A stretch of DNA of 64,000 nucleotides from an uncultured Muribaculaceae bacterium (lineage in GTDB: Bacteria; Bacillota_I; Bacilli_A; RF39; UBA660), in NCBI GenBank assembly GCA_964473455.1, contig CAYYQX010000001.1, positions 133,380-197,379 on the forward strand, in the 5' to 3' direction. Below are positions 1 to 64,000 of the stretch, one piece after another (the first letter of the stretch is position 1; each line of letters begins with the position of its first letter). Both the position numbers and the translations under genes were made by a program. The notes beneath the pieces were generated by a model. That model was not told the origin of the DNA and made no database searches. It saw only the letters and a program-made list of their open reading frames with translations.

Positions 1-1
1 T

Positions 2-736
2 GAAAATTTTGATAGTGTAATAGCTATTACAAAAAGACCACAGTATCTTACTTATAACACAAAAAGATATTATGATTATCTAGTAAAAAATCCAAGTTTT
101 TCTTTAGATTATATTATTAGTCTAGTAAATTGTAATAGAGATTACGCTTATTACAGTAATATGAAAGAAAGCGATTTAAGTAAAAATGAACTTGTCTTAG
201 TTAATAAATATTATAAACTATCAAGCACCTATGTTCCAGAAGGTTTAGTACAGATTGCGGAAGCATATGGCGGTTGTGGTCAATATATTAGTGAGCTTGC
301 TTATAACAGCTATATTGAAATGTATTTGGCTATGAAGGAAGAAGGACTAGAAATTCTTGCTACTTCTGGATATCGTAGTTATCAAACACAAGTAACTGTT
401 TACAATTATTACTTCAGTATAGATGGATATCGGGCTGATACTTATTCAGCAAGGCCAGGTAGTTCTGAACATCAAACAGGACTTGCCATAGACATTGGAA
501 GAAATAATGCTTATTTAAATGATTTTAAATATACTAAAGAGTATACTTGGCTTATAAACAATTCTTACAAATATGGATTTATTATAAGATATCCAGAAGG
601 CAAAACAGACATAACTGGATATTCAACAGAATACTGGCACTATCGTTATGTTGGAGTTGAAGTGGCTAAAGAAATATATAATGGAAACATAACATTTGAT
701 GAATATTATGCCTATTATATAGAAAAAAGTGTTTAA
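2..736 (+). CDS. VanY-like zinc D-alanyl-D-alanine carboxypeptidase (peptidase M15B). N-terminus lies beyond the window start, because the frame is open to position 2
   Basis: SEHQTGLAIDI metal-binding motif and overall VanY/M15 pattern. The in-frame ORF continues upstream of the listed ATG at 161 with no stop. Confidence 0.65.
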   Translation, partial: ENFDSVIAITKRPQYLTYNTKRYYDYLVKNPSFSLDYIISLVNCNRDYAYYSNMKESDLSKNELVLVNKYYKLSSTYVPEGLVQIAEAYGGCGQYISELAYNSYIEMYLAMKEEGLEILATSGYRSYQTQVTVYNYYFSIDGYRADTYSARPGSSEHQTGLAIDIGRNNAYLNDFKYTKEYTWLINNSYKYGFIIRYPEGKTDITGYSTEYWHYRYVGVEVAKEIYNGNITFDEYYAYYIEKSV

Positions 737-1914
737 AAGAACACTTTTTTTATGATCAAAATTAAAATTATTAAGACTACTACTGAAAGAATTATATTGT
801 TTTTTATAAAAACAAATAAAGAAAAATGTAAATCTTCCGTTAAAAACACATCTATCGTTTTTAAAATCTTTTCTTCATAAATAATATCTATAGTACCTAA
901 TTTTGTTCCAACTTTTTCATTATATTTTATTTCTTCCATTCCATTATATTTATATACAATCTTTGTTGAATCAAAAGTATTATTCATATATTTCAATATG
1001 TCTTTATCGGCTGTTATTTTTACTTCTTTTTCTCTGGCATTCTTAGTTTTGATAGTTGTAAGAATGTCTCCACTATTTACAATATTATGATAGGAATAAT
1101 TATTAAAGTAATATTCATATATACTTTTAGCATCCAACAAATGATAGTAATTGGTATCTGTTGGCGCTCTTAGCGTAACTAACAAGTAATATATATCATT
1201 ATTCTCATCATAGCCAACCGATGCCAAACAGCGTCCTGCTTCTGTCGTATAGCCTGTTTTCCCTCCGAGGATATAATCAACCGGTATTTCATAATATTTT
1301 GAATACTTTTCTAATGTTGATTCAAAAGTTATACTGCCATCACTTGTCACATATTTCTTGGAATAAAATATTTCAGAAAATTTTTTGTTTTCTAAAGCCG
1401 CCTTGAGTAAAACTGCAATATCATAAGCTGAAGAATAATTGTCATCCGTGTCTAACCCTATTACATTAGAAAAATGAGTATTTAAAAGGCCTAGTTCTTC
1501 GGCTTTTTGATTCATAAGCTCTAAAAAGCCACTTAAACTGCCACCCACGTTAACAGCAATAGCGTTAGCTGCTTCAGCGCCACTTGGAAGAAGTAAGGCA
1601 TATAAAAGATCATTATATGTGACAGCGTCCCCCACTTCAAAACCAACCAGAGCGGCATTTATTTCATATAGATTCGCAAAAAAATCTTTTTTCATAATAA
1701 TTTTTTTATCAAAATTATCTATATTTTCAATTGCGACTAATCCCGTCATGATTTTGGTTAAGGAAGCTACACTAACTCGTTCTTCCATGTCTTTTTCAAA
1801 AATTATTTCATTGTCATTTAAATTATATAAAACAACATTTTTCGATTTCATTTCTAGCCCCTTAACGTTAATTAAAAAAAAGAAGAACAAACAAAAAATA
1901 ATAAGTTTTTTCAC
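733..1914 (-). CDS. Serine-type D-alanyl-D-alanine carboxypeptidase (peptidase S11, PBP5/DacA-like)
   Basis: SLTK (SxxK) active-site motif; signal peptide/TM at the N-terminus; C-terminal membrane anchor. Confidence 0.7.
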   Translation of the reverse strand: MKKLIIFCLFFFFLINVKGLEMKSKNVVLYNLNDNEIIFEKDMEERVSVASLTKIMTGLVAIENIDNFDKKIIMKKDFFANLYEINAALVGFEVGDAVTYNDLLYALLLPSGAEAANAIAVNVGGSLSGFLELMNQKAEELGLLNTHFSNVIGLDTDDNYSSAYDIAVLLKAALENKKFSEIFYSKKYVTSDGSITFESTLEKYSKYYEIPVDYILGGKTGYTTEAGRCLASVGYDENNDIYYLLVTLRAPTDTNYYHLLDAKSIYEYYFNNYSYHNIVNSGDILTTIKTKNAREKEVKITADKDILKYMNNTFDSTKIVYKYNGMEEIKYNEKVGTKLGTIDIIYEEKILKTIDVFLTEDLHFSLFVFIKNNIILSVVVLIILILIIKKVFF

Positions 1915-2087
1915 TTTATTACTCTCTTTGATTTTTTGTTAAGTTGTAAGGTTAGTATCACTACTTCTTCTTTAATTCCCTTGTTTATCTTCTTCATATA
2001 ATCACCAAACTTATTTTAACATAATTATTTATCTTAAACAACTTTAATTATTGGAAATTTTTTGTTATAATCTTTTGGGAGGACACT

Positions 2088-3470
2088 ATGTACGATGTCG
2101 TTATAATAGGAGCTGGACCAGCCGGCTTGTTTAGTGCTTATGAATTAATAACCCAAAACAAAAACTTAAAAATTGCTTTATTAGAAAAAGGCAAAAAAGC
2201 TGATAAAAGAAGTTGTCCTATGTATAAAAAAGGGACTAACTGTCTAAACTGTAGCCCATGTGAGATATTGTCTGGATTTGGAGGAGCTGGAACATTTTCT
2301 GATGGTAAACTAAATTTCATTCCCAAACACGGAAAATCAGATTTGTTCAAATATTTAAGTTCTAAAGAAGCCTATAAAATTATCGATGACACAGAAAATA
2401 TATTTAATTTTTTTGGCATGAATAGCGATGTGTTTCCATCTGACATGAATGAAGCTTATAAAATAAAAGAAAAAATTGCGAAACTGGGGCATAATTTACT
2501 TATAATAAAACAAAAACATTTAGGATCAGATAAATTACCAGATTATATAAAAACTTTTACAGCTTTTTTAGAAAAAAATGGTGTTGAACTTTTTGAAAAT
2601 ACTTCAGCAATAGATATTGTAAAAAGAAAAGGATATTACGAAGTTCTTTGTGATAAAACATCTTTTAAAGGTCAAAAAATCATTGTTGCGCCAGGCAGAA
2701 CAAGCGCTAAATGGGTTCAAGAACTAGCTGATAAATATAAAATACCATATACTTCTCAAAGTATTGAAATTGGCGTTAGAATAGAAGTTAGAAAAGAAAT
2801 ACTAAAAGAAATCACTAGTATCATTTACGATCCAACAATATTTATTAAAACAGACACTTATAATGATGAAGTGAGAACTTTTTGTACCAATCCAGAAGGA
2901 TTTGTAGCCAAAGAAAATTATGAAGGATATATTTGTGTTAATGGTTTTGCTCAAAAAGAGATAAAGTCAGAAAATTCTAACTTTGCCTTCCTTTCCAAAG
3001 TAAATTTAACTCATCCAACAACTAATACTAGACAATATGGTGAATCTATTGCTAGAATCGCAAGTGTTTTAGGAGCAGGGAAACCAATAATTCAAACGTT
3101 GAAAGATTTAAAGCAAGGTCACAGAAGCGACTGGAATAAAATAAAAAAAGGTTTTATTGAACCAACACTAACAGACTGTGTGGCTGGTGATTTAGCACTA
3201 GTATTGCCACATAGAATAATAAAAAACATCCTTGAAGGATTAGAAAAGCTAGATGAAATAATTCCGGGCGTTAATAATGGTGAAACTCTATTATATGGAC
3301 CTGAAATCAAATTTTTCAGTAATGAAATATCAACAAATGACAACATGAAGTTAGAAGATGATGACATTTATTTTGTCGGAGATGGAGCCGGAAAGGCTGG
3401 TAATATTGTGGTTGCTGCTGCAACTGGATTAATTGCTGCAAGAGATATATTAAAAAACGTTAATCAATAA
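2088..3470 (+). CDS. FAD-dependent oxidoreductase (COG2509-like NAD(FAD)-utilizing dehydrogenase)
   Basis: N-terminal GAGPAG dinucleotide-binding motif; C-terminal GDGAG; cysteine cluster. Confidence 0.55.
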   Translation: MYDVVIIGAGPAGLFSAYELITQNKNLKIALLEKGKKADKRSCPMYKKGTNCLNCSPCEILSGFGGAGTFSDGKLNFIPKHGKSDLFKYLSSKEAYKIIDDTENIFNFFGMNSDVFPSDMNEAYKIKEKIAKLGHNLLIIKQKHLGSDKLPDYIKTFTAFLEKNGVELFENTSAIDIVKRKGYYEVLCDKTSFKGQKIIVAPGRTSAKWVQELADKYKIPYTSQSIEIGVRIEVRKEILKEITSIIYDPTIFIKTDTYNDEVRTFCTNPEGFVAKENYEGYICVNGFAQKEIKSENSNFAFLSKVNLTHPTTNTRQYGESIARIASVLGAGKPIIQTLKDLKQGHRSDWNKIKKGFIEPTLTDCVAGDLALVLPHRIIKNILEGLEKLDEIIPGVNNGETLLYGPEIKFFSNEISTNDNMKLEDDDIYFVGDGAGKAGNIVVAAATGLIAARDILKNVNQ

Positions 3471-3480
3471 CGTTTTTTTA
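3453..3480. terminator. Bidirectional rho-independent terminator (AAAAACGTTA-ATCAA-TAACGTTTTT)
   Basis: Perfect 10 bp stem with T-run between convergent genes. Confidence 0.5.
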
Positions 3481-3481
3481 T

Positions 3482-3982
3482 TTAATCACCTAATATATCA
3501 ATAATTTGATCTAGTTTATTTATAACTGGGTATCCTTTATCTTTAAGTGCTTTAGAAAATAGAATAGATATTCCTCCTTCTTTAGCCCATTCGTCTAGAT
3601 TACCAACATAATCATCTACTAAAATTTCTCCTTTTGTATGAACCATTTGTGTTTTTGATATTATTTTTGGAACTAAAATTATTGTAATATCTTTAAAAGT
3701 CTGCCTAATAAATTTTATTTTTTCTATGCCCTCATTTAATGAACTTATGTGGGTTAAAATATTTATATTAAATTTATTTGTTTTTATTAACTTTTTAATG
3801 CACTTAAAACTTTCGTTTATTTCTGGCGTTGTTTTTAGAATATTATGCCAATCTACAGAAGCAATAAAACTATTTGTTTCTTTAAAATTTTTTCGATCGA
3901 TATTTGCTTTTTCCAGCATTGCATATAATATCTCTATTGTATCTAATATTACCCCATCAAAATCAATATATAAGTTTCTCAT
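3482..3982 (-). CDS. HAD-superfamily hydrolase, 5'(3')-deoxyribonucleotidase-like
   Basis: N-terminal DFDGV (HAD motif I); ~165 aa, a size typical of the NT5C-like family. Confidence 0.4.
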   Translation of the reverse strand: MRNLYIDFDGVILDTIEILYAMLEKANIDRKNFKETNSFIASVDWHNILKTTPEINESFKCIKKLIKTNKFNINILTHISSLNEGIEKIKFIRQTFKDITIILVPKIISKTQMVHTKGEILVDDYVGNLDEWAKEGGISILFSKALKDKGYPVINKLDQIIDILGD

Positions 3983-4029
3983 TTTTGTCTCCTATTTATA
4001 TTATAACAAATATTACAAAAAATCTTTGA

Positions 4030-5379
4030 TTAATTTATCAAAGATTTTGTTGTTTCATTAACATAAATGGTTATTTTCACATCATCTAACAAGTGATAAT
4101 CATATACTTTTTTGTTTTTTAGTTCTTCAATAAAAGTTTCATATAATTCTTTATTTCTTTCTAAAATTGTTGAAGATATTTTTATTGTATCATTGTTTTT
4201 TTCAACTTCAATAGTTCTTAATACATAGTAATCTATTTTGATGACTATTTGATTGTCTAAAAGAGTATCATCTACCTCAATATTTGTTTCATAACCATTC
4301 GCATTTATCGTTGTTTCATTAGAAATATTTTCTTGGTAAATCAACTCTTTTTTAAAACTGCTTTCATCTAATTGATTTGAATATGAATAAGATAACGATT
4401 CTTCAACAGTTAAAATACAACCGAAAGTAATTAAAATAATACTAATTATAAAAGGTACTATACTATTTACTTTGAATTTGTAAATTAAGTTTTTTATTAA
4501 GCTTGCTAAAAAACCAAACATAAAATTTAATCCAATCAGTAACACTAGTATTCCTAAAAGAGCTACTCCCTTTATCAGTAAATAAATAACTATAGTTAAT
4601 GCGATAGCTATTGAAAAATTTATAAACCATATTGGTAAAAGAAAAATGAAAGACATAAATAGTTGTATGATTTTGGTAACAACATTACTTCCTTTTGTTA
4701 TCTTTTTTTCTTCAATTTTTTCTTCAATTTTGTCTTCTACTTTTTCTGCTTTTATTGACTTTTTTTCTTTTTTTGTAATTTCTTCTTTTAAAAAATATTT
4801 TTTAAATACCTGCATTATAATAAACACTGAACATCCTAAATATGAAATGGCAATCAACAGTGCCCAAATCCAATAAACAAACTTATCTAGAGGGCTAAAA
4901 AGCAATGTGTATATTAATTCTTTACCTACACTTTTTATAAAATCAAAAGGTAATTTTAGTATCACTAAACCAAGAAAGATTATAATCACTTTAAAGATTA
5001 TTTCAAACAAAAGCTCAAAATTAAATTCTCCATTTTTCTCTTCAAACCCTTTATATAATTTTTTAAATCCTTTACTAGCTTTTTTTGCAACATCCGAAAT
5101 TGTATTTTCAATACTTTTTACTACTTCTTCTGTCTTTGTTGCTGACTCTTTTATATAATTAGGGTTAATTTTATATGCCTTTAGTATTTCTTTTGCAAGT
5201 TCATCTATATTTTCAAAATCGGCAATAGCTTCTTCTTCCGTTTTTCCTTTTTTAATCTTTTCATCTATCATATTACTATATTCATCTAATATGTCTTTTA
5301 TTTCTTTTTCTTCCAGAACTTTTAATTTTATTTCCAGTAACTTTAAAAATTTTTTCTTATTCATTTTGATTCTCCTCAA
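4030..5379 (-). CDS. DUF1700-like membrane protein, PadR-associated
   Basis: N-terminal DUF1700-like helical domain (FLKLLEIKL...EEEAIADFENIDELAKEI); multiple TM segments; directly downstream of a PadR regulator with overlapping start. Confidence 0.45.
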   Translation of the reverse strand: MRRIKMNKKKFLKLLEIKLKVLEEKEIKDILDEYSNMIDEKIKKGKTEEEAIADFENIDELAKEILKAYKINPNYIKESATKTEEVVKSIENTISDVAKKASKGFKKLYKGFEEKNGEFNFELLFEIIFKVIIIFLGLVILKLPFDFIKSVGKELIYTLLFSPLDKFVYWIWALLIAISYLGCSVFIIMQVFKKYFLKEEITKKEKKSIKAEKVEDKIEEKIEEKKITKGSNVVTKIIQLFMSFIFLLPIWFINFSIAIALTIVIYLLIKGVALLGILVLLIGLNFMFGFLASLIKNLIYKFKVNSIVPFIISIILITFGCILTVEESLSYSYSNQLDESSFKKELIYQENISNETTINANGYETNIEVDDTLLDNQIVIKIDYYVLRTIEVEKNNDTIKISSTILERNKELYETFIEELKNKKVYDYHLLDDVKITIYVNETTKSLIN

Positions 5380-5677
5380 TAAACTTATTAATTGACTTTG
5401 AAAATTTCATCCATTCTTTTACTTTTTCAGCAGTATACTTTTCGCCTAAAATAGTTAATTTATAATACTTTCTTGGTGGACCGTATGTTGATTCTACTAA
5501 ATAAGTTTCAAAATAATTCTCATTAGTTAACCTTTTTAATATTGGATAAATTGTTCCATCGTTAACACCAACTACCTTAGAAACTTCTTCTATAAGCTCA
5601 TACCCATACATATCCTTTTTTTGGACATAAAGCAAAACTATTAACTCTAAAACACCCTTCTTAAATTGTGTATCCAT
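5357..5677 (-). CDS. PadR family transcriptional regulator
   Basis: GYELIEEV...GTIYPILKRL winged-helix PadR signature; ~105 aa. Confidence 0.7.
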   Translation of the reverse strand: MDTQFKKGVLELIVLLYVQKKDMYGYELIEEVSKVVGVNDGTIYPILKRLTNENYFETYLVESTYGPPRKYYKLTILGEKYTAEKVKEWMKFSKSINKFIEENQNE

Positions 5678-5769
5678 AGTTCACCTCAAATACATTTTAT
5701 AATAGGTATCGTGTATTGTCAAGTAGCTGGTATAAAATAGTAGATGATTAGCCAATAAAAAAACTAGAA

Positions 5770-6168
5770 TTATTTTTCTTCTAGTTTATTTAGGACTTCT
5801 TTTGTAACTTCAACTGCTTTTTTTCGAACTTCTTCAACAGTTTCTTCTAAAAGTGGCGCACCTTTTTCTTTAACATAATCAAAAAGTTCATCAGCCATTT
5901 CTTTTACTTTAGAAGCTTTTTCCTTAGCTATTTTTAAAACCTTTTCTTCATCTAAATCTTCTAAGTTCATTTTAATGGTGTTTATTTTATTTTCTATTTC
6001 GCTTTTTACTTCATCAACATCAATGTTTTTAATTTTTAATAAAAGTTCATCTAGTTTTACCTTTAACTCTTCTCTTGTTTTTTGCCCTTCCTTGGGTGCG
6101 AATAGAAATCCTAGTCCAACACCAACGATTGCTCCTGATAAAAATCTTCTAAATCCTTTTTTACTCAT
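5770..6168 (-). CDS. YtxH-like membrane-anchored protein
   Basis: N-terminal TM (AIVGVGLGFLFAP) followed by a charged coiled region. The likely start is the internal MSKKGF rather than the upstream in-frame Met. Confidence 0.45.
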   Translation of the reverse strand: MSKKGFRRFLSGAIVGVGLGFLFAPKEGQKTREELKVKLDELLLKIKNIDVDEVKSEIENKINTIKMNLEDLDEEKVLKIAKEKASKVKEMADELFDYVKEKGAPLLEETVEEVRKKAVEVTKEVLNKLEEK

Positions 6169-6472
6169 CTTCTTTTTCTCCTTTTTTCTTTTTAAATACA
6201 CTGGAAAGCTTTTCAACAATAAAGCTTGTTAGTTTGTCACTTACTAAAGCAACATCATCTGTTAGTTTATCAACCAAATCAAAAGCTTTATTTAATTTTT
6301 TTTGTTTTTCTTGTACATCTTCAACTATATTATTAACTTTTCTAAGCAAGCTTATTAAATGAATAATAAAGACAATCAGAACAAGTATCAAAATTCCTAA
6401 TAGTACGTATAAAACTATCGGTAATACTTCACTGCACATCATCTTCTTCCTCCTTCTCATACATTGAATCAA
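6161..6472 (-). CDS. DUF948 (YtxG-like) family protein
   Basis: Single N-terminal TM, then the DVQEKQKKLNKAFDLVDKLTDDV pattern typical of DUF948. Gene order matches ytxG-ytxH. Confidence 0.4.
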   Translation of the reverse strand: MIQCMRRRKKMMCSEVLPIVLYVLLGILILVLIVFIIHLISLLRKVNNIVEDVQEKQKKLNKAFDLVDKLTDDVALVSDKLTSFIVEKLSSVFKKKKGEKEDE

Positions 6473-7085
6473 TTAAATTAAACAAATCTTCTTCTTCCAT
6501 TTTAATGTCTTCCAAATTTTCATCTGTTTTATTTAATTCTTCTAAAGTCATATTTTCTTCTGTTCTTCTTGGCTTATAATCTTCAATTATCTTTTCTTCT
6601 ATTATATTTAGTGGTTCTTCTTTTTCTACCTCAATTATAGAAGTTTCAATTTCATCCTCAAGCGAACCATAGGCCTTTCTTCTAACCATTTCTAGAGTGG
6701 TAATTTTTGTACCTATTGATTTTTTTTCTACTCGGCTCAATTTAACATCTTCTTTGTTGTAGTTTTTCTCTAAAACCCCATATACTGGAGATATAATTGG
6801 TGAAAGCTTGAATTTTTTTGCTTCTTCTGCTTTTTTAAAATTGTACATCTCTTTTTCAGGCTTTTTCTTTTTCTCACCGTAGTCTTTAAAATCATCATCG
6901 TCAAAATAAACTGGAAAAACAAATTTTTCTTCTTTTGGCTCGGTTTTAGTTTCTACCTTTGTTTCCACTGCTTTCTCAATTTCTTCTGTTCCTGGTATTG
7001 TAACATGCGTAACTTCTTTTTTTATAGGAACTTCTGTTTCTTCAGTAAAAACGTTTTTCAATTTTTCAAAAAGACTTACCTTCAT
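6429..7085 (-). CDS. Hypothetical acidic (Glu/Lys-rich) protein
   Basis: ORF with no recognisable motif. Co-oriented and overlapping with the DUF948 gene. Confidence 0.3.
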   Translation of the reverse strand: MKVSLFEKLKNVFTEETEVPIKKEVTHVTIPGTEEIEKAVETKVETKTEPKEEKFVFPVYFDDDDFKDYGEKKKKPEKEMYNFKKAEEAKKFKLSPIISPVYGVLEKNYNKEDVKLSRVEKKSIGTKITTLEMVRRKAYGSLEDEIETSIIEVEKEEPLNIIEEKIIEDYKPRRTEENMTLEELNKTDENLEDIKMEEEDLFNLIDSMYEKEEEDDVQ

Positions 7086-7087
7086 TA

Positions 7088-7702
7088 TTATTCCTCACTT
7101 TCTTCTTCAACATATTGTAGAAATTTATTTGTACTTTGTTTGGAAGTGAAAATATCATATTTTTGTTCCACACTAGTAAAGTAATCATCATTTAACATAA
7201 TTCTAATAACGTTGTCATTAAATTTTATAGTTGACAATATATATGAAGAGTTTAAGACCACTAATTTTATATCCTCAAAAGCTACTAGAGCTTCAATTTT
7301 GGCATAGTTGTACATAAACTCAATAAAATAATTGCCTTCGATTTCATTAATTTCTAAGTATCCTATTTTATTATTAATATTGATTTTTTTTGAGTAAAAA
7401 GCTTTTTCATCTACAGTATAATCAACTTGTTTATTATAATAATAACTTATAATATCAATATATAAATAATAATAGTTGCCGTTAGAATACAACTTGTCAT
7501 TTAATCCATTACTTTCAATATAATTAACATCTCTAGGTACGTAATATTTATAGCCTTTACCTATTTGATTAAATAATTCATTGTTCTTTGATAATACAAC
7601 ATTAACTGTCGTATCTATGTTTTCTGTATCTATTCTAACTAGAGTACATCCAGAAAGCAAAAGTAACAGTAGTAAAACCAATATTTTTTTCATGCTTATC
7701 AC
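7088..7702 (-). CDS. Lipoprotein, unknown function
   Basis: Signal peptide with LSGC lipobox. Confidence 0.45.
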   Translation of the reverse strand: MISMKKILVLLLLLLLSGCTLVRIDTENIDTTVNVVLSKNNELFNQIGKGYKYYVPRDVNYIESNGLNDKLYSNGNYYYLYIDIISYYYNKQVDYTVDEKAFYSKKININNKIGYLEINEIEGNYFIEFMYNYAKIEALVAFEDIKLVVLNSSYILSTIKFNDNVIRIMLNDDYFTSVEQKYDIFTSKQSTNKFLQYVEEESEE

Positions 7703-7773
7703 TTCCCTTTTATTATATCAAAGATATGGTCAAATAAAAAGACATTTAATTATTTGACATGTAAATGTGGTGT

Positions 7774-8394
7774 CTATTTATAAACTATTGTTTTAAATAT
7801 CTTAAAATTCTTCTTGCAAAACTTTTCTTCATACTCTGTTTCAATATTAAATATATTTTCCTTATGAAGATCAAAAGTTATATATTCTATCTTATAACTG
7901 TGCTCACTAAATTTAACAATTGAATATTTAAATAGTTCTTCGTTGTCTGTTTTTAAAACAATCTTTTGCTTATCATAAAAAATATGATCATACTTTTCTA
8001 AAAACAAATCACTTGTTAATCTTCGTTTTTGGTGACGTTTTTTTGGCCAAGGATCAGAAAAGTTCAAATATAAGACATCTATATCTTTATAAAAAACATC
8101 TAATATGTCTTTCGCATCAAGGCGCATTATTTTTAAATTGTCAAGATGGTCATTTTCTAATTTTTTAATTAGCTTTAATAAAACACTAGCGTGAATATCT
8201 ATTGCGATAAAAAGGATTTTGGGATTTTGTTTTGCCATTTCATAAATAAAACGCCCTCTTCCAGAACCTATCTCAACATGAATCTCTTTTTTAAACATAC
8301 TTTTATAGTTCCCTTTAAAAGCACTAAAATCATTAATCGTGTATATTGAGTTTTTTACTGTTTCTTCAGAACCCTTTATATTTTTCAATCTCAT
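7774..8394 (-). CDS. trmB: tRNA (guanine46-N7)-methyltransferase
   Basis: GSGRGRF SAM-binding motif and the DPWPKKRHQKRR motif. Confidence 0.85.
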   Translation of the reverse strand: MRLKNIKGSEETVKNSIYTINDFSAFKGNYKSMFKKEIHVEIGSGRGRFIYEMAKQNPKILFIAIDIHASVLLKLIKKLENDHLDNLKIMRLDAKDILDVFYKDIDVLYLNFSDPWPKKRHQKRRLTSDLFLEKYDHIFYDKQKIVLKTDNEELFKYSIVKFSEHSYKIEYITFDLHKENIFNIETEYEEKFCKKNFKIFKTIVYK

Positions 8395-8436
8395 ATTAAA
8401 ACTCCTTATATATATAATAACAAAATAAAAAAAGAA

Positions 8437-8679
8437 TTAAAATGCTTCGACATTAATTCTTATCTTTTTTAATCCTTCTACAAAAGCTGCTGCTTGAACT
8501 ATTGTTCTAATTGATTTAATCATATTGCCACCTTTACCAATAACGCGGCCTATTTCTGCTTCACTAACTAGAACTTCTATTGTTATGTATTCTTCATCTT
8601 CATACTCTTTTAAAGATATCGAATCTTCGTCCTTTACAACGCTTTTAATTAAAAATTCAGTCAATTTTAGTGGGTTCAT
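8437..8679 (-). CDS. khpA: KH-domain RNA-binding protein (KhpA/YlqC-like)
   Basis: IGRVIGKGGNMIKSIR KH motif; directly downstream of rpsP. Confidence 0.7.
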   Translation of the reverse strand: MNPLKLTEFLIKSVVKDEDSISLKEYEDEEYITIEVLVSEAEIGRVIGKGGNMIKSIRTIVQAAAFVEGLKKIRINVEAF

Positions 8680-8948
8680 TATTTATCTCCTTTTTTTTGA
8701 TTGTGGAATTTTTCCATAATTTTTGCTTTACTAAATAATGATCTTACTGTATCTGTTGGAACAGCGCCGTTACTTAACCACTTTAAAACACTAGCTTCAT
8801 CAATTTTTACGTCTCCAGTTAGTGGATTATAAGTTCCAACTGTTTCAATAAATTTTCCATCTCTTGGGCTTCTTGAGTCTGCTACAACTACTCGATAAAA
8901 AGGACTCTTTTTTGCTCCCATTCTTCTTAATCTAAGTTTTACTGCCAT
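8679..8948 (-). CDS. rpsP: 30S ribosomal protein S16
   Basis: [31 protein letters not shown] signature. Confidence 0.9.
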
Positions 8949-9009
8949 TTTATTTCCTCCTCATTAAATTGATTTTACCACATATATAAAAAATGTCAAC
9001 TCTTTTTGG

Positions 9010-9044
9010 TTGACGTTTGAATTTTTTAAACTTTGTGCTATAAT
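9010..9044 (+). promoter_or_regulatory. Putative sigma-A promoter for def (TTGACG ... extended -10 TGCTATAAT)
   Basis: TGcTATAAT at 9036-9044, about 20 nt upstream of the GGTGG RBS and ATG at 9064. Confidence 0.45.
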
Positions 9045-9063
9045 ATGCTTGTTGGTGGTTTTT

Positions 9064-9612
9064 ATGTTTAAAAACATTAGTATATTAGATGAAAAAAACA
9101 AAATTTTACGCACTGTATCAAAAGATGCGGTTTTTCCTATATCCGAAAAAGAAAAAGATTTAATTGCCGATATAATTAAATACTTAAAATATAGTCAAAT
9201 TGAAAAATTTGCTGAAAAATATGATCTTAGAGCAGGCATGGGACTGGCCTTTCCTCAAGTTGGAATACAAAAAAGAATTATAATTATCGTCCATGAATAT
9301 GAAGAGGGCAAATTTAAAAACTACGTCATAGTAAATCCTAGAATCATTAGTCACTCTGAAGAACAAATTGCTGCTGAAGTCGGTGAAGGATGTCTTAGTG
9401 TCAATAGAGAGGTAGAGGGCCACGTTATAAGGTGGGCTAGGATCACTGTTGACGGATTTGACGTTGATGGCAACAAACTGCAAATTAGGGCAAGAGAAGA
9501 GCTGGCAATTGCCATCCAGCATGAAATAGATCACTTAAACGGTATACTCTTTTTTGATCACATTAATAAAAATAAACCGTTTATTACAGATTCAAAAATA
9601 AGGTTAATATAA
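9064..9612 (+). CDS. def: Peptide deformylase
   Basis: GLAFPQVG, EGCLSV and HEIDHLNG motifs. Start placed at the internal ATG after the RBS and promoter. Confidence 0.9.
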   Translation: MFKNISILDEKNKILRTVSKDAVFPISEKEKDLIADIIKYLKYSQIEKFAEKYDLRAGMGLAFPQVGIQKRIIIIVHEYEEGKFKNYVIVNPRIISHSEEQIAAEVGEGCLSVNREVEGHVIRWARITVDGFDVDGNKLQIRAREELAIAIQHEIDHLNGILFFDHINKNKPFITDSKIRLI

Positions 9613-9638
9613 AAAAGCGTATAACGCTTTTTATTTTT
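9612..9638. terminator. Bidirectional rho-independent terminator (AAGCGTATAACGCTT hairpin flanked by A/T runs)
   Basis: Palindrome with T-runs on both sides, between convergent def and the Big_2 gene. Confidence 0.55.
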
Positions 9639-10557
9639 GAACATTAACTGGAACACTTAAAGATACTACTTCACCATCACTTGTTTCCATATCAAAATTT
9701 ATTTTAGTCTCTCCGATACCCATTCCTTTAACAATAAATGAAATAGTAGAATCCTCATCGTTAACTATTGGTCTTCTAATAATTTGAATAATATTAATGT
9801 TTTCTTCTGAAGCCGCTATTTGTTTTACTGAAACATTTTTGTCTGAAACAGTTAAATAATATACTCCAGTTGCTCCATTTTTTACGTTAATTGAGTTTCC
9901 TTTAGACAAAGAAAGGGTTGTTGCTTTTGTTACATTAACGTTACTAGAAGTGCTCATATAGTTTCCGTCTTTTAACTTTATCGTCGCACTTATTACAGCT
10001 TTCCCTACTTTAACACCTGTTACTACTCCGTTTTTAGAAACGGTGGCAACTAAATCATTGCTACTTTCCCAAGTCACACTTGAATAGGATACTTCACTCG
10101 GCTCAAAAAGAAAATAAAGATTTCTTGATGTGTTGATTTTTAAATCGAAATTTTCAATGTTAAAAGTGACAGTTGTTGTTATTTTATTTTCCTCAACAAC
10201 AACAACATCAATGTTTGCGTAAGCTTTGCTTTCTGCTTTAGCAACTATTACAGCAGAACCCGGCTTGATAGCTGTTATAAGGCCAGCTTGATCTACTGTT
10301 GCTACAGTTTCATCAGTTGAAGTCCAAGTTAAAGTGGCATCTGCCGCACTGTCAGGTAAAATTATATACTTTACTTGATACGTCTTTGTTTCTTCTATTT
10401 GAATAGATGAAGTTGTAGTAACTATTTCTAATACTTTCTCACTAGATGTTGACGGCAAAGAAGAAGCAAAACCAATAATTGCTATAACAACTACTATTAC
10501 TGCCCCTAAAATTATAATATTCTTTTTATTGTTAGTATATATGTCTTTTAAATTCAT
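9631..10557 (-). CDS. Cell-surface protein with bacterial Ig-like (Big_2) domains, N-terminal membrane anchor
   Basis: Repeated TWTSTDETVATVDQAGLITAIKPGSAVI-type Big_2 motifs; N-terminal TM. Confidence 0.55.
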   Translation of the reverse strand: MNLKDIYTNNKKNIIILGAVIVVVIAIIGFASSLPSTSSEKVLEIVTTTSSIQIEETKTYQVKYIILPDSAADATLTWTSTDETVATVDQAGLITAIKPGSAVIVAKAESKAYANIDVVVVEENKITTTVTFNIENFDLKINTSRNLYFLFEPSEVSYSSVTWESSNDLVATVSKNGVVTGVKVGKAVISATIKLKDGNYMSTSSNVNVTKATTLSLSKGNSINVKNGATGVYYLTVSDKNVSVKQIAASEENINIIQIIRRPIVNDEDSTISFIVKGMGIGETKINFDMETSDGEVVSLSVPVNVQK

Positions 10558-10608
10558 TTTTCCACCCTTTAGATTATAATATAATTTTTATTGTCTTTAG
10601 TCAACGTT

Positions 10609-11331
10609 TTAATTTTCAAGATCAACATTGTGATAAACTTTAACAACATCTTCAATATCATCAAGTAAATTTAATAATTTTTCAAAATCCTCTAAGTCTT
10701 CACCCATTAAATTTACTTTTGATTTTGGAATCATTGTTATTTCATCGATTTCAAAAGTAATGTTTCCAAGGTTTTTAATAACACATTCCTTGATTATGTA
10801 TAAATCTTTTGGTTCAGCATAAATAATTATTTCTTCGTTTTCTTTTTCTATATCTATTGGAGTAATATCATCCGTCAATAAAAATTCTAAAACTTTTTCT
10901 TCATTATTATACTTAAAACCTACAACACATAGATTTTCGTACATAAAACTAGCACTACCACTTACTCCTAGTTTACATTTTGTCTTATTTAGTGCGGCCC
11001 TAATAAGACTTATACTTCTATTAACATTATCTGTCAAACAATCTACAAGAACAGTTGATCCATTTGGTCCGAATATTTCATAACGAACTGGTTCATATGC
11101 TTCACTGATTCCACTATTTGCTTTATCTATTGCTCGCTTAATAATATCTGATGGGATTTGTTCTTTTTTGGCCTTATCAATAATTCGTTTTAAACTGATG
11201 TTTGTATCTGCTTCTGATCCACCATTTTTAGCTGCCATATATATTTCTTTAGCATACATTGAATATAATTTTGCTTTTACTGCCCCTGTCTTTTGAATGC
11301 TTGCTTTTCTAACTTCATACGCTCTTCCCAT
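10609..11331 (-). CDS. YebC/PmpR family DNA-binding transcriptional regulator
   Basis: MGRAYEVRKASIQKTGAVKAKLYS... N-terminus, ~240 aa. Confidence 0.85.
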   Translation of the reverse strand: MGRAYEVRKASIQKTGAVKAKLYSMYAKEIYMAAKNGGSEADTNISLKRIIDKAKKEQIPSDIIKRAIDKANSGISEAYEPVRYEIFGPNGSTVLVDCLTDNVNRSISLIRAALNKTKCKLGVSGSASFMYENLCVVGFKYNNEEKVLEFLLTDDITPIDIEKENEEIIIYAEPKDLYIIKECVIKNLGNITFEIDEITMIPKSKVNLMGEDLEDFEKLLNLLDDIEDVVKVYHNVDLEN

Positions 11332-11342
11332 ATCTTCACCTT

Positions 11343-11999
11343 CTATTTTACACTTTTTTCAATTGCTTCTTTTGCAGCTAGTCTCTCTGCTTCTTTCTTA
11401 CTTCCGGCACTTCCTCTTCCATAAACAATTCCATCTACTTTTACTATTACTGTAAACTTTTTATTATGAGATGGTCCTTCTTCTTTTTCAATAATATATT
11501 TTAAACTCTTTTTATCAGTTTGAATTAATTCTTGTAGTTCTGACTTATAGTCTCTAAAAAAATCTATTTCTTTTTTTTCAATTAATGGAATAACATAACT
11601 ATATATAAATCTTTTTACAGATTCTAGTCCTTTGTCCAAATAAAGCGCACCAATAAATGATTCAAAAACATCTGCAATTATTGCTTTATGATTTTTTTCG
11701 TTAGCTACTTCTCCGTTACCAAATAGAATTGCTTTATCTAATTCTATTTTCCTTGAATATTCATATAAAGCATCTTCACAAACATAATAACTTCTGAGTT
11801 TCGTCATTTTTCCTTCTTCAAAGATGTCTTTCTTATATAAATAATCACTTATAATAAGCTCCAGTACAGCGTCTCCCAAATACTCAAGTCGTTCATAACT
11901 ATCAGAATCATTCTCATTTGCAAAAGAAGTATGAGTGAGTGCTTTAACATATAACTTCTCATTATTTGTTTTTATATTTAATTTTTCTAATATTTCCAT
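11343..11999 (-). CDS. rnc: Ribonuclease III
   Basis: ERLEYLGDAVLELIISDYLY catalytic motif; C-terminal dsRBD. Start taken at MEILEK after a GGTGA RBS. Confidence 0.85.
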   Translation of the reverse strand: MEILEKLNIKTNNEKLYVKALTHTSFANENDSDSYERLEYLGDAVLELIISDYLYKKDIFEEGKMTKLRSYYVCEDALYEYSRKIELDKAILFGNGEVANEKNHKAIIADVFESFIGALYLDKGLESVKRFIYSYVIPLIEKKEIDFFRDYKSELQELIQTDKKSLKYIIEKEEGPSHNKKFTVIVKVDGIVYGRGSAGSKKEAERLAAKEAIEKSVK

Positions 12000-12094
12000 A
12001 ATTTCACCATTACAATTATACAATACTTTGTATTGTTTTTCAATAAAAGGCTTTTCTAATTTACTTTTATTTTTTTATTTAGTATAATTGTTTT

Positions 12095-12316
12095 ATGAAA
12101 AAAATAATAATTAAGTTAATAAAATTTTATCAAAAAATTCCAGGAAACTTTCACTACACCTGTAGACACGTTCCAACGTGCTCGGAATATGCGTGTATTG
12201 CTTTAGATAGATTTGGCATTATAAAAGGCTCTTTTTTATCAATCAAACGAATTTTAAAATGTAATCCATTAGGAACTAGCGGAATAGATTTAGTCCCAGA
12301 AAGGAAGAAAAAATGA
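12095..12316 (+). CDS. yidD: Membrane protein insertion efficiency factor YidD
   Basis: CRHVPTCSEYA motif, 73 aa. Confidence 0.8.
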   Translation: MKKIIIKLIKFYQKIPGNFHYTCRHVPTCSEYACIALDRFGIIKGSFLSIKRILKCNPLGTSGIDLVPERKKK

Positions 12317-13164
12317 AATTAAAATACTTTTTTTTAATATTTGTTTGCCTATTTGTTTTGTCAGGTTGTTTAAAAAGAGATAATTTGGAAAACATTGACA
12401 TATATACAACAATCTATCCGATAAGATATGTAACAGAAGAATTATATGGAGCAAATAGTAATGTTTACAGCATTTATCCAAGTGGGGTTGATGTAAGTAA
12501 ATATGAGTTAACAGAAAAGCTTATTAATGATTACAGTAAAGCAGGAATGGCAATATTTAATGGTCAAAGCGTTGAAAAAAACTATATTATATCTATGTAT
12601 AAATTAAACAACAATTTAAAAATAATCGACGCCACTATGAGTATAGAATTTAATAGCTCATATGAGGAAATGTGGTTAGACCCGTTAAACTTTTTAATGA
12701 TTGCTCAAAATATCAAAACTGGTCTAAAACAATATATCAGTAATAGTTATTTAAAAAATGAAATAGAACAAAATTATGAAACCTTAAAACTGGCCATTTC
12801 TAATCTAGATGCCAAAATAAAATTAATGGCAACAAATGCTTCTAGCCAGACTATTGTTGTTTCTAAAGACTTCTTAAAATACTTAGAAAAATACGATTTA
12901 CGAGTTATTTCTTTAGAAAATGCGAACGAAAAAACAATCAATGAAGTAAAATCATTAATAAACAGCGGGAATATTAAATATATTTTTATTACTAGTAACG
13001 AAGAACTAAACGAGACAATAACATCCTTTACAACAACTGGAGTTCAAACATTAACATTTAATACAATGGTAAATTTAACTAGTGAGGAATTAAAAAATGG
13101 TGAGGATTACTTATCAATTATGAGTGAAAATATTGAGTTATTGAAAGAGGAATTATACAAATAA
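12313..13164 (+). CDS. Lipoprotein, unknown function
   Basis: Signal peptide plus LSGC lipobox. Confidence 0.4.
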   Translation: MKLKYFFLIFVCLFVLSGCLKRDNLENIDIYTTIYPIRYVTEELYGANSNVYSIYPSGVDVSKYELTEKLINDYSKAGMAIFNGQSVEKNYIISMYKLNNNLKIIDATMSIEFNSSYEEMWLDPLNFLMIAQNIKTGLKQYISNSYLKNEIEQNYETLKLAISNLDAKIKLMATNASSQTIVVSKDFLKYLEKYDLRVISLENANEKTINEVKSLINSGNIKYIFITSNEELNETITSFTTTGVQTLTFNTMVNLTSEELKNGEDYLSIMSENIELLKEELYK

Positions 13165-13190
13165 AAAAGAGCGTATGCTCTTTTATTTTG
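13164..13190. terminator. Bidirectional rho-independent terminator (AAGAGC-GTAT-GCTCTT)
   Basis: Hairpin plus T-run between the convergent lipoprotein gene and rny. Confidence 0.5.
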
Positions 13191-14748
13191 CCTCTTCTAT
13201 TGCTCTTGTTTCTCTTATTACAGTAACCTTTATTGTTCCTGGATACTGTAAATTTTCTTCTATTCTTTTTTTTACTTCTCTTGCTATTTTTTGACTTCCT
13301 AAATCATCTATATCTTCTGGTTTAACAATAATTCTTAGTTCTCTTCCTGCTTGAACGGCAAAAGCTTTTTCAACACCGTGAACATCTTTTGTAATTCCTT
13401 CAAGATCTTCTAACCTTTTAATATAGTTTTCTAGTGAATCACTTCTAGCTCCTGGACGAGATGCTGAAAGTGCATCTGCGATAGCAACAAGTGATGCTAT
13501 TATGCTTGTTGATTCTTTATCTCCGTGATGGGATTCAATAGCATTTAAAACCACTTTATCTTCTTTAAATTTTTTGGCAAGTTCATAACCAAGCTCAATA
13601 TGTGAACCTTCAACTTCGTGATCTATTGCTTTTCCAATATCGTGAAAAAGACCCGCTCTTTTTGCTAAAACTTGATTCTCATCAATCTCTGCTGCCATAA
13701 TTCCGGCAAGATGAGCTACTTCAATTGAATGCTTTAAAACATTCTGTCCAAAACTTGTTCTAAAATGAAGCCTTCCTAAATAACTAACTAATTCAGGCTC
13801 TACTTTGGTAATACCAAGTTCAAAAAGTGCTCCTTCTCCTAGTTCTCTTATTCTAACTTGCATATCTTTTGATGTTTTATCATAAAGTTCTTCTATTCTG
13901 GTCGGATGAATTCTACCATCCTTTATTAATGTTTCAATTGTTAATCTAGCAATTTCTCTTCTCAAAGGATCAAAACTAGATAACACGATAGCTTCAGGTG
14001 TATCATCAATAATTAAATCTACTCCTGTTACAGCCTCTATCGTTCTTATATTTCTTCCTTCTCTACCGATGATTCTACCCTTCATTTCATCGTTTGGTAA
14101 AGTTACAACTGTAATTGTTTGCTCATTTGCAACATCACCCGCATATTTTTGCATACTACTAACAATTAAATCTTTCGCATATTTATCAGCTTCTAATTTT
14201 GATTGTACTTCTCTTTCATTAATGTATGAAGAAACTTCTAAATCCATCATTTCTTCTACTTTTTTTAATACCAAATCTTTGGCTTCTTGTTTTGAATAGC
14301 CCGCGATTTTTTCTAATAGTTCAACTTGTTCTTTTTTTATATTTTCTACTTTTACTTGTTCTTCTTGGATATTTTTTTGCTTATCTATTAAATTTGTTTC
14401 TTTTTCCTCTAGTGTTTGTTCACGTTTTTGCAACATTTCATCTCTTCTATCAATGTTGTTTTCACGCGTCAAAAGTCGCTCTTCCGCTTCTTTTACTTCA
14501 GATTTTCTTTCCTTTATTTCTACTTCTGTTTCATTTTTTATTTTGTGTGCTTCTTCTTTAGCTTCTAATAGATATTCTCTTTTGATTTTCTCGGCTTCTT
14601 TTTTTGCCTTTTCCATCTCAGAATTTATCTTTTTAGAAACACTATTTCCTTTAATATAATTGATAATAAACATTACTATAATGCCCAAAAAAATTCCAAC
14701 AAGTACTAGTAAAGCAGGAAATAATATACCTTCCATATATTCCTCCAT
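13183..14748 (-). CDS. rny: Ribonuclease Y
   Basis: N-terminal TM, coiled-coil, KH domain ([11 protein letters not shown]) and HD domain (HHGDKE). Confidence 0.9.
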
Positions 14749-14863
14749 CTATACTAAAAGTTTTTACACTTCTACTTCTATTTTAATCTTTATTGGCATT
14801 TTAGTCAAGGAATTTAGAAACTTAAATAAGTCATCCTAAATTAAAAAAATAGCCTTTATATGG

Positions 14864-15673
14864 CTATAATTTCTGACATTTATTACAGTAATATGTGCTT
14901 CTTCCATTAATCTTTTCTTTAATTAACTTTTCGTTACAAACTGGGCATATTGTTTTTGTATGTACTAGCAAGTTATTTTGAAAGCTACCTTGAACTCCCT
15001 CACTTGATTCATAAGTTCGAATGGTTGTTCCACCCAATTCAATAGCTTTTTCAAATGTTTTCTTAGTACTTTCAATTATCCTACTTATTTCCTCTTCATT
15101 TAAGTCTACCCCTTTTTTTTGAGGATTTACCTTGGCTAAAAAAAGTATTTCATCCGCATAAATATTTCCTACTCCAGTAATTATACTTTGGTCAAGAAGT
15201 AAGGATTTAATAGGCAAATTTCTATTTAGTTTGTTTTTTAAATAAGTAACATTTAATTTGTCATCCCAGATTTCTAACCCTAATTTGTTTAAGGGTCTGA
15301 CATCAAAAGCTTTATCCTTATCTACTATATACATTCTTCCAAATTTTCTAGTATCAACGTAACTTAGTTTAAAATCATCAAAAACAAATGCAACATGTTC
15401 ATGTTTTAATTTTGCTTCGTCTATTTTTCTGATTTTGTATTTTCCTTCCATCCTAAGATGACTTAACATATAAAAATCAGCAAATTCAAACATTAAAATT
15501 TTGCCTCTTCTTTTAATGTCTAATATTTTATTGTTTTTTATTTTGTTAACAAACTCTACTGTTGGATATTCTATTATCTTTTCATAAAAGACGAAAACAT
15601 CTTTAATTACTTTATTTAATAGTATTTTTTTCAAAGTGTTTTTTACTGTTTCAACTTCTGGCAATTCTGGCAT
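14864..15673 (-). CDS. mutM: Formamidopyrimidine-DNA glycosylase
   Basis: MPELPEVETV N-terminus; C-terminal CxxC...CxxC zinc finger. Confidence 0.85.
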   Translation of the reverse strand: MPELPEVETVKNTLKKILLNKVIKDVFVFYEKIIEYPTVEFVNKIKNNKILDIKRRGKILMFEFADFYMLSHLRMEGKYKIRKIDEAKLKHEHVAFVFDDFKLSYVDTRKFGRMYIVDKDKAFDVRPLNKLGLEIWDDKLNVTYLKNKLNRNLPIKSLLLDQSIITGVGNIYADEILFLAKVNPQKKGVDLNEEEISRIIESTKKTFEKAIELGGTTIRTYESSEGVQGSFQNNLLVHTKTICPVCNEKLIKEKINGRSTYYCNKCQKL

Positions 15674-15676
15674 AAA

Positions 15677-16945
15677 TTATTTCCTATCTATTTTTGTTAA
15701 TCCGCCCATATAAGGTTTTAAAACCTCTGGTATATTTATACTTCCATCCTCGTTATAATTGTTTTCTAAAAAGGCGATTAACATACGTGGTGGGGCAACT
15801 ACCGTATTATTTAAAGTATGCGGATGATTACCATCGCTTAATTTTATATTTAATCTTCTTGCTTGAGCATCTCCTAAGTTAGAACAACTACCAACTTCAA
15901 AATACTTCTTTTGTCTTGGACTCCATGCTTCTATATCTAAACTTTTTACTTTTAAATCCGCTAAGTCTCCACTACAACATTCTAGCGTTCTAACAGGAAT
16001 GTCTAGACTTCTAAATAACTCAACAGTATACTTCCACATTTTATTAAACCATTCCATCGAGTCTTTTGGTTCACATATAACAATCATTTCTTGTTTTTCA
16101 AACTGATGAATTCTATATACTCCACGTTCTTCTATTCCATGAGCTCCTTTTTCTTTTCTAAAACAAGGTGAATAAGAAGTCAGCGTTAAGGGTAATTGGG
16201 AAAGTGTTTTATTAACAAATCTGCCTATCATTGTATGCTCACTTGTTCCAATTAGATAAAGATCTTCGCCTTCGATTTTATACATCATTGCATCCATCTC
16301 TTCAAAGCTCATTACGCCTTCAACACAACTTCTTTTAATCATAAAAGGAGGTATTACATAAGTAAAACCCTTATTAATCATAAAGTCTCTTGCATAAGAT
16401 AATACGGCTGAATGAAGTCTTGCAACATCACCAGTTAAATAATAAAAGCCATTTCCAGCTACTTCCCTTGCTGAGTCTAAATCCAATCCACATAACTTTT
16501 CCATAATATCTGTGTGATAAGGAATTTCATAGCTAGGAACCTTTGGTTCACCAAATTTTTCAATCTCAACATTTTCTGTATCGTCTTTGCCTACTGGCAC
16601 ACTTGAATCTATTATATTTGGAATTTGCTTCCAAATTTCCAATCTTTTTTGTTGAAAAATTATCTCTTGTTCTCTATTCAATGCTTCTTTAGTCTTTAAA
16701 GCTGTAGTTTCTTGTTTTATATTCTCTACATCTTCGTTTTTTTGATCTCTAACCAGCTCGCCTATTCTTGAACTTAATTCATTAATAGTTTTTCTTAAAT
16801 CATCCCCTATTTGTTTGGCATTCCTATATTGTTTATCTACTTCTAAAAAATCATCTACCAAATGTAACTTATGTTCCTTAAATTTTCTTTTAATATTTGC
16901 TTTTACTAATTCTGGATTCTCTCTTATTAATTTTATATCTATCAT
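15677..16945 (-). CDS. serS: Seryl-tRNA synthetase
   Basis: N-terminal coiled-coil arm; class II motifs; ~420 aa. Confidence 0.9.
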   Translation of the reverse strand: MIDIKLIRENPELVKANIKRKFKEHKLHLVDDFLEVDKQYRNAKQIGDDLRKTINELSSRIGELVRDQKNEDVENIKQETTALKTKEALNREQEIIFQQKRLEIWKQIPNIIDSSVPVGKDDTENVEIEKFGEPKVPSYEIPYHTDIMEKLCGLDLDSAREVAGNGFYYLTGDVARLHSAVLSYARDFMINKGFTYVIPPFMIKRSCVEGVMSFEEMDAMMYKIEGEDLYLIGTSEHTMIGRFVNKTLSQLPLTLTSYSPCFRKEKGAHGIEERGVYRIHQFEKQEMIVICEPKDSMEWFNKMWKYTVELFRSLDIPVRTLECCSGDLADLKVKSLDIEAWSPRQKKYFEVGSCSNLGDAQARRLNIKLSDGNHPHTLNNTVVAPPRMLIAFLENNYNEDGSINIPEVLKPYMGGLTKIDRK

Positions 16946-16955
16946 TTTTTACCTC

Positions 16956-18761
16956 CTATTCCTCATCTGTTTTCAAAATAGCTAGAAAAGCTTCACTTGG
17001 AACTTCAACATTTCCAACCATTTTCATTCGTTTTTTTCCTTCTTTTTGTTTCTCTAAAAGTTTTCTTTTTCTTGAAACGTCTCCACCGTAGCATTTGGCT
17101 AAAACATTCTTTCTCATTGCTTTTATATCACTTCTAGCTATTATTTTGCTTCCTACAGAAGCTTGTATAGGCACCTCAAACTGCTGCCTTGGAATAATAT
17201 CTTTAAGTTTTTCAACAATCGCTTTACCTCTTTTATAAGCAAAGTCTTTGTGAACAATAATACTAAAAGCATCAATTATTTCGTCATTTAATAAAATGTC
17301 CATTTTCACTAAATTGCTTTCTTTATACCCAATAAGTTCATAATCAAATGAAGCATATCCTTTTGTGTAAGATTTTAATCTATCAAAAAAATCATACACT
17401 ATTTCTGATAAAGGAAGTTCATAATGAATATTTACTCTTGTTTTATCTAAATAATCCATCGATATATATATTCCTCTTTTATCTTGACACAATTTCATAA
17501 TATCACCAATATAATCATTTGGCACAAATATACTGGTTCTGATGTAAGGTTCTTCAATAGAAGAAATCAAAGTCTTTTCAGGATACTTTGTTGGACTATC
17601 AATATATATAGTACTTTCATTAGTTAAATTTACTTTATATATAACCGATGGACTTGTAGCGATTATATCTATTTTAAATTCTCTTTCAATTCGTTCTTTT
17701 ATAATCTCCATATGAAGTAGCCCAAGAAATCCACATCTAAATCCAAATCCAAGAGCTTTTGATGTTTCTGGTTCAAATTCTAAAGATGCATCATTTAATT
17801 TTAATTTTTCTAGTGCCTCTCTTAAATCAGCATATTTGTTTGTTTCCGTTGGATAAAGCCCCGTAAAAACCATGGCTTTAATTTTTTTATATCCAAAAAG
17901 TGGAGTAATATTTGAATCAACATTAGCAATAGTATCTCCTACTGCAACATCACTAATATATTTTATCCCACCACACAAATATCCTACTTCTCCAGCTGTC
18001 AATTCTGTAAGCTTCTTCTCTTTTGGAGTATGAACACCAATTTCTATTACTTCGTGTGTTGTGTTTGCTTTGATCATTTTGATTTGATCTTTTAGTCTTA
18101 CTTTTCCATCCATTACTCTAATGTATGAAACAACGCCTCGATATGAATCATAAAAACTATCAAAAATAAGAGCTTTTAAAGGATTATTAACATCTCCCTT
18201 AGGTGCGGGGATAACTTCAATTACTTTTTTTAATAATTCTTCTATCCCTATCCCATTTTTAGCGCTAGTTAAAACAATATCTTCTTCAAGAAATCCTAAG
18301 TTGTCTATTATTTCTCTTTTTACTTTTTCAATATTCGCATTAGGTAAATCTATTTTGTTGATGACTGGAATTACTGCCAAGTTGTTTTCTAGTGCGAGAT
18401 AATAATTAGCTAGAGTTTGAGCTTCTATTCCTTGAGCTGCATCAACCACTAAAATAGCCCCTTCACAAGCCGCTAGACTTCTGCTTACTTCATAAGTAAA
18501 GTCGACATGTCCAGGAGTGTCTATTAAATGAAAAGTGTATTCCTCATCATTATACTTGTATTTTAGTTGAACAGAGTTGAGTTTTATTGTTATTCCTCTT
18601 TCTCTTTCAATATCCATATTGTCTAATAATTGTTCCTTTTTTTCTCTCTCACTAATAGCGCCAGTAATATCTAATATTCTGTCTGCTAAAGTACTTTTCC
18701 CGTGATCTATGTGAGCTATTATTGAAAAGTTTCTTATGTTTTGTTGTTTCATTTTGTTCAC
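16956..18761 (-). CDS. lepA: Elongation factor 4 (LepA)
   Basis: [14 protein letters not shown]-domain; ~600 aa with LepA C-terminal domain. Confidence 0.9.
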
Positions 18762-18813
18762 CTGTTTATATTATATCATTTTTTTGCCATAAAAAAAGAT
18801 TTAAAAATAAATC

Positions 18814-19545
18814 TTATTTTAATATTACAAGCATCGCCACTGCTGTTCCAACTGTTACTAAAAGGGTTATTATAGAAAGCAAAATAACATTTACAAAAGC
18901 AGCTTCGCCAATAAATATCGGTTTTTTTTCTTCTAACGTACTATGACCATTTGAAAGGGTTAGTACTTTTGGCTTATCGCCCAATCCATTGCTTTGTGTT
19001 TGACTTTCCTGTTGTGGAAATTCTACTTCATTACTAGGCATTGTTGAAACACTTTGTTGTTGTCTAACTAATTCTTCTCTTAATTCAGCCAAATCCTGTA
19101 CAGTCTTTGAAGGCAACTGTTCTTCTATTTTTTTTACCTTCCCTATTTTTGCACTAACAAGCCAGGCTTCTAAATCCAAATTTGTTGATAAAAAGACAAT
19201 ATCTTCTTCAAAAACAACGCTTTTTGATTTTAAAAACTCTTTGGCAACAGATATAATGTTTTCAAGAATTCCCGCTAAAACTTCTCTTTTATTCTCATTT
19301 GACAAGTCTTCTTGTAAAAAAGATTTGGCAACTAATATTACACCATTTTCATTTTCAATGTCTCCAGTTAAACCATAGTTTTTCATCATTTTGTTTACAT
19401 TAGCATCTACAAGAAAACGAATTCTTAAATCTCTTTGATTTAAAGCTTTTGGAATCCCAATATAAAAAGAACCTTTATTGGTTTCAATAGTATAAACAGT
19501 TACCTGTTCATCATTAATTATTCCTACATTTTCCAAAAAAACCAC
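18814..19545 (-). CDS. Hypothetical protein with C-terminal TM anchor
   Basis: ORF only. Confidence 0.3.
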   Translation of the reverse strand: MVFLENVGIINDEQVTVYTIETNKGSFYIGIPKALNQRDLRIRFLVDANVNKMMKNYGLTGDIENENGVILVAKSFLQEDLSNENKREVLAGILENIISVAKEFLKSKSVVFEEDIVFLSTNLDLEAWLVSAKIGKVKKIEEQLPSKTVQDLAELREELVRQQQSVSTMPSNEVEFPQQESQTQSNGLGDKPKVLTLSNGHSTLEEKKPIFIGEAAFVNVILLSIITLLVTVGTAVAMLVILK

Positions 19546-19548
19546 TAC

Positions 19549-20007
19549 CTATTCTTCTATTGTTCCACTACTCAATGCGTATTTTATAGTTGTTGCAGTC
19601 TCACTGTAAATTATTTCTATGATTAAAATTTTATCACCATTTGTTTCTTTGGCAACTTGGACCATATTTTCTTCTTGTTCAATTAAAAGATATCCTTCTT
19701 CTTTCAAATCCCAAAAATACGCATTTATTTCTTCGGGTGTCAATTCACTATAAACAACTGTAACATAGTAACTTTTATCATCAGATCCTTTACTTGCAGA
19801 TATTATTGTTTTTTCTCCAACACTTGGATATAAAGTTGTAAACGTTTCTTCTTTTATTTTTATTAATGCATCTGTGTTTGAAACTTGAATATTTGAACCA
19901 TCAAAAATCAAATTTAATACAAATAAAACGATAGTCAAAAAAATACAAATTAATAATACTTGATTTCTTCTCTCTTTAAATACTTCTTTTTTAAACATAT
20001 TCTTCAC
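19549..20007 (-). CDS. Hypothetical membrane-anchored protein
   Basis: N-terminal TM; no recognisable motif. Confidence 0.3.
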   Translation of the reverse strand: MKNMFKKEVFKERRNQVLLICIFLTIVLFVLNLIFDGSNIQVSNTDALIKIKEETFTTLYPSVGEKTIISASKGSDDKSYYVTVVYSELTPEEINAYFWDLKEEGYLLIEQEENMVQVAKETNGDKILIIEIIYSETATTIKYALSSGTIEE

Positions 20008-20054
20008 CTAGTATAATAATAGCACAAAAAAACAATATGTAAAAGTACAAATTG

Positions 20055-21647
20055 TTAATTTTCTATTCTATTAAATAAAATATCAATATTTTTCAAATTT
20101 AAATTTTGTTTTACTTGTATATATTCCCAGTTGCTTTCTTTTATATCAAGCATTTCTTTTAGCTTTTTAGATGAATTTGGAATAAATACTTCAAGTAAAT
20201 TAGCAAGATTTGCCATAATGTTTAAGCAAGTATATGTAACATTGTTAAATAGTTCAATGTTTTCTTTAACAAGATTCCAAGGAGCGTTCTCATCATAGTA
20301 CTTATTAGCTTTGGTAACTAAATTCCAAACTGTATCTAAAGACGAACGAAGTTCTCCTTTTTTTATTTGTTCTCCAGCTTCTAAATAAGTTTTTTTGATT
20401 TCTTTTTCAATTTCAAAATCCATTATACCTTCACTAACGACACCATTGAATTTTTTATTGATAAAAGCTAAATTTCGATTTACAAAATTGCCATATTCAC
20501 CAACTAAATGTTTATTGTGATAAAAAATAAAGTCTTCAAAAGAAAAATTAGTATCTTTTTTTTCAGGATTGTTTGCCATTATATAGTATCTGATTGTATC
20601 ACTTTCATACTTTTCAAGCATGTCTTTTATATAAACACCAGTTCCTTCACTTTTACTCATTTTAGCGCTTCCCAAGTTCAAATACTCACTAGATATTATA
20701 TAATCTGGAAGTTTATAATTGTGCTTAATAGCTAACAATAATGCCGAATAAATAATTGTATGAAAAACAATATTATCCTTACCGTGAACATAATAAGTAA
20801 CTAAATCTTCTGACGTGAAAAATTTTTCAAAATCAATATTGTTTTGTTCACAATATTTATGAGCAGCAGTTAAATAGCCCATTACGGCTTCTACCCAAAC
20901 ATAAATTTTTTTATTCTCATAACCAATAACAGGCGTATCAATACCCCAATCTATTTCTCTAGTAACAGCTCTATCTAATAAACCACTATCAAGATATTTT
21001 TGAGTTTCACCAATCGCATTAGGTCTCCATTTATCTTTGTTTTTATTTAATAATTCTTGGATTTCGTTTTGAAAGTCTGATAATTTAAAATAAAGATGTT
21101 TGTTGTTTCTTTTTTCTGTAGGAGTTCCACAAATCTTACATTTTTTATCTAATATTTCATTTGAAGTAAGCGCTCTTAGGCAATTATCACATTGATCTCC
21201 CTTAGCTTTCCCACCACAATGTGGACAAATTCCTTCTATTTCTCTATCTGACAAAAATTTGTTACACTTAACACAATAATCTTGTTCTTCTTCTTTTTCA
21301 TAAATATAACCATTATTCATTATTTCTAAAAAATATTTTTTAACTTCTTCTTTGTGAAAAGGATCTGTTGTTTTATTATATAAATCATATGAAAAGTTTA
21401 GTTTATTAAAACACTCTACGAATTCAGCGTGATACTTTTCAGCAATACTTTCCGGAGATACCCCTTCTTCTTTTGCTCTTAAAGTTATCGGTGTTCCGTG
21501 GCAGTCCGTTCCCGAATCAAATATAACCTCTATATTGTTTTTTCTGTAAAATCTAGCGATTACATCTCCTGGTAAAAGAGCAGCTAAGTGTCCTATATGA
21601 GCAGATGAGTTTCCATACAACCATGCATTTCCGATAAATACTTTCAT
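20055..21647 (-). CDS. metG: Methionyl-tRNA synthetase (short form)
   Basis: HIGH-type motif (SAHIGH), KMSKS, zinc knuckles. Start at MKVFIG after an AAGGAGG RBS. The upstream in-frame extension is a translation of the tRNA-Ala gene. Confidence 0.9.
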   Translation of the reverse strand: MKVFIGNAWLYGNSSAHIGHLAALLPGDVIARFYRKNNIEVIFDSGTDCHGTPITLRAKEEGVSPESIAEKYHAEFVECFNKLNFSYDLYNKTTDPFHKEEVKKYFLEIMNNGYIYEKEEEQDYCVKCNKFLSDREIEGICPHCGGKAKGDQCDNCLRALTSNEILDKKCKICGTPTEKRNNKHLYFKLSDFQNEIQELLNKNKDKWRPNAIGETQKYLDSGLLDRAVTREIDWGIDTPVIGYENKKIYVWVEAVMGYLTAAHKYCEQNNIDFEKFFTSEDLVTYYVHGKDNIVFHTIIYSALLLAIKHNYKLPDYIISSEYLNLGSAKMSKSEGTGVYIKDMLEKYESDTIRYYIMANNPEKKDTNFSFEDFIFYHNKHLVGEYGNFVNRNLAFINKKFNGVVSEGIMDFEIEKEIKKTYLEAGEQIKKGELRSSLDTVWNLVTKANKYYDENAPWNLVKENIELFNNVTYTCLNIMANLANLLEVFIPNSSKKLKEMLDIKESNWEYIQVKQNLNLKNIDILFNRIEN

Positions 21648-21699
21648 AAAATTCCTCCTTGTTATAAAAAAAGGACCTAAAAAGTCCCAATAATCACAT

Positions 21700-21776
21700 T
21701 GGTGGAGAATAAGGGATTCGAACCCTTGACCCCCTGCGTGCAGGGCAGGTGCTCTAGCCAGCTGAGCTAATTCCCC
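21700..21776 (-). tRNA. tRNA-Ala (anticodon TGC), CCA encoded
   Basis: Cloverleaf read by eye, with the G3:U70 Ala identity pair and a TTCGAAT T-loop. The anticodon loop is CCTGCAC, with C at positions 32 and 33. Confidence 0.75.
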
Positions 21777-21790
21777 AAAGCGATAAGATA

Positions 21791-21819
21791 ATTCTAGCAT
21801 ATGACCTTTTTTATGTCAA
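21791..21819 (-). promoter_or_regulatory. Putative promoter for tRNA-Ala (TTGACA-17nt-TAGAAT)
   Basis: Consensus -35 with 17 nt spacing, about 13 nt upstream of the tRNA 5' end. Confidence 0.45.
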
Positions 21820-21901
21820 TGAATTATTCCTTGCTTTATATAACTTTTTTATATGTTACAATTTTATTTTATCATATTTTTATAACTTTTTAATTATTTT
21901 T

Positions 21902-22774
21902 TTATAAAATAAATTGTCTATCTTTGGGTGAAAGAGAAGCTTTGCCTAACAATAAATCGTTTAATTCAGTAAAACTCTCATTTGGTTGACTATTGTTTAT
22001 AAGATAGCATAAGTCTTTAAATTGTGGTGAAAGACTACAAAGAGCTCCTATCAAATTTGGTGTTTCCTCTTCGACAAATTGGCATAAGTCAAAAAACATT
22101 GCTTTTGCCCAATCTGTTGCTAAGAGTCCTTCAATATATTCTTTTAAGTTACTTACTGTAGTTAAGGATTCAGTTAAACTGTCTTTTTTTGTCGCGTGTG
22201 TTTTTACCAGTAATCCCTGTTTTTCTATAACATCAATATCTACATAATCATAGCTACCTTCGTTAGAAAATTCGCTGTATGCATGTGCGTATGGATAAAA
22301 TTTATCTCTCGCAAAAGATTTCTGATTTATTATTAATTTTTTTAGATGCATTTGATTTTTAAAGCTCACTTCTGTTTTTTCTTCAGTTTCACTTTTTATT
22401 TGAAAGAAGCTACACGTTTGCATCAAACATGAATTTAATTCTTTTTTACCATACTTTAAGCATACACTTATAATTTCTCCGGTTTTTTTATCAAAAATTA
22501 AGCAAATATCCGCTAGAACGGTCCCTGTATTTATAGAATATCTTATCTCTACATTTTGATTACTATAAGATATTTTAATATTTTTTTTAGTTGGTCCTTT
22601 TTCTAAAATAAACTCTAAAACCTCTCCGTTATAAGTTTGAGAGATAAAAATTTCATTTGACTTGCTTTGCATAATTATTGTGTCTAAAGAACTATTGCAA
22701 ATTAGGTTCCATCCAAAACAATTTAAAATTTTATTGTTTATTTTTAATGTTTTATTTAGTTCATCTATTGTCAT
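21902..22774 (-). CDS. Hypothetical protein
   Basis: ORF only; lies between two tRNA genes. Confidence 0.3.
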   Translation of the reverse strand: MTIDELNKTLKINNKILNCFGWNLICNSSLDTIIMQSKSNEIFISQTYNGEVLEFILEKGPTKKNIKISYSNQNVEIRYSINTGTVLADICLIFDKKTGEIISVCLKYGKKELNSCLMQTCSFFQIKSETEEKTEVSFKNQMHLKKLIINQKSFARDKFYPYAHAYSEFSNEGSYDYVDIDVIEKQGLLVKTHATKKDSLTESLTTVSNLKEYIEGLLATDWAKAMFFDLCQFVEEETPNLIGALCSLSPQFKDLCYLINNSQPNESFTELNDLLLGKASLSPKDRQFIL

Positions 22775-22923
22775 TTATTTATTACCTTTCTTGGCTGCTT
22801 TATTACTTTATCACGTTTTATGAAAAAGTCAATTTTTTATTAATTTACGATGAAGTTAATATTTTAATAAAATTTGGCAAACAAAAACTCGACACCTTAT
22901 CAGTTCGAGTTCATAAAACTATT

Positions 22924-23007
22924 TGGTGCTCGTGAAGAGAATCGAACTCTTACATCATAGATACACGATTTTGAGTCGTGCGCGTCTACCAGTTCCGCCA
23001 CACAAGC
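22924..23007 (-). tRNA. tRNA-Leu (anticodon CAA), type II with long variable arm, CCA encoded
   Basis: Acceptor GCTTGTG/CACGAGC, anticodon loop CTCAAAA, long variable arm, T-loop TTCGATT. Confidence 0.75.
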
Positions 23008-23039
23008 ACAGAAAAATTGTATCATAAAACCAAATCCTT

Positions 23040-23717
23040 TTAAAGTGTTTTAACAAAATAATCAAATATTTTATTGGCATCTTCGTCATAATCTAACATC
23101 TTTTCTGGGTGCCATTGAACTCCTAGCACAAAATTCTCACCAGGTAATTCTAAAGCTTCAATTAAACCGTCCTCAGAATATGCTGAAACAATAAGATTCT
23201 TAGCGCTTGGAATATTAAGTTTGTGTATACTATTTACTTTAATTTTTTCTTTACCAGTAATTTTACTTAATAAAGTGTCTTTTACTATTGAAACCTCATG
23301 AACGTATTTTATACCTTCTTGTCTATGATTTATTAAAGTTTCATTAGCAATCGTTTTTACTCCATCATAAATTCTTGCAAGAATCTGCATTCCCATACAA
23401 ATACCTAAAACTGGTTTTCCCTTTTCAATAGCATACCTCACTACATATTCATCGTACTCAAACCATTTATACCCACCAGGTATAATAATCCCATCACACA
23501 TATTGACCATTTTTCTATACATTTTTTTCTCTTTTTCTGTTAATGCCGGCATTTCAGACTTTTTAGCGCCTTTATACTCCAATAAATCTAATGGGACAAT
23601 CAATAAAGGAAGACAATTTTTCTTAATAATTGCTTTTCTTGTAGCGTCATATATCCCTACTATACCAAATCCTTCATCATCTATTGTTGGTCTTCCAAGT
23701 ACTCCAATTATTTTCAT
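23040..23717 (-). CDS. Class I glutamine amidotransferase-like peptidase C26 (gamma-glutamyl-GABA hydrolase family)
   Basis: GICMGMQ catalytic Cys motif and WHPE. Confidence 0.65.
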   Translation of the reverse strand: MKIIGVLGRPTIDDEGFGIVGIYDATRKAIIKKNCLPLLIVPLDLLEYKGAKKSEMPALTEKEKKMYRKMVNMCDGIIIPGGYKWFEYDEYVVRYAIEKGKPVLGICMGMQILARIYDGVKTIANETLINHRQEGIKYVHEVSIVKDTLLSKITGKEKIKVNSIHKLNIPSAKNLIVSAYSEDGLIEALELPGENFVLGVQWHPEKMLDYDEDANKIFDYFVKTL

Positions 23718-23758
23718 AAAAGATCTCCTTTAAAAAAATTATATCTGATGATATAATT

Positions 23759-24991
23759 TTAAACTTTTTCTGACATTTTGTCTATTGATATATCTCTTGT
23801 GTGTTTGATTTGTTCCCATTTGGCGTTCTTTTTAAATAAACAAACAACATTAATTGGGATCCAAGAAATTAAAAATAATGGATAAGTTAAAAGACCGGCC
23901 AAAACGTTTTTTACACCTTTTTTGTTATATCTTACAACAAATACAGCAATAAATATTGTAAATAAATATGATGCGGCAAAAAAGAAATATCTCCATGCGA
24001 ACATAAAAGCAAATAAATCAGATAATTTTATGCCAATCATATTATATACAAGCAATATTGCTAACGCAATAACACTTACTACTTGAACAATAGGAGCTAA
24101 AAAGAATAAACTCATATCAAGGCAAGCTAAGCTTTTCTTCTTTAATGAGGCAACGAATAGCCTCCAAGAATACTTTATACAGCATTGATAATTTCCAATA
24201 GTCCATCTACTTCTTTGTTTCCAAGAAACTTTAAAACTAAATGGTTGTTCATCATATGTAATAGCATCTTCAATAAATACTATTTTCTTGTCATTTAACG
24301 CACACTGTGCTGTAAATTCAACATCTTCAGTTAATGTTGTCGTATTAAATCCATATTTTTCTAATACGCCTTTTTTAACCATAAAGCCTGTTCCGTTAAT
24401 AGAAGCTGATGAATTCATACTCATTCTTGCCTTACTAAAAAATAAATTTTGAACCCAATAGAATAAAGAATAGCCACCACTTATCCAACTATCTGAAGGA
24501 TTCTTACTGTCCCTATATCCTTGCGCTACTTCATATCCTTCACACAAAGCATCATTCATTCTAGATAAAAAATTTGCATGAACAATATTATCTGCATCAA
24601 AAATAATAAATGCATCAAAATCTCTATTCTTTATTAAATAATTAAAAGAATATTTTAAAACGTCTCCCTTGCAAGTAACTTTTACTTTACAATCAATTAT
24701 ACTTGCTCCAGCTTTTTCTGCTGCTCCTTTAGTATCGTCTGTACAATTATTTGGTACAACAAAAATTTCAAATAGGTTTTTTGGGTAATTTTGCTTTAAT
24801 AAGCTTTCAACCAATTTACCTATAACTTTTTCTTCGTTTCTGGACGCTATTAAAACCGCAATTTTATGTTTCGGCGCATGCTTCCCTATTTTTATTTTTG
24901 CCTTTTTAAATACAAAAAGTCCTGTTATTAAAAAATAAAAACCATATAAAATTGTTGGTATAAATATTAAATAATAAATTGCTTGAAACAT
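23759..24991 (-). CDS. Family 2 glycosyltransferase, processive synthase type (IcaA/NodC/BcsA-like), integral membrane
   Basis: DxD region (IIFDADN) and QRSRW (QxxRW) motif, with N- and C-terminal TM helices. Confidence 0.65.
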   Translation of the reverse strand: MFQAIYYLIFIPTILYGFYFLITGLFVFKKAKIKIGKHAPKHKIAVLIASRNEEKVIGKLVESLLKQNYPKNLFEIFVVPNNCTDDTKGAAEKAGASIIDCKVKVTCKGDVLKYSFNYLIKNRDFDAFIIFDADNIVHANFLSRMNDALCEGYEVAQGYRDSKNPSDSWISGGYSLFYWVQNLFFSKARMSMNSSASINGTGFMVKKGVLEKYGFNTTTLTEDVEFTAQCALNDKKIVFIEDAITYDEQPFSFKVSWKQRSRWTIGNYQCCIKYSWRLFVASLKKKSLACLDMSLFFLAPIVQVVSVIALAILLVYNMIGIKLSDLFAFMFAWRYFFFAASYLFTIFIAVFVVRYNKKGVKNVLAGLLTYPLFLISWIPINVVCLFKKNAKWEQIKHTRDISIDKMSEKV

Positions 24992-25054
24992 ATTGTCCCT
25001 CTTTTTCTTTCCTAATTATACTTATATATGTGCCTTTTGTCAAATCACAAAATA

Positions 25055-25768
25055 CTAGAGTTTTTTGTTTGAAATAAACACATATCTGTCTAAATTTGCT
25101 AAATCCTTCTCTATTTTTATATAAATGCTTCCAAAATGTTCTTCAATTATCTTTTTTACTTCTAAACTTTTAGTTTCACTTATTTCAAAAGCAATTAAAA
25201 ATGTTTCATTTAGTTTATCTTTAATATTTTTTAATATTTCTTCATAAAAATAAAGTCCATTGTTTTTAGCAAACAAAGCTATATAAGGCTCGTTATTTTT
25301 AACAATGTCCATTATATTTTCACTTTCGTCAATATATGGGGGATTGGAAATAATAACATCATATTTTTTAAAAACATTAGATAGAATATCACTTTCGAAA
25401 AAATTAACATTTGTTTTATTTCTTTCGTTGTTTTCTTTAGCTACAGCTAGTGCGTCTCTACTAATATCTACCGCATCTACTTCGCTTTCTACTTTTTTAT
25501 TTAAAGTGATTGCGATACAACCACTACCTGTTCCAATGTCCAAAATTGAAATTTTCCGATTGAATATCTTCTTAATATAATCAATTGTTTTACTTACTAG
25601 TTCTTCTGTTTCAAATCTAGGTATTAAAACAGTTTCATCGACTTTAAAATTCAAATCAAAAAAGTCAACATTGCCTATAATATATTGGACAGGAACTCCT
25701 TTTTTTAACAATTCGAAAGCTTTTTTTAAGTCACCTTTATAATATTTTCTTAGATACTCTTCTTCCAT
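25055..25768 (-). CDS. prmC: Release factor glutamine N5-methyltransferase
   Basis: DIGTGSG SAM motif and NPPY; immediately downstream of prfA. Confidence 0.75.
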   Translation of the reverse strand: MEEEYLRKYYKGDLKKAFELLKKGVPVQYIIGNVDFFDLNFKVDETVLIPRFETEELVSKTIDYIKKIFNRKISILDIGTGSGCIAITLNKKVESEVDAVDISRDALAVAKENNERNKTNVNFFESDILSNVFKKYDVIISNPPYIDESENIMDIVKNNEPYIALFAKNNGLYFYEEILKNIKDKLNETFLIAFEISETKSLEVKKIIEEHFGSIYIKIEKDLANLDRYVFISNKKL

Positions 25769-26835
25769 TATTCCCCTTTTATTAACCTTTTTTGGTCTTC
25801 AGCAACAAGCGCTTCAATAATTTCATCTAAAGCACCTTCCATTATTCTGTCTAACTGTTTTATTGTTAAGCCTATTCTGTGATCAGTAACTCTGTTTTGG
25901 GGATAATTATAGGTTCTTATTTTTTCTGACCTGTCTCCTGAACCAATTTTATTTTTTCTATCTGCTCCTTCTTGTTCTTCTTTTTCTCTTAGTTCTTTTT
26001 CATATAAACGTGTTTTAAGCATTTGCATACAAGATTCTTTATTTTGAATTTGACTTCTTTCATTCTGGCAAGTTACAACAATATTACTTGGTAAATGGGT
26101 TATTCGAACGGCAGAATCCGTTGTATTAACACCTTGTCCTCCTTTACCACCACTCCTAAATATATCAACTCTAATATCTTCATTTCTTATTTCAACTTCT
26201 AAATCCTCTGCTTCTGGCATAACAAGAACTGTTGCAATAGAGGTGTGTATTCTTCCTTGTGTTTCTGTTTCAGGAACTCTTTGTACTCTATGAGCTCCAC
26301 TTTCATATTTAAGTTTAGAATAAACATTTTTCCCTTTTACTTTAAACTCTATTTGAGAAGAACCGCCACCTTCTTTTTTTTCTTCATTTAAAAGTTCGTA
26401 TTTCCAACCTTGTCTTTCTATATATTTAGCATACATTCTAAAAAGATCACTTGCAAAAAGATTTGCTTCATCCCCTCCGGCTGCACCTCTAATTTCAATA
26501 ATTACATCTTTTCCATCATTAGGATCTTTTGGTAATAAAAGAGTTTCTAATTCTTGCTCTAATAAGACTTTTTTATTAGTTAAACCTTCTAGTTCTTCTT
26601 TTGCCATTTCATACATTTCAGCGTCTTTCATCATTTCTTGCACGTCTAAAATAGAATCCAATATCTTTTTGTATTCCATATAACAGTTATAAGCTTCTTC
26701 TAAGCTTGCTTTTTCTTTTGTAAGCTTTAACGTGTCGCCAATTTTACCAATCATACTCTCACTCATTAATAAATTAGTAAGCTCAAGATATCTTGTTTCT
26801 ATAGAATCTAATCTTTCAATCATGTTTTCACTCAT
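25768..26835 (-). CDS. prfA: Peptide chain release factor 1
   Basis: GGQ motif (RSGGKGGQGVNTT); PxT-type region. Confidence 0.9.
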   Translation of the reverse strand: MSENMIERLDSIETRYLELTNLLMSESMIGKIGDTLKLTKEKASLEEAYNCYMEYKKILDSILDVQEMMKDAEMYEMAKEELEGLTNKKVLLEQELETLLLPKDPNDGKDVIIEIRGAAGGDEANLFASDLFRMYAKYIERQGWKYELLNEEKKEGGGSSQIEFKVKGKNVYSKLKYESGAHRVQRVPETETQGRIHTSIATVLVMPEAEDLEVEIRNEDIRVDIFRSGGKGGQGVNTTDSAVRITHLPSNIVVTCQNERSQIQNKESCMQMLKTRLYEKELREKEEQEGADRKNKIGSGDRSEKIRTYNYPQNRVTDHRIGLTIKQLDRIMEGALDEIIEALVAEDQKRLIKGE

Positions 26836-26880
26836 TTCTATTCAAATTATACTATATTATATATGAAAAAACTACTATGT

Positions 26881-28197
26881 CTAGTAATTTTCTTCGCCTT
26901 TGTTTTTAAATTGAATCTTTATTGGTGTACCGGAAAAGTCAAAAGATTCTCGGATTTTATTTTCAATATATCTTTCGTACGAAAAATGAACCAATCCCTT
27001 ATCATTTACTTGAATATTAAACGTTGGTGGACATACTCCCGATTGACTAATAAAGTACATTTTTAGTCGTCTTCCTTTATATGATGGGGGTAAATTAAGT
27101 TCATAACTCTCTCTTAAGCAGTTATTTAATAAACTTGTTTTAATCTGCTTTCTACTATTTTCATAAGATTTAATAATACTTGGAATTAAGGTGTGGATTC
27201 TCTTTTTAGTAAGAGCAGATAAAAATACAATATCCGCATAAGGCATAAATTTGAAATCACTTCTAATATTTTCTATAAATGCTTTCATAGTTTCATCTTT
27301 GTCTTCTATTAAATCCCACTTATTAACAACGATTATGACTGGTTTTCCTGCTTCAAGAGCATATCCCGCAATATGTGTGTCGTGTTCAATAATACCTTCA
27401 GAAGCATTGATTAAAAGGGCGCACACGTCAGATCTATCAATAGCTTTTAAGCTTCTTAATAAGCTGTATCTTTCAACAGATTCGTAAATTTTTCCTTTTT
27501 TTCTCATTCCAGCAGTATCAATAACAACAAATTCTTGATTATTATAGGTAAACTCTGTATCAATCGCATCTCTTGTTGTCCCTGGAACTTCACTTACAAT
27601 TACTCTTTCTTCATTTAAAAGAGCATTTACTAGACTACTTTTCCCTACATTTGGTCGTCCTATTACCGAAAATCTTATTTTATCATCGATTTTTTCTTCT
27701 ATATCTTTAAAGCCCTTTGTTATTTCATCAAGCAAGTCTTCAAAACCTGTATTTTGTTCTCCACTTACAGCAAAAATCTTTTTAAACCCTAATTCATAAA
27801 AATCATATTGATTTTGAACATAACTTTTACTATCTGTTTTGTTAATAACTAGAATAACTTTTTTATTGGCTTTTTTAAGCATATCTTTGATGACATAATC
27901 GTTTGAATTAAGCCCTTCTTTTCCATCAACAATAAAAAGAATGACATCTGCTTCATCGATTGCCAATTCCGCTTGGATTTTTATTTCAGTACTGAAAACT
28001 TCATTACCACTATCAATTCCCCCTGTATCAACAAGGTGAAAGCCAAAATTCTTATATCTTGCGAAACTATATATTCTATCTCTTGTAATACCGGGAGTAT
28101 CTTCAATTATTGATATTTTTTTACCAACAATTCTGTTAAAAATAGTTGATTTACCAACATTTGGTCTACCAACTAAAGCAACTACATTCTTTTTCAT
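26881..28197 (-). CDS. der: Ribosome biogenesis GTPase Der (EngA)
   Basis: Two tandem GTPase domains (GRPNVGKST and GRPNVGKSS) plus a KH-like C-terminus. Confidence 0.9.
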   Translation of the reverse strand: MKKNVVALVGRPNVGKSTIFNRIVGKKISIIEDTPGITRDRIYSFARYKNFGFHLVDTGGIDSGNEVFSTEIKIQAELAIDEADVILFIVDGKEGLNSNDYVIKDMLKKANKKVILVINKTDSKSYVQNQYDFYELGFKKIFAVSGEQNTGFEDLLDEITKGFKDIEEKIDDKIRFSVIGRPNVGKSSLVNALLNEERVIVSEVPGTTRDAIDTEFTYNNQEFVVIDTAGMRKKGKIYESVERYSLLRSLKAIDRSDVCALLINASEGIIEHDTHIAGYALEAGKPVIIVVNKWDLIEDKDETMKAFIENIRSDFKFMPYADIVFLSALTKKRIHTLIPSIIKSYENSRKQIKTSLLNNCLRESYELNLPPSYKGRRLKMYFISQSGVCPPTFNIQVNDKGLVHFSYERYIENKIRESFDFSGTPIKIQFKNKGEENY

Positions 28198-28205
28198 ATT
28201 TACTC

Positions 28206-28787
28206 CTATATTATTCTATCTATTTTTTCATATATTTCTTTTTTACCTATCTTTGTTATACTAGAAAAAACTACAAAATCATCGCCCACAACCAAATCAA
28301 GGCCATTAAGCATTATACTTCTTTGTTTTTGATGATTTGCATTAGCAATCTTATCTGCTTTTGTGGCAACGATAGTTACTGGTAGTTCATAGTGTTTTAA
28401 AAATTCATACATCAAAACATCATCTTGTGTTGGTTTGTGTCTAAAATCAACAAGCATAAAAACTTGTTGTAAATTTTTTCTATTAACTAAATAGTCTTCC
28501 ATCATTAAGCCAAACTTTTTTTGCTTTTTTTTACTTATATTCGCATATCCATATCCAGGCGCATCTACTAGATAAAATTCATCATTTACTAAATAAAAGT
28601 TTATTGTTTGAGTTTTTCCTGGAGTAGCCGATGTTCTGGCATAATTTTTTCTATTAATTAAAGTGTTTATAAAGCTGCTTTTACCTACATTACTTCTTCC
28701 AACAAGCAAAAATTCTGGCTTGTTATCTTCAGGATATTGACTTCTTCTAACAGCACTAATAATTAATTCTGTTTTATTTATCTTCAT
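28206..28787 (-). CDS. engB: Ribosome biogenesis GTP-binding protein YsxC/EngB
   Basis: GRSNVGKSSFIN P-loop; ~190 aa. Confidence 0.85.
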   Translation of the reverse strand: MKINKTELIISAVRRSQYPEDNKPEFLLVGRSNVGKSSFINTLINRKNYARTSATPGKTQTINFYLVNDEFYLVDAPGYGYANISKKKQKKFGLMMEDYLVNRKNLQQVFMLVDFRHKPTQDDVLMYEFLKHYELPVTIVATKADKIANANHQKQRSIMLNGLDLVVGDDFVVFSSITKIGKKEIYEKIDRII

Positions 28788-28868
28788 AAGATCTCCCTCA
28801 TTCGACTAATAAATTATAACAGTTAAGGCCTTTATTGTCAAAAGTTATTACTTGTGATAAAAAAAAGA

Positions 28869-29651
28869 TTATTTTAAATCTTTCATTTTTTTATTAATAA
28901 GTTTAATTGCTCTTTTTGGACTTAGTTTATACATCAAGTTCATCATTTTAGCATCATTTCCAATATAAAGTTGGAATTTGTTTTTTTCAATTGCTTTTAT
29001 TATTTGTTTTGCGGCGTCACTTGCTGAAGTTGTTTTATAATTACTACTTGTTGTTTTTATTTCAACATTAGAGTTCTTCACAATATTTGTTGCAACTGCC
29101 CCAGGGAAAACTACTGTAACACCAACGTTTGTATCTAAAAGTTCAGCATACAATCCTTCAGAAAAAAGTTTTAATGCGGATTTTGAAGCTCCATATATTG
29201 TTTGTTTTGGAAAAGGAAAAAATCCCCCCATACTAGAAACATTAACAATATGAGCTTCTTTTCTTTCAAACATTTTTGGTAAAAACATTTTTATTAATTT
29301 GACAGGTCCGAAAAAGTTTATTTTCATAACTTTACTTCCAGTGTTCATATCTAGCTCATTGAATTTAACAAAAGGCTGAATAATTCCAGCATTATTAATA
29401 ACACCGTCTACGCCTTCATATTTATTAAAATATTCATTATAAAATTTTTCAATTTCTTCACTACTTGCCATATCAACAACAAAACTATCAAAGTTCTTTC
29501 CAGCAACTAGTGCCTTTGTTTCATTTAATCCTTTTTCACTAATATCTAATCCAATTACAAAAGCTCCCTTTTTTATTAAGTCAATTACTAGTTCTCTTCC
29601 TATTCCACTTCCAGCTCCTGTAACTATGATTTTTTTGTTTTTTACTTTCAC
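28869..29651 (-). CDS. Short-chain dehydrogenase/reductase (SDR) family oxidoreductase
   Basis: TGAGSGIG Rossmann motif; YxxxK region. Confidence 0.7.
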   Translation of the reverse strand: MKVKNKKIIVTGAGSGIGRELVIDLIKKGAFVIGLDISEKGLNETKALVAGKNFDSFVVDMASSEEIEKFYNEYFNKYEGVDGVINNAGIIQPFVKFNELDMNTGSKVMKINFFGPVKLIKMFLPKMFERKEAHIVNVSSMGGFFPFPKQTIYGASKSALKLFSEGLYAELLDTNVGVTVVFPGAVATNIVKNSNVEIKTTSSNYKTTSASDAAKQIIKAIEKNKFQLYIGNDAKMMNLMYKLSPKRAIKLINKKMKDLK

Positions 29652-29691
29652 TTTTCCTCCTTATATATTTTTTACAAATTAGGGGTATTTT

Positions 29692-30075
29692 TTATAGTAC
29701 TAAAAACAGCCCAAGCAATACAATAATAGAAACAATAATTGCGATGATTGATCCTTTAATAAATTTTACATTTCGTGTTAACTCTTTAACATTACCTAAC
29801 CAATGTGGGAATTCATCTAATATCAACCCTATTCCAAAACCATACAATATTACAATTAAAAGTGTGGTTTTTATATTTAATACTATTACTAAAAAGCTTG
29901 TTAATATTACTAAAATATTTCCATAAACAAAGTGATGCGGTCTTTTATTATTTGATAAAACATTCTTTGGCAATACATGAAAATGTAAAACTAACAGTGT
30001 AATAATTCTGGATATCACAAACGTTAAAACAATTGCTGCTGCTAGAACCGCTATATTTCGTTGAACATCATTCAT
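29692..30075 (-). CDS. Small integral membrane protein
   Basis: Four predicted hydrophobic helices; ORF only. Confidence 0.3.
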   Translation of the reverse strand: MNDVQRNIAVLAAAIVLTFVISRIITLLVLHFHVLPKNVLSNNKRPHHFVYGNILVILTSFLVIVLNIKTTLLIVILYGFGIGLILDEFPHWLGNVKELTRNVKFIKGSIIAIIVSIIVLLGLFLVL

Positions 30076-30076
30076 A

Positions 30077-31792
30077 TTATTTTTCCTCCTTATATTTTTT
30101 TCTTTCTTGATATTTTGTATGAAGTAATTCTTCTGCTTTATTACTTCCTGGATAATCTAAATAATTATCATACAATTCATGTATATTTGGATTTTCATGA
30201 GCTTTTCTAATAACTTTATTTCCATCTTCATTTAATAACCCTTGCATTCTAAGGTTAATTACTTCTTCTGAATTATATTTACTAAAATCAATATATGGCT
30301 GTCCTCCACCATTGATGCATCCACCAGGGCATGCCATAAATTCAACGAAATCATAGTTTACTTCTTTATTTTTAATTTTTTTAAGTATTTCTTTAGCATT
30401 TTTAATACCGCTTACCGCAGCCACACTTATTTTTCTACCATTTACATTATAACACGCTTCCTTAACTCCTTTTAAACCTCTTACTTCATTAAATTCTATT
30501 TTTTCAAGAAGTTTTTTTGTCGATAGTTCTACAAGAGTTCTTAAAGCAGCTTCCATTACTCCTCCAGTCGAACCAAATATAATTGATGCACCTATTCCAA
30601 AGGGGTTATCATATTCTTCATCCGTTAAATTCGAAAAATTTATGTTTTTTTCTTTAATTAACCTAGCTAGTTCTCTAGTTGTCAAAACCGCATCTACTTC
30701 GTTATCTTTTGTTTTTTCAAACTTTTTGGCAATACAAGGCATGATCATTACTACAAATAGCTTTGAAGGATCAATGTTATTTTTTTTAGCGTAATATGTT
30801 TTTATAACAGAGCCTAACATTTGTTGAGGTGACTTACACGTAGATAAATTCTTAATCATGTCTGGGTGATAATACTCAACATATCTTACCCATCCCGGGC
30901 TGCAAGACGTAAACAAAGGTAAATTTTTGTTCTCTTTTATTCTGTCTACCAATTCTTTTGCTTCTTCCATAACAGTTAAATCAGCGCCAAAACTAACATC
31001 AAACACTTTATCAAAACCTAATTTTCTTAATGAAGCAATCATTTTTCCTTTAACATTTGTCCCTATTGGAAAATTAAACTCTTCACCTAGAGAAACACAA
31101 ATTGAAGGAGCGATACAAGCAATTACTTTTAAATCTTTGCTTAGTGCTTCTTTTACTGCCTTTGTGTCATCCTTTTCCATTAAAGCACCAGTTGGACAAA
31201 CTAAAACACATTGTCCACAACCAATACATGGAGAATCAACTAAATTATTATCAAAAGCACAACCTATATTTGTTTTAATTCCTCTTTTGTTTTTTCCTAT
31301 TACCTCAATGCTTTGAATATTTTTACATACTTCAACACATCTTCCACACAAAATACATTTATTTGAATCTCTTACTATATATGAGGTACTAGTATCTTTT
31401 TCTTTTAATCTGCCAATTTTCCCATATTTACCGTCAGTTATATGATATTCATCAAATAAGTGCTGCAAATTACATTTGGTGTTTTTTAAACAGTTTAAAC
31501 ATTCCCTGTTGTGATTCGACAAAAGAAGCTCTAAGTTTTCCTTTCTCGCATCTAATATTTTTTCTGTATTAGTAAATACTTCCATTCCTTCTTTAACAAA
31601 AGTTGAACACGCTGTGACTAGTTTTGGACTTCCCTTTACTTCTACCAAACACATTCTGCAAGAAGCATTATTGTTTATTCCTTTTAAATAACACAAATGA
31701 GGAATATTTATGCTTAATTTTTTAGCAACATCTAATACAGTTATATTGTCTTCTACTAAAACTTCTTTATCATCTATTTTTATATTAACCAT
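30077..31792 (-). CDS. hydA: [FeFe] hydrogenase catalytic subunit (HydA, trimeric/bifurcating type) with an atypical L1 motif
   Basis: N-terminal 2Fe-2S and 4Fe-4S ferredoxin-like Cys clusters. H-cluster motifs L2 MPCIAKKFE and L3 EFMACPGGCINGGGQP are present. L1 reads TSCSPGW rather than TSCCPxW. Confidence 0.8.
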   Translation of the reverse strand: MVNIKIDDKEVLVEDNITVLDVAKKLSINIPHLCYLKGINNNASCRMCLVEVKGSPKLVTACSTFVKEGMEVFTNTEKILDARKENLELLLSNHNRECLNCLKNTKCNLQHLFDEYHITDGKYGKIGRLKEKDTSTSYIVRDSNKCILCGRCVEVCKNIQSIEVIGKNKRGIKTNIGCAFDNNLVDSPCIGCGQCVLVCPTGALMEKDDTKAVKEALSKDLKVIACIAPSICVSLGEEFNFPIGTNVKGKMIASLRKLGFDKVFDVSFGADLTVMEEAKELVDRIKENKNLPLFTSCSPGWVRYVEYYHPDMIKNLSTCKSPQQMLGSVIKTYYAKKNNIDPSKLFVVMIMPCIAKKFEKTKDNEVDAVLTTRELARLIKEKNINFSNLTDEEYDNPFGIGASIIFGSTGGVMEAALRTLVELSTKKLLEKIEFNEVRGLKGVKEACYNVNGRKISVAAVSGIKNAKEILKKIKNKEVNYDFVEFMACPGGCINGGGQPYIDFSKYNSEEVINLRMQGLLNEDGNKVIRKAHENPNIHELYDNYLDYPGSNKAEELLHTKYQERKKYKEEK

Positions 31793-31794
31793 AC

Positions 31795-33552
31795 CTACTC
31801 CTTTTCTACAGCATTAAAGTTGCATGCAGAATAGCACGCACCACATTTAATACATTTCACATTATCTATTTCATATTTATTTTCTTTTATACTGATTGCG
31901 CCAACAGGACACCTTTTCGCGCACAAACCACATGCCCTACACATTTCTTTATTTATTTTATACATAATTAAACTTTTACACACTTTAGCTGGACATTTTT
32001 TATTATTAATGTGAGCCAAATATTCATCTTTAAAATATTTTAAAGTTGATAAAACAGGATTTGTAGCTGATGCACCAAGTCCACAAAAGGATGTTTCTTT
32101 TATATGATTTGATAAATCTTCTAGTGTTTTCAAGTCTTTTTCTTCCCCACTGCCACGCGTTATTCTATCTAATATTTCATATACTCTTTTTGTTCCTATT
32201 CGACAAGGTGTACATTTCCCACATGATTCTTCCACTGTAAACTCTAAGAAAAATTTAGAAATATCTACCATACAAGTGTCTTCATCCATTACGATAAGCC
32301 CACCCGATCCCATCATAGATCCTATACTTTTTAAATTGTCATAATCCATTGGAATATTAATCTCACTAGCTGGAATACATCCTCCTGATGGTCCTCCTGT
32401 TTGTGCTGCCTTAAATTGCTTATTATTGGCTATCCCACCACCAATTTCATAAATTATTTCTTTTAAGCTTGTTCCAATTGGGACTTCAACTAAACCTGTA
32501 TTTAGACTTTTCCCGCCTAGAGCAAAAACCTTCGTACCACTAGAACTACTTGTCCCAAAAGAGTTAAACCATTCTGAACCCTTCAAAATTATTTTAGGTA
32601 TATTGGCATATGTTTCAACATTGTTAAGTAAAGTTGGACTTTGGTACAACCCTTTATCTGTTGGATATGGAGGCCTATTTCTCGGTTCTCCTCTCTCTCC
32701 TTCAATTGAGGCCATTAAAGCCGTTTCTTCACCACACACAAAAGCTCCAGCTCCTAACCTTAAACTTAATTTAAAGTTAAAATTACTGTTTAATATATTG
32801 TCACCTAAATAGCCTTTGTTTTTTGCTTGTTCTAAAGCTACTTTTAGTCTTTTAACTGCTAGAGGGTATTCTTCTCTAACATAAATAAATCCTTCATTTG
32901 CTCCTACTGTATAGGCCGCAATAATCATTGCTTCAATTACTGAATGAGGGTCTCCTTCAAGGATTGCCCTATCCATAAAAGCTCCTGGATCTCCTTCATC
33001 TGCATTACAAACAACAAACTTTTTCTCACCAGTAGCCTTTTTAGCAAGTTCCCATTTTGTACCTGTTAAAAATCCTGCGCCACCTCTACCTCTTAGCTTA
33101 GAATTTTTCACTACAGTAACTATCTCATCTCTATCCATAGCTAAAGCTTTTTTTAGTGCTTCATAGTTACCATATTCGTTGATATTTTCTGGATCAATAT
33201 TTCCACATTTATCCAATACTATCCTTGTTTGTTTATTCAAAAACGGATCATTAGTAATATTATAATTTAAAGTTTTTACAGCTAGTTCTTCTATTACTTC
33301 GTTTCCTTTAATCGTTTTGTCTATTATTGATAAAACATTTTCTTCTTTGACATTAATGTAGGTTATCCTTTGATTATTTTTATATACTTCAACAATCGGT
33401 TCATATTTGCAGATGCCAATACAACCAACTTTTATAACAGAAACATTTAGCTCTTTTGTTTCTTCTAATAGTTTATTGTATATAATATCTGCTCCAGCAG
33501 CTATGCCACAAGAACCTAGGCCAACAGTTATTCTAATATTTTCCATAAACAC
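31795..33552 (-). CDS. hydB: NADH-binding flavoprotein subunit of the hydrogenase (NuoF-like, HydB) with extra ferredoxin-like Fe-S domains
   Basis: GGAGF FMN/NADH region and the cysteine motifs of the 51 kDa family. C-terminal CxxCxxCxxxCP pairs. Confidence 0.8.
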   Translation of the reverse strand: MFMENIRITVGLGSCGIAAGADIIYNKLLEETKELNVSVIKVGCIGICKYEPIVEVYKNNQRITYINVKEENVLSIIDKTIKGNEVIEELAVKTLNYNITNDPFLNKQTRIVLDKCGNIDPENINEYGNYEALKKALAMDRDEIVTVVKNSKLRGRGGAGFLTGTKWELAKKATGEKKFVVCNADEGDPGAFMDRAILEGDPHSVIEAMIIAAYTVGANEGFIYVREEYPLAVKRLKVALEQAKNKGYLGDNILNSNFNFKLSLRLGAGAFVCGEETALMASIEGERGEPRNRPPYPTDKGLYQSPTLLNNVETYANIPKIILKGSEWFNSFGTSSSSGTKVFALGGKSLNTGLVEVPIGTSLKEIIYEIGGGIANNKQFKAAQTGGPSGGCIPASEINIPMDYDNLKSIGSMMGSGGLIVMDEDTCMVDISKFFLEFTVEESCGKCTPCRIGTKRVYEILDRITRGSGEEKDLKTLEDLSNHIKETSFCGLGASATNPVLSTLKYFKDEYLAHINNKKCPAKVCKSLIMYKINKEMCRACGLCAKRCPVGAISIKENKYEIDNVKCIKCGACYSACNFNAVEKE

Positions 33553-33554
33553 CT

Positions 33555-33995
33555 CTAGTTATACTTTTCTAATATTTCTTTTACTTGTTTTTTGGTCACA
33601 AAACCATGAATATCTTCATTTATTTTTACAACTGGCGCCATAGAGCAACACCCCAAACACCTTGTCGTGTCTAGAGAAAACTTACCGTCCTTTGTACATT
33701 CTCCGTTTTTTATTCCTAAGATTTCTGTTATTTCACTAGCTATCTCTTCTGCTCCCTTGACATAACAAACTGTTCCTAAACAAATATTTATTTGGTATTT
33801 TCCTCGAACATTAAAATTAAAACCGTTATAAAAAGTTGCAGTACTGTAGATTTTTTCTAAAGAAATATCTAATCTTTCAGATAAATAAGAAAGCACTTCA
33901 AAAGATAAATAATTATATTTCTTTTGAATTGCTTGTAGCATTGATATAAGTGATTCACCGTTGTTTTCGATGATATTATTTATTTCTATTTCCAT
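33555..33995 (-). CDS. hydC: NuoE-like thioredoxin-fold 2Fe-2S subunit (HydC)
   Basis: CLGTVCY...CLGCCSMAPV 2Fe-2S motif. Confidence 0.75.
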   Translation of the reverse strand: MEIEINNIIENNGESLISMLQAIQKKYNYLSFEVLSYLSERLDISLEKIYSTATFYNGFNFNVRGKYQINICLGTVCYVKGAEEIASEITEILGIKNGECTKDGKFSLDTTRCLGCCSMAPVVKINEDIHGFVTKKQVKEILEKYN

Positions 33996-34086
33996 AAGTA
34001 CCCTCTATTCTTTTATTATTATATCAAAAAAATTGATACAAAAGTATCAATTTAATTATTAAAGTAAATTTATCTGTAAAGTTTTT

Positions 34087-34797
34087 TTAATCTTTTTGTC
34101 TGTGCTTTATTAGCATTTCTTTATCTTCCTTTGAAACTCTAAAGCTATCTCTACATTTACTTATTCCTTTATTAATTGTAAATTTATTTAATTTATGAGT
34201 CTTTAAAAATTCAATCGTCTTTTCTCTTCTTTTAATAAAACATTCACAAAATAACCAAGCATTCATCATATTAACATAGTAATGAGTTTCCTTATAAAAT
34301 TTGTTCATGATTGTATAAATTTTATCAAGATAACAATCTTTTTCTATGTACTTAAATAAGATACTTAATCCAAGCCTTCTAACAAAGGGTTTATCACTTT
34401 TTATATAAGTTAGAACAAGGTCAAAAAAAAGTTCTTCTCTATTCTCAACATCAAAAGACATTAAGTCACAATTTGCCCAGTTATCTATTTTGTTGGCATA
34501 ATCGTCTAAATATTTTTTCATAGTGGTAAAATCTTTTATTTGACATATTAAAAATCCATTTATAGCTTCGTTTTCATAATAGTCACTTAAGTTTAAATCT
34601 AAAAAAGACATAAAGTTTCCTTTAGATATTTCTTTTACGAGCTCTTTTATTTTTGGCGTAGCAATAGCTAAAACCCTTTTTTCAGTATTGATTATTCTTC
34701 TAGCCCACTCAACTTTATCTGGATTGCCAAGACTCTCTAAATATTTTATAAATTCTATTCCATCTTTTTTAGTCCAATTTTCTTTTTTAAGTTCCAC
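34087..34797 (-). CDS. DNA alkylation repair enzyme (AlkD/AlkC-like HEAT-repeat glycosylase family)
   Basis: Length, Trp pattern and KVEWARRII...ATPKIKEL resemble the AlkD family (pfam08713-like). Moderate similarity only. Confidence 0.45.
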   Translation of the reverse strand: MELKKENWTKKDGIEFIKYLESLGNPDKVEWARRIINTEKRVLAIATPKIKELVKEISKGNFMSFLDLNLSDYYENEAINGFLICQIKDFTTMKKYLDDYANKIDNWANCDLMSFDVENREELFFDLVLTYIKSDKPFVRRLGLSILFKYIEKDCYLDKIYTIMNKFYKETHYYVNMMNAWLFCECFIKRREKTIEFLKTHKLNKFTINKGISKCRDSFRVSKEDKEMLIKHRQKD

Positions 34798-34831
34798 ATT
34801 CTCACCTATCTACATTGTATCATTTTAAAAA

Positions 34832-35728
34832 CTAATTGTTTAATTTTTTTGACATAATAGCAATTAACTTTTTAACACTGTAATTAGGAATCTTTTTGTT
34901 CATTATAACAACACCAATAAATCTTTTTGGAACATGAGGTACAACTTCTATTTCATATAAAAAGTTTTTTTCTAATTCAATTTTAATAAATTCTTTTGTA
35001 GCATACCCAATTCCAAAACCCGCTCTAACTAAATCCATTATTAAATTATAACTTACTACCTCTAATTTTGGTTTTAAACAAACGTTATTGCTTTTTAAAT
35101 ATTTATTTAAATATACCCTAGTATTTGAAGGTTCTTTTTGGAAAAGCAAAGGAAAATTTTCTAAATCTTTTAAGTTTATTTTCCCTTTTGTCAAATTATA
35201 ATATTTTTTATTTCCAACGAAAATATCTTGTACATCTAAAACTGGTATTATTTTTAAATCTTTATCCTCATTCATTGGTAAATTTAAAATTAACATATCA
35301 AGATTTCCGTTTCGTAACTCTTTGATTAAAGTGTCAGTAAGATTGTTAACTATTTGAATGTCTATTTTTGGATACGTTTCGTGAAAAGTTTCCAAATACG
35401 GAATTAAAACGTGTCTACTAACTGTTGTTGATGCGCCGATTCTGATAATACCACTATCTAAATTTTTTAAATTAGTTATGGCATTTTCTCCGTTATTAAT
35501 ACTCTCAATTCCGCTTTTTACATATTCATATAATACTTTTCCTTCTTCTGTTAATGTTACGCCTCTTTTAGTTCTTATGAAGAGGCTAACCCCCATTTGT
35601 TCTTCTAGTTTTTTTATTTGAAAAGAAACTGCTGGTTGTGAGATAAAAAGGTTAACTGAAGCTAACGAGATACTACCACTGTTTGCTACTACATAAAAAA
35701 CATGATACAAATCCAAACTAACATTCAT
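34832..35728 (-). CDS. LysR family transcriptional regulator
   Basis: N-terminal wHTH (SISLASVNLFISQPAVSFQIKKLEEQMG) and a LysR substrate-binding domain. Confidence 0.8.
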   Translation of the reverse strand: MNVSLDLYHVFYVVANSGSISLASVNLFISQPAVSFQIKKLEEQMGVSLFIRTKRGVTLTEEGKVLYEYVKSGIESINNGENAITNLKNLDSGIIRIGASTTVSRHVLIPYLETFHETYPKIDIQIVNNLTDTLIKELRNGNLDMLILNLPMNEDKDLKIIPVLDVQDIFVGNKKYYNLTKGKINLKDLENFPLLFQKEPSNTRVYLNKYLKSNNVCLKPKLEVVSYNLIMDLVRAGFGIGYATKEFIKIELEKNFLYEIEVVPHVPKRFIGVVIMNKKIPNYSVKKLIAIMSKKLNN

Positions 35729-35795
35729 GTTATAAACACTCCTTATATCTAATATAAATAATATATATTATACTTATATCACAAATTGTCATATA

Positions 35796-36347
35796 ATGCA
35801 AATGGAGGGGAAAAATATGGCAAATTCAAAACAGTGGTGGGAAGTAGAAGACATAGCTACTATGACAGCGCTCATGGAAGAAGATCTTAAGCGTGATGCA
35901 GAAACTAAGAAAGTTGAAGTTTCACCAGAAACAGCTAGGCTTTTTTACGAACAAATAAAAGCCTTTGCTTTGTCAAAAGAGAATGTAAAATATTCAAAGG
36001 AATTATACGATATACGTGATTTATATATAAAGGAAGAAGAAAGAGCAGAATATTTTACTGAGGACGGCTATTTAGAATTTCAAAATGAAGAAGGACAAAC
36101 TGTTGCAATTAAATTTAGTCGTTTTCATGCACATAGATCTAACGGATATGGATGTTTAAATGGCAATCCTTGTCTCTTTGTAACTATTAGCATTATGGGT
36201 GAAACCATTTGGGAACTACACGTTAAACACGGCACTATGTATTATGAGGGATGGGCAACTGAAGACAAGCTTCCAAAGATGATTGATTCAGCACTTTTAA
36301 GTAACAATGAAGGTTATCAAAAAATCCTACAGCCTTATCATGCTTAA
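35796..36347 (+). CDS. Hypothetical protein (divergently transcribed from LysR)
   Basis: ORF only. Confidence 0.3.
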   Translation: MQMEGKNMANSKQWWEVEDIATMTALMEEDLKRDAETKKVEVSPETARLFYEQIKAFALSKENVKYSKELYDIRDLYIKEEERAEYFTEDGYLEFQNEEGQTVAIKFSRFHAHRSNGYGCLNGNPCLFVTISIMGETIWELHVKHGTMYYEGWATEDKLPKMIDSALLSNNEGYQKILQPYHA

Positions 36348-36379
36348 ATGAGTTTCTTAAATCTTAGTAAATAAAAACA

Positions 36380-36420
36380 TAATAAAAAAATAGTTTTGGT
36401 AATACCCTAACTATTTTTTA
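36380..36420. terminator. Putative bidirectional terminator (AAAATAGTT...AACTATTTT hairpin)
   Basis: Inverted repeat with T-runs between convergent genes. Confidence 0.35.
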
Positions 36421-36449
36421 TATTGGTTTTATTTTTCTGTATTTTTATT

Positions 36450-37106
36450 TTAATCCTTTAATATATATGGCATATCTTCCATCACTTTGTCTATATTAAA
36501 TCTTCCGTTACCTACTGGATAATAAACAGAATAAGTATCATAAATATCTTTATTAATTATCTTTTTAAACTTCTTTTTTCTTACTTGTGAGACGTTTATT
36601 TTTTCTTTTAAAAACAAACTGCTTACTTGATTTCCAAAACAAATTATTTTTTTTGGATTAACTATACTTATTTCTTCATCTAACAATGATAGATACTCTT
36701 TGAATTGCGAGTCTTTTAAAGGCCTGGCGTCTTTTTGTGTGCATTTACCTAAATTAGTTATGTATATACTTTTGCTTTTGACATGATTATAAATTATTTC
36801 AGCAAAGGAAGGTGTCCATTCAGAGTTTTTTAGCTTCTTAATTTCATCATAAATGTTATTATCAATTAATTTCAAATCATTTAAAATCTTCCAAATTGTT
36901 TTAGTACCTATCCAAGGACTTTTAATCCCCTTCCATTCTTTACTCGCAGCAATATTTTTGCCAGTTGGGTTCATAAATATTAAACACAACTCAGGATTTT
37001 TTGTTTCTCCACCGTTCAGTATGGCGTCTAGGTTCTTATCGCCGTATTTGTTTTGTAATTTTATATATTTTTTGTTTAACTCATTTAGTTCTTCGCTTTT
37101 TTTCAT
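36450..37106 (-). CDS. Uracil-DNA glycosylase superfamily-like protein (putative)
   Basis: FMNPTG resembles the GMNPGP/GINPGL motif of SMUG/MUG-type UDGs. The assignment is tentative. Start set at MKKSEEL; the upstream GTG extension is repeat sequence. Confidence 0.3.
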   Translation of the reverse strand: MKKSEELNELNKKYIKLQNKYGDKNLDAILNGGETKNPELCLIFMNPTGKNIAASKEWKGIKSPWIGTKTIWKILNDLKLIDNNIYDEIKKLKNSEWTPSFAEIIYNHVKSKSIYITNLGKCTQKDARPLKDSQFKEYLSLLDEEISIVNPKKIICFGNQVSSLFLKEKINVSQVRKKKFKKIINKDIYDTYSVYYPVGNGRFNIDKVMEDMPYILKD

Positions 37107-37121
37107 AATAACACCAATATA

Positions 37122-37242
37122 AATTATAACATAAAAAATGAGCACAAATAGTAAACCATTTATGCTCAGTAGACGAACTTAATAAATTAAATGCGTCTAG
37201 GTAGTACTATACGTTGTTAAAGTTTCTTTGTCAACCTTTTTT
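37122..37242. repeat. ~122 bp direct repeat, copy 1 (family 2), containing a compensated hairpin, a T-run and TGTTATAAT
   Basis: Near-identical to 38404-38527. Contains TGAGCACAAAT-N8-ATTTATGCTCA. Confidence 0.8.
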
Positions 37243-38371
37243 CCGAAACTTTTAAAACTTCTTTTATTATTTTTTTCAGTTGCGTAGCACTATCAATGTA
37301 TTCTTGAATAATTTGTTTAAAAAAATCGTCAACATTTATTTCAAACCTATGAGAAAATTTTCTTTTGCTAATTTCGGCTAAAAGCTCGTTGCTTAGTTTA
37401 TATCTATAATAATGTTCAAAGAAAGCTTCGGAATTCATTTTTTCTATAAAAGCACTTGTATTGTCGAATTGAATAGTAATGATGGCAAGATCATTTATCA
37501 TTTGATCTAAGCCTTCTACAAATTTTTCCAATGTTTCAGGACTGTTTTCAGCAATTTTCATAATAGTCGCTTTAATAAATGGCAACTCTTCTAACAATAT
37601 CTTATAACTGCCAACTAAAAGATTATGTGCTTCTATTTGATCCGGATAAATAAACATCAAAGAGTATTCTTGATCACTTGGTGGAACTACTCCTGTTATT
37701 CGATTATCTTTAGTTTTAAAATTGAAGTTTTCATAGTGAAAATTATGATTTCTAGTTAATAAAGAAAGCAAATACTGAAGCGCTAATTGGTTCATATATT
37801 CTTTATTGTCCAAAAAAATTTCTACATTAAACATAAAAAAGAAATTGTATATTGCCATTCCATAGTTAATATACTCATTTAAAATTGAAGGTTCTGCAAA
37901 ATCACAAGATAAGCTATACTTATAAATATCATCTTGTATACTGTTGACGTGGCAGCCGTTATGAAAGCAATAAATTACTAAATCATTAATAGGATTGTTT
38001 TTTGATAAATTATTTCTTAGATACTCCATCAAATTTAACGTTTTTTCGCCCTCTTCTAAATATGATGGAACAATAACACCTTTTTCATAGGCTTTGGGTT
38101 GCAATTCTGTTATTCCTTTACAAATGGCAAGCCTGTATTGAGGAGAGTTGGGTTCAAAATATGTTCTTGCAATATAAGAACTAAAAACTTCAGAAAAAGT
38201 AAACATAATTGTACTATTTGGTTTTGTTTTTGATAATGGTTTGAAAATATATTTTTTGCCATCAAAAATATAAAAAGGAAATTCTTTTTTTGATTGCCCG
38301 GCTGCTTTTGTATCAACAGAAATGTTCCCACTTCTATCCTTATAGTCTAATTCTGTTATAGTATCAAACAT
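37217..38371 (-). CDS. Hypothetical protein (gene flanked by family-2 direct repeats)
   Basis: ORF only. Start taken at MFDTITEL, because the upstream in-frame codons are repeat sequence. Confidence 0.3.
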   Translation of the reverse strand: MFDTITELDYKDRSGNISVDTKAAGQSKKEFPFYIFDGKKYIFKPLSKTKPNSTIMFTFSEVFSSYIARTYFEPNSPQYRLAICKGITELQPKAYEKGVIVPSYLEEGEKTLNLMEYLRNNLSKNNPINDLVIYCFHNGCHVNSIQDDIYKYSLSCDFAEPSILNEYINYGMAIYNFFFMFNVEIFLDNKEYMNQLALQYLLSLLTRNHNFHYENFNFKTKDNRITGVVPPSDQEYSLMFIYPDQIEAHNLLVGSYKILLEELPFIKATIMKIAENSPETLEKFVEGLDQMINDLAIITIQFDNTSAFIEKMNSEAFFEHYYRYKLSNELLAEISKRKFSHRFEINVDDFFKQIIQEYIDSATQLKKIIKEVLKVSEKRLTKKL

Positions 38372-38403
38372 ATTAAAATTTTCCACATTATTCCCCCTAA
38401 AAA

Positions 38404-38527
38404 AATTATAACATAAAAAAATGATCACAAATAGTAAACTATTTATGATCAGTAGACGAACTTAATAAATTAAATGCGTCTAGGTAGTACTATACGGCAT
38501 TAAAGATTCTTTGTCAATCTTTTTTTA
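38404..38527. repeat. ~122 bp direct repeat, copy 2 (family 2)
   Basis: Near-identical to 37122-37242. Its hairpin is TGATCACAAAT-N8-ATTTATGATCA, with compensatory changes relative to copy 1. Confidence 0.8.
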
Positions 38528-39089
38528 TGCTTTTTATATATTGATCTATTTCTTCTCTTTCACTTTGAAACAAAATAGGCAAAAAGCCTGCCACAATCGC
38601 ATCTTTATCTACATCAATTCTACTATACAAACCATTACTTAAATATCCTGTTATTCCTTGATCTTGTTTATTATTTACAACTCCTGTTATTGCTTCAATT
38701 ATTTTATTTAATGACCCTCCCTTTTGGGCAAAATCAAACATAGTTTGACTTATTCTTATACTAATTGATTTGCCAACAGATTTTTCACCTAGCAAATCTT
38801 CTATCGCACAATATGTAACTATAAAAGGTAATCCCATTTCGTCTAAAGCAAAGCCACCTTCAATGGAACAAAGATAATCATATTTTATATTATTATCAAT
38901 AGCCCGTTTTTTTAACTCTTGGTTTCTGTTATCTGCTCCTCTAATAATCTCACTATCTATTGGTTTACTACTAACACCAGAATCGACTTTAACAGTTATA
39001 ATCTCATATTCAACTATACCGAGTTTTTCTAGTGCTTTTTCAAGAGCTAATTTTTTGCCTGGATTTTCGCTTCCTAATAATATTTTCAT
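38514..39089 (-). CDS. Inosine/xanthosine triphosphatase (YjjX/DUF84 family, non-canonical NTP house-cleaning)
   Basis: VKVDSGVSSKPIDSEIIRGADNR parallels the E. coli YjjX region [26 protein letters not shown] (recalled from memory); ~190 aa. Confidence 0.5.
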   Translation of the reverse strand: MKILLGSENPGKKLALEKALEKLGIVEYEIITVKVDSGVSSKPIDSEIIRGADNRNQELKKRAIDNNIKYDYLCSIEGGFALDEMGLPFIVTYCAIEDLLGEKSVGKSISIRISQTMFDFAQKGGSLNKIIEAITGVVNNKQDQGITGYLSNGLYSRIDVDKDAIVAGFLPILFQSEREEIDQYIKSIKKD

Positions 39090-39177
39090 AAATTCACCTA
39101 CCAATAATTATTCCCTTTGAAGCACTATTATAACACAAAAAAACAATAAATATATTTTAAAATTAACACTTACTATA

Positions 39178-39206
39178 TTGATTTATTAAAAAGAGCATGC
39201 TACAAT
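39178..39206 (+). promoter_or_regulatory. Putative sigma-A promoter (TTGATT-17nt-TACAAT) for the MarR-ABC operon
   Basis: Near-consensus hexamers with 17 nt spacing, upstream of the AAAGGAGG RBS. Confidence 0.45.
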
Positions 39207-39236
39207 TGCAAGGTACCTTACAAAAGGAGGAAAAGT

Positions 39237-39673
39237 TGGAAAATACAAAATATATTGGATATGAAATAAAAGTATTAGACAATTTGATCGCAAGAAAAAT
39301 AATTTGTGAATCAAAATTAAAAGAAAAAAAATTGTTAAATCCTATACAAGGAAAAATACTACAATATTTATTTGAAAACTTTAATAAAGATGTGTATCAA
39401 AACGATATTGAAAAGCAGTTTAATTTTAGAAGATCAACCATTTCAGGGATACTACAAACAATGGAAAAAAATAAATTAATCATACGTACTAATTCAACAA
39501 AAGACGCCAGATCAAAGAAAATAGAACTGACTAATGAGAGTTTAGATATCGGGAAAGAAATAAAAAAAATAATCGCCAGATTTGACAAAACACTTAGAAA
39601 TGAAATTAGCCCAGAAGAACTAGATATATTTTTTAAAGTGATTAATAAAATAAAGAATAATATTACAAACTAG
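39237..39673 (+). CDS. MarR family transcriptional regulator (probable TTG start after AAAGGAGG)
   Basis: Winged-helix pattern RSTISGILQTMEKNKLIIRT...DARSKKIELT. The 5' end of the listed ORF overlaps the promoter. Confidence 0.5.
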
Positions 39674-39687
39674 GAAGGGAACAAAAT

Positions 39688-41433
39688 ATGATTAAAATAT
39701 TAAAAAGGTTAGAAAAGAAAGAATTTGGATTAATTGCTATTATTATCGTCTTCATTGTCGCGCAAGTTTGGTTAGACCTTAAATTACCAGACTATATGGC
39801 AGAAATTACGACTTTAATTCAGCAAAGTAACCCTACTGTATCAAAGATTTTAACTCCTGGATTCTATATGTTATTGTGTGCTTTTGGAAGCTTAGCTTTT
39901 TCGGCTATTGCCGGTTTTTTTGCCGCAACAGTTGCGGCAAGTTTTTCAAAGAAAATAAGAGGAGATGTTTTTAGAAAAGTTGAAAGTTTTGGCATGGAAG
40001 AAGTCAAAAAGTTTTCTACTAGTAGTTTGATAAACCGAACTACGAACGATATAACTCAAGTTCAAACTCTAGTAGTAATAGGCCTTCAAATGATTATTAA
40101 ATCCCCTATTATGGCTATTTGGGCAATTAGTAAAATGGCAAGCAAGAGTTGGCAATGGAGCGCTATTACAGGTGGCGCTGTAATGGTTTTAATCTTGATG
40201 ATTACCGTTCTAGTTTTATTTGCTCTACCAAAATTTAAAAAAATTCAAACTTTAACAGACAACCTTAATATGGTAACAAGAGAAGGATTAACTGGCATTA
40301 GAGTTATTAGAGCATTTAATGCTGAAGGCTATCAAGAAAACAGATTTGAAAAAGCAAACAAAGAATTAACAAAAAACAATATGTTTACTCAACGATTAAT
40401 GGCTATAATGTTTCCGGTGATGACATTTACTATGTCTGTTTTAACTTTAGCGATATATTTTGTTGGAGCATATTTAATTGACGCAGCCAATATGGCAGAT
40501 AAGATTGGACTATTTAGTAATATGATTATTTTTTCTTCATATGCTATGCAAGTTGTAATGGCATTTATGATGCTAGTCTTAATTTTTATTATTTACCCAA
40601 GATCAAGTGTTTCTGCTAAAAGAATTGTAGAAGTTTTAAATAGTGAATCTAGTATTAAAGACGGTACTATAACAAAAAGTAAAATCAAGGGAACTGTTGA
40701 ATTTAAAGACGTCTCTTTTAAATATCCTGATGCAGAAGAATATATTTTAAAAGATATTTCTTTTACGGCTAATAAAGGAGAAGTTATTGCCTTTATCGGT
40801 TCAACAGGTTCAGGAAAATCAACACTAATTAATTTAATACCAAGATTTTATGATGTTACTGAAGGAAAAGTTCTTGTTGATGGAGTTGATGTTAGAGACT
40901 TTAAACAAGAGTACCTTTATAATAAAATTGGATATATCCCTCAAAAAGCCGTAATATTTAACGATACGGTAAAAAATAACGTTGCTTATGGAAGTAAAGT
41001 TAACGAAAAAGAAATAAAAAAAGCTATTAAAATCGCGCAAGGAACTGAGTTCGTTGAAAAGATGGCAAACCAATATGAATCTCACGTTGCTCAAGGAGGA
41101 AACAATATATCTGGTGGCCAAAAACAAAGATTAGCTATTGCTAGAGCTATTGCTAGAAACCCGGAAATATATATATTTGATGATTCTTTTTCAGCACTTG
41201 ACTACAAAACAGATTATAACCTAAGAAAAGAGTTGAAGCGTTATACAAAAGAAGTGACAACTTTAATTGTTGCTCAAAGAATTGGCACAATTAAAAATGC
41301 CGATAAGATTATTGTTTTAGATAAAGGTAGTATTGTGGGGATCGGTACTCATAATGATTTATTAAAGAATTGCCAAGTATATAAAGAAATCGCACTATCA
41401 CAGTTATCAAAGGAGGAGTTGACAAATGAATAA
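39688..41433 (+). CDS. ABC transporter permease/ATP-binding protein, type I exporter half-transporter with consensus ATP site
   Basis: Six TM helices, then Walker A GSTGSGKST, signature ISGGQKQR, Walker B IFDDSFSALD. Confidence 0.85.
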   Translation: MIKILKRLEKKEFGLIAIIIVFIVAQVWLDLKLPDYMAEITTLIQQSNPTVSKILTPGFYMLLCAFGSLAFSAIAGFFAATVAASFSKKIRGDVFRKVESFGMEEVKKFSTSSLINRTTNDITQVQTLVVIGLQMIIKSPIMAIWAISKMASKSWQWSAITGGAVMVLILMITVLVLFALPKFKKIQTLTDNLNMVTREGLTGIRVIRAFNAEGYQENRFEKANKELTKNNMFTQRLMAIMFPVMTFTMSVLTLAIYFVGAYLIDAANMADKIGLFSNMIIFSSYAMQVVMAFMMLVLIFIIYPRSSVSAKRIVEVLNSESSIKDGTITKSKIKGTVEFKDVSFKYPDAEEYILKDISFTANKGEVIAFIGSTGSGKSTLINLIPRFYDVTEGKVLVDGVDVRDFKQEYLYNKIGYIPQKAVIFNDTVKNNVAYGSKVNEKEIKKAIKIAQGTEFVEKMANQYESHVAQGGNNISGGQKQRLAIARAIARNPEIYIFDDSFSALDYKTDYNLRKELKRYTKEVTTLIVAQRIGTIKNADKIIVLDKGSIVGIGTHNDLLKNCQVYKEIALSQLSKEELTNE

Positions 41434-43231
41434 TCAAAATAAGCCAAGACCATTTGGTCCTCCAGGAATGGGTGGTGGAGAAAAAGCCAAGAACTTTAAA
41501 AAATCGATAGCTCGATTAGTAAAATATTTAAAACCTTATTTTTTCATTATTTTTGTAGCTATTTTTTTTGCTATTGCTAGTTCGATATTCTCTATAGTTG
41601 GTCCTAGCAAATTAAAGGAAATAGTTGATGTAATAACTAATGGCTTTATGATCAAAATAGATCTTGATAAAATAAAGGATATTGCTCTTTTCTTAGCAAT
41701 TATTTATGCTTTAAGTTGCTTGTTTGGATACATACAAGGCTTTATTATGGCTACAATAACTAATAAGTTCTCAAAAAAACTTCGCAGTGAGTTATCCTTA
41801 AAAATCAATAAATTACCACTAAAGTTTTTCGATAATAATAGTTATGGAGATACTTTATCAAGATTTACAAACGATGTTGATACAATGGGTCAAACCATGA
41901 ACCAAAGCATCGGATCTCTTGTTAGTGCAATAACACTTCTGATTGGTGTATTAATTATGATGTTTGTAACCAATTGGATTATGGCCTCAACAGCAATTGT
42001 CGCAACTTTTATTGGCTTTGCTTTAATGGTTTTAATTCTCTCAAAATCACAAAAATATTTTGCGATGCAGCAAAAAGAATTAGGTAATATTAATGGTCAC
42101 ATTGAAGAAATATATTCTGGATTAAATGTTGTTAAAGTATATAACGGAATTAATCAATCAAATGAGAAGTTTGATAAAATAAATGATCAGTTATATATAA
42201 GTGCTAAAAAAAGCCAATTTATGTCCGGCTTGATGCACCCTATTATGAGCTTTATTGGTAATTTTGGTTATCTTGCTGTTTGTATTGTAGGAGCTGTTTT
42301 AGTTATCAACAATACAATAACTATTGGAACAATTGTCTCTTTTATGATTTATGTCAGATTATTAACCGGTCCTCTAATTAATTTAGCCCAAGCAGCTACA
42401 CAATTACAGTCAACTGCAGCCGCTAGTGAAAGAGTATTTGAGATTTTAGATGAAAAAGAGATGAGTAAAGACTCTAAAAAACAAGTATTGGACGTTAATA
42501 ACATAAAAGGTAATATCGAATTTGAAAATATTACGTTTGGATACAATGAAGATAAAATGGTAATAAATAACTTTAGTGCCAAAGCAAAGAAAGGGCAAAG
42601 AGTTGCGATTGTTGGGCCAACTGGAGCTGGAAAAACGACAATTGTAAATCTGCTTATGAAATTTTATGATATTAATTTTGGAGATATCAAGATTGATAAT
42701 GTTTCTATTAAAGATTTGACTAGAGAAAATATTCATGACTTATTCATTATGGTTTTACAAGATACTTGGTTATTTAGTGGGACTATAAAAGATAATATTG
42801 TGTATAATAAAAAAAATGTTTCAGATGAACAAGTAAAAGAAATTTGTGAAATTGTTGGTATAGATCACTTTATAAATACTCTACCTGATGGCTACGATAC
42901 CATTTTAAGTGATGCAGAAAGCATATCAGCCGGAGAAAAACAGTTGATTACTATTGCTAGAGGAATGTTAGAAAAAAAACCATTCTTAATTTTTGATGAA
43001 GCAACTAGTTCTGTTGACACAAGAACTGAACAATTGGTTCAAAAGGCAATGGAAAAATTAACCGAAGGAAGAACATCGTTTATAATTGCTCATCGTTTAT
43101 CGACTATCAAAAATTCTGACTTAATATTGGTAATGAAAGATGGCAATGTTGTAGAGCAAGGTAACCATCAAGAATTAATTGAAAAAGACGGGTTTTATGC
43201 TGAACTTTATAATTCACAGTTCCAAAATTAA
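41426..43231 (+). CDS. ABC transporter permease/ATP-binding protein, half-transporter with degenerate signature (heterodimer partner)
   Basis: Walker A GPTGAGKTT; signature ISAGEKQ instead of LSGGQ; Walker B LIFDEATSSVD. Translationally coupled to the upstream gene. Confidence 0.85.
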   Translation: MNNQNKPRPFGPPGMGGGEKAKNFKKSIARLVKYLKPYFFIIFVAIFFAIASSIFSIVGPSKLKEIVDVITNGFMIKIDLDKIKDIALFLAIIYALSCLFGYIQGFIMATITNKFSKKLRSELSLKINKLPLKFFDNNSYGDTLSRFTNDVDTMGQTMNQSIGSLVSAITLLIGVLIMMFVTNWIMASTAIVATFIGFALMVLILSKSQKYFAMQQKELGNINGHIEEIYSGLNVVKVYNGINQSNEKFDKINDQLYISAKKSQFMSGLMHPIMSFIGNFGYLAVCIVGAVLVINNTITIGTIVSFMIYVRLLTGPLINLAQAATQLQSTAAASERVFEILDEKEMSKDSKKQVLDVNNIKGNIEFENITFGYNEDKMVINNFSAKAKKGQRVAIVGPTGAGKTTIVNLLMKFYDINFGDIKIDNVSIKDLTRENIHDLFIMVLQDTWLFSGTIKDNIVYNKKNVSDEQVKEICEIVGIDHFINTLPDGYDTILSDAESISAGEKQLITIARGMLEKKPFLIFDEATSSVDTRTEQLVQKAMEKLTEGRTSFIIAHRLSTIKNSDLILVMKDGNVVEQGNHQELIEKDGFYAELYNSQFQN

Positions 43232-43311
43232 TAATTCAAAAACTTGATATTTTCATATCAAGTCTTATATTTCAATTATGACATAGAATCAAAGGGGGTT
43301 CCCAAATTTTT
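43231..43311. repeat. Family-1 ~85 bp intergenic repeat, copy A (variant; perfect palindrome CTTGATAT-TTTC-ATATCAAG)
   Basis: Shares ...cttgatattttcata...agaatcaaagggggttcccaaattttt with the other copies. Lies between the convergent ABC operon end and the GNAT gene stop. Confidence 0.7.
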
Positions 43312-43313
43312 GT

Positions 43314-43793
43314 TTAAATATGCTTCATCACTTCCAAATTTCTGTCTGAATAATTATTTCTATAATAAAAACTCTTAGCCTTTTCGTTATAACCAAAAAC
43401 TTCTATTAATATTGCCTTACAGCCAACCAATTTAAAATGAGTTTCCATCTCATCCATTAATTGTCTTCCTATTCCTTTTGCTCTACAATTACTAGAAACA
43501 ATTAATTCTGTTATTCTTCCTCGTTTTGGCGCTCTAAACTCATAAGTGTTTTGTTCTTCATTATTAATTAAGCCTACTATTAACCCAATAGCTTTGTCAT
43601 TTTCAACAGCTAAAAACATTTTACCTTCAAAATCATTTATTTCTTTTATAGTCTTTTTAAATTCAATCTCCCTGTATTCATCATTAATTATGTTGTAGCC
43701 ATCTTTATCTATTGAAACTATATATTCTTGTAATTCAACCAATAAATCTTTTATGTCTTCGTCATATTTTGTATTATAATCAATTATATTCAT
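43314..43793 (-). CDS. GNAT family N-acetyltransferase (cassette 6)
   Basis: Acetyl-CoA-binding motif RAKGIGRQLM. Confidence 0.7.
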   Translation of the reverse strand: MNIIDYNTKYDEDIKDLLVELQEYIVSIDKDGYNIINDEYREIEFKKTIKEINDFEGKMFLAVENDKAIGLIVGLINNEEQNTYEFRAPKRGRITELIVSSNCRAKGIGRQLMDEMETHFKLVGCKAILIEVFGYNEKAKSFYYRNNYSDRNLEVMKHI

Positions 43794-43810
43794 TATTGCA
43801 CCTCTATATT

Positions 43811-43894
43811 TATTATATCAAAAAACTTGATATTCTCATACCAAGTTCAACTAATTCATATTTGGCATGGAATCAAAGGGGATTCCCAAATTTT
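43811..43894. repeat. Family-1 ~85 bp repeat, copy B (full length)
   Basis: attatatcaaaaaacttgatattctcataccaagttcaactaattcatatttggcatggaatcaaaggggattcccaaatttttt. Confidence 0.85.
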
Positions 43895-44482
43895 TTATTT
43901 CTTATTTTCCACTACAGCTTTTTTATATTTATCATATTCTTTTCGTAAATAATCAAAGGTAACTTCTTTTTTTAATACGACAGGTAATTTCAATAAATAT
44001 TCATAAATTGGCTTTTCATCTCTATATGTTTTCTTATTTTCCCAATAATATTTGGCATTTATTATTGTATCGTAGTTTGACCATCCTCTTATTAAATTCA
44101 TATCATGTTTTTCATAATAATCATATTCTACTTCATAGACTTTAAAGAATTCAAAATCCAATTCCTTTTTTTCAATAAATTGAAATAATCCTTCAATATC
44201 AAAAGCAAAAAAGGATTGGAATCGAGATAGTTTATCAGGATAGTTAATTATTCTTTCATATTCAAATATAATATCCATCCCACTACTTTTTGTATCGTAT
44301 TCATTTAAAAAGTAACGTCTACCATGGAGTGATAACTTGTCATCATATCTTTTTTTAATAATTTCTAAATTTTCTTTAAATACTGGCTTCAAATAGTCAT
44401 ATTTGTCTATATACTCTATTTTTTGATTTTCTTGTAATAAACCGCTTCTATCAATATGATAAAGTTTCATATTTTTCACCAC
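43895..44482 (-). CDS. Hypothetical protein (cassette 5)
   Basis: ORF with an AAGTGGTGA RBS. The stop codon abuts the repeat. Confidence 0.3.
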   Translation of the reverse strand: MVKNMKLYHIDRSGLLQENQKIEYIDKYDYLKPVFKENLEIIKKRYDDKLSLHGRRYFLNEYDTKSSGMDIIFEYERIINYPDKLSRFQSFFAFDIEGLFQFIEKKELDFEFFKVYEVEYDYYEKHDMNLIRGWSNYDTIINAKYYWENKKTYRDEKPIYEYLLKLPVVLKKEVTFDYLRKEYDKYKKAVVENKK

Positions 44483-44577
44483 TTTCTCTTTTATTATAAC
44501 AAAAAACTTGATATTTTCATACCAAGTTCGACTAATTCATATTTGGCATGGAATCAAAGGGGTTTCCCAAATTTTCA
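44483..44577. repeat. Family-1 repeat, copy C (full length; -10 variant TGTTATAAT)
   Basis: ttattataacaaaaaacttgatattttcataccaagttcgactaattcatatttggcatggaatcaaaggggtttcccaaattttca. Confidence 0.85.
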
Positions 44578-44976
44578 TTTATCTTTTTTTTCGATCTTTA
44601 TATGCTTAGCCATATCACCAATTCTTATTGTCTTATCGCCATCACCAGAAATTTCTGTCGGCTCAATTTCTAGTTTTTTCTGTTTAGAACCAAAGATGTT
44701 ATTTGAAAATATAGAAGACATATATTCTGATATATATGCTGTTTCACAAACACACATTTTTTCATAAACTTCAGTAACGTTTAATCTAGCTTTTACTATT
44801 TCTAGATTGCCTAAATTTTCTTTTGTTTCAGGGTCTATAATAGTTTCTCCTTTGCCGATAATTTGCATCATATCGCCTCGGGATATACCATTATTTGAAC
44901 CACCATTTACTATTAACGAAGTATCATTAATTATTTTTATTACTTTAAAATCATTGCTCATTTTCTTTCCCTCCAT
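44575..44976 (-). CDS. Hypothetical soluble protein (cassette 4, second gene)
   Basis: ORF; overlaps the upstream membrane-protein gene by 26 nt. Confidence 0.3.
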   Translation of the reverse strand: MEGKKMSNDFKVIKIINDTSLIVNGGSNNGISRGDMMQIIGKGETIIDPETKENLGNLEIVKARLNVTEVYEKMCVCETAYISEYMSSIFSNNIFGSKQKKLEIEPTEISGDGDKTIRIGDMAKHIKIEKKDK

Positions 44977-45385
44977 TTATATTACCTATGAAATTTTTAA
45001 TAATTGTATTAGTCACTTGCAATTTCTGTTCTTTTGTAATTTTGTCAAATGATATTAATACAGCCATAGTATCAAAAAAAAATTTTTGAAGCATTTCATT
45101 TTTATATATTTCGTTTTTTAACTCTATTTGATTTTCTTTAAAATTATTACTTAAAGCTTGATAATTCATATATTGTTTTTCATATTCTTTATAAAATTTG
45201 TTTACATTTATAACATATATTATCCCATTAATAATCAAACCCAAAATAATTGAACCAATAATAAATGTTATCTTGTAAGAATCAGGAATCTTATTCCAAA
45301 AACTAAACAAAGCAAGAACATTTACTATTGATATAATAAATGTTATCTTCCCTGTAAAAAAACGAGGTTTTTCTCTTATAACCAT
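44951..45385 (-). CDS. Hypothetical membrane protein with two TM helices and a coiled-coil tail (cassette 4, first gene)
   Basis: ORF with an AGGTGA RBS. Hydrophobic segments at residues ~12-30 and ~38-60. Confidence 0.3.
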   Translation of the reverse strand: MVIREKPRFFTGKITFIISIVNVLALFSFWNKIPDSYKITFIIGSIILGLIINGIIYVINVNKFYKEYEKQYMNYQALSNNFKENQIELKNEIYKNEMLQKFFFDTMAVLISFDKITKEQKLQVTNTIIKNFIGNINGGKENEQ

Positions 45386-45620
45386 AAAATCACCTACTGT
45401 ATTAAAACTTTAATATCCTTTTTCTTTATATATCGATATTATATCATTTTTACATAATATAATCCATACTTTCTATTTGCAAAGTTTCAATTCATAGACT
45501 TATGTTCTTCTATGGTTTTCTTAGACAATACTTTTTTCACTTCTCGTTATTATAATAAAAAGTATGATACTCCATTACCATTGTAATTCCGTACCTTTTT
45601 AATATTCCAGCCCATATTTG

Positions 45621-45692
45621 CTTGAAACTTTTAATTATATTGTAAAATTAAATATGAACGTGGATTTCCAAGTTTTACAATATTTATTTTCA
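45621..45692. repeat. Family-1 repeat, degenerate copy D
   Basis: Begins aattatattg, then ...cgtggatttccaagttttacaat, which resembles ...catggaatcaaaggggattcccaaatttt; weak. Confidence 0.35.
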
Positions 45693-45696
45693 AATA

Positions 45697-46191
45697 TTAA
45701 TGTTCTAAATGTTTATGCACTGAATGGGGTAATATTTCAATCTTTTCATCTAAAGATAAGTCATCTCTTTTAATGATGTGTGCAATGCATGATTTCTTAA
45801 TTTTAGCTTTATTTTTAATTAAATAGTCAGCTGATGGTTTCATATATTGAACTATCATTTCAAAGGAACATTTTTCTTCTTCTAATAAAGATAATATTTG
45901 TTCATAAGATAATTCCTTTAATATTTTTATCTTATTTGTTGTAAAATAATATCCTTTTTCATACCCGTCATTTCTGGCTTTGAATTTACATATCTCACCA
46001 AGAGGTGTAACTATACAAACTCTAATATTTTTACTATTACTAAAATTAATTAGTGTTGAACTTATATGCTCTGCATAATGAAACCATTCCCAATTATCAA
46101 TGTTATCGGTTTGATACGTTTTCCCTATCTCAAATTGATAACCGCCATATCCCATAAATTCGCTGTCAAAAGCTTTATAGTATTTAATCAT
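45697..46191 (-). CDS. Hypothetical protein (cassette 3)
   Basis: ORF with a GGAGG RBS. Confidence 0.3.
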   Translation of the reverse strand: MIKYYKAFDSEFMGYGGYQFEIGKTYQTDNIDNWEWFHYAEHISSTLINFSNSKNIRVCIVTPLGEICKFKARNDGYEKGYYFTTNKIKILKELSYEQILSLLEEEKCSFEMIVQYMKPSADYLIKNKAKIKKSCIAHIIKRDDLSLDEKIEILPHSVHKHLEH

Positions 46192-46274
46192 TTAGTACCT
46201 CCAATATACAACTATATTTTACTTTATCTTTCAATCAATCAAATATAAGCATATTGTTTTTCTTTTTTCCACCG

Positions 46275-46303
46275 CATGGAATCAAAGGGGATTCCCAAAT
46301 TTT
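46275..46303. repeat. Family-1 repeat, truncated copy E (3' hairpin half only)
   Basis: catggaatcaaaggggattcccaaatttt immediately after the stop of cassette 2. Confidence 0.6.
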
Positions 46304-46703
46304 ACATTTTTTTGTGATTATTTATATCGTTTAAACCTTCTTCATCAACAATACCAAATGTCTCTCTCAAAAAGTCCATTTCACTATGTTTTAAATTAGA
46401 AAATACAGCTCTATTTATTAAAACACCAGTGTGTTTGTTAAATCTCCAAGGAATATATTTATTTTCCTCGTAGACATTTAGATTACCATCAACAATTTGG
46501 GTACCTATAATCTTGCATTGAGTTGCATAGGCCTCTTTGCTTTCTTTTCCTTCATAATCTACAATTAGATTAAATCCGTAATGCTCTGTACCAAGCATAA
46601 CACCGTTATCTAAAGAAAGATTTTCTTCATTAGTAATCATCACGTTATCTTTAGTACTTAGTTTTAATGTAATTGGATCTAACATTTTTGGTTCTAAAAT
46701 CAT
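46302..46703 (-). CDS. Hypothetical protein (cassette 2)
   Basis: ORF. Start placed at the ATG after an AGAGGTG RBS; the listed GTG is 3 codons upstream. Confidence 0.3.
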   Translation of the reverse strand: MILEPKMLDPITLKLSTKDNVMITNEENLSLDNGVMLGTEHYGFNLIVDYEGKESKEAYATQCKIIGTQIVDGNLNVYEENKYIPWRFNKHTGVLINRAVFSNLKHSEMDFLRETFGIVDEEGLNDINNHKKM

Positions 46704-46722
46704 TATAAACACCTCTATAATA

Positions 46723-46806
46723 ATTATATCAAAAAACTTGATATTTAGATACCAAGTTCAACTAATTTATATATGGCATGGAATCAAAGGGGATTCCCAA
46801 ATTTTT
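46723..46806. repeat. Family-1 repeat, copy F (full length)
   Basis: attatatcaaaaaacttgatatttagataccaagttcaactaatttatatatggcatggaatcaaaggggattcccaaattttt. Confidence 0.85.
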
Positions 46807-46828
46807 AATTTACTCTATATTTTTTGCA

Positions 46829-47848
46829 TTATAATAAATTTTTCATATCATAATCAACTTTATATATAGTATTGTCTAAATAACTAACAATCACTAGTTC
46901 TTTATCAGTATTATATATAAATGTAGCAGCAGTAATACTATTATCATCCTCGATGGTCATATTTCTAATTGATAATTTATAATCATCTGTATGATACTGT
47001 AAAATCTTTAAGATATCTTCTTTATTCTCTATTTTTAATTTTTCTAAAAGGTCTTCACTTTTTTGCAATCTGAATTTTGTATTTGACCCAGGCTCCGCAA
47101 TTGGGAATCCTACTTCTTTTCTAGTAAGATGATTGGAGTGAGCAAACTTATCTTTGACTTCTAATACAGATAAATTATTTAGTCTCCATTCAATTGAATA
47201 AGCTCTTTTGGCGTTTGTATCAATAATATTAACATTACAGCCGCTCGCTGCATCCTCAATATTTAAATGTTCTAATACTTCTTCTATATTTTTACATTCA
47301 ATTAAATTTCTTAAGATAAACCATGTAGGAATGCCGTTAATATTTTTATGGTGAATATATATATAATTACAAGTAAAAATTAAACCATGACTATTCCAGC
47401 TGAAAGTAGAACCTGGCAATGTATCATTACAATAATATTCACAAAAGAAGCCATAATTCGTTATATACTTTATTAAACCTGTATTTTTTAATGAATAAGG
47501 TCCGTCTTCGTTATGACCTCCAATTATTTTGTTACCAATCTTTGCTATAACATCAGTACATCTTTCCCTTTCAGTATATATTTCATAACAAATAAATAAT
47601 AAATAAGCATCTCTGTCTACTTTTGCCCCATCAGCTTTACCATAAGCTTCTTGCAAATATTCGGGATACAATTTTTCTAGCTTTCCTTTTACTATATTCA
47701 AAGTGTCTTTTATTAAAGTGTTTTCAAGTAATTCTCTTGTTATTTTGCAGTTTTCTTGTATATCATCCTTATAAATTTCACCCAATTTATATGAACGTGA
47801 ATACAAATCACCCTCAACTTGACCAATATATAACTTATCAAATCTCAT
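46829..47848 (-). CDS. Hypothetical protein (cassette 1; possible hydrolase, weak)
   Basis: ORF with a GGTGGTGA RBS. GGHNEDG and Cys-rich segments vaguely recall Ntn-hydrolase/C45-like proteins. No confident assignment. Confidence 0.3.
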   Translation of the reverse strand: MRFDKLYIGQVEGDLYSRSYKLGEIYKDDIQENCKITRELLENTLIKDTLNIVKGKLEKLYPEYLQEAYGKADGAKVDRDAYLLFICYEIYTERERCTDVIAKIGNKIIGGHNEDGPYSLKNTGLIKYITNYGFFCEYYCNDTLPGSTFSWNSHGLIFTCNYIYIHHKNINGIPTWFILRNLIECKNIEEVLEHLNIEDAASGCNVNIIDTNAKRAYSIEWRLNNLSVLEVKDKFAHSNHLTRKEVGFPIAEPGSNTKFRLQKSEDLLEKLKIENKEDILKILQYHTDDYKLSIRNMTIEDDNSITAATFIYNTDKELVIVSYLDNTIYKVDYDMKNLL

Positions 47849-47863
47849 ACTATCACCACCATT

Positions 47864-47914
47864 ATTATATCAAAAAACTTGATATTTTCATACCAAGTTC
47901 AACTAATTCATATT
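47864..47914. repeat. Family-1 repeat, copy G (promoter/terminator half) fused directly to the tRNA-Trp 3' end
   Basis: attatatcaaaaaacttgatattttcataccaagttcaactaattcatatt runs into tggca. tggca is both repeat sequence and the complement of the tRNA 3'-TGCCA. Confidence 0.8.
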
Positions 47915-47988
47915 TGGCAGGGGCGGAGAGAATTGAACTCCCAACCACGGTTTTGGAGACCGCTATTATACCATTTAACTACGCCCCT
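47915..47988 (-). tRNA. tRNA-Trp (anticodon CCA), CCA encoded
   Basis: AGGGGCGTAGTTAAATGGTA...GGTCTCCAAAACCGT...GGGAGTTCAATTCTCTCCGCCCCTGCCA closely resembles Bacillus tRNA-Trp. Anticodon loop CTCCAAA. Confidence 0.85.
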
Positions 47989-48082
47989 AAAAAATGCAGC
48001 AAATAAAGTTTATCATACCCATATACAAAAGTCAAAAACTATTATATAATATTTCTAGGTTTTTAAATTAAAGGAGAATAAA

Positions 48083-49039
48083 ATGAAAAAAACAATTATT
48101 ATAGGTCTTATTGCAGTAATACTTTTAACAGGATGTACAAGAATTCCGACAATGGAAAACGGAGATGAAATTGTTGCCGAAATAGATGGAAAACAAATTT
48201 CAACATCCGAACTATATAACGAAATAAAAGAAGATTACGGAACAAATTATCTTATCAATATGCTAGATAATTATATCTTATCAAAAGAATTTTCCGATGA
48301 AGATGAAGCAACAACTTACGCTGAAGAAACTTACGCATATTATGAAACTTATTACAAAAGCTTAGATCAAGATTTTGAAGAACTAGTAATCACTAATTAT
48401 GGTAGTGTAGCTTCATTTAAAAGTCTACTAATAAATGATTATAAAAGAGAACAAGTAGCTAAAAAATATGTCAAAAACAACTTAACAGAAGAAGAAAAGA
48501 ATGCATACTATGAGAGTGACATTTATGGAACAATGACAGTTAGACATATTTTAATAATACCAGACACTACAAGTACTATGACAGATGCTGAAAAAGCTAC
48601 CGCTGAAGAAGAAGCGTTCAATACAGCAAAAGAACTAATAAACAAACTAAATAACGGTGAAGACTTTAGTACTCTTGCAACAACATACTCAGAAGATACA
48701 GGAACAGCTTCCAATGGAGGCTTATTTGAAAACTTCAGTAAAGATACAACCGATTCAGCATTTTGGCAAGCATCATACAATCTAGAAGATAATAAATATA
48801 CATTAACCCCTGTTGAAAGTACTTATGGTTATCACATAATACTTAAAATTAGTTCAAGCGAAAAGCCATCAATAGAAGAAGCTTTAGAAACTATTGAAAA
48901 TGCTTTAGTTGATGAAAAAATGAGTGAAGATAACGCTATTGATAAATACTGGGTTGAAATAAGAAAAAGCTATAATTTAACAATATATGATACAGATATT
49001 CAGTCTTCTTATAATGAAACGATCAATACAATAGAATAA
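48083..49039 (+). CDS. prsA: Foldase PrsA-like lipoprotein, parvulin-type peptidyl-prolyl isomerase
   Basis: Signal peptide plus LTGC lipobox; PpiC/parvulin region (MTVRHILI...YGYHIILK). Confidence 0.65.
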   Translation: MKKTIIIGLIAVILLTGCTRIPTMENGDEIVAEIDGKQISTSELYNEIKEDYGTNYLINMLDNYILSKEFSDEDEATTYAEETYAYYETYYKSLDQDFEELVITNYGSVASFKSLLINDYKREQVAKKYVKNNLTEEEKNAYYESDIYGTMTVRHILIIPDTTSTMTDAEKATAEEEAFNTAKELINKLNNGEDFSTLATTYSEDTGTASNGGLFENFSKDTTDSAFWQASYNLEDNKYTLTPVESTYGYHIILKISSSEKPSIEEALETIENALVDEKMSEDNAIDKYWVEIRKSYNLTIYDTDIQSSYNETINTIE

Positions 49040-49047
49040 ATGTTAAA

Positions 49048-49080
49048 TAAAACATATCAAAATAATTGATATGTTTTTTA
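49048..49080. terminator. Bidirectional rho-independent terminator (AAAACATATCAA-AATAA-TTGATATGTTTT)
   Basis: Perfect 12 bp stem plus T-run between convergent prsA and the PNPOx-like gene. Confidence 0.55.
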
Positions 49081-49575
49081 ATTACCCCTTAATTTATTTA
49101 TATCTATTTGAACTCTTCTATCGCAGTCAGTATTAATGGTATCTCTTTTATATATTTCAAGTGGCAATACCTGAAAAAAGCGATATACAGGAAAATCATT
49201 TTTCATAAAGTTTTCTGGCTCTGCCTCCCACTCTTTTCTTTCAATAGGATCTGGGAAAACATGCGCATAATATATATTTACAATCTCTGGCAATTTTTCT
49301 TTTTCAACCTCACCAACCAGTCCTTTTATTTGAAGTCCATCAACCTCGCTTACTCTTCTTGTTGAATCAAAAATAGTAAAAGCAACATAAGGGTTTTCTT
49401 TAATATGCTCAATGTGTTTAGAATCTATTGCTGTTACAAAATAAAAATTATAATCCACATCAAACGCATATGAAAGAGGTGTTGCCCAAATTTCTCCACT
49501 ACTATTACTTGTTGCTAAAGAAAAAAATCGATTCTCTTTAATAATATTTCTTGTAAGTTCATAAATGTCTGTCAT
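49078..49575 (-). CDS. Pyridoxamine 5'-phosphate oxidase-like FMN-binding split-barrel protein
   Basis: N-terminal FSLATSNSSGEIWATPLSYAFD pattern typical of the PNPOx/general stress protein 26 family. Confidence 0.55.
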   Translation of the reverse strand: MTDIYELTRNIIKENRFFSLATSNSSGEIWATPLSYAFDVDYNFYFVTAIDSKHIEHIKENPYVAFTIFDSTRRVSEVDGLQIKGLVGEVEKEKLPEIVNIYYAHVFPDPIERKEWEAEPENFMKNDFPVYRFFQVLPLEIYKRDTINTDCDRRVQIDINKLRGN

Positions 49576-51308
49576 TTTTCCTCCATTTTTCTTATTATTA
49601 ATGGGATAACTTCATTAATATCCCCCACTATTCCAAAATTGGCATACTTAAATATTGGAGCTTCTTTATCAACATTGATAGCTATAATGACGTTACTATT
49701 TATGCCTATCATGTGTTCCATAGCTCCTGATATACCACACGCTAAATAAACATTTGGAGCTACATACTTGCCTGTCAATCCGACTTGACTTTGATAAGGT
49801 AAAACACCATTATCTACTGCTTTTCTAGAAGCTACTACAACCCCATTTAATTTTTTTGCTAAAACTTCAAGAATTTCTTTATTCTTTACACCATTCCCGC
49901 AAGCTACAATAAACTTTGCCATACTTAAATTTTCATTTAAAATTACATCAGCTATTTTTACTTTAGATGCGTGATTGGTATATTTTTCATATCTAATTAT
50001 TTCTCCAGTATTATTTTCATTATACATTAAATTAGAAACTTTGCCAACAAAAGTTGCCATTTGTGGTCTTTTTACTTGGCAAATAATATCTGCCATTTTA
50101 GTTCCACCATAAACTATTCTTCTTTGTATAAGCAGTTTGTCAGAACTGATGCCAAAATCCGCACAATCTCCAGCTAATCCTGTATCTAATTTTCCAGCAA
50201 TAAATGCAGATATTATTTTACTATTAAAAGTCTTGCCAAACAAGAAAATTTCCGGTTTTAAGTCAAGTACTAAATCAGTTAATATTTCAGCCTCCTGATA
50301 ATAATCACTTTTTTTAACATAAAAAACTTTATTAGCGCCATATTTAAAGAATTCATTTAACAATACTTTATCTTCACTTATTACTACCGCTGTAATACCT
50401 TTGTTTAAACTTAAAGATAATTCATACGCCTTAGCTAAAAGTTCCAAAGATTTGGAACAAATCTTGTTATTACTAATTTCACAAAGAACAAAAATATCGT
50501 TTTCTTGATTTTTTATTGGTTCAAAAAAAACTCTTTTTTTATCTTCTTCTTTAACTAAACTGCTTTTGATAATCTCAGCCAATTTTTTTGTTTGCTCCTC
50601 TAAGCTTCCTTCAAAAAAAGTACAGGCCGAATTCTTTTCAACATTATTGATTGTTGCAACTCTTGTTGGCGAACCATTTATTCCACATAAGTTAGAATCT
50701 ATTTTTAAATCAGTTGATGATAAAATTTTTATTTCTCTTTTTTCTGCCTTTAAAATATTGGCAATAGTTGAAATTCTAGGCTCATTTATATCCTTATGAA
50801 CAGAGATTAAAGCGGGTAAAGTAAGCTCTACAATTAAGTAGCCTTCATCTATTATGCATTTACATTTTATTTTTTTATCAAACACTTCGGTTTCAACTAC
50901 ATTAATAGCCATAGGGATATCCAGTTTAGAAGCAAGCTCTACCGGGACCTGCCCTGTTGCACTATCTGTTGTATAATTACCACATATTATTAGATCATAG
51001 TTCATTACTGCTTTACTTAAAACATAAGAGGTTGCGACAGTATCAGAACCTGCAAAAACACGATCACTTATCAATGTAACATTATCCGCTCCCATACTTA
51101 ATGCATCTTTTAAAACATTAGATGAAGAAAGTACTCCCATTGAAAAAACATCAACCGTTCCACCTACTTTTTCTTTTATTCTAAGAGCCTCTTCAAGTGC
51201 ATTTTTATCTAATGGGTTAATAACACTCTTATTTTCTCTTATTATTTTGCCCGTAACATCAACAATCATTTTGCCTGGGACTGGCTTTACACAAACAGCT
51301 ATAGTCAT
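49572..51308 (-). CDS. Fused electron transfer flavoprotein, beta domain followed by alpha domain (EtfB-EtfA fusion)
   Basis: N-terminal EtfB pattern (MTIAVCVKPVPG...VINPLDKNALEEALR). C-terminal EtfA FAD-binding region. 578 aa is roughly the sum of both. Confidence 0.7.
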   Translation of the reverse strand: MTIAVCVKPVPGKMIVDVTGKIIRENKSVINPLDKNALEEALRIKEKVGGTVDVFSMGVLSSSNVLKDALSMGADNVTLISDRVFAGSDTVATSYVLSKAVMNYDLIICGNYTTDSATGQVPVELASKLDIPMAINVVETEVFDKKIKCKCIIDEGYLIVELTLPALISVHKDINEPRISTIANILKAEKREIKILSSTDLKIDSNLCGINGSPTRVATINNVEKNSACTFFEGSLEEQTKKLAEIIKSSLVKEEDKKRVFFEPIKNQENDIFVLCEISNNKICSKSLELLAKAYELSLSLNKGITAVVISEDKVLLNEFFKYGANKVFYVKKSDYYQEAEILTDLVLDLKPEIFLFGKTFNSKIISAFIAGKLDTGLAGDCADFGISSDKLLIQRRIVYGGTKMADIICQVKRPQMATFVGKVSNLMYNENNTGEIIRYEKYTNHASKVKIADVILNENLSMAKFIVACGNGVKNKEILEVLAKKLNGVVVASRKAVDNGVLPYQSQVGLTGKYVAPNVYLACGISGAMEHMIGINSNVIIAINVDKEAPIFKYANFGIVGDINEVIPLIIRKMEEK

Positions 51309-51350
51309 AAAATACCTCTATATAATAATTATACACTAATTCAAAAAGTA

Positions 51351-52151
51351 TTAGAATAAATCTTCTAATACTTTATTTATTGAATTCATATCAAATCCTT
51401 TTTGATATAGTTTTTCTTTCATTTTTTGTTTTAAAGTAAATCCACTATACTGCTTACTTAATTTTGAGTATATTTTTTCATACTCTTTTTTTATCAAATC
51501 ATCTTCATTAATATTAACTCGTTCTAAAATCTCAAGTATATCTTCTTTCTCATAGCCCAAATTAATAAAACTATATAAAATCTTTTCTTTCAACACCTTA
51601 AATGATTTCTTATTATTCTTTAGTGATTTTTTTATTAATCGGTCTAATTTTTCTAAGACTTTATCTCTTGTAATCTGTTCTAACTCTCTATTTATCGTTT
51701 CTTCATTAATATTGTGCTCAAAAAGTTCCTTTTTAATCCTAAGAGGACCATAATTAGACAAATTAAATTTATCATTAATAAAAGCTTTAACAAAAGCAAT
51801 ATCATTTATTAGTCTTAAATCTTCAAGCTTTTTAATAATTTTTTTATTTAAATTTTTATCAAGATCTTGTTTTTCTAAAAACTCTTCTATTTCCCTTTTA
51901 CTCCTAAGTTTTATACCAATCATTTTTATAGCCTTATTATAAACATCAAAAAACAAAGAGTTTTTCTTAATCTCATCTACATCCAATTCACTTATTTCTT
52001 CTTTATACAAAATATTTTTTTCAATCACTACATCATCATATGTAGTTAAACTATCATTGTTATCAAAAAATATCTTATATTTATTGTTTGCAATTTTTTT
52101 TAACTTAACTATCTTCATAAATTCACCAAATAAATTATAAAACAAAAACAT
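51351..52151 (-). CDS. RecX-like regulatory protein
   Basis: Three-helix-repeat pattern with LRSKREIEEFLEKQ; moderate. Confidence 0.4.
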   Translation of the reverse strand: MFLFYNLFGEFMKIVKLKKIANNKYKIFFDNNDSLTTYDDVVIEKNILYKEEISELDVDEIKKNSLFFDVYNKAIKMIGIKLRSKREIEEFLEKQDLDKNLNKKIIKKLEDLRLINDIAFVKAFINDKFNLSNYGPLRIKKELFEHNINEETINRELEQITRDKVLEKLDRLIKKSLKNNKKSFKVLKEKILYSFINLGYEKEDILEILERVNINEDDLIKKEYEKIYSKLSKQYSGFTLKQKMKEKLYQKGFDMNSINKVLEDLF

Positions 52152-52181
52152 TTGTTTGTAAATGCTTTTAAAAAAAATAAC

Positions 52182-52373
52182 TTATTCAGTTACTTTATTT
52201 TCTTCTACTACTACTGTTTTTCCTTTATATGTTCCACATTTTGGACATACACGGTGTGGTTTTACATCTGCTCCACATTTTGGACATTTGCTAGTTAAAT
52301 TCGCACTTATTTTATAGTGTGTTCTTCTTTTTCTTCCTCTTGTTTTACTAACTTTTCTAAATGGTACAGCCAC
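52182..52373 (-). CDS. rpmF: 50S ribosomal protein L32
   Basis: MAVPFRKVSKTRGRKRRTHYK plus a CxxC...CxxC zinc ribbon. Confidence 0.85.
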   Translation of the reverse strand: MAVPFRKVSKTRGRKRRTHYKISANLTSKCPKCGADVKPHRVCPKCGTYKGKTVVVEENKVTE

Positions 52374-52389
52374 TTAGCTCACCTCTTTC

Positions 52390-52851
52390 TTATTTTAATA
52401 AATCTTCAAGCTTATCTAAAGGTGTATTTGCTTTTACATCAGTAACAAGCTCCCACCCATCACCTTTAATGCATCTATCTTTAGCATCTTCACTTACAAT
52501 TTTACTTGGGATTTCCAGTAATATATTTTCCCATACTATTGGAAAAATATCAAGTGAATTTTGATCTTTTTTAACATTTTCCTCTATTTCTTTTATGATT
52601 TGTTCTAATCCTGTTTCAACTTTAATGGTAAAAGGGTAAGATACTGGCTTTAGCGTTACCGAACAAGGCAAAACCATAACCCCTTCAATATTTATATATA
52701 TATCAAATAAATCAATACTATTTTTCTTAATATATCCTGTTATTTTTGCATCTAACTTCAACAATTCTGTCATTTTAAGTTCTTCTTCTTTAAATGAATA
52801 AGAAAACTCAAAATTTTTAGTGTCTTGAATATCAAAAAGAGTTACTATCAT
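52390..52851 (-). CDS. yceD: YceD/DUF177 family protein (23S rRNA accumulation factor)
   Basis: Conserved position immediately upstream of rpmF; acidic ~150 aa; CxxC. Confidence 0.55.
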   Translation of the reverse strand: MIVTLFDIQDTKNFEFSYSFKEEELKMTELLKLDAKITGYIKKNSIDLFDIYINIEGVMVLPCSVTLKPVSYPFTIKVETGLEQIIKEIEENVKKDQNSLDIFPIVWENILLEIPSKIVSEDAKDRCIKGDGWELVTDVKANTPLDKLEDLLK

Positions 52852-53795
52852 ACACCAAGTCTCCTTAATCTTTTTTCAGTACTGTTTCTATCAATAAAAA
52901 TCCCTATCACATTCATAAATAATATACTGTATAAAATGGCTTCATTAATATTAAATACTATTTTTAGTGTGAAAGTAATAATACCAAGTAATATTCCAAA
53001 AATCAACTGTCCTTCTTTTGTAATTGGAGAAGTTGTAGAGTCAGGAGCAATAAATATCGCATGAAAGATAAAATTTCCAATTAATAATTCATATATTGGG
53101 TACCAAAACCCTATGTTTTTTATTAAAGAATATAAAATTAAAATTATTCCAAAAGTTAAAACATAACTAATAGTTACTGTTGTTTTAATACTTTTAGTAG
53201 CAATTAAATATATAAAACCTACTAAGCACAAAACAACACTTGGGCCTATATTACTAACGCCTAAAAACATATCTAATAAGCTATTATGAGCTAAAAGTTC
53301 TTCAAAAGAAGTTATAGTTTGATAATTGAAATAGGCTTCCTTTAATACAAGTATAGAAAAACCAAGTATAAATAGTTTTCCAATCAAGGTTGGGTTTAGT
53401 CTGTTTTTGCCAAAACCACCAAGGATATTTTTGATAATTACCATTAATACTGCTCCAATTACAAGTAAATACAGAGGCACATTTATTGGAATTAATAGTC
53501 CTAGAAATAGACCTGGAAATATTACAAAAGTTGTTTTAATGTGGTTAAATATCTCGTTAATTCTTTTTTTATAAAAAATAAGAGCCCAAAGCATTTCTAA
53601 AACAAAACAAACTATTACCGGCACAAAAACAAATATAAGTGGGTAAAACAAATTACCAACGCTTATTTCACCATTACTATATGGAACATAGCCATTAATA
53701 TAAAAGCTATAAATAATCAAGGGGATTAAAGCAATTAAGTAATTTCTCGCTATTTTGGCATTAGAATTACCATCTTTAATAAATGGAGCTATCAT
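52848..53795 (-). CDS. RnfD/NqrB-like integral membrane protein
   Basis: Polytopic membrane protein with a GGFGKNRLNPTL motif resembling the RnfD GG-x-NPAL region. Confidence 0.55.
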   Translation of the reverse strand: MIAPFIKDGNSNAKIARNYLIALIPLIIYSFYINGYVPYSNGEISVGNLFYPLIFVFVPVIVCFVLEMLWALIFYKKRINEIFNHIKTTFVIFPGLFLGLLIPINVPLYLLVIGAVLMVIIKNILGGFGKNRLNPTLIGKLFILGFSILVLKEAYFNYQTITSFEELLAHNSLLDMFLGVSNIGPSVVLCLVGFIYLIATKSIKTTVTISYVLTFGIILILYSLIKNIGFWYPIYELLIGNFIFHAIFIAPDSTTSPITKEGQLIFGILLGIITFTLKIVFNINEAILYSILFMNVIGIFIDRNSTEKRLRRLGV

Positions 53796-55009
53796 ATTTC
53801 ACTCTCCTTGATCTTTTCCTTGGCTTCTCTAATATATCTCATCATATCGCTTTTAGCAGGGCAAATATATGCACACAAGCCACACTCAATACATTTTTCT
53901 ACATGCATTTTTTTCAGCTTATTAATGTTATTAATGTTTTTTCTTATTTCCAAAGGGAATAGTCCCACAGGACATACGTTTATACATTTTCCACATCTCA
54001 TGCAAGCACTTTCTCTGTTTTTATTGTGATTCATAACTATAACACTCTTTAAATCCTTAGTCACTATTAAGTCTTCATCCGCTTGAAAACCTTTCATTGG
54101 TCCACCAGAGATAATAATTTTATTTTCAACATCAATATTAAAAATACTTTTTAAAACTTCTGTTACTTGCGCGCCTACTTTCACTAAAACATTTTGTCTT
54201 GTATTTCCTTCAAAATCTATAAAAGTAATGATCTTTTGAGTTAAAAAATCTCCCTTTATAGCTTTATAAATATCATAAATTGTATAAACATTATTTACAA
54301 TCACTTCGTCATTAAGCTTTAAGACTTCTTTAACAAGTTTATTTTCATATCCTATTGGGTAAATATTAGAAACACACACAATTTTCATCCTTAAATATGT
54401 TCCAATATAATCATTTAAAACTTCCATCAGGCGATAGTTATTTTCTTTTATTACAATTATGGCATTATTAATTTCATTTATATCTAATAAATTATCAATA
54501 CATTCTAAAATTTCTTCAGCGTGATTAGCAAGTAAATCTTGGTCAGAAAACAAAAGCGGCTCTGATTCTACGGCATTAATTACTAATGTTTTAGCATTTT
54601 TAGCATATTTTTGATAAACTAAAACATTACTTTCTAAGCCAATAATATTATTGTCTTGTAGTAATTTAATAAAAGATTTTTTTGTCATTTTAGAAGAAGC
54701 AGTAACTTCTTCTTTTTTTTCTCTAAAATCGTTCTTAATTTTGATGCACTTGATTTTTTTGTTTTTATAAGTCATCGCAACATAATCGACAACTTCTCCG
54801 CTAACTGTCGATACTATAGCCATTTTAACGTCACCCTTTGTTTTAGCAATAGGAGTCCCTATTAAAACCTTATCTTTTTTTTTGGCTAAAACAGTTGGTT
54901 CTGTATCATTAATGCTCAATAACGGAATATAAACAAATTTTGGCTTATCAAATTTTAATAACTCGCTTTTTTTGGCGATATTCTTTTCTATCTTTATCCC
55001 TTTTGCCAT
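53792..55009 (-). CDS. RnfC-like electron transport subunit (NADH-binding SLBB domain plus 2x[4Fe-4S])
   Basis: SGGPMKG (GGPMMG-like) motif; C-terminal CMRCGKCINVCP and CIECGLCAYICP. Confidence 0.6.
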   Translation of the reverse strand: MAKGIKIEKNIAKKSELLKFDKPKFVYIPLLSINDTEPTVLAKKKDKVLIGTPIAKTKGDVKMAIVSTVSGEVVDYVAMTYKNKKIKCIKIKNDFREKKEEVTASSKMTKKSFIKLLQDNNIIGLESNVLVYQKYAKNAKTLVINAVESEPLLFSDQDLLANHAEEILECIDNLLDINEINNAIIVIKENNYRLMEVLNDYIGTYLRMKIVCVSNIYPIGYENKLVKEVLKLNDEVIVNNVYTIYDIYKAIKGDFLTQKIITFIDFEGNTRQNVLVKVGAQVTEVLKSIFNIDVENKIIISGGPMKGFQADEDLIVTKDLKSVIVMNHNKNRESACMRCGKCINVCPVGLFPLEIRKNINNINKLKKMHVEKCIECGLCAYICPAKSDMMRYIREAKEKIKESEI

Positions 55010-55028
55010 TCTTACTCTGCTTTCTATT

Positions 55029-55580
55029 TTATTCTTCTTTATATATTGAATTAAATATTTCTAATTCTTCTTGTTTTGCTTCTTCTACTTTTATATTTGG
55101 TAATTCTTCTTTGCTTTTTAAATTAAAATAATCTAAAAATTTATTTGTTATTCTATACAAACTTGGTCTTCCTGGAGCATCTAGCTTATCACTGTTGTCT
55201 ATCAGCCCTTTAAGTAAAAGTCTTCTAATTTGATAGCTGGCATCTGTTCCTCGGATGTCTTCAATATCGTTTCTAGTAATTGGTTCATTGTAAGCTATGA
55301 TTGCTAAAACTTCTAACAACGATTCACTTAAGTCTTTATTGTTTTCAATATCGACTAACTTTTGATAATAGTTCATATGTTTATCTTTAGTAACAAACTT
55401 GTACTTTTCTCCAAGACATTCTATCGCTAAAGCTCTATCTTGCTTCTCATAATAGTTAATTAAATCATTTACTATAGTTTTTGCCTTTTCCTCATCTACT
55501 TCAAGTAAAGAAGCTATTTCAGTTAAAGCCAGTCCTTCATCTCCAACGATAAAAAGCATCCCTTCTAATATTATGTCCAT
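55029..55580 (-). CDS. scpB: Segregation and condensation protein B
   Basis: N-terminal EGMLFIVGDEGL... wHTH pattern; downstream of scpA. Confidence 0.8.
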   Translation of the reverse strand: MDIILEGMLFIVGDEGLALTEIASLLEVDEEKAKTIVNDLINYYEKQDRALAIECLGEKYKFVTKDKHMNYYQKLVDIENNKDLSESLLEVLAIIAYNEPITRNDIEDIRGTDASYQIRRLLLKGLIDNSDKLDAPGRPSLYRITNKFLDYFNLKSKEELPNIKVEEAKQEELEIFNSIYKEE

Positions 55581-55582
55581 TT

Positions 55583-56281
55583 TTATTTCTCCTTGTTTAA
55601 TAAATATATATCTTTAAAATTATTTTCCTGTTCAATACTTATCTCTTGTTTTTTTGCTAAATCTAAAATCGATAAGAAAGTTACAATAACATAGTCTTTA
55701 ACAAAATTATCAAATAAGCTTAAGAAGTTAACCTTATTTTTACTTTTTAAAATTGATTTTATTTCTTTACATCTCTCATTAATTGAATATTCTTTAAGTA
55801 AGATCTTCGTATCTAGAGGCTTTTCTAAAACTTGCTTTTCCAACAATCTTCTAAATGCTTCTAACAATACCGAAACTTCTTCGTGCTTTTCAGTAATAGT
55901 ATTTAAATCCTCTAAAATAGAAGGATTTTTTGTATATATTTTGCCTCTCTTAGTTTCTAATTCTTTTAATTTCTCAGTTACTTCCTGGTAGTTTTTATAT
56001 TCGATAAGTCGCGCAATTAAGTTTTCTTTTTCCTCTATTATTTCTACACTTGGAAGTAGTATTAGTGATTTCATTTCAATTAGTTCTGATGCCATAACCA
56101 AGTACTCACTAGCAACATCTAGATTTAACTTTTCCATATGTTTTATATAATCTAAATACTGCTTTGTAATTTTTTCAATATTGATGTCTTCAATTTTAAC
56201 ATCATCTTTTTTTAAAAGATATAAGAGTAAGTCTAGGGGACCATTAAAATTATCAATTGTCACAATATACAAATATATCAC
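55583..56281 (-). CDS. scpA: Segregation and condensation protein A
   Basis: FNGPLDLLLYLLKKDDVKIEDINI kleisin N-terminus. Confidence 0.8.
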   Translation of the reverse strand: MIYLYIVTIDNFNGPLDLLLYLLKKDDVKIEDINIEKITKQYLDYIKHMEKLNLDVASEYLVMASELIEMKSLILLPSVEIIEEKENLIARLIEYKNYQEVTEKLKELETKRGKIYTKNPSILEDLNTITEKHEEVSVLLEAFRRLLEKQVLEKPLDTKILLKEYSINERCKEIKSILKSKNKVNFLSLFDNFVKDYVIVTFLSILDLAKKQEISIEQENNFKDIYLLNKEK

Positions 56282-56400
56282 CTACTCATATAGTTTATTA
56301 TAACAAAAAAAGAAGCAAAAATCTATTTCTTAGCTTCTTTTTCAAAAGTTTATGATATTGATATGTATTATTTTTATGTTATAATTTATAAGGTGAATTT

Positions 56401-56700
56401 ATGAAAAGATTTAATATGGTAGATGAAAATTTTATTTGTGAAAATTGTGGCAAGAAAGTATCTTCGCTAAAATACAGCGCTAGAGATCACTGCCCTTACT
56501 GCTTGTACTCTAAACATGTCGATATTATGCCTGGAGATAGGCAAAATGAATGCTTAGGGCTAATGATGCCCATTGATATTGAAAAACATAAAAACACCTA
56601 TAAAATCGTTTATAGGTGTCTAAAATGCCATTCGATTCATAAGAACATTATGGCAAAAGACGATAATTTTGATTTAATAGTTAAATTGTCTACTAAATAA
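56401..56700 (+). CDS. RNHCP-domain zinc-ribbon protein
   Basis: CENCGK...ARDHCPYC...CLKCHSIHKN pattern. Confidence 0.5.
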   Translation: MKRFNMVDENFICENCGKKVSSLKYSARDHCPYCLYSKHVDIMPGDRQNECLGLMMPIDIEKHKNTYKIVYRCLKCHSIHKNIMAKDDNFDLIVKLSTK

Positions 56701-57037
56701 TTTCTTCAATAAATGTAGTTATTTGTGGTAAAAACACTATTACTGCAACAATTATTAATACTATTACAATTAATAGAGCAAGGCCACCTTTGCTTTTTTT
56801 AGCTTTTTCTACTGCTGCATCAACATTTTCTTGAACTATACTTGGTTTTACTTCTTCTTGGTAAACTGGTTGTTGTACTGGTTCAACTGTTGGAACAGGA
56901 GTAACTGGAGCTTGTTCAGTATAAGTTCCTTGATTTACTGGTTGTTCGTATTCATTCATTGGTGTTTGTGGAGCTACATTGTTATTTTGTACTCCATTTT
57001 CAGGGTTCATTTCGTTGAATTTATTTTCTTCATTCAT
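56693..57037 (-). CDS. Hypothetical Pro/Gln-rich protein with C-terminal TM anchor
   Basis: ORF only. Confidence 0.3.
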   Translation of the reverse strand: MNEENKFNEMNPENGVQNNNVAPQTPMNEYEQPVNQGTYTEQAPVTPVPTVEPVQQPVYQEEVKPSIVQENVDAAVEKAKKSKGGLALLIVIVLIIVAVIVFLPQITTFIEEII

Positions 57038-57112
57038 TTTATCTTCCTACTTTCATTTAAATTATATCAAAAATTAAAAAAAAAGCAAAGACTTTTTACT
57101 TATTTGCTTTTT

Positions 57113-57283
57113 TTAGTAAATTTTTGGCACTTGAGCTCGTCTAAATTGAAGGCTTCTTCCTACTCCTCCAGCTATTCTTATCTGCTGATATTCCAAATAT
57201 TTTATTGCATGTAATACTTCTAATGTTAATCTTAATCGCTCTATTTGTCCTTTGTGATTTAAATTTGTTTTTTTTCTACTCAT
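57113..57283 (-). CDS. Possible small protein (56 aa), not in the ORF track
   Basis: ATG preceded by AAAAGGAAAA; translates to MSRKKTNLNHKGQIERLRLTLEVLHAIKYLEYQQIRIAGGVGRSLQFRRAQVPKIY. Confidence 0.2.
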   Translation of the reverse strand: MSRKKTNLNHKGQIERLRLTLEVLHAIKYLEYQQIRIAGGVGRSLQFRRAQVPKIY

Positions 57284-57398
57284 TTTCCTTTTTATACAAA
57301 ACAGGTTTTTTTACAAAATCCCCTATTTTATAAAAACCTCCCTCTTTTAAAAATATATATTATTATTATATCAAACTTTAAAGCCAAAAAAAAGATGT

Positions 57399-57749
57399 TT
57401 ATTTTACATCCTCTTCAACAAGTTCAATAATACACATTAATGCATCATCGCCCTTTCTTTCATCTAACTTATATATTCTTGTATAACCACCATTTCTAGT
57501 AGCATATCTTTTTACTAGATCATCAAATACTTTCTTAGTTACTTCATTATCATTTTCTAAGAATGCTAGTACTTGTCTTCTAGCGACTAAAGTTCCCTTT
57601 TTTCCATAAGTTATCATTTTATCAACAAATTTTCTAACTTCTTTGGCTCTTGTTTCTGTTATTTCTATTTTTTCATGTTTAATTAATTCTTTTGTCAAAT
57701 TAGCTAGCATACTTCTTCTATGCTTGTTTGATACTCCTAATTTTCTCAT
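57399..57749 (-). CDS. rplQ: 50S ribosomal protein L17
   Basis: MRKLGVSNKHRRSMLANL N-terminus. Confidence 0.9.
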   Translation of the reverse strand: MRKLGVSNKHRRSMLANLTKELIKHEKIEITETRAKEVRKFVDKMITYGKKGTLVARRQVLAFLENDNEVTKKVFDDLVKRYATRNGGYTRIYKLDERKGDDALMCIIELVEEDVK

Positions 57750-57758
57750 ATTGTCCTC

Positions 57759-58709
57759 CTAGTCTTCTTCGTGGAACTTAAGCCCCAAATCTTTCACTTT
57801 ATCTACAACTTCTTTTAATGATTTTTTACCTAAATTACGTATTTTCATCATTTCAACTTCTGTTTTTTCAGTTAAATCACCCAAAGTATATATGTTGTCT
57901 CTTTTTAAACAGTTATACGCTCTAACAGATAGATCAAGTTCTTCAATAGGCATTTCAAGTTTCTTTTGCTTTGAATCCTCTTGTTTAGCACTCATAACTC
58001 CTGTTAAATCAGATATTTCTGACAAATCAGTTATTATTTTGAAGTGCTCAATAAGAATTTTTGCCCCTAAAGACATTGCTTCTTCTGGTCTAATTGAGCC
58101 ATTTGTATAAACATCAATTATTAATTTATCATAATTTGAGTCTTGCCCTACACGAGCATTATCAATATCATACTTAATTAATTCAATTGGTGAATATAAA
58201 GCATCTATTGAAATATAACCAATCTTACTATTTTCAATATATTTTTTGTTTTCATTTGATGGAACATAACCACGCCCGTTGGCAATAATAAATTCCATGT
58301 CTAATTTACCACCTTTTGATACGGTAGCAATTACTTGATCTTTATTTATAATTTCAATATCAGATGAAACTTCTATATCACCTGCAGTTACAACTTTTTC
58401 TTTGTCTACGTATAGTTTTGCAACAACTTCTTCTTCTGTGTGATTTTTAACAACTATATTTTTAAGATTTAAAATTATTTGTGTTACATCTTCCACAATT
58501 CCTTCAATTGTTTGAAATTCATGATCAACTCCATCAATTTTCACAGCTACTATTGCAGATCCTGGCATTGATGATAACATTACTCTTCTAAGAGCATTTC
58601 CTATTGTATTACCAAATCCTCTTTCAAGTGGTTCTAACTCAAACCTACCATAATTATTACTATCTACATACTCTACTATTTTAAATACTGGTTTTTCAAA
58701 ATCTAACAT
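57759..58709 (-). CDS. rpoA: DNA-directed RNA polymerase subunit alpha
   Basis: N-terminal dimerisation domain and the alpha-CTD. Start at MLDFEKP after an AAGGAG RBS. Confidence 0.9.
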   Translation of the reverse strand: MLDFEKPVFKIVEYVDSNNYGRFELEPLERGFGNTIGNALRRVMLSSMPGSAIVAVKIDGVDHEFQTIEGIVEDVTQIILNLKNIVVKNHTEEEVVAKLYVDKEKVVTAGDIEVSSDIEIINKDQVIATVSKGGKLDMEFIIANGRGYVPSNENKKYIENSKIGYISIDALYSPIELIKYDIDNARVGQDSNYDKLIIDVYTNGSIRPEEAMSLGAKILIEHFKIITDLSEISDLTGVMSAKQEDSKQKKLEMPIEELDLSVRAYNCLKRDNIYTLGDLTEKTEVEMMKIRNLGKKSLKEVVDKVKDLGLKFHEED

Positions 58710-58725
58710 TTTAACTCCTTTCAAA

Positions 58726-59109
58726 TTAGCCACGTGGGCGTTTTGGTGGACGACATCCATTGTGTGGTACTGGTGTAACATCAGAAATTGATGTTATTTC
58801 AAGTCCTGGTGTTTGAAGTGATCTTATCGCTGTTTCACGACCAGATCCCAATCCCTTTACATAAACTTCAACTCTCTTCATACCCATATCAACTGCAGCT
58901 TTTGCAGCGGCTTCTGATGCCATACCGGCAGCAAATGGAGTTGATTTCTTGCTTCCTTTGAATCCAAGCTTACCTGGAGCAGACCAGCAAAGTGAATTGC
59001 CGTCTTTATCACAGATTGTTACTATTGTGTTGTTAAATGTTGCTTTTATGTATGCTTTGCCTTCAGGAATGTTCTTATTTACTTTCCTTTTTCTTGACTT
59101 ATAAGCCAT
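58726..59109 (-). CDS. rpsK: 30S ribosomal protein S11
   Basis: Typical S11 sequence ([11 protein letters not shown]...[10 protein letters not shown]). Confidence 0.9.
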
Positions 59110-59126
59110 TTAATCTTCCTCCTTAC

Positions 59127-59495
59127 TTATACTTTCTTCTTATTAGCTACTACTTTTCCTCTGCCTTTACGAGTACGAGCATTTCTGTTTGTTCTTTGAC
59201 CCCTTACTGGTAGTCCTTTTTTATGACGAGTTCCTTGATATGAATTAATTTCCATTTTTGTTTTTATATTCATTGTAACTTCTCGTCTTAGTTCTCCCTC
59301 AATAACATACTTGTTAAGAGCGTCTCTAATACTTGCAAGCTCTTCGCTTGATAAACTAGAAGTCTTTCTAGCTCCTTCAATTTTTGCTTCTTCTAATATT
59401 GTTTTTGATAAATTTCTTCCAACACCATAAATATATGTAAGTGAAATTTCAATTGCTTTTTCGTTTGGAATGTCTACTCCTTTAATACGTGCCAT
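59127..59495 (-). CDS. rpsM: 30S ribosomal protein S13
   Basis: MARIKGVDIPNEK...YIYGVG. Confidence 0.9.
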   Translation of the reverse strand: MARIKGVDIPNEKAIEISLTYIYGVGRNLSKTILEEAKIEGARKTSSLSSEELASIRDALNKYVIEGELRREVTMNIKTKMEINSYQGTRHKKGLPVRGQRTNRNARTRKGRGKVVANKKKV

Positions 59496-59509
59496 TTTTT
59501 AATTCCTTT

Positions 59510-59623
59510 CTACCCTTGCTTCTGCTTATGTTTTGGGTTTTCACAAATAACTACTATTTTCCCTTTTCTTTTAATAATTTTGCATTTTTCGCATATTTTT
59601 TTTACTGATGGTCTTACTTTCAT
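59510..59623 (-). CDS. rpmJ: 50S ribosomal protein L36 (not in the ORF track)
   Basis: AGGAGG RBS plus ATG. Translates to [37 protein letters not shown]. Confidence 0.8.
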
Positions 59624-59632
59624 ACTTTCCTC

Positions 59633-59848
59633 CTAAAATCTATATGTTATGCGCCCACGTGTTAAATCATATGGTGAGAGCTCCAATTTTACTGTATCAC
59701 CTTCCAAAATACGAATCTTGTTCATTCGAATTTTGCCAGAAACGTGAGCTATTACAGTATGTTTGTTTTCAAGCTCGACTTTAAATATATATCCAGGCAT
59801 TACTTTTAATACCTTTCCACTTATTTCTATACAGTCTTCTTTCGTCAA
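59633..59848 (-). CDS. infA: Translation initiation factor IF-1
   Basis: S1-like OB fold ([19 protein letters not shown]...). Confidence 0.9.
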
Positions 59849-59852
59849 TTTA

Positions 59853-60596
59853 TCACCTCTTTGTTAATATTTCATACCCATCTTTTGTTACTAATATTGT
59901 GTGTTCAAAATGGGCTGAACAACTTGAATCATTTGTTACGATAGTCCAATCATTTTCCAAAATGTTGACAAATCTTTTTCCTAAGTTAAGCATTGGTTCA
60001 ACAGCTATTACCGTTCCTTCTTTTAGTAATGCGCCACTTCCTTTTTTACCATAATTTGGAACATCTGGTTCTTCGTGTAAATTTGTTCCAACCCCATGGC
60101 CAACAAGTTCTCTTACAACACTTAAATTATTTATTTTTGCAAAGCTTTCTATAGCTTCACCTATGTCACCAACTCGACTACCATCTTTTATAGTAGATAA
60201 GCCAATAAATAAAGCTTCTTCTGTTTTTTCTAGTAATCTTTGATTTTCTGTACTAATATTTCCAACCGGATAAGTCCAAGCTGAATCTCCGTGGTATCCT
60301 TTATAATTTGCTCCAATATCTATTGATATAATGTCTCCATTTTTTAGTGCTCTATTACTTGGGATACCATGGACAACTTCATCATTAATTGACGTACATG
60401 TACTAGCTGGAAACCCTTCAAATCCCAGAAATGACGGCGTTGCATCTTTACTTTTTATAAAATCATAAGCCAGTTTATCCAACTCTTTTGTTGTTATACC
60501 TGGTTTGATATGGTTTTTCAAATGTTGATGTGTTTCAAAAACTATTTTACCAGCTTCTCTTAATAATTTTATCTCTTCTTTTGTCTTAGCTAACAC
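59853..60596 (-). CDS. map: Methionine aminopeptidase type I
   Basis: Metal-binding D, D, H, E, E pattern; ~247 aa. Confidence 0.9.
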
Positions 60597-61235
60597 TTAT
60601 TCAAGACCTTCTAAAACTTTTTCAATATTTCTAAATGTCTCTTCTTTTGCAGCTGCTGAATCAATAATATATAAAATTCCTTTTTCTTTATAATAATCTA
60701 AAACTGATGTTACGTTTGCGATATAAGTACTAAATCTTTTTTTAAATGATTCTTCATTGTCATCACTTCTGCTTGACAAATTTCCACCACAAACATCACA
60801 TATGTTTTCAACTTTTGGCTTTAATTCAGTAAAATATTTATGAAATATTTTTCCACATCCATCGCAAGTCAATCTACCTAAACTTCTCTTCATTGCTTCT
60901 TCTTCTGAAATGTTAATGTTAACTATTATATAGTTTTCAAAAAAATCATCTAAAATTTTTGCTTGATTTAAATTTCTAGGAAATCCATCAAGTAAAACAG
61001 GTAATCCTTTAAATTCATCAAGTTTGTTTTTTAAAAGTTGCGCAGTTGTAACGTCATCAATTAAAATACCTTTAGCAATTTTATCATGAATTTCTCTGTT
61101 GAATTCTGTTGAATCATCTAGTTCTCTAAATAATTGTCCTGTTGAAATGTGTTTATAACCATATTTTTCTACTAACATCTCACATTGTGTTCCTTTGCCT
61201 GCAGCTGGAGCACCATATAAAATTATATTTTTCAT
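60597..61235 (-). CDS. adk: Adenylate kinase (zinc-lid type)
   Basis: GAPAAGKGTQ P-loop; CDGCG...CDVCG lid. Confidence 0.9.
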   Translation of the reverse strand: MKNIILYGAPAAGKGTQCEMLVEKYGYKHISTGQLFRELDDSTEFNREIHDKIAKGILIDDVTTAQLLKNKLDEFKGLPVLLDGFPRNLNQAKILDDFFENYIIVNINISEEEAMKRSLGRLTCDGCGKIFHKYFTELKPKVENICDVCGGNLSSRSDDNEESFKKRFSTYIANVTSVLDYYKEKGILYIIDSAAAKEETFRNIEKVLEGLE

Positions 61236-62497
61236 CTTTTTCTTCCTTTCACATAACTCCTACTAAGTAGAGTTCCCTCAATTTGTTTATATATTTCAAG
61301 AACAACTCCGACAACAATTATTAATCCTGTTCCACCAACACTAACACTAGTTGGAAGACTTGTAATCATTCCAAATATTGTTGGTAAAATTGCTATAATT
61401 GCTAGGAAAGACGTTCCTACAAAAGTTATCTTTTTTAATACACTTTTTATATATATTTGTGTTTCTTCTCCTGGCCTTACTGCTGGAATGTATCCACCAT
61501 TTTTCTGAAGGCGCTCAGTTAATTCTTTGATATCAAATACTTTAAAAGTATATAGATATGAAAATAAAAATATAAATACTACATAAAGTCCTAATCCGGT
61601 AACAGTATTGTAATTAATCCACTTATTATAAAATAAGCTTAATCCATCACTTTTGATAAGTGTTATTAACATACCAAAGATCATATACAATACTGATGCA
61701 AAAATTACTGGCATTACGTTTGCTGTATTTAATTTAAACGGAATAAAATTTTGATTGCTTGATGCGGTTGATTTATTCGCATATTGAATAGGTATTCTTC
61801 TTTCAGCTGAACCGATATATATGATACCTAATACTATTGCAAGATAAACAACAATAAATATTATAAAAGATAGTATTCCGATAAAAATTGTCTGTACATT
61901 TGCAAAGTCTGTTAATGATGTAAATGCGGTACTAAACATTATAGGAATATTTGAGATAATTCCTGCCATAATTATTACAGAAATTCCATTGCCAACACCT
62001 TTCGCTGTTATTCGATCTCCCAACCAAAGCAAAAATGCTGTTCCGGCTGTTAGCATCAAAGCATATTCAACATATTGAAATGGAGTTCCATTACCAATAT
62101 ATGTAAATGATAGAATAAATCCTTGAATCAAAGCTATTGCAATTCCTGCCATACGAGTTATTTGATTTAGTTTTGCTCTTCCAGTATATCCTTGATTATA
62201 TAATTCGGAAAAATACGGAATTTTACTCTTTTCTAAAAACTGCATAACAATAGTTGCTGAAATGTATGGAGTTACACCAAGAGAAAAAATCGAAAATTTT
62301 TCTAATGCTCCTCCACCCATAACATTAATAAGCTCTAAAAATCCTAAATTACCTACTCCTAAGCTATCTTTATCTATTCCCGGAACAACTATTGCTGCTC
62401 CAAGCCTAAATACAAATAAAACAATAAAAGTAAATAATATTCTTTTTTGAATATCTTTATTTTTGGGATTAAATATTTGCCTTATTGTTGCAAACAT
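61232..62497 (-). CDS. secY: Preprotein translocase subunit SecY
   Basis: 10-TM SecY pattern. Confidence 0.9.
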   Translation of the reverse strand: MFATIRQIFNPKNKDIQKRILFTFIVLFVFRLGAAIVVPGIDKDSLGVGNLGFLELINVMGGGALEKFSIFSLGVTPYISATIVMQFLEKSKIPYFSELYNQGYTGRAKLNQITRMAGIAIALIQGFILSFTYIGNGTPFQYVEYALMLTAGTAFLLWLGDRITAKGVGNGISVIIMAGIISNIPIMFSTAFTSLTDFANVQTIFIGILSFIIFIVVYLAIVLGIIYIGSAERRIPIQYANKSTASSNQNFIPFKLNTANVMPVIFASVLYMIFGMLITLIKSDGLSLFYNKWINYNTVTGLGLYVVFIFLFSYLYTFKVFDIKELTERLQKNGGYIPAVRPGEETQIYIKSVLKKITFVGTSFLAIIAILPTIFGMITSLPTSVSVGGTGLIIVVGVVLEIYKQIEGTLLSRSYVKGRKR

Positions 62498-62498
62498 A

Positions 62499-62942
62499 TT
62501 AGATCACCTCAGCTTTTCCACCATTTTTTTCTATTTCTCTTTTTGCAGAAGCTGAAAATTTATTTGCTTTTACTATTAGTTTTTTTTCTAATTTTCCTGC
62601 TCCAAGAACTTTTAAACCATCTAATTCTTTACTAATTAGTTTCATGTCTTTTAATATTTCTGATGTAATAACTGTTTCATTGTCAAAGTTGTTCAAATCA
62701 CTTAAATTAATTACAGCATATACTGTCTTAAATCTAGCATTTGAAAATCCCCTTTTTGGTAATCTTCTAAATAAAGGTAATTGTCCACCTTCAAAGCCTG
62801 GTCTTACTCCGCCACCGCTTCTGGCATTTTGTCCTTTGTGGCCTTTGCCGCTGGTTTTACCATGACCGCTGCTTGTTCCTCTACCAATTCTTTTTCTTGA
62901 TTTAATTGCTCCTTGTGGGGCAGATATTGATTCTAATTTCAT
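62499..62942 (-). CDS. rplO: 50S ribosomal protein L15
   Basis: Gly/Arg-rich N-terminus ([19 protein letters not shown]). Confidence 0.9.
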
Positions 62943-63442
62943 ATAATCTCCTCCACTTTTTTGCCTCTAAGAGCTGCGATTTGTTCTATTGTTTTTTCTG
63001 CTCTTAAAGCTTTTAATGTTGCATAAGCAACGTTAATCTTTGTATTTGCTCCTAATGATTTTGATAGTATATCTTTTACTCCAGCAAGTTCAAGAACACT
63101 TCTAACAGGTCCTCCTGCTTTTACACCGGTTCCTTTTGAAGCTGGTTTTAGTAAAACTTTACTTGCCCCTTGAGCACCTATTACTTCATGAGGAATTGTA
63201 CCATCAACAACTGATACAGTCACTACATCTTTAGTAGCAGCAGATACAGCTTTTTTTATAGCATCAGGTACTTCATTTGCTTTACCTGTTCCTATTCCAA
63301 CTTTTCCGTTTCTATCACCAACAGCTACTGTTGCAGAAAAACGAAATGTTCTACCACCTTTTGTTACTTTTGTAACTCTACCAATGTTTATAATTTCTTC
63401 GTCATATAACTTTGGGCGAGGCTCTCTTGTTCTTTTTTCCAT
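62939..63442 (-). CDS. rpsE: 30S ribosomal protein S5
   Basis: S5 dsRBD and C-terminal domain. Confidence 0.9.
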
Positions 63443-63451
63443 TTTTCCTCC

Positions 63452-63811
63452 TTAGAATTTTAATCCGTTTTCACGAGCTGCATTAGCAAGTGATTCAACA
63501 CGACCGTGATATTGGTATCCACCTCTATCAAAAACTACTTTTTCTATTTTTTGCTTTTTAGCTCTCTTAGCTAATAATTCTCCAACCTTAGCAGCTGCTT
63601 CTATATTTCCACCGTTTTCAAGTTTCAATTCTTTATCAATAGAAGATGCACTAACTAAAGTAACTCCTGCTTCGTCATCTATTAACTGAGCAAAAATATT
63701 AGCATTTGATCTAAAAACATTTAATCTTGGAACTTCTTTAGTTCCAGCGATATTTTTTCTTACACGAGCATGTCTTGCTATACGCTTAACATTTCGAGAT
63801 ACTTTTTTCAT
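63452..63811 (-). CDS. rplR: 50S ribosomal protein L18
   Basis: L18 pattern ([18 protein letters not shown]). Confidence 0.9.
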
Positions 63812-63835
63812 AAGTATTCCTCTCCTTTACTTTTT

Positions 63836-64000
63836 TTATTTAGCTGCCTTTTTTCCTTCTTTACGAATAATGTGTTCATCTTTATATCTTATTCCTTTGC
63901 CTTTGTATGGCTCTGGTGGTCTAATTTTTCTAACATTTGCTGCATATTCTCCAACTTGTTGTTTGTCTATTCCTTTTATTGTTAATTCAGTATTACTTGG
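63836..64000 (-). CDS. rplF: 50S ribosomal protein L6, C-terminal fragment (5' part beyond the window)
   Basis: Reverse translation gives ...[28 protein letters not shown]. Confidence 0.75.

Follow-up and report, generated by a model that had tools for sequence, protein, structure and literature searches.

Large elements with an integrase of their own are well known to land at tRNA genes, and integrons are, to our knowledge, the one well-understood system in which single genes are collected as cassettes. Small gene modules without an integrase have also been described: Xer-dependent modules (pdif modules and IMEX) have short recombination sites and use a recombinase encoded elsewhere, and the minimal mobile elements of Neisseria consist of single genes or small gene sets that lie between conserved flanks, vary from strain to strain and lack mobility genes. 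Tycheposons of Prochlorococcus integrate in tandem at a tRNA site, where partial tRNAs separate the units and degenerate remnants are found (10.1101/2020.12.28.424599). Firmicutes and Tenericutes, in turn, yielded no complete integrons (PMC4889954).

The DNA analyzed here, a stretch of 64,000 nucleotides from an uncultured low-GC bacterium to which we refer as the window, contains a row of small genes separated by a repeat next to a tRNA-Trp gene. With slightly better than even confidence, we read this row as a gene-cassette array anchored at tRNA-Trp that would have grown by one precise insertion after another of small, integrase-less cassettes at the tRNA 3' end, and we rate it as a novel form of tRNA-anchored island building with an integron-like layout. 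With tycheposons and other tRNA-targeting elements the array shares a specific tRNA site, older units that appear to be pushed outward, accessory genes as cargo, repeats between the units that may correspond to partial-tRNA or att repeats, and degenerate remnants; the partial-tRNA direct repeat known from tRNA-targeting islands is clearly present in a relative (L030, 40 nt of the tRNA 3' half). Its units differ from these elements in measuring 0.4–1.1 kb, holding a single gene together with a terminator and a promoter, and lacking integrase, replication and packaging genes. Furthermore, what the repeat has in common with the tRNA locus is limited to the terminal 5 nt of the gene and a 64-nt trailer, so that the tRNA body is never replaced, and the 31-nt arm on the cassette side does not track the sequence of the resident tRNA.

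Integrons and CALINs resemble the array in their mostly single-ORF cassettes, which share one orientation and end in a conserved repeat reminiscent of a recombination site. The comparative patterns described below fit the insertion nearest to the anchor that is typical of integrons, the diverse cargo with many GNATs, MazG proteins and cupins is similar, and CALINs likewise have no adjacent integrase gene. In contrast to integrons, the window contains no intI (no Phage_integrase among the Pfam-scanned ORFs) and its repeat units no attC, as R''/L''/L'/R' boxes, GTTRRRY and a conserved bulged hairpin are absent from them. The anchor is a tRNA gene instead of attI, and each cassette brings a promoter; in integrons, cassettes rarely have one and are expressed from a common Pc.

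The pdif modules and IMEX are comparable as small, integrase-less modules bounded by short sites, but the sites of the array are direct repeats without dif-like 11-6-11 inverted arms, and we know of no dif site for this clade, which makes this comparison a weak one. Some trailers start with TTATGTT and thereby recall a XerD arm; a dif/Xer site is nevertheless speculative, as neither a XerC-like arm nor consistent spacing was found. As in the minimal mobile elements of Neisseria, genes lie between conserved flanks and bring no mobility genes of their own; those elements are not known to have a fixed short core, whereas breakpoints here lie at TGCCA also in cases of non-homologous flanks on the two sides. 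Correia elements, REP/BIME, BOX and RUP share the format of an intergenic repeat of about 100 nt with hairpin and promoter, but the repeat of the array is not dispersed, and terminal inverted repeats were not noticed in its sequence. When all GTDB species genomes were scanned with the motif pattern, the matches were the array loci L002, L003, L004 and L006 and a single further one on a 53%-GC contig (L005), which we take as chance, while no viral contig matched; a dispersed repeat or MITE was rejected on these grounds.

The features of the array are collected in Table 1. ARAGORN and Rfam agree on the call of the tRNA-Trp gene, in which the 3' CCA is encoded. On the minus strand the gene ends in ...CCGCCCCTGCCA and is directly followed by AATATGAATTAGTTGAACTTGGTATGAAAATATCAAGTTTTTTGATATAAT (47914–47864). 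The preliminary description had interpreted this flank as a truncated repeat copy ("copy G") fused to the tRNA, a view that had to be given up. The same trailer lies directly 3' of tRNA-Trp in L004, L006, L019 and L063, a close variant of the TTGATAT type does so in L024 and L037, and species without an array have a homologous terminator trailer at this position; a bare tRNA-Trp trailer is also seen in the group of L023, L033 and L036. Judged by sequence, copy G is the native trailer of tRNA-Trp, in which a predicted intrinsic terminator overlaps a predicted extended −10 promoter: its hairpin (−12.2 kcal/mol, z −3.8 by RNA fold) is followed by a U-run and then by TGnTATAAT, found in the promoter scan. 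The palindrome in this "promoter half" had also been considered as the operator of a regulator, a candidate that was dropped since a terminator with a GAAA loop on an 11-bp stem explains it better. A promoter similar to that of the trailer lies at 34009–34053 and had prompted the operator reading; the gene at 33555–33995, proposed to encode a MarR protein, was rejected as such and codes for a NuoE-like ferredoxin.

Table 1. Features of the tRNA-Trp array, listed outward from the anchor; positions refer to the window.
Feature	Position	Strand	Details
tRNA-Trp, anticodon CCA, array anchor	47915–47988	minus	ARAGORN; Rfam RF00005, 63.7 bits
TGCCA core, final 5 nt of tRNA-Trp	47915–47919	minus	also ends every 31-nt cassette-end motif
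Native tRNA-Trp trailer, 64 nt (earlier "copy G")	47851–47914	minus	
Trailer linker	47900–47914	minus	
Trailer terminator hairpin AACTTGGTAT-GAAA-ATATCAAGTT and T-run (predicted)	47876–47899	minus	RNA fold
Extended −10 TGATATAAT within trailer (predicted)	47864–47872	minus	promoter scan, hit with TG; RBS also in trailer
Cassette 1 gene, 339 aa, acyl-CoA:6-APA acyltransferase/peptidase C45-like	46829–47848	minus	Pfam PF03417, E 7e-26
Full repeat unit 1	46710–46804	minus	motif 46774–46804 ending TGCCA; trailer 46710–46773
Unit 1 trailer, hairpin	46735–46758	minus	
Unit 1 trailer, −10	46723–46731	minus	
Cassette 2 gene, 136 aa (132 aa from ATG)	46302–46712	minus	no Pfam family
End motif without trailer	46272–46302	minus	homology breaks within core (TGC/GG)
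Three-gene stretch between trailer-less motif and next full unit	44575–46191	minus	
DUF7666 protein	45697–46191	minus	Pfam
TGATATAAT of the 310-nt non-coding stretch between DUF7666 and membrane-protein genes	45438–45446	minus	
Membrane protein	44951–45385	minus	
FlgT_C-like protein	44575–44976	minus	Pfam
Full repeat unit 2	44480–44574	minus	motif 44544–44574; trailer 44480–44543
Cassette gene, 192–195 aa	43895–44482	minus	no Pfam family
Full repeat unit 3	43799–43893	minus	motif 43863–43893; trailer 43799–43862
Last cassette gene, GNAT acetyltransferase, 159 aa	43314–43793	minus	Pfam PF00583
Terminal unit, most divergent	43230–43309	minus	motif 43279–43309 ending TGTCA
Terminal unit trailer, TTGATAT type	hairpin 43241–43264	minus	without −10

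Within the next 4.7 kb the trailer recurs in three further copies, which match at 0–2 mismatches of 33 (0 expected from shuffles), and in one degenerate copy. Each later copy is preceded by the 31-nt motif AAATTTGGGAATCCCCTTTGATTCCATGCCA, which ends in TGCCA, so that a full repeat unit of about 95 nt consists of the 31-nt end motif and the 64-nt trailer. The remaining half, GGGAATCCCCTTTGATTCCATGCCA, is found five times at up to 3 mismatches, again with 0 expected from shuffles, and is missing beside the tRNA, where only the promoter/terminator half stands, just as had been described. All repeat copies of the window are confined to 43230–47914. When the tRNA-adjacent copy is compared with the full copies, homology enters the tRNA by exactly 5 nt, i.e. 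TGCCA, while the bases before it differ (CCCC in the tRNA, TCCA in the repeats). Based on the base composition of the window, such a 5-base match is expected by chance at about 3e-4, and the same junction of tRNA and trailer recurs in many other genomes, with (G/C)TGCCA as the core in relatives. The earlier observation that the copy runs directly into the tRNA at a shared TGCCA is therefore upheld. Neither of the two findings that had been named as refuting the proposal was made: in related genomes the repeat is identical in sequence to the flank of the tRNA, and the TGGCA overlap is present in other assemblies, including those of other species. The string catatttggca, said to be common to all full copies, occurs in two of the three, the third reading tatatatggca. 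Two Logan contigs (L001 and L013, run SRR8925806), possibly derived from the reads that also gave the source assembly, are identical to the tRNA–trailer junction base for base. Each cassette unit has its own TGnTATAAT with a terminator ahead of it; the divergent terminal unit, which lacks the −10, abuts the end of a convergent ABC-transporter gene.

The cassettes of the window are mostly single ORFs, all in one orientation. Their seven genes (AAT/C45, DUF7666, FlgT_C-like, GNAT and three without an assigned family) are mutually unrelated, which excludes tandem gene duplication as their origin. The GNAT protein of the last cassette is 70% identical to that of a gene in locus L037 (blastp). The cassette proteins and PrsA of the source organism are singletons in the databases, which left no strains in which gains or losses of these particular cassettes could be followed, the organism being represented only by itself and two short Logan contigs; in the more distant PrsA neighborhoods L014–L016, no tRNA-Trp adjoins PrsA.

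The primary sequence of the 31-nt motif is highly conserved. Between genomes, motif and trailer are conserved at about 90–100%, compared with 70–80% identity for shared cassette proteins, which argues for constraint or recent transfer. A weak resemblance of the motif to the tRNA 3' half had been proposed; for the motif of the window, this likeness does not exceed that of shuffled sequences (p 0.19–0.65). The motif was also rejected as a truncated tRNA, as an Rfam search of the array at a relaxed E-value matched the real tRNA alone. It is intermediate variants in two relatives that support a tRNA ancestry: the motif of L024, 74% identical to that of the window, is significantly tRNA-like (p 0.0003–0.004), and L030 displays a near-perfect tRNA-Trp 3' half of 40 nt after a single gene (p<=0.0003). 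The end motif may thus descend from the 3' half of tRNA-Trp and would by now be a conserved sequence of its own.

Evidence from related genomes is stronger than that within the window, and it supports insertion at the tRNA 3' end. Arrays with the same motif stand at tRNA-Trp in at least five other genomes (L002, L003, L004, L006 and L063), with different cassettes in every one; among the cassette genes of relatives are those for GNAT, MazG, cupin, GDSL, radical SAM and PNP proteins. The window lies on a contig of 205 kb; for the array-bearing lineages of L002 and L019 the contigs measure 410 kb and 355 kb. One species pair offers an occupied and an empty site: the insert of L007, composed of a trailer, a cupin gene and AAATTTGGTAATTCC...GGTGCCA, sits exactly between the TGCCA of the tRNA and the flank that adjoins the tRNA in L009–L012, and is hence bounded by TGCCA. 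One cassette is furthermore found in several genomes and at more than one array position, with a breakpoint at TGCCA. L020 and L040 have this 828-nt DNA-alkylation-repair cassette in common at 96% identity, the homology stopping exactly after CGTGCCA; the trailers 3' of it differ and the flanks are otherwise unalignable. That cassette (84%) also occupies the second position in L066, behind a unit ending in CTCGTGCCA. L006, L004 and L063 have their distal genes in common and differ in the tRNA-proximal cassettes; both patterns would fit insertion next to the tRNA.

On this reading, a cassette consists of a trailer copy (a linker of 12–15 nt and an intrinsic terminator), an extended −10, one gene or rarely a few, and a motif of about 31 nt with TGCCA at its end. 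A new cassette would enter between the TGCCA of the tRNA and the trailer, leaving the tRNA intact and pushing older cassettes outward. As an outcome, motif, TGCCA and trailer would stand 3' of every gene as an att-like direct repeat, and the block common to repeat and insertion site would begin with the final 5 nt of the tRNA and take in the trailer. This repeat is predicted to end the upstream transcript, be it that of the tRNA or of a cassette, and to supply the promoter for the next gene. The crossover would lie at or just right of TGCCA, and the inserting enzyme would be a site-specific recombinase encoded elsewhere, for instance a phage or island integrase that targets tRNA-Trp.

Integrases do target tRNA-Trp in this clade, as the gene content of several loci indicates: in L034 a tyrosine integrase gene (PF00589) lies directly 3' of the trailer, while a shared tRNA-Trp flank is adjoined by a prophage in L059/L083 and by a gene for a serine recombinase in L048. 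The 64-kb window itself has no recombinase or transposase gene according to Pfam, and its remaining ORFs, read by eye from their translations, appear to be housekeeping genes. Searching with the L034 integrase by tblastn gave no match in the window or any array locus and only two other matches, L078 and L021; in L021 the homologue is encoded 4.8 kb downstream of tRNA-Trp, and no partial-tRNA repeat was found there. Logan contig L013, which spans one repeat period (1141 nt) and whose ends would close into a full unit, was considered as a cassette circle and ruled out, since both ends are the predicted cuts of 31-mer branching at shared segments of 32–33 nt. Since the 64 kb contain no recombinase gene and circular forms were not seen, we infer both the enzyme and the current activity of the cassette system. 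Of the proposal that cassettes were added at the tRNA-Trp 3' end by site-specific recombination, the insertion site and the TGCCA core stood up to the comparisons of L007 with L009–L012 and of L020 with L040, as well as to L066 and L030, whereas the recombination itself is a deduction, with no recombinase in the 64 kb or the array loci, no circle and no symmetric core (inverted repeats around GCCA reached p 0.01 at one of 17 junctions).

An alternative explanation is homologous recombination, which has an appreciable but minor probability in our view. A single duplication of the tRNA 3' region would have given rise to the unit of about 95 nt, made up of a remnant of the tRNA end, the trailer and the promoter, and this unit would now serve as portable homology, across which cassettes are gained, lost and exchanged by RecA-dependent double crossovers or unequal exchange, e.g. 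after DNA uptake, with neither a dedicated recombinase nor a fixed crossover. Apart from the missing recombinase gene and symmetric core, the units share 50–95 nt at 90–100% identity, a sufficient length for such exchange, the two trailers around the cassette of L020 are 100% identical over 43 nt, and insertions at the tRNA-Trp site of the relatives L061, L068 and L037 lack TGCCA. In L007 and L040, however, the cassette's own trailer and the next downstream trailer are of different types, so that right-hand homology is missing and the breakpoint nevertheless falls exactly after TGCCA. Similarly, the arrays of L002 and L003 mix unrelated trailer types, yet their junctions keep TGCCA or its one- or two-base variants (TGCTA, TGC), and very different end motifs of different lineages all retain (C)GTGCCA. 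Trailer similarity is hardly higher within genomes than between them (0.80 vs 0.77), showing that homogenization is weak.

Somewhat less probable still is that the array is the fossil of an island, its units being immobile scars of integrase-bearing elements (phage, island or tycheposon-like) in tRNA-Trp from which deletions took the integrase and most of the cargo, with the regularity arising secondarily. The integrase-carrying or phage-derived elements at tRNA-Trp in L034, L048 and L059/L083 fit this scenario, L030 displays a textbook partial-tRNA direct repeat, and tycheposons provide a precedent for tandem integrations split by partial tRNAs and accompanied by degenerate remnants (10.1101/2020.12.28.424599). 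The already degenerate 31-nt motif, however, is near-identical in at least six genomes even though the T-arms of the tRNA-Trp genes of L003 and L004 differ, so it does not represent local tRNA copies decaying independently. The cassettes keep to one gene (rarely a few) with the same terminator–promoter layout throughout, Pfam and tblastn detected no integrase fragments within the array of the window, and the minimal cassette shared at 96% identity by the unrelated backgrounds of L020 and L040 is itself free of an integrase.

We regard as improbable that the 31-nt motif acts mainly at the level of RNA or expression, being a 3'-UTR structure or mimicking a tRNA 3'-processing site, that it stabilizes or processes the cassette mRNA and that it was multiplied by selection for expression instead of recombination. 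The motif does follow each stop codon directly and lies ahead of the real terminator, which would make it part of the transcript; its primary sequence is conserved, and it can fold into a possible 6-bp hairpin with an outer TTTGG/CCAAA stem. The stability of this hairpin is no better than that of shuffled sequences (z −1.3), none of its 11 pairs shows compensatory changes, and stem variants break the pairing or leave a G-U wobble. Rfam has no match for the motif, and the structure is not kept in motifs of the L007 and L020 types. A conserved hairpin or attC-like structure at the cassette end was rejected for the same reasons and due to the missing GCCA inverted repeat. Insertion polymorphisms bounded by TGCCA would also be left unexplained. 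A chance overlap or a repeat-induced misjoin beside the tRNA, conceivable for a metagenome-assembled contig as short-read contigs break inside these repeats, is effectively refuted and of negligible probability given the identical junction in independent assemblies of L004, L006, L019 and L063, its variant in L024 and L037, and the recurrence of TGCCA in many lineages.

Returning to the cassette array built at the tRNA 3' end, its boldest form is a tentative possibility that we hold with clearly less confidence than the array as such: a novel gene-capture platform of uncultured low-GC Bacilli/Mycoplasmatota, analogous to integrons, in which the 3' end of tRNA-Trp acts as attI, the cassettes express themselves, the 31-nt motif derived from the tRNA 3' half corresponds to attC and an unlinked recombinase acts in trans. 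If this holds, a lineage that lacks true integrons would have its first integron-like system. Next to large integrase-carrying elements at tRNA genes and the single-gene cassettes of integrons, the array and its relatives show a third arrangement, in which minimal one-gene cassettes that bring their own expression signals but no integrase are lined up at the 3' end of a tRNA gene in several uncultured species, with a conserved end motif plus a precise 5-nt junction as its hallmarks across species. The repeat is also predicted to form a compact natural terminator-plus-promoter module. Should the insertion be site-specific, the array would reveal a novel way in which small-genome, gut-type or environmental Bacilli capture genes, and the signature of tRNA-Trp followed by motif, TGCCA and trailer would allow mining genomes for accessory genes and finding the recombinase.

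The tRNA-Trp gene reads ...CTCTCCGCCCCTGCCA at its 3' end and is followed directly by AATATGAATTAGTTG-AACTTGGTATGAAAATATCAAGTT-TTTT-TGATATAAT, an RBS and the ATG of a 339-aa gene. This 64-nt trailer contains a palindrome with an 11-bp stem, a GAAA loop and a subsequent U-run. Its RNA fold of -12.2 kcal/mol (z -3.8) was equalled in stability by 0/200 shuffles, and based on stem, U-run and folding energy we predict it to be an intrinsic terminator, which a simple terminator scan missed only because of too few G-C pairs in the stem. The extended -10 (TGATATAAT) overlapping the U-run was recovered in three of the four trailer copies by a promoter scan and in all four by a direct search for TGnTATAAT. 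Scanning metagenome contigs with the 3' end of the window tRNA-Trp gave 66 loci, in which the same trailer lies directly 3' of tRNA-Trp in other species (loci L004, L006, L019 and L063) and a close variant does so in L024 and L037, while array-free species carry a homologous linker-plus-terminator trailer there, e.g. TTATGAATTATTCGAACTTTTTAAGTTCGTTTTTT. The preliminary description had rightly seen that the tRNA-adjacent copy, termed copy G, consists of the trailer half only and abuts the tRNA. Its reading as a repeat copy fused to the tRNA had to be abandoned, as the tRNA-Trp genes of other species, including array-free ones, natively precede the same or a homologous trailer. Copy G is thus the own trailer of tRNA-Trp, and the full repeats are copies of the tRNA end together with this trailer. 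The promoter of a NuoE/NuoF/[FeFe]-hydrogenase-like operon shows the same layout of A/T-rich hairpin, T-run and extended -10 (TTGATAC-TTTT-GTATCAA-TTTTTT-TGATATAAT); terminators set directly against promoters may thus be common between genes throughout the window genome.

The 4.7 kb beyond tRNA-Trp hold seven mutually unrelated genes, separated by three full repeat units of ~95 nt, one first-half-only unit and one degenerate terminal unit. Each full unit comprises the 31-nt motif AAATTTGGGAATCCCCTTTGATTCCATGCCA immediately past a stop codon, then a trailer identical in kind to that of the tRNA; both halves are far above chance (0 shuffle matches), and the GC content of the array region (25-29%) is unremarkable. 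At the motif lacking a trailer, homology breaks within the core (TGC|GG). A possible decayed end motif (AAACTTGGAAATCCACG...) lies past the DUF7666 gene, and a separate TGATATAAT was located as well. A second repeated unit of ~145 nt, non-coding and 89-93% identical between its two copies, precedes both a UDG-like gene and another of 403 aa without assigned function. It consists of a TTGACA-17-TATAGT promoter, two hairpins, the second terminator-like with a T-run, and a TGTTATAAT promoter; without a match in Rfam, it could be a small RNA or attenuator leader.

Features of the tRNA-Trp array and its surroundings (window coordinates unless a locus is named)
Feature	Position	Strand	Remarks
tRNA-Trp	47915-47988	minus	anticodon CCA, 3' CCA encoded; ARAGORN and Rfam
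Array gene 1		minus	AAT/peptidase C45-like, 339 aa
Array gene 2		minus	136 aa, without assigned family
Array gene 3		minus	DUF7666 protein
Array gene 4		minus	membrane protein
Array gene 5		minus	FlgT_C-like protein
Array gene 6		minus	195 aa, without assigned family
Array gene 7		minus	GNAT acetyltransferase
Motif without trailer	46272-46302
Non-coding stretches in array	45386-45696; 46192-46271
Separate extended -10	45438-45446
Segment	44575-46271		possibly a composite cassette or one that was rearranged
Logan contig L013	46777-47917		1141 nt
~145-nt repeat	37097-37242; 38379-38525	minus
Operon promoter	34009-34053	minus
L034 integrase	2046-2987 (L034)	minus	314 aa, PF00589; 240-1184 nt downstream of tRNA-Trp 3' end

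Homology of the tRNA-adjacent copy with the other copies extends exactly five bases into the tRNA (TGCCA), to the left of which the tRNA has CCCC versus TCCA in the repeats; at the base composition of the window, the chance of such a 5-nt match is ~3e-4. Two short Logan contigs (SRR8925806) give the identical tRNA-trailer junction. One contig of this run, L013 (SRR8925806_44609), covers exactly one repeat period and has ends that would close into a complete repeat unit. We rejected it as a circle, its ends being the last and first unique 31-mer beside 32-33-nt shared segments and therefore a graph artefact. The plus-strand CATATTTGGCA previously ascribed to all full copies is present in two of three and differs in the third. 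The 31-nt motif was also supposed to resemble a tRNA 3' half, but in the window its similarity did not rise above shuffles (p 0.19-0.65), and Rfam detected no partial tRNA at the motif in the window array.

Evidence for insertion at the tRNA 3' end comes from related genomes. At the empty site of L009-L012, ATTAGTGATTATGCGAAC... directly follows the TGCCA of the tRNA. In L007, which has an identical tRNA, this flank (91% over 45 nt) is displaced 580 nt downstream by an insert made up of terminator, promoter, cupin gene and AAATTTGGTAATTCCTTAACCACTGGTGCCA. The insert thus has TGCCA at either boundary, and its final 31 nt begin like the window motif. L020 and L040 have 828 nt in common at 96% identity, comprising trailer, DNA-alkylation-repair gene and end motif. 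Upstream of this cassette they align only over the tRNA and the 54 nt before it; downstream, homology ends exactly past CGTGCCA, where two different trailer types follow. L066 carries this cassette (84%) in second position, behind another unit ending CTCGTGCCA. L006 shares a distal PNP gene with L004 and a distal ABC-F gene, preceded by the same trailer variant GGTGTGAGA, with L063, and the tRNA-proximal cassettes differ among the three. Single-cassette ends elsewhere read ...CGTGCCA (L020, L035, L053, L066) or CCTGCCA (L069), and behind them the genome's own trailer occurs a second time. In the window, the break inside the core of the trailer-less motif points the same way.

The reading with the best support is that cassettes lacking an integrase were inserted repeatedly and precisely between the TGCCA of the tRNA and its trailer. 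An incoming cassette would consist of trailer, promoter, gene and motif-TGCCA, and the repeat would serve as an att-like site, its identity block opening with the five terminal tRNA bases, while terminating the upstream transcript and promoting the next gene. The att-like insertion proposed earlier is retained as regards TGCCA-bounded insertions in relatives, with a putative recombinase as its agent. We infer cassette mobility from comparisons between species, the window organism being a database singleton and therefore yielding no strain-level gain or loss of its cassettes. Homologous recombination between the ~95-nt units could also account for cassette shuffling and agrees with the identical trailers in L020, but it explains neither the sharp TGCCA breakpoints where flanking trailers are non-homologous (L007, L040) nor mixed-trailer arrays in which no unit departs from TGCCA by more than one or two bases. 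Furthermore, trailer similarity within genomes is not above that between genomes.

Arrays anchored at tRNA-Trp with the same 31-nt motif were found at L002, L003, L004, L006 and L063, with different cassettes in each. These loci belong to different organisms, with differences both in the tRNA-Trp T-arm (L003 GGGGGTTCGATTCCCTC, L004 TTCGGGTTCAAATCCTGA) and in the genes preceding the tRNA, yet the motif is nearly unchanged. In relatives, cassettes mostly carry small enzymes, among them cupins, several GNATs, MazG-like proteins, a radical-SAM protein, a GDSL hydrolase, a PNP/UDP phosphorylase and a nucleoside deoxyribosyltransferase-like protein, besides proteins without known function. Several array contigs are short and bear implausible bin labels. 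The contigs of L002, L003, L004 and L006 (25-28% GC) are labelled Ignavibacteriales (410-kb contig) or Muribaculaceae MAGs (three, 6-8 kb); they are probably mis-binned or from chimeric bins, their most likely affiliation being with the low-GC Bacilli/Mycoplasmatota clade of the window. As a GTDB-wide motif scan matched only these four array loci and, by chance, one 53%-GC contig, a dispersed REP/MITE-type repeat was rejected.

In L030, a 40-nt near-perfect tRNA-Trp 3' half (p<=0.0003) follows a single 774-aa surface-protein gene. It runs from the anticodon loop to TGCCA, ~2.46-2.50 kb downstream of tRNA-Trp, the only complete tRNA that ARAGORN finds at the locus. This is the textbook form of an att repeat, here enclosing a single inserted gene and no integrase. 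The L024 variant AAACTTTGGAATTCCATTCTATTCCGTGCCG, 74% identical to the window motif (ungapped, counted by eye from two sequences), matches the tRNA 3' half significantly (p 0.0003-0.004), and in the L007 variant there is resemblance to the anticodon-arm region (p ~0.004-0.02). Given the L030 copy and these tRNA-like variants, the motif family is best explained by descent from a tRNA-Trp 3' half. Since the motif does not track changes in the resident tRNA, the window type is by now conserved independently of it. An array of fossilised classical islands would agree with L030 and with tycheposons, whose successive integrations are separated by partial tRNAs (10.1101/2020.12.28.424599), but not with the same already-degenerate motif in genomes with differing tRNAs or a minimal cassette shared at 96% identity between unrelated backgrounds. 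For a role of the motif at the RNA level alone, structural support is lacking: no compensatory changes occur in its hairpin, every stem variant unpairing or leaving only a G-U wobble, so that the hairpin is not the conserved feature. An assembly artefact is excluded by recurrence across species.

No recombinase gene was found in the 64-kb window by Pfam on the array, its neighbours and 21.9-39.7 kb or by reading the other ORFs by eye; these remaining ORFs were judged housekeeping from their translations. Mobile elements do target tRNA-Trp in related genomes, with a tyrosine integrase gene immediately past its trailer in L034 and a prophage (L059/L083) and a serine-recombinase gene (L048) beside a shared tRNA-Trp flank, which makes a recombinase acting in trans plausible. 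The lack of a consistent inverted repeat around GCCA at the junctions counts against a simple tyrosine-recombinase core. The L034 integrase is the first gene past the trailer, at a locus without the element's far end, and as its promoter is placed like that of a cassette gene, its element may be an autonomous relative of the cassettes.

With single-gene cassettes, a conserved cassette-end site and probable insertion beside an anchor, the layout resembles integrons. The window array, however, has neither intI nor attC and a promoter per cassette, and by these sequence features would not count as an integron; neither Firmicutes nor Tenericutes yielded complete integrons, and promoters are rare in integron cassettes (PMC4889954). 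Target and growth mode resemble those of tRNA-anchored islands such as tycheposons. Those elements bring integrases of their own, and the tRNA segment that they duplicate is ~40 nt long, whereas the window units lack an integrase and repeat no more than 5 nt of the tRNA, together with the trailer. Beyond the tRNA-Trp trailer, L009-L012 (four ERR34383xx samples) hold a defence-type island that comprises AAA_21/RloB and HTH genes and a type III restriction-modification pair. With such an island at the same site, the region downstream of tRNA-Trp is a general hotspot for variable genes in this clade.
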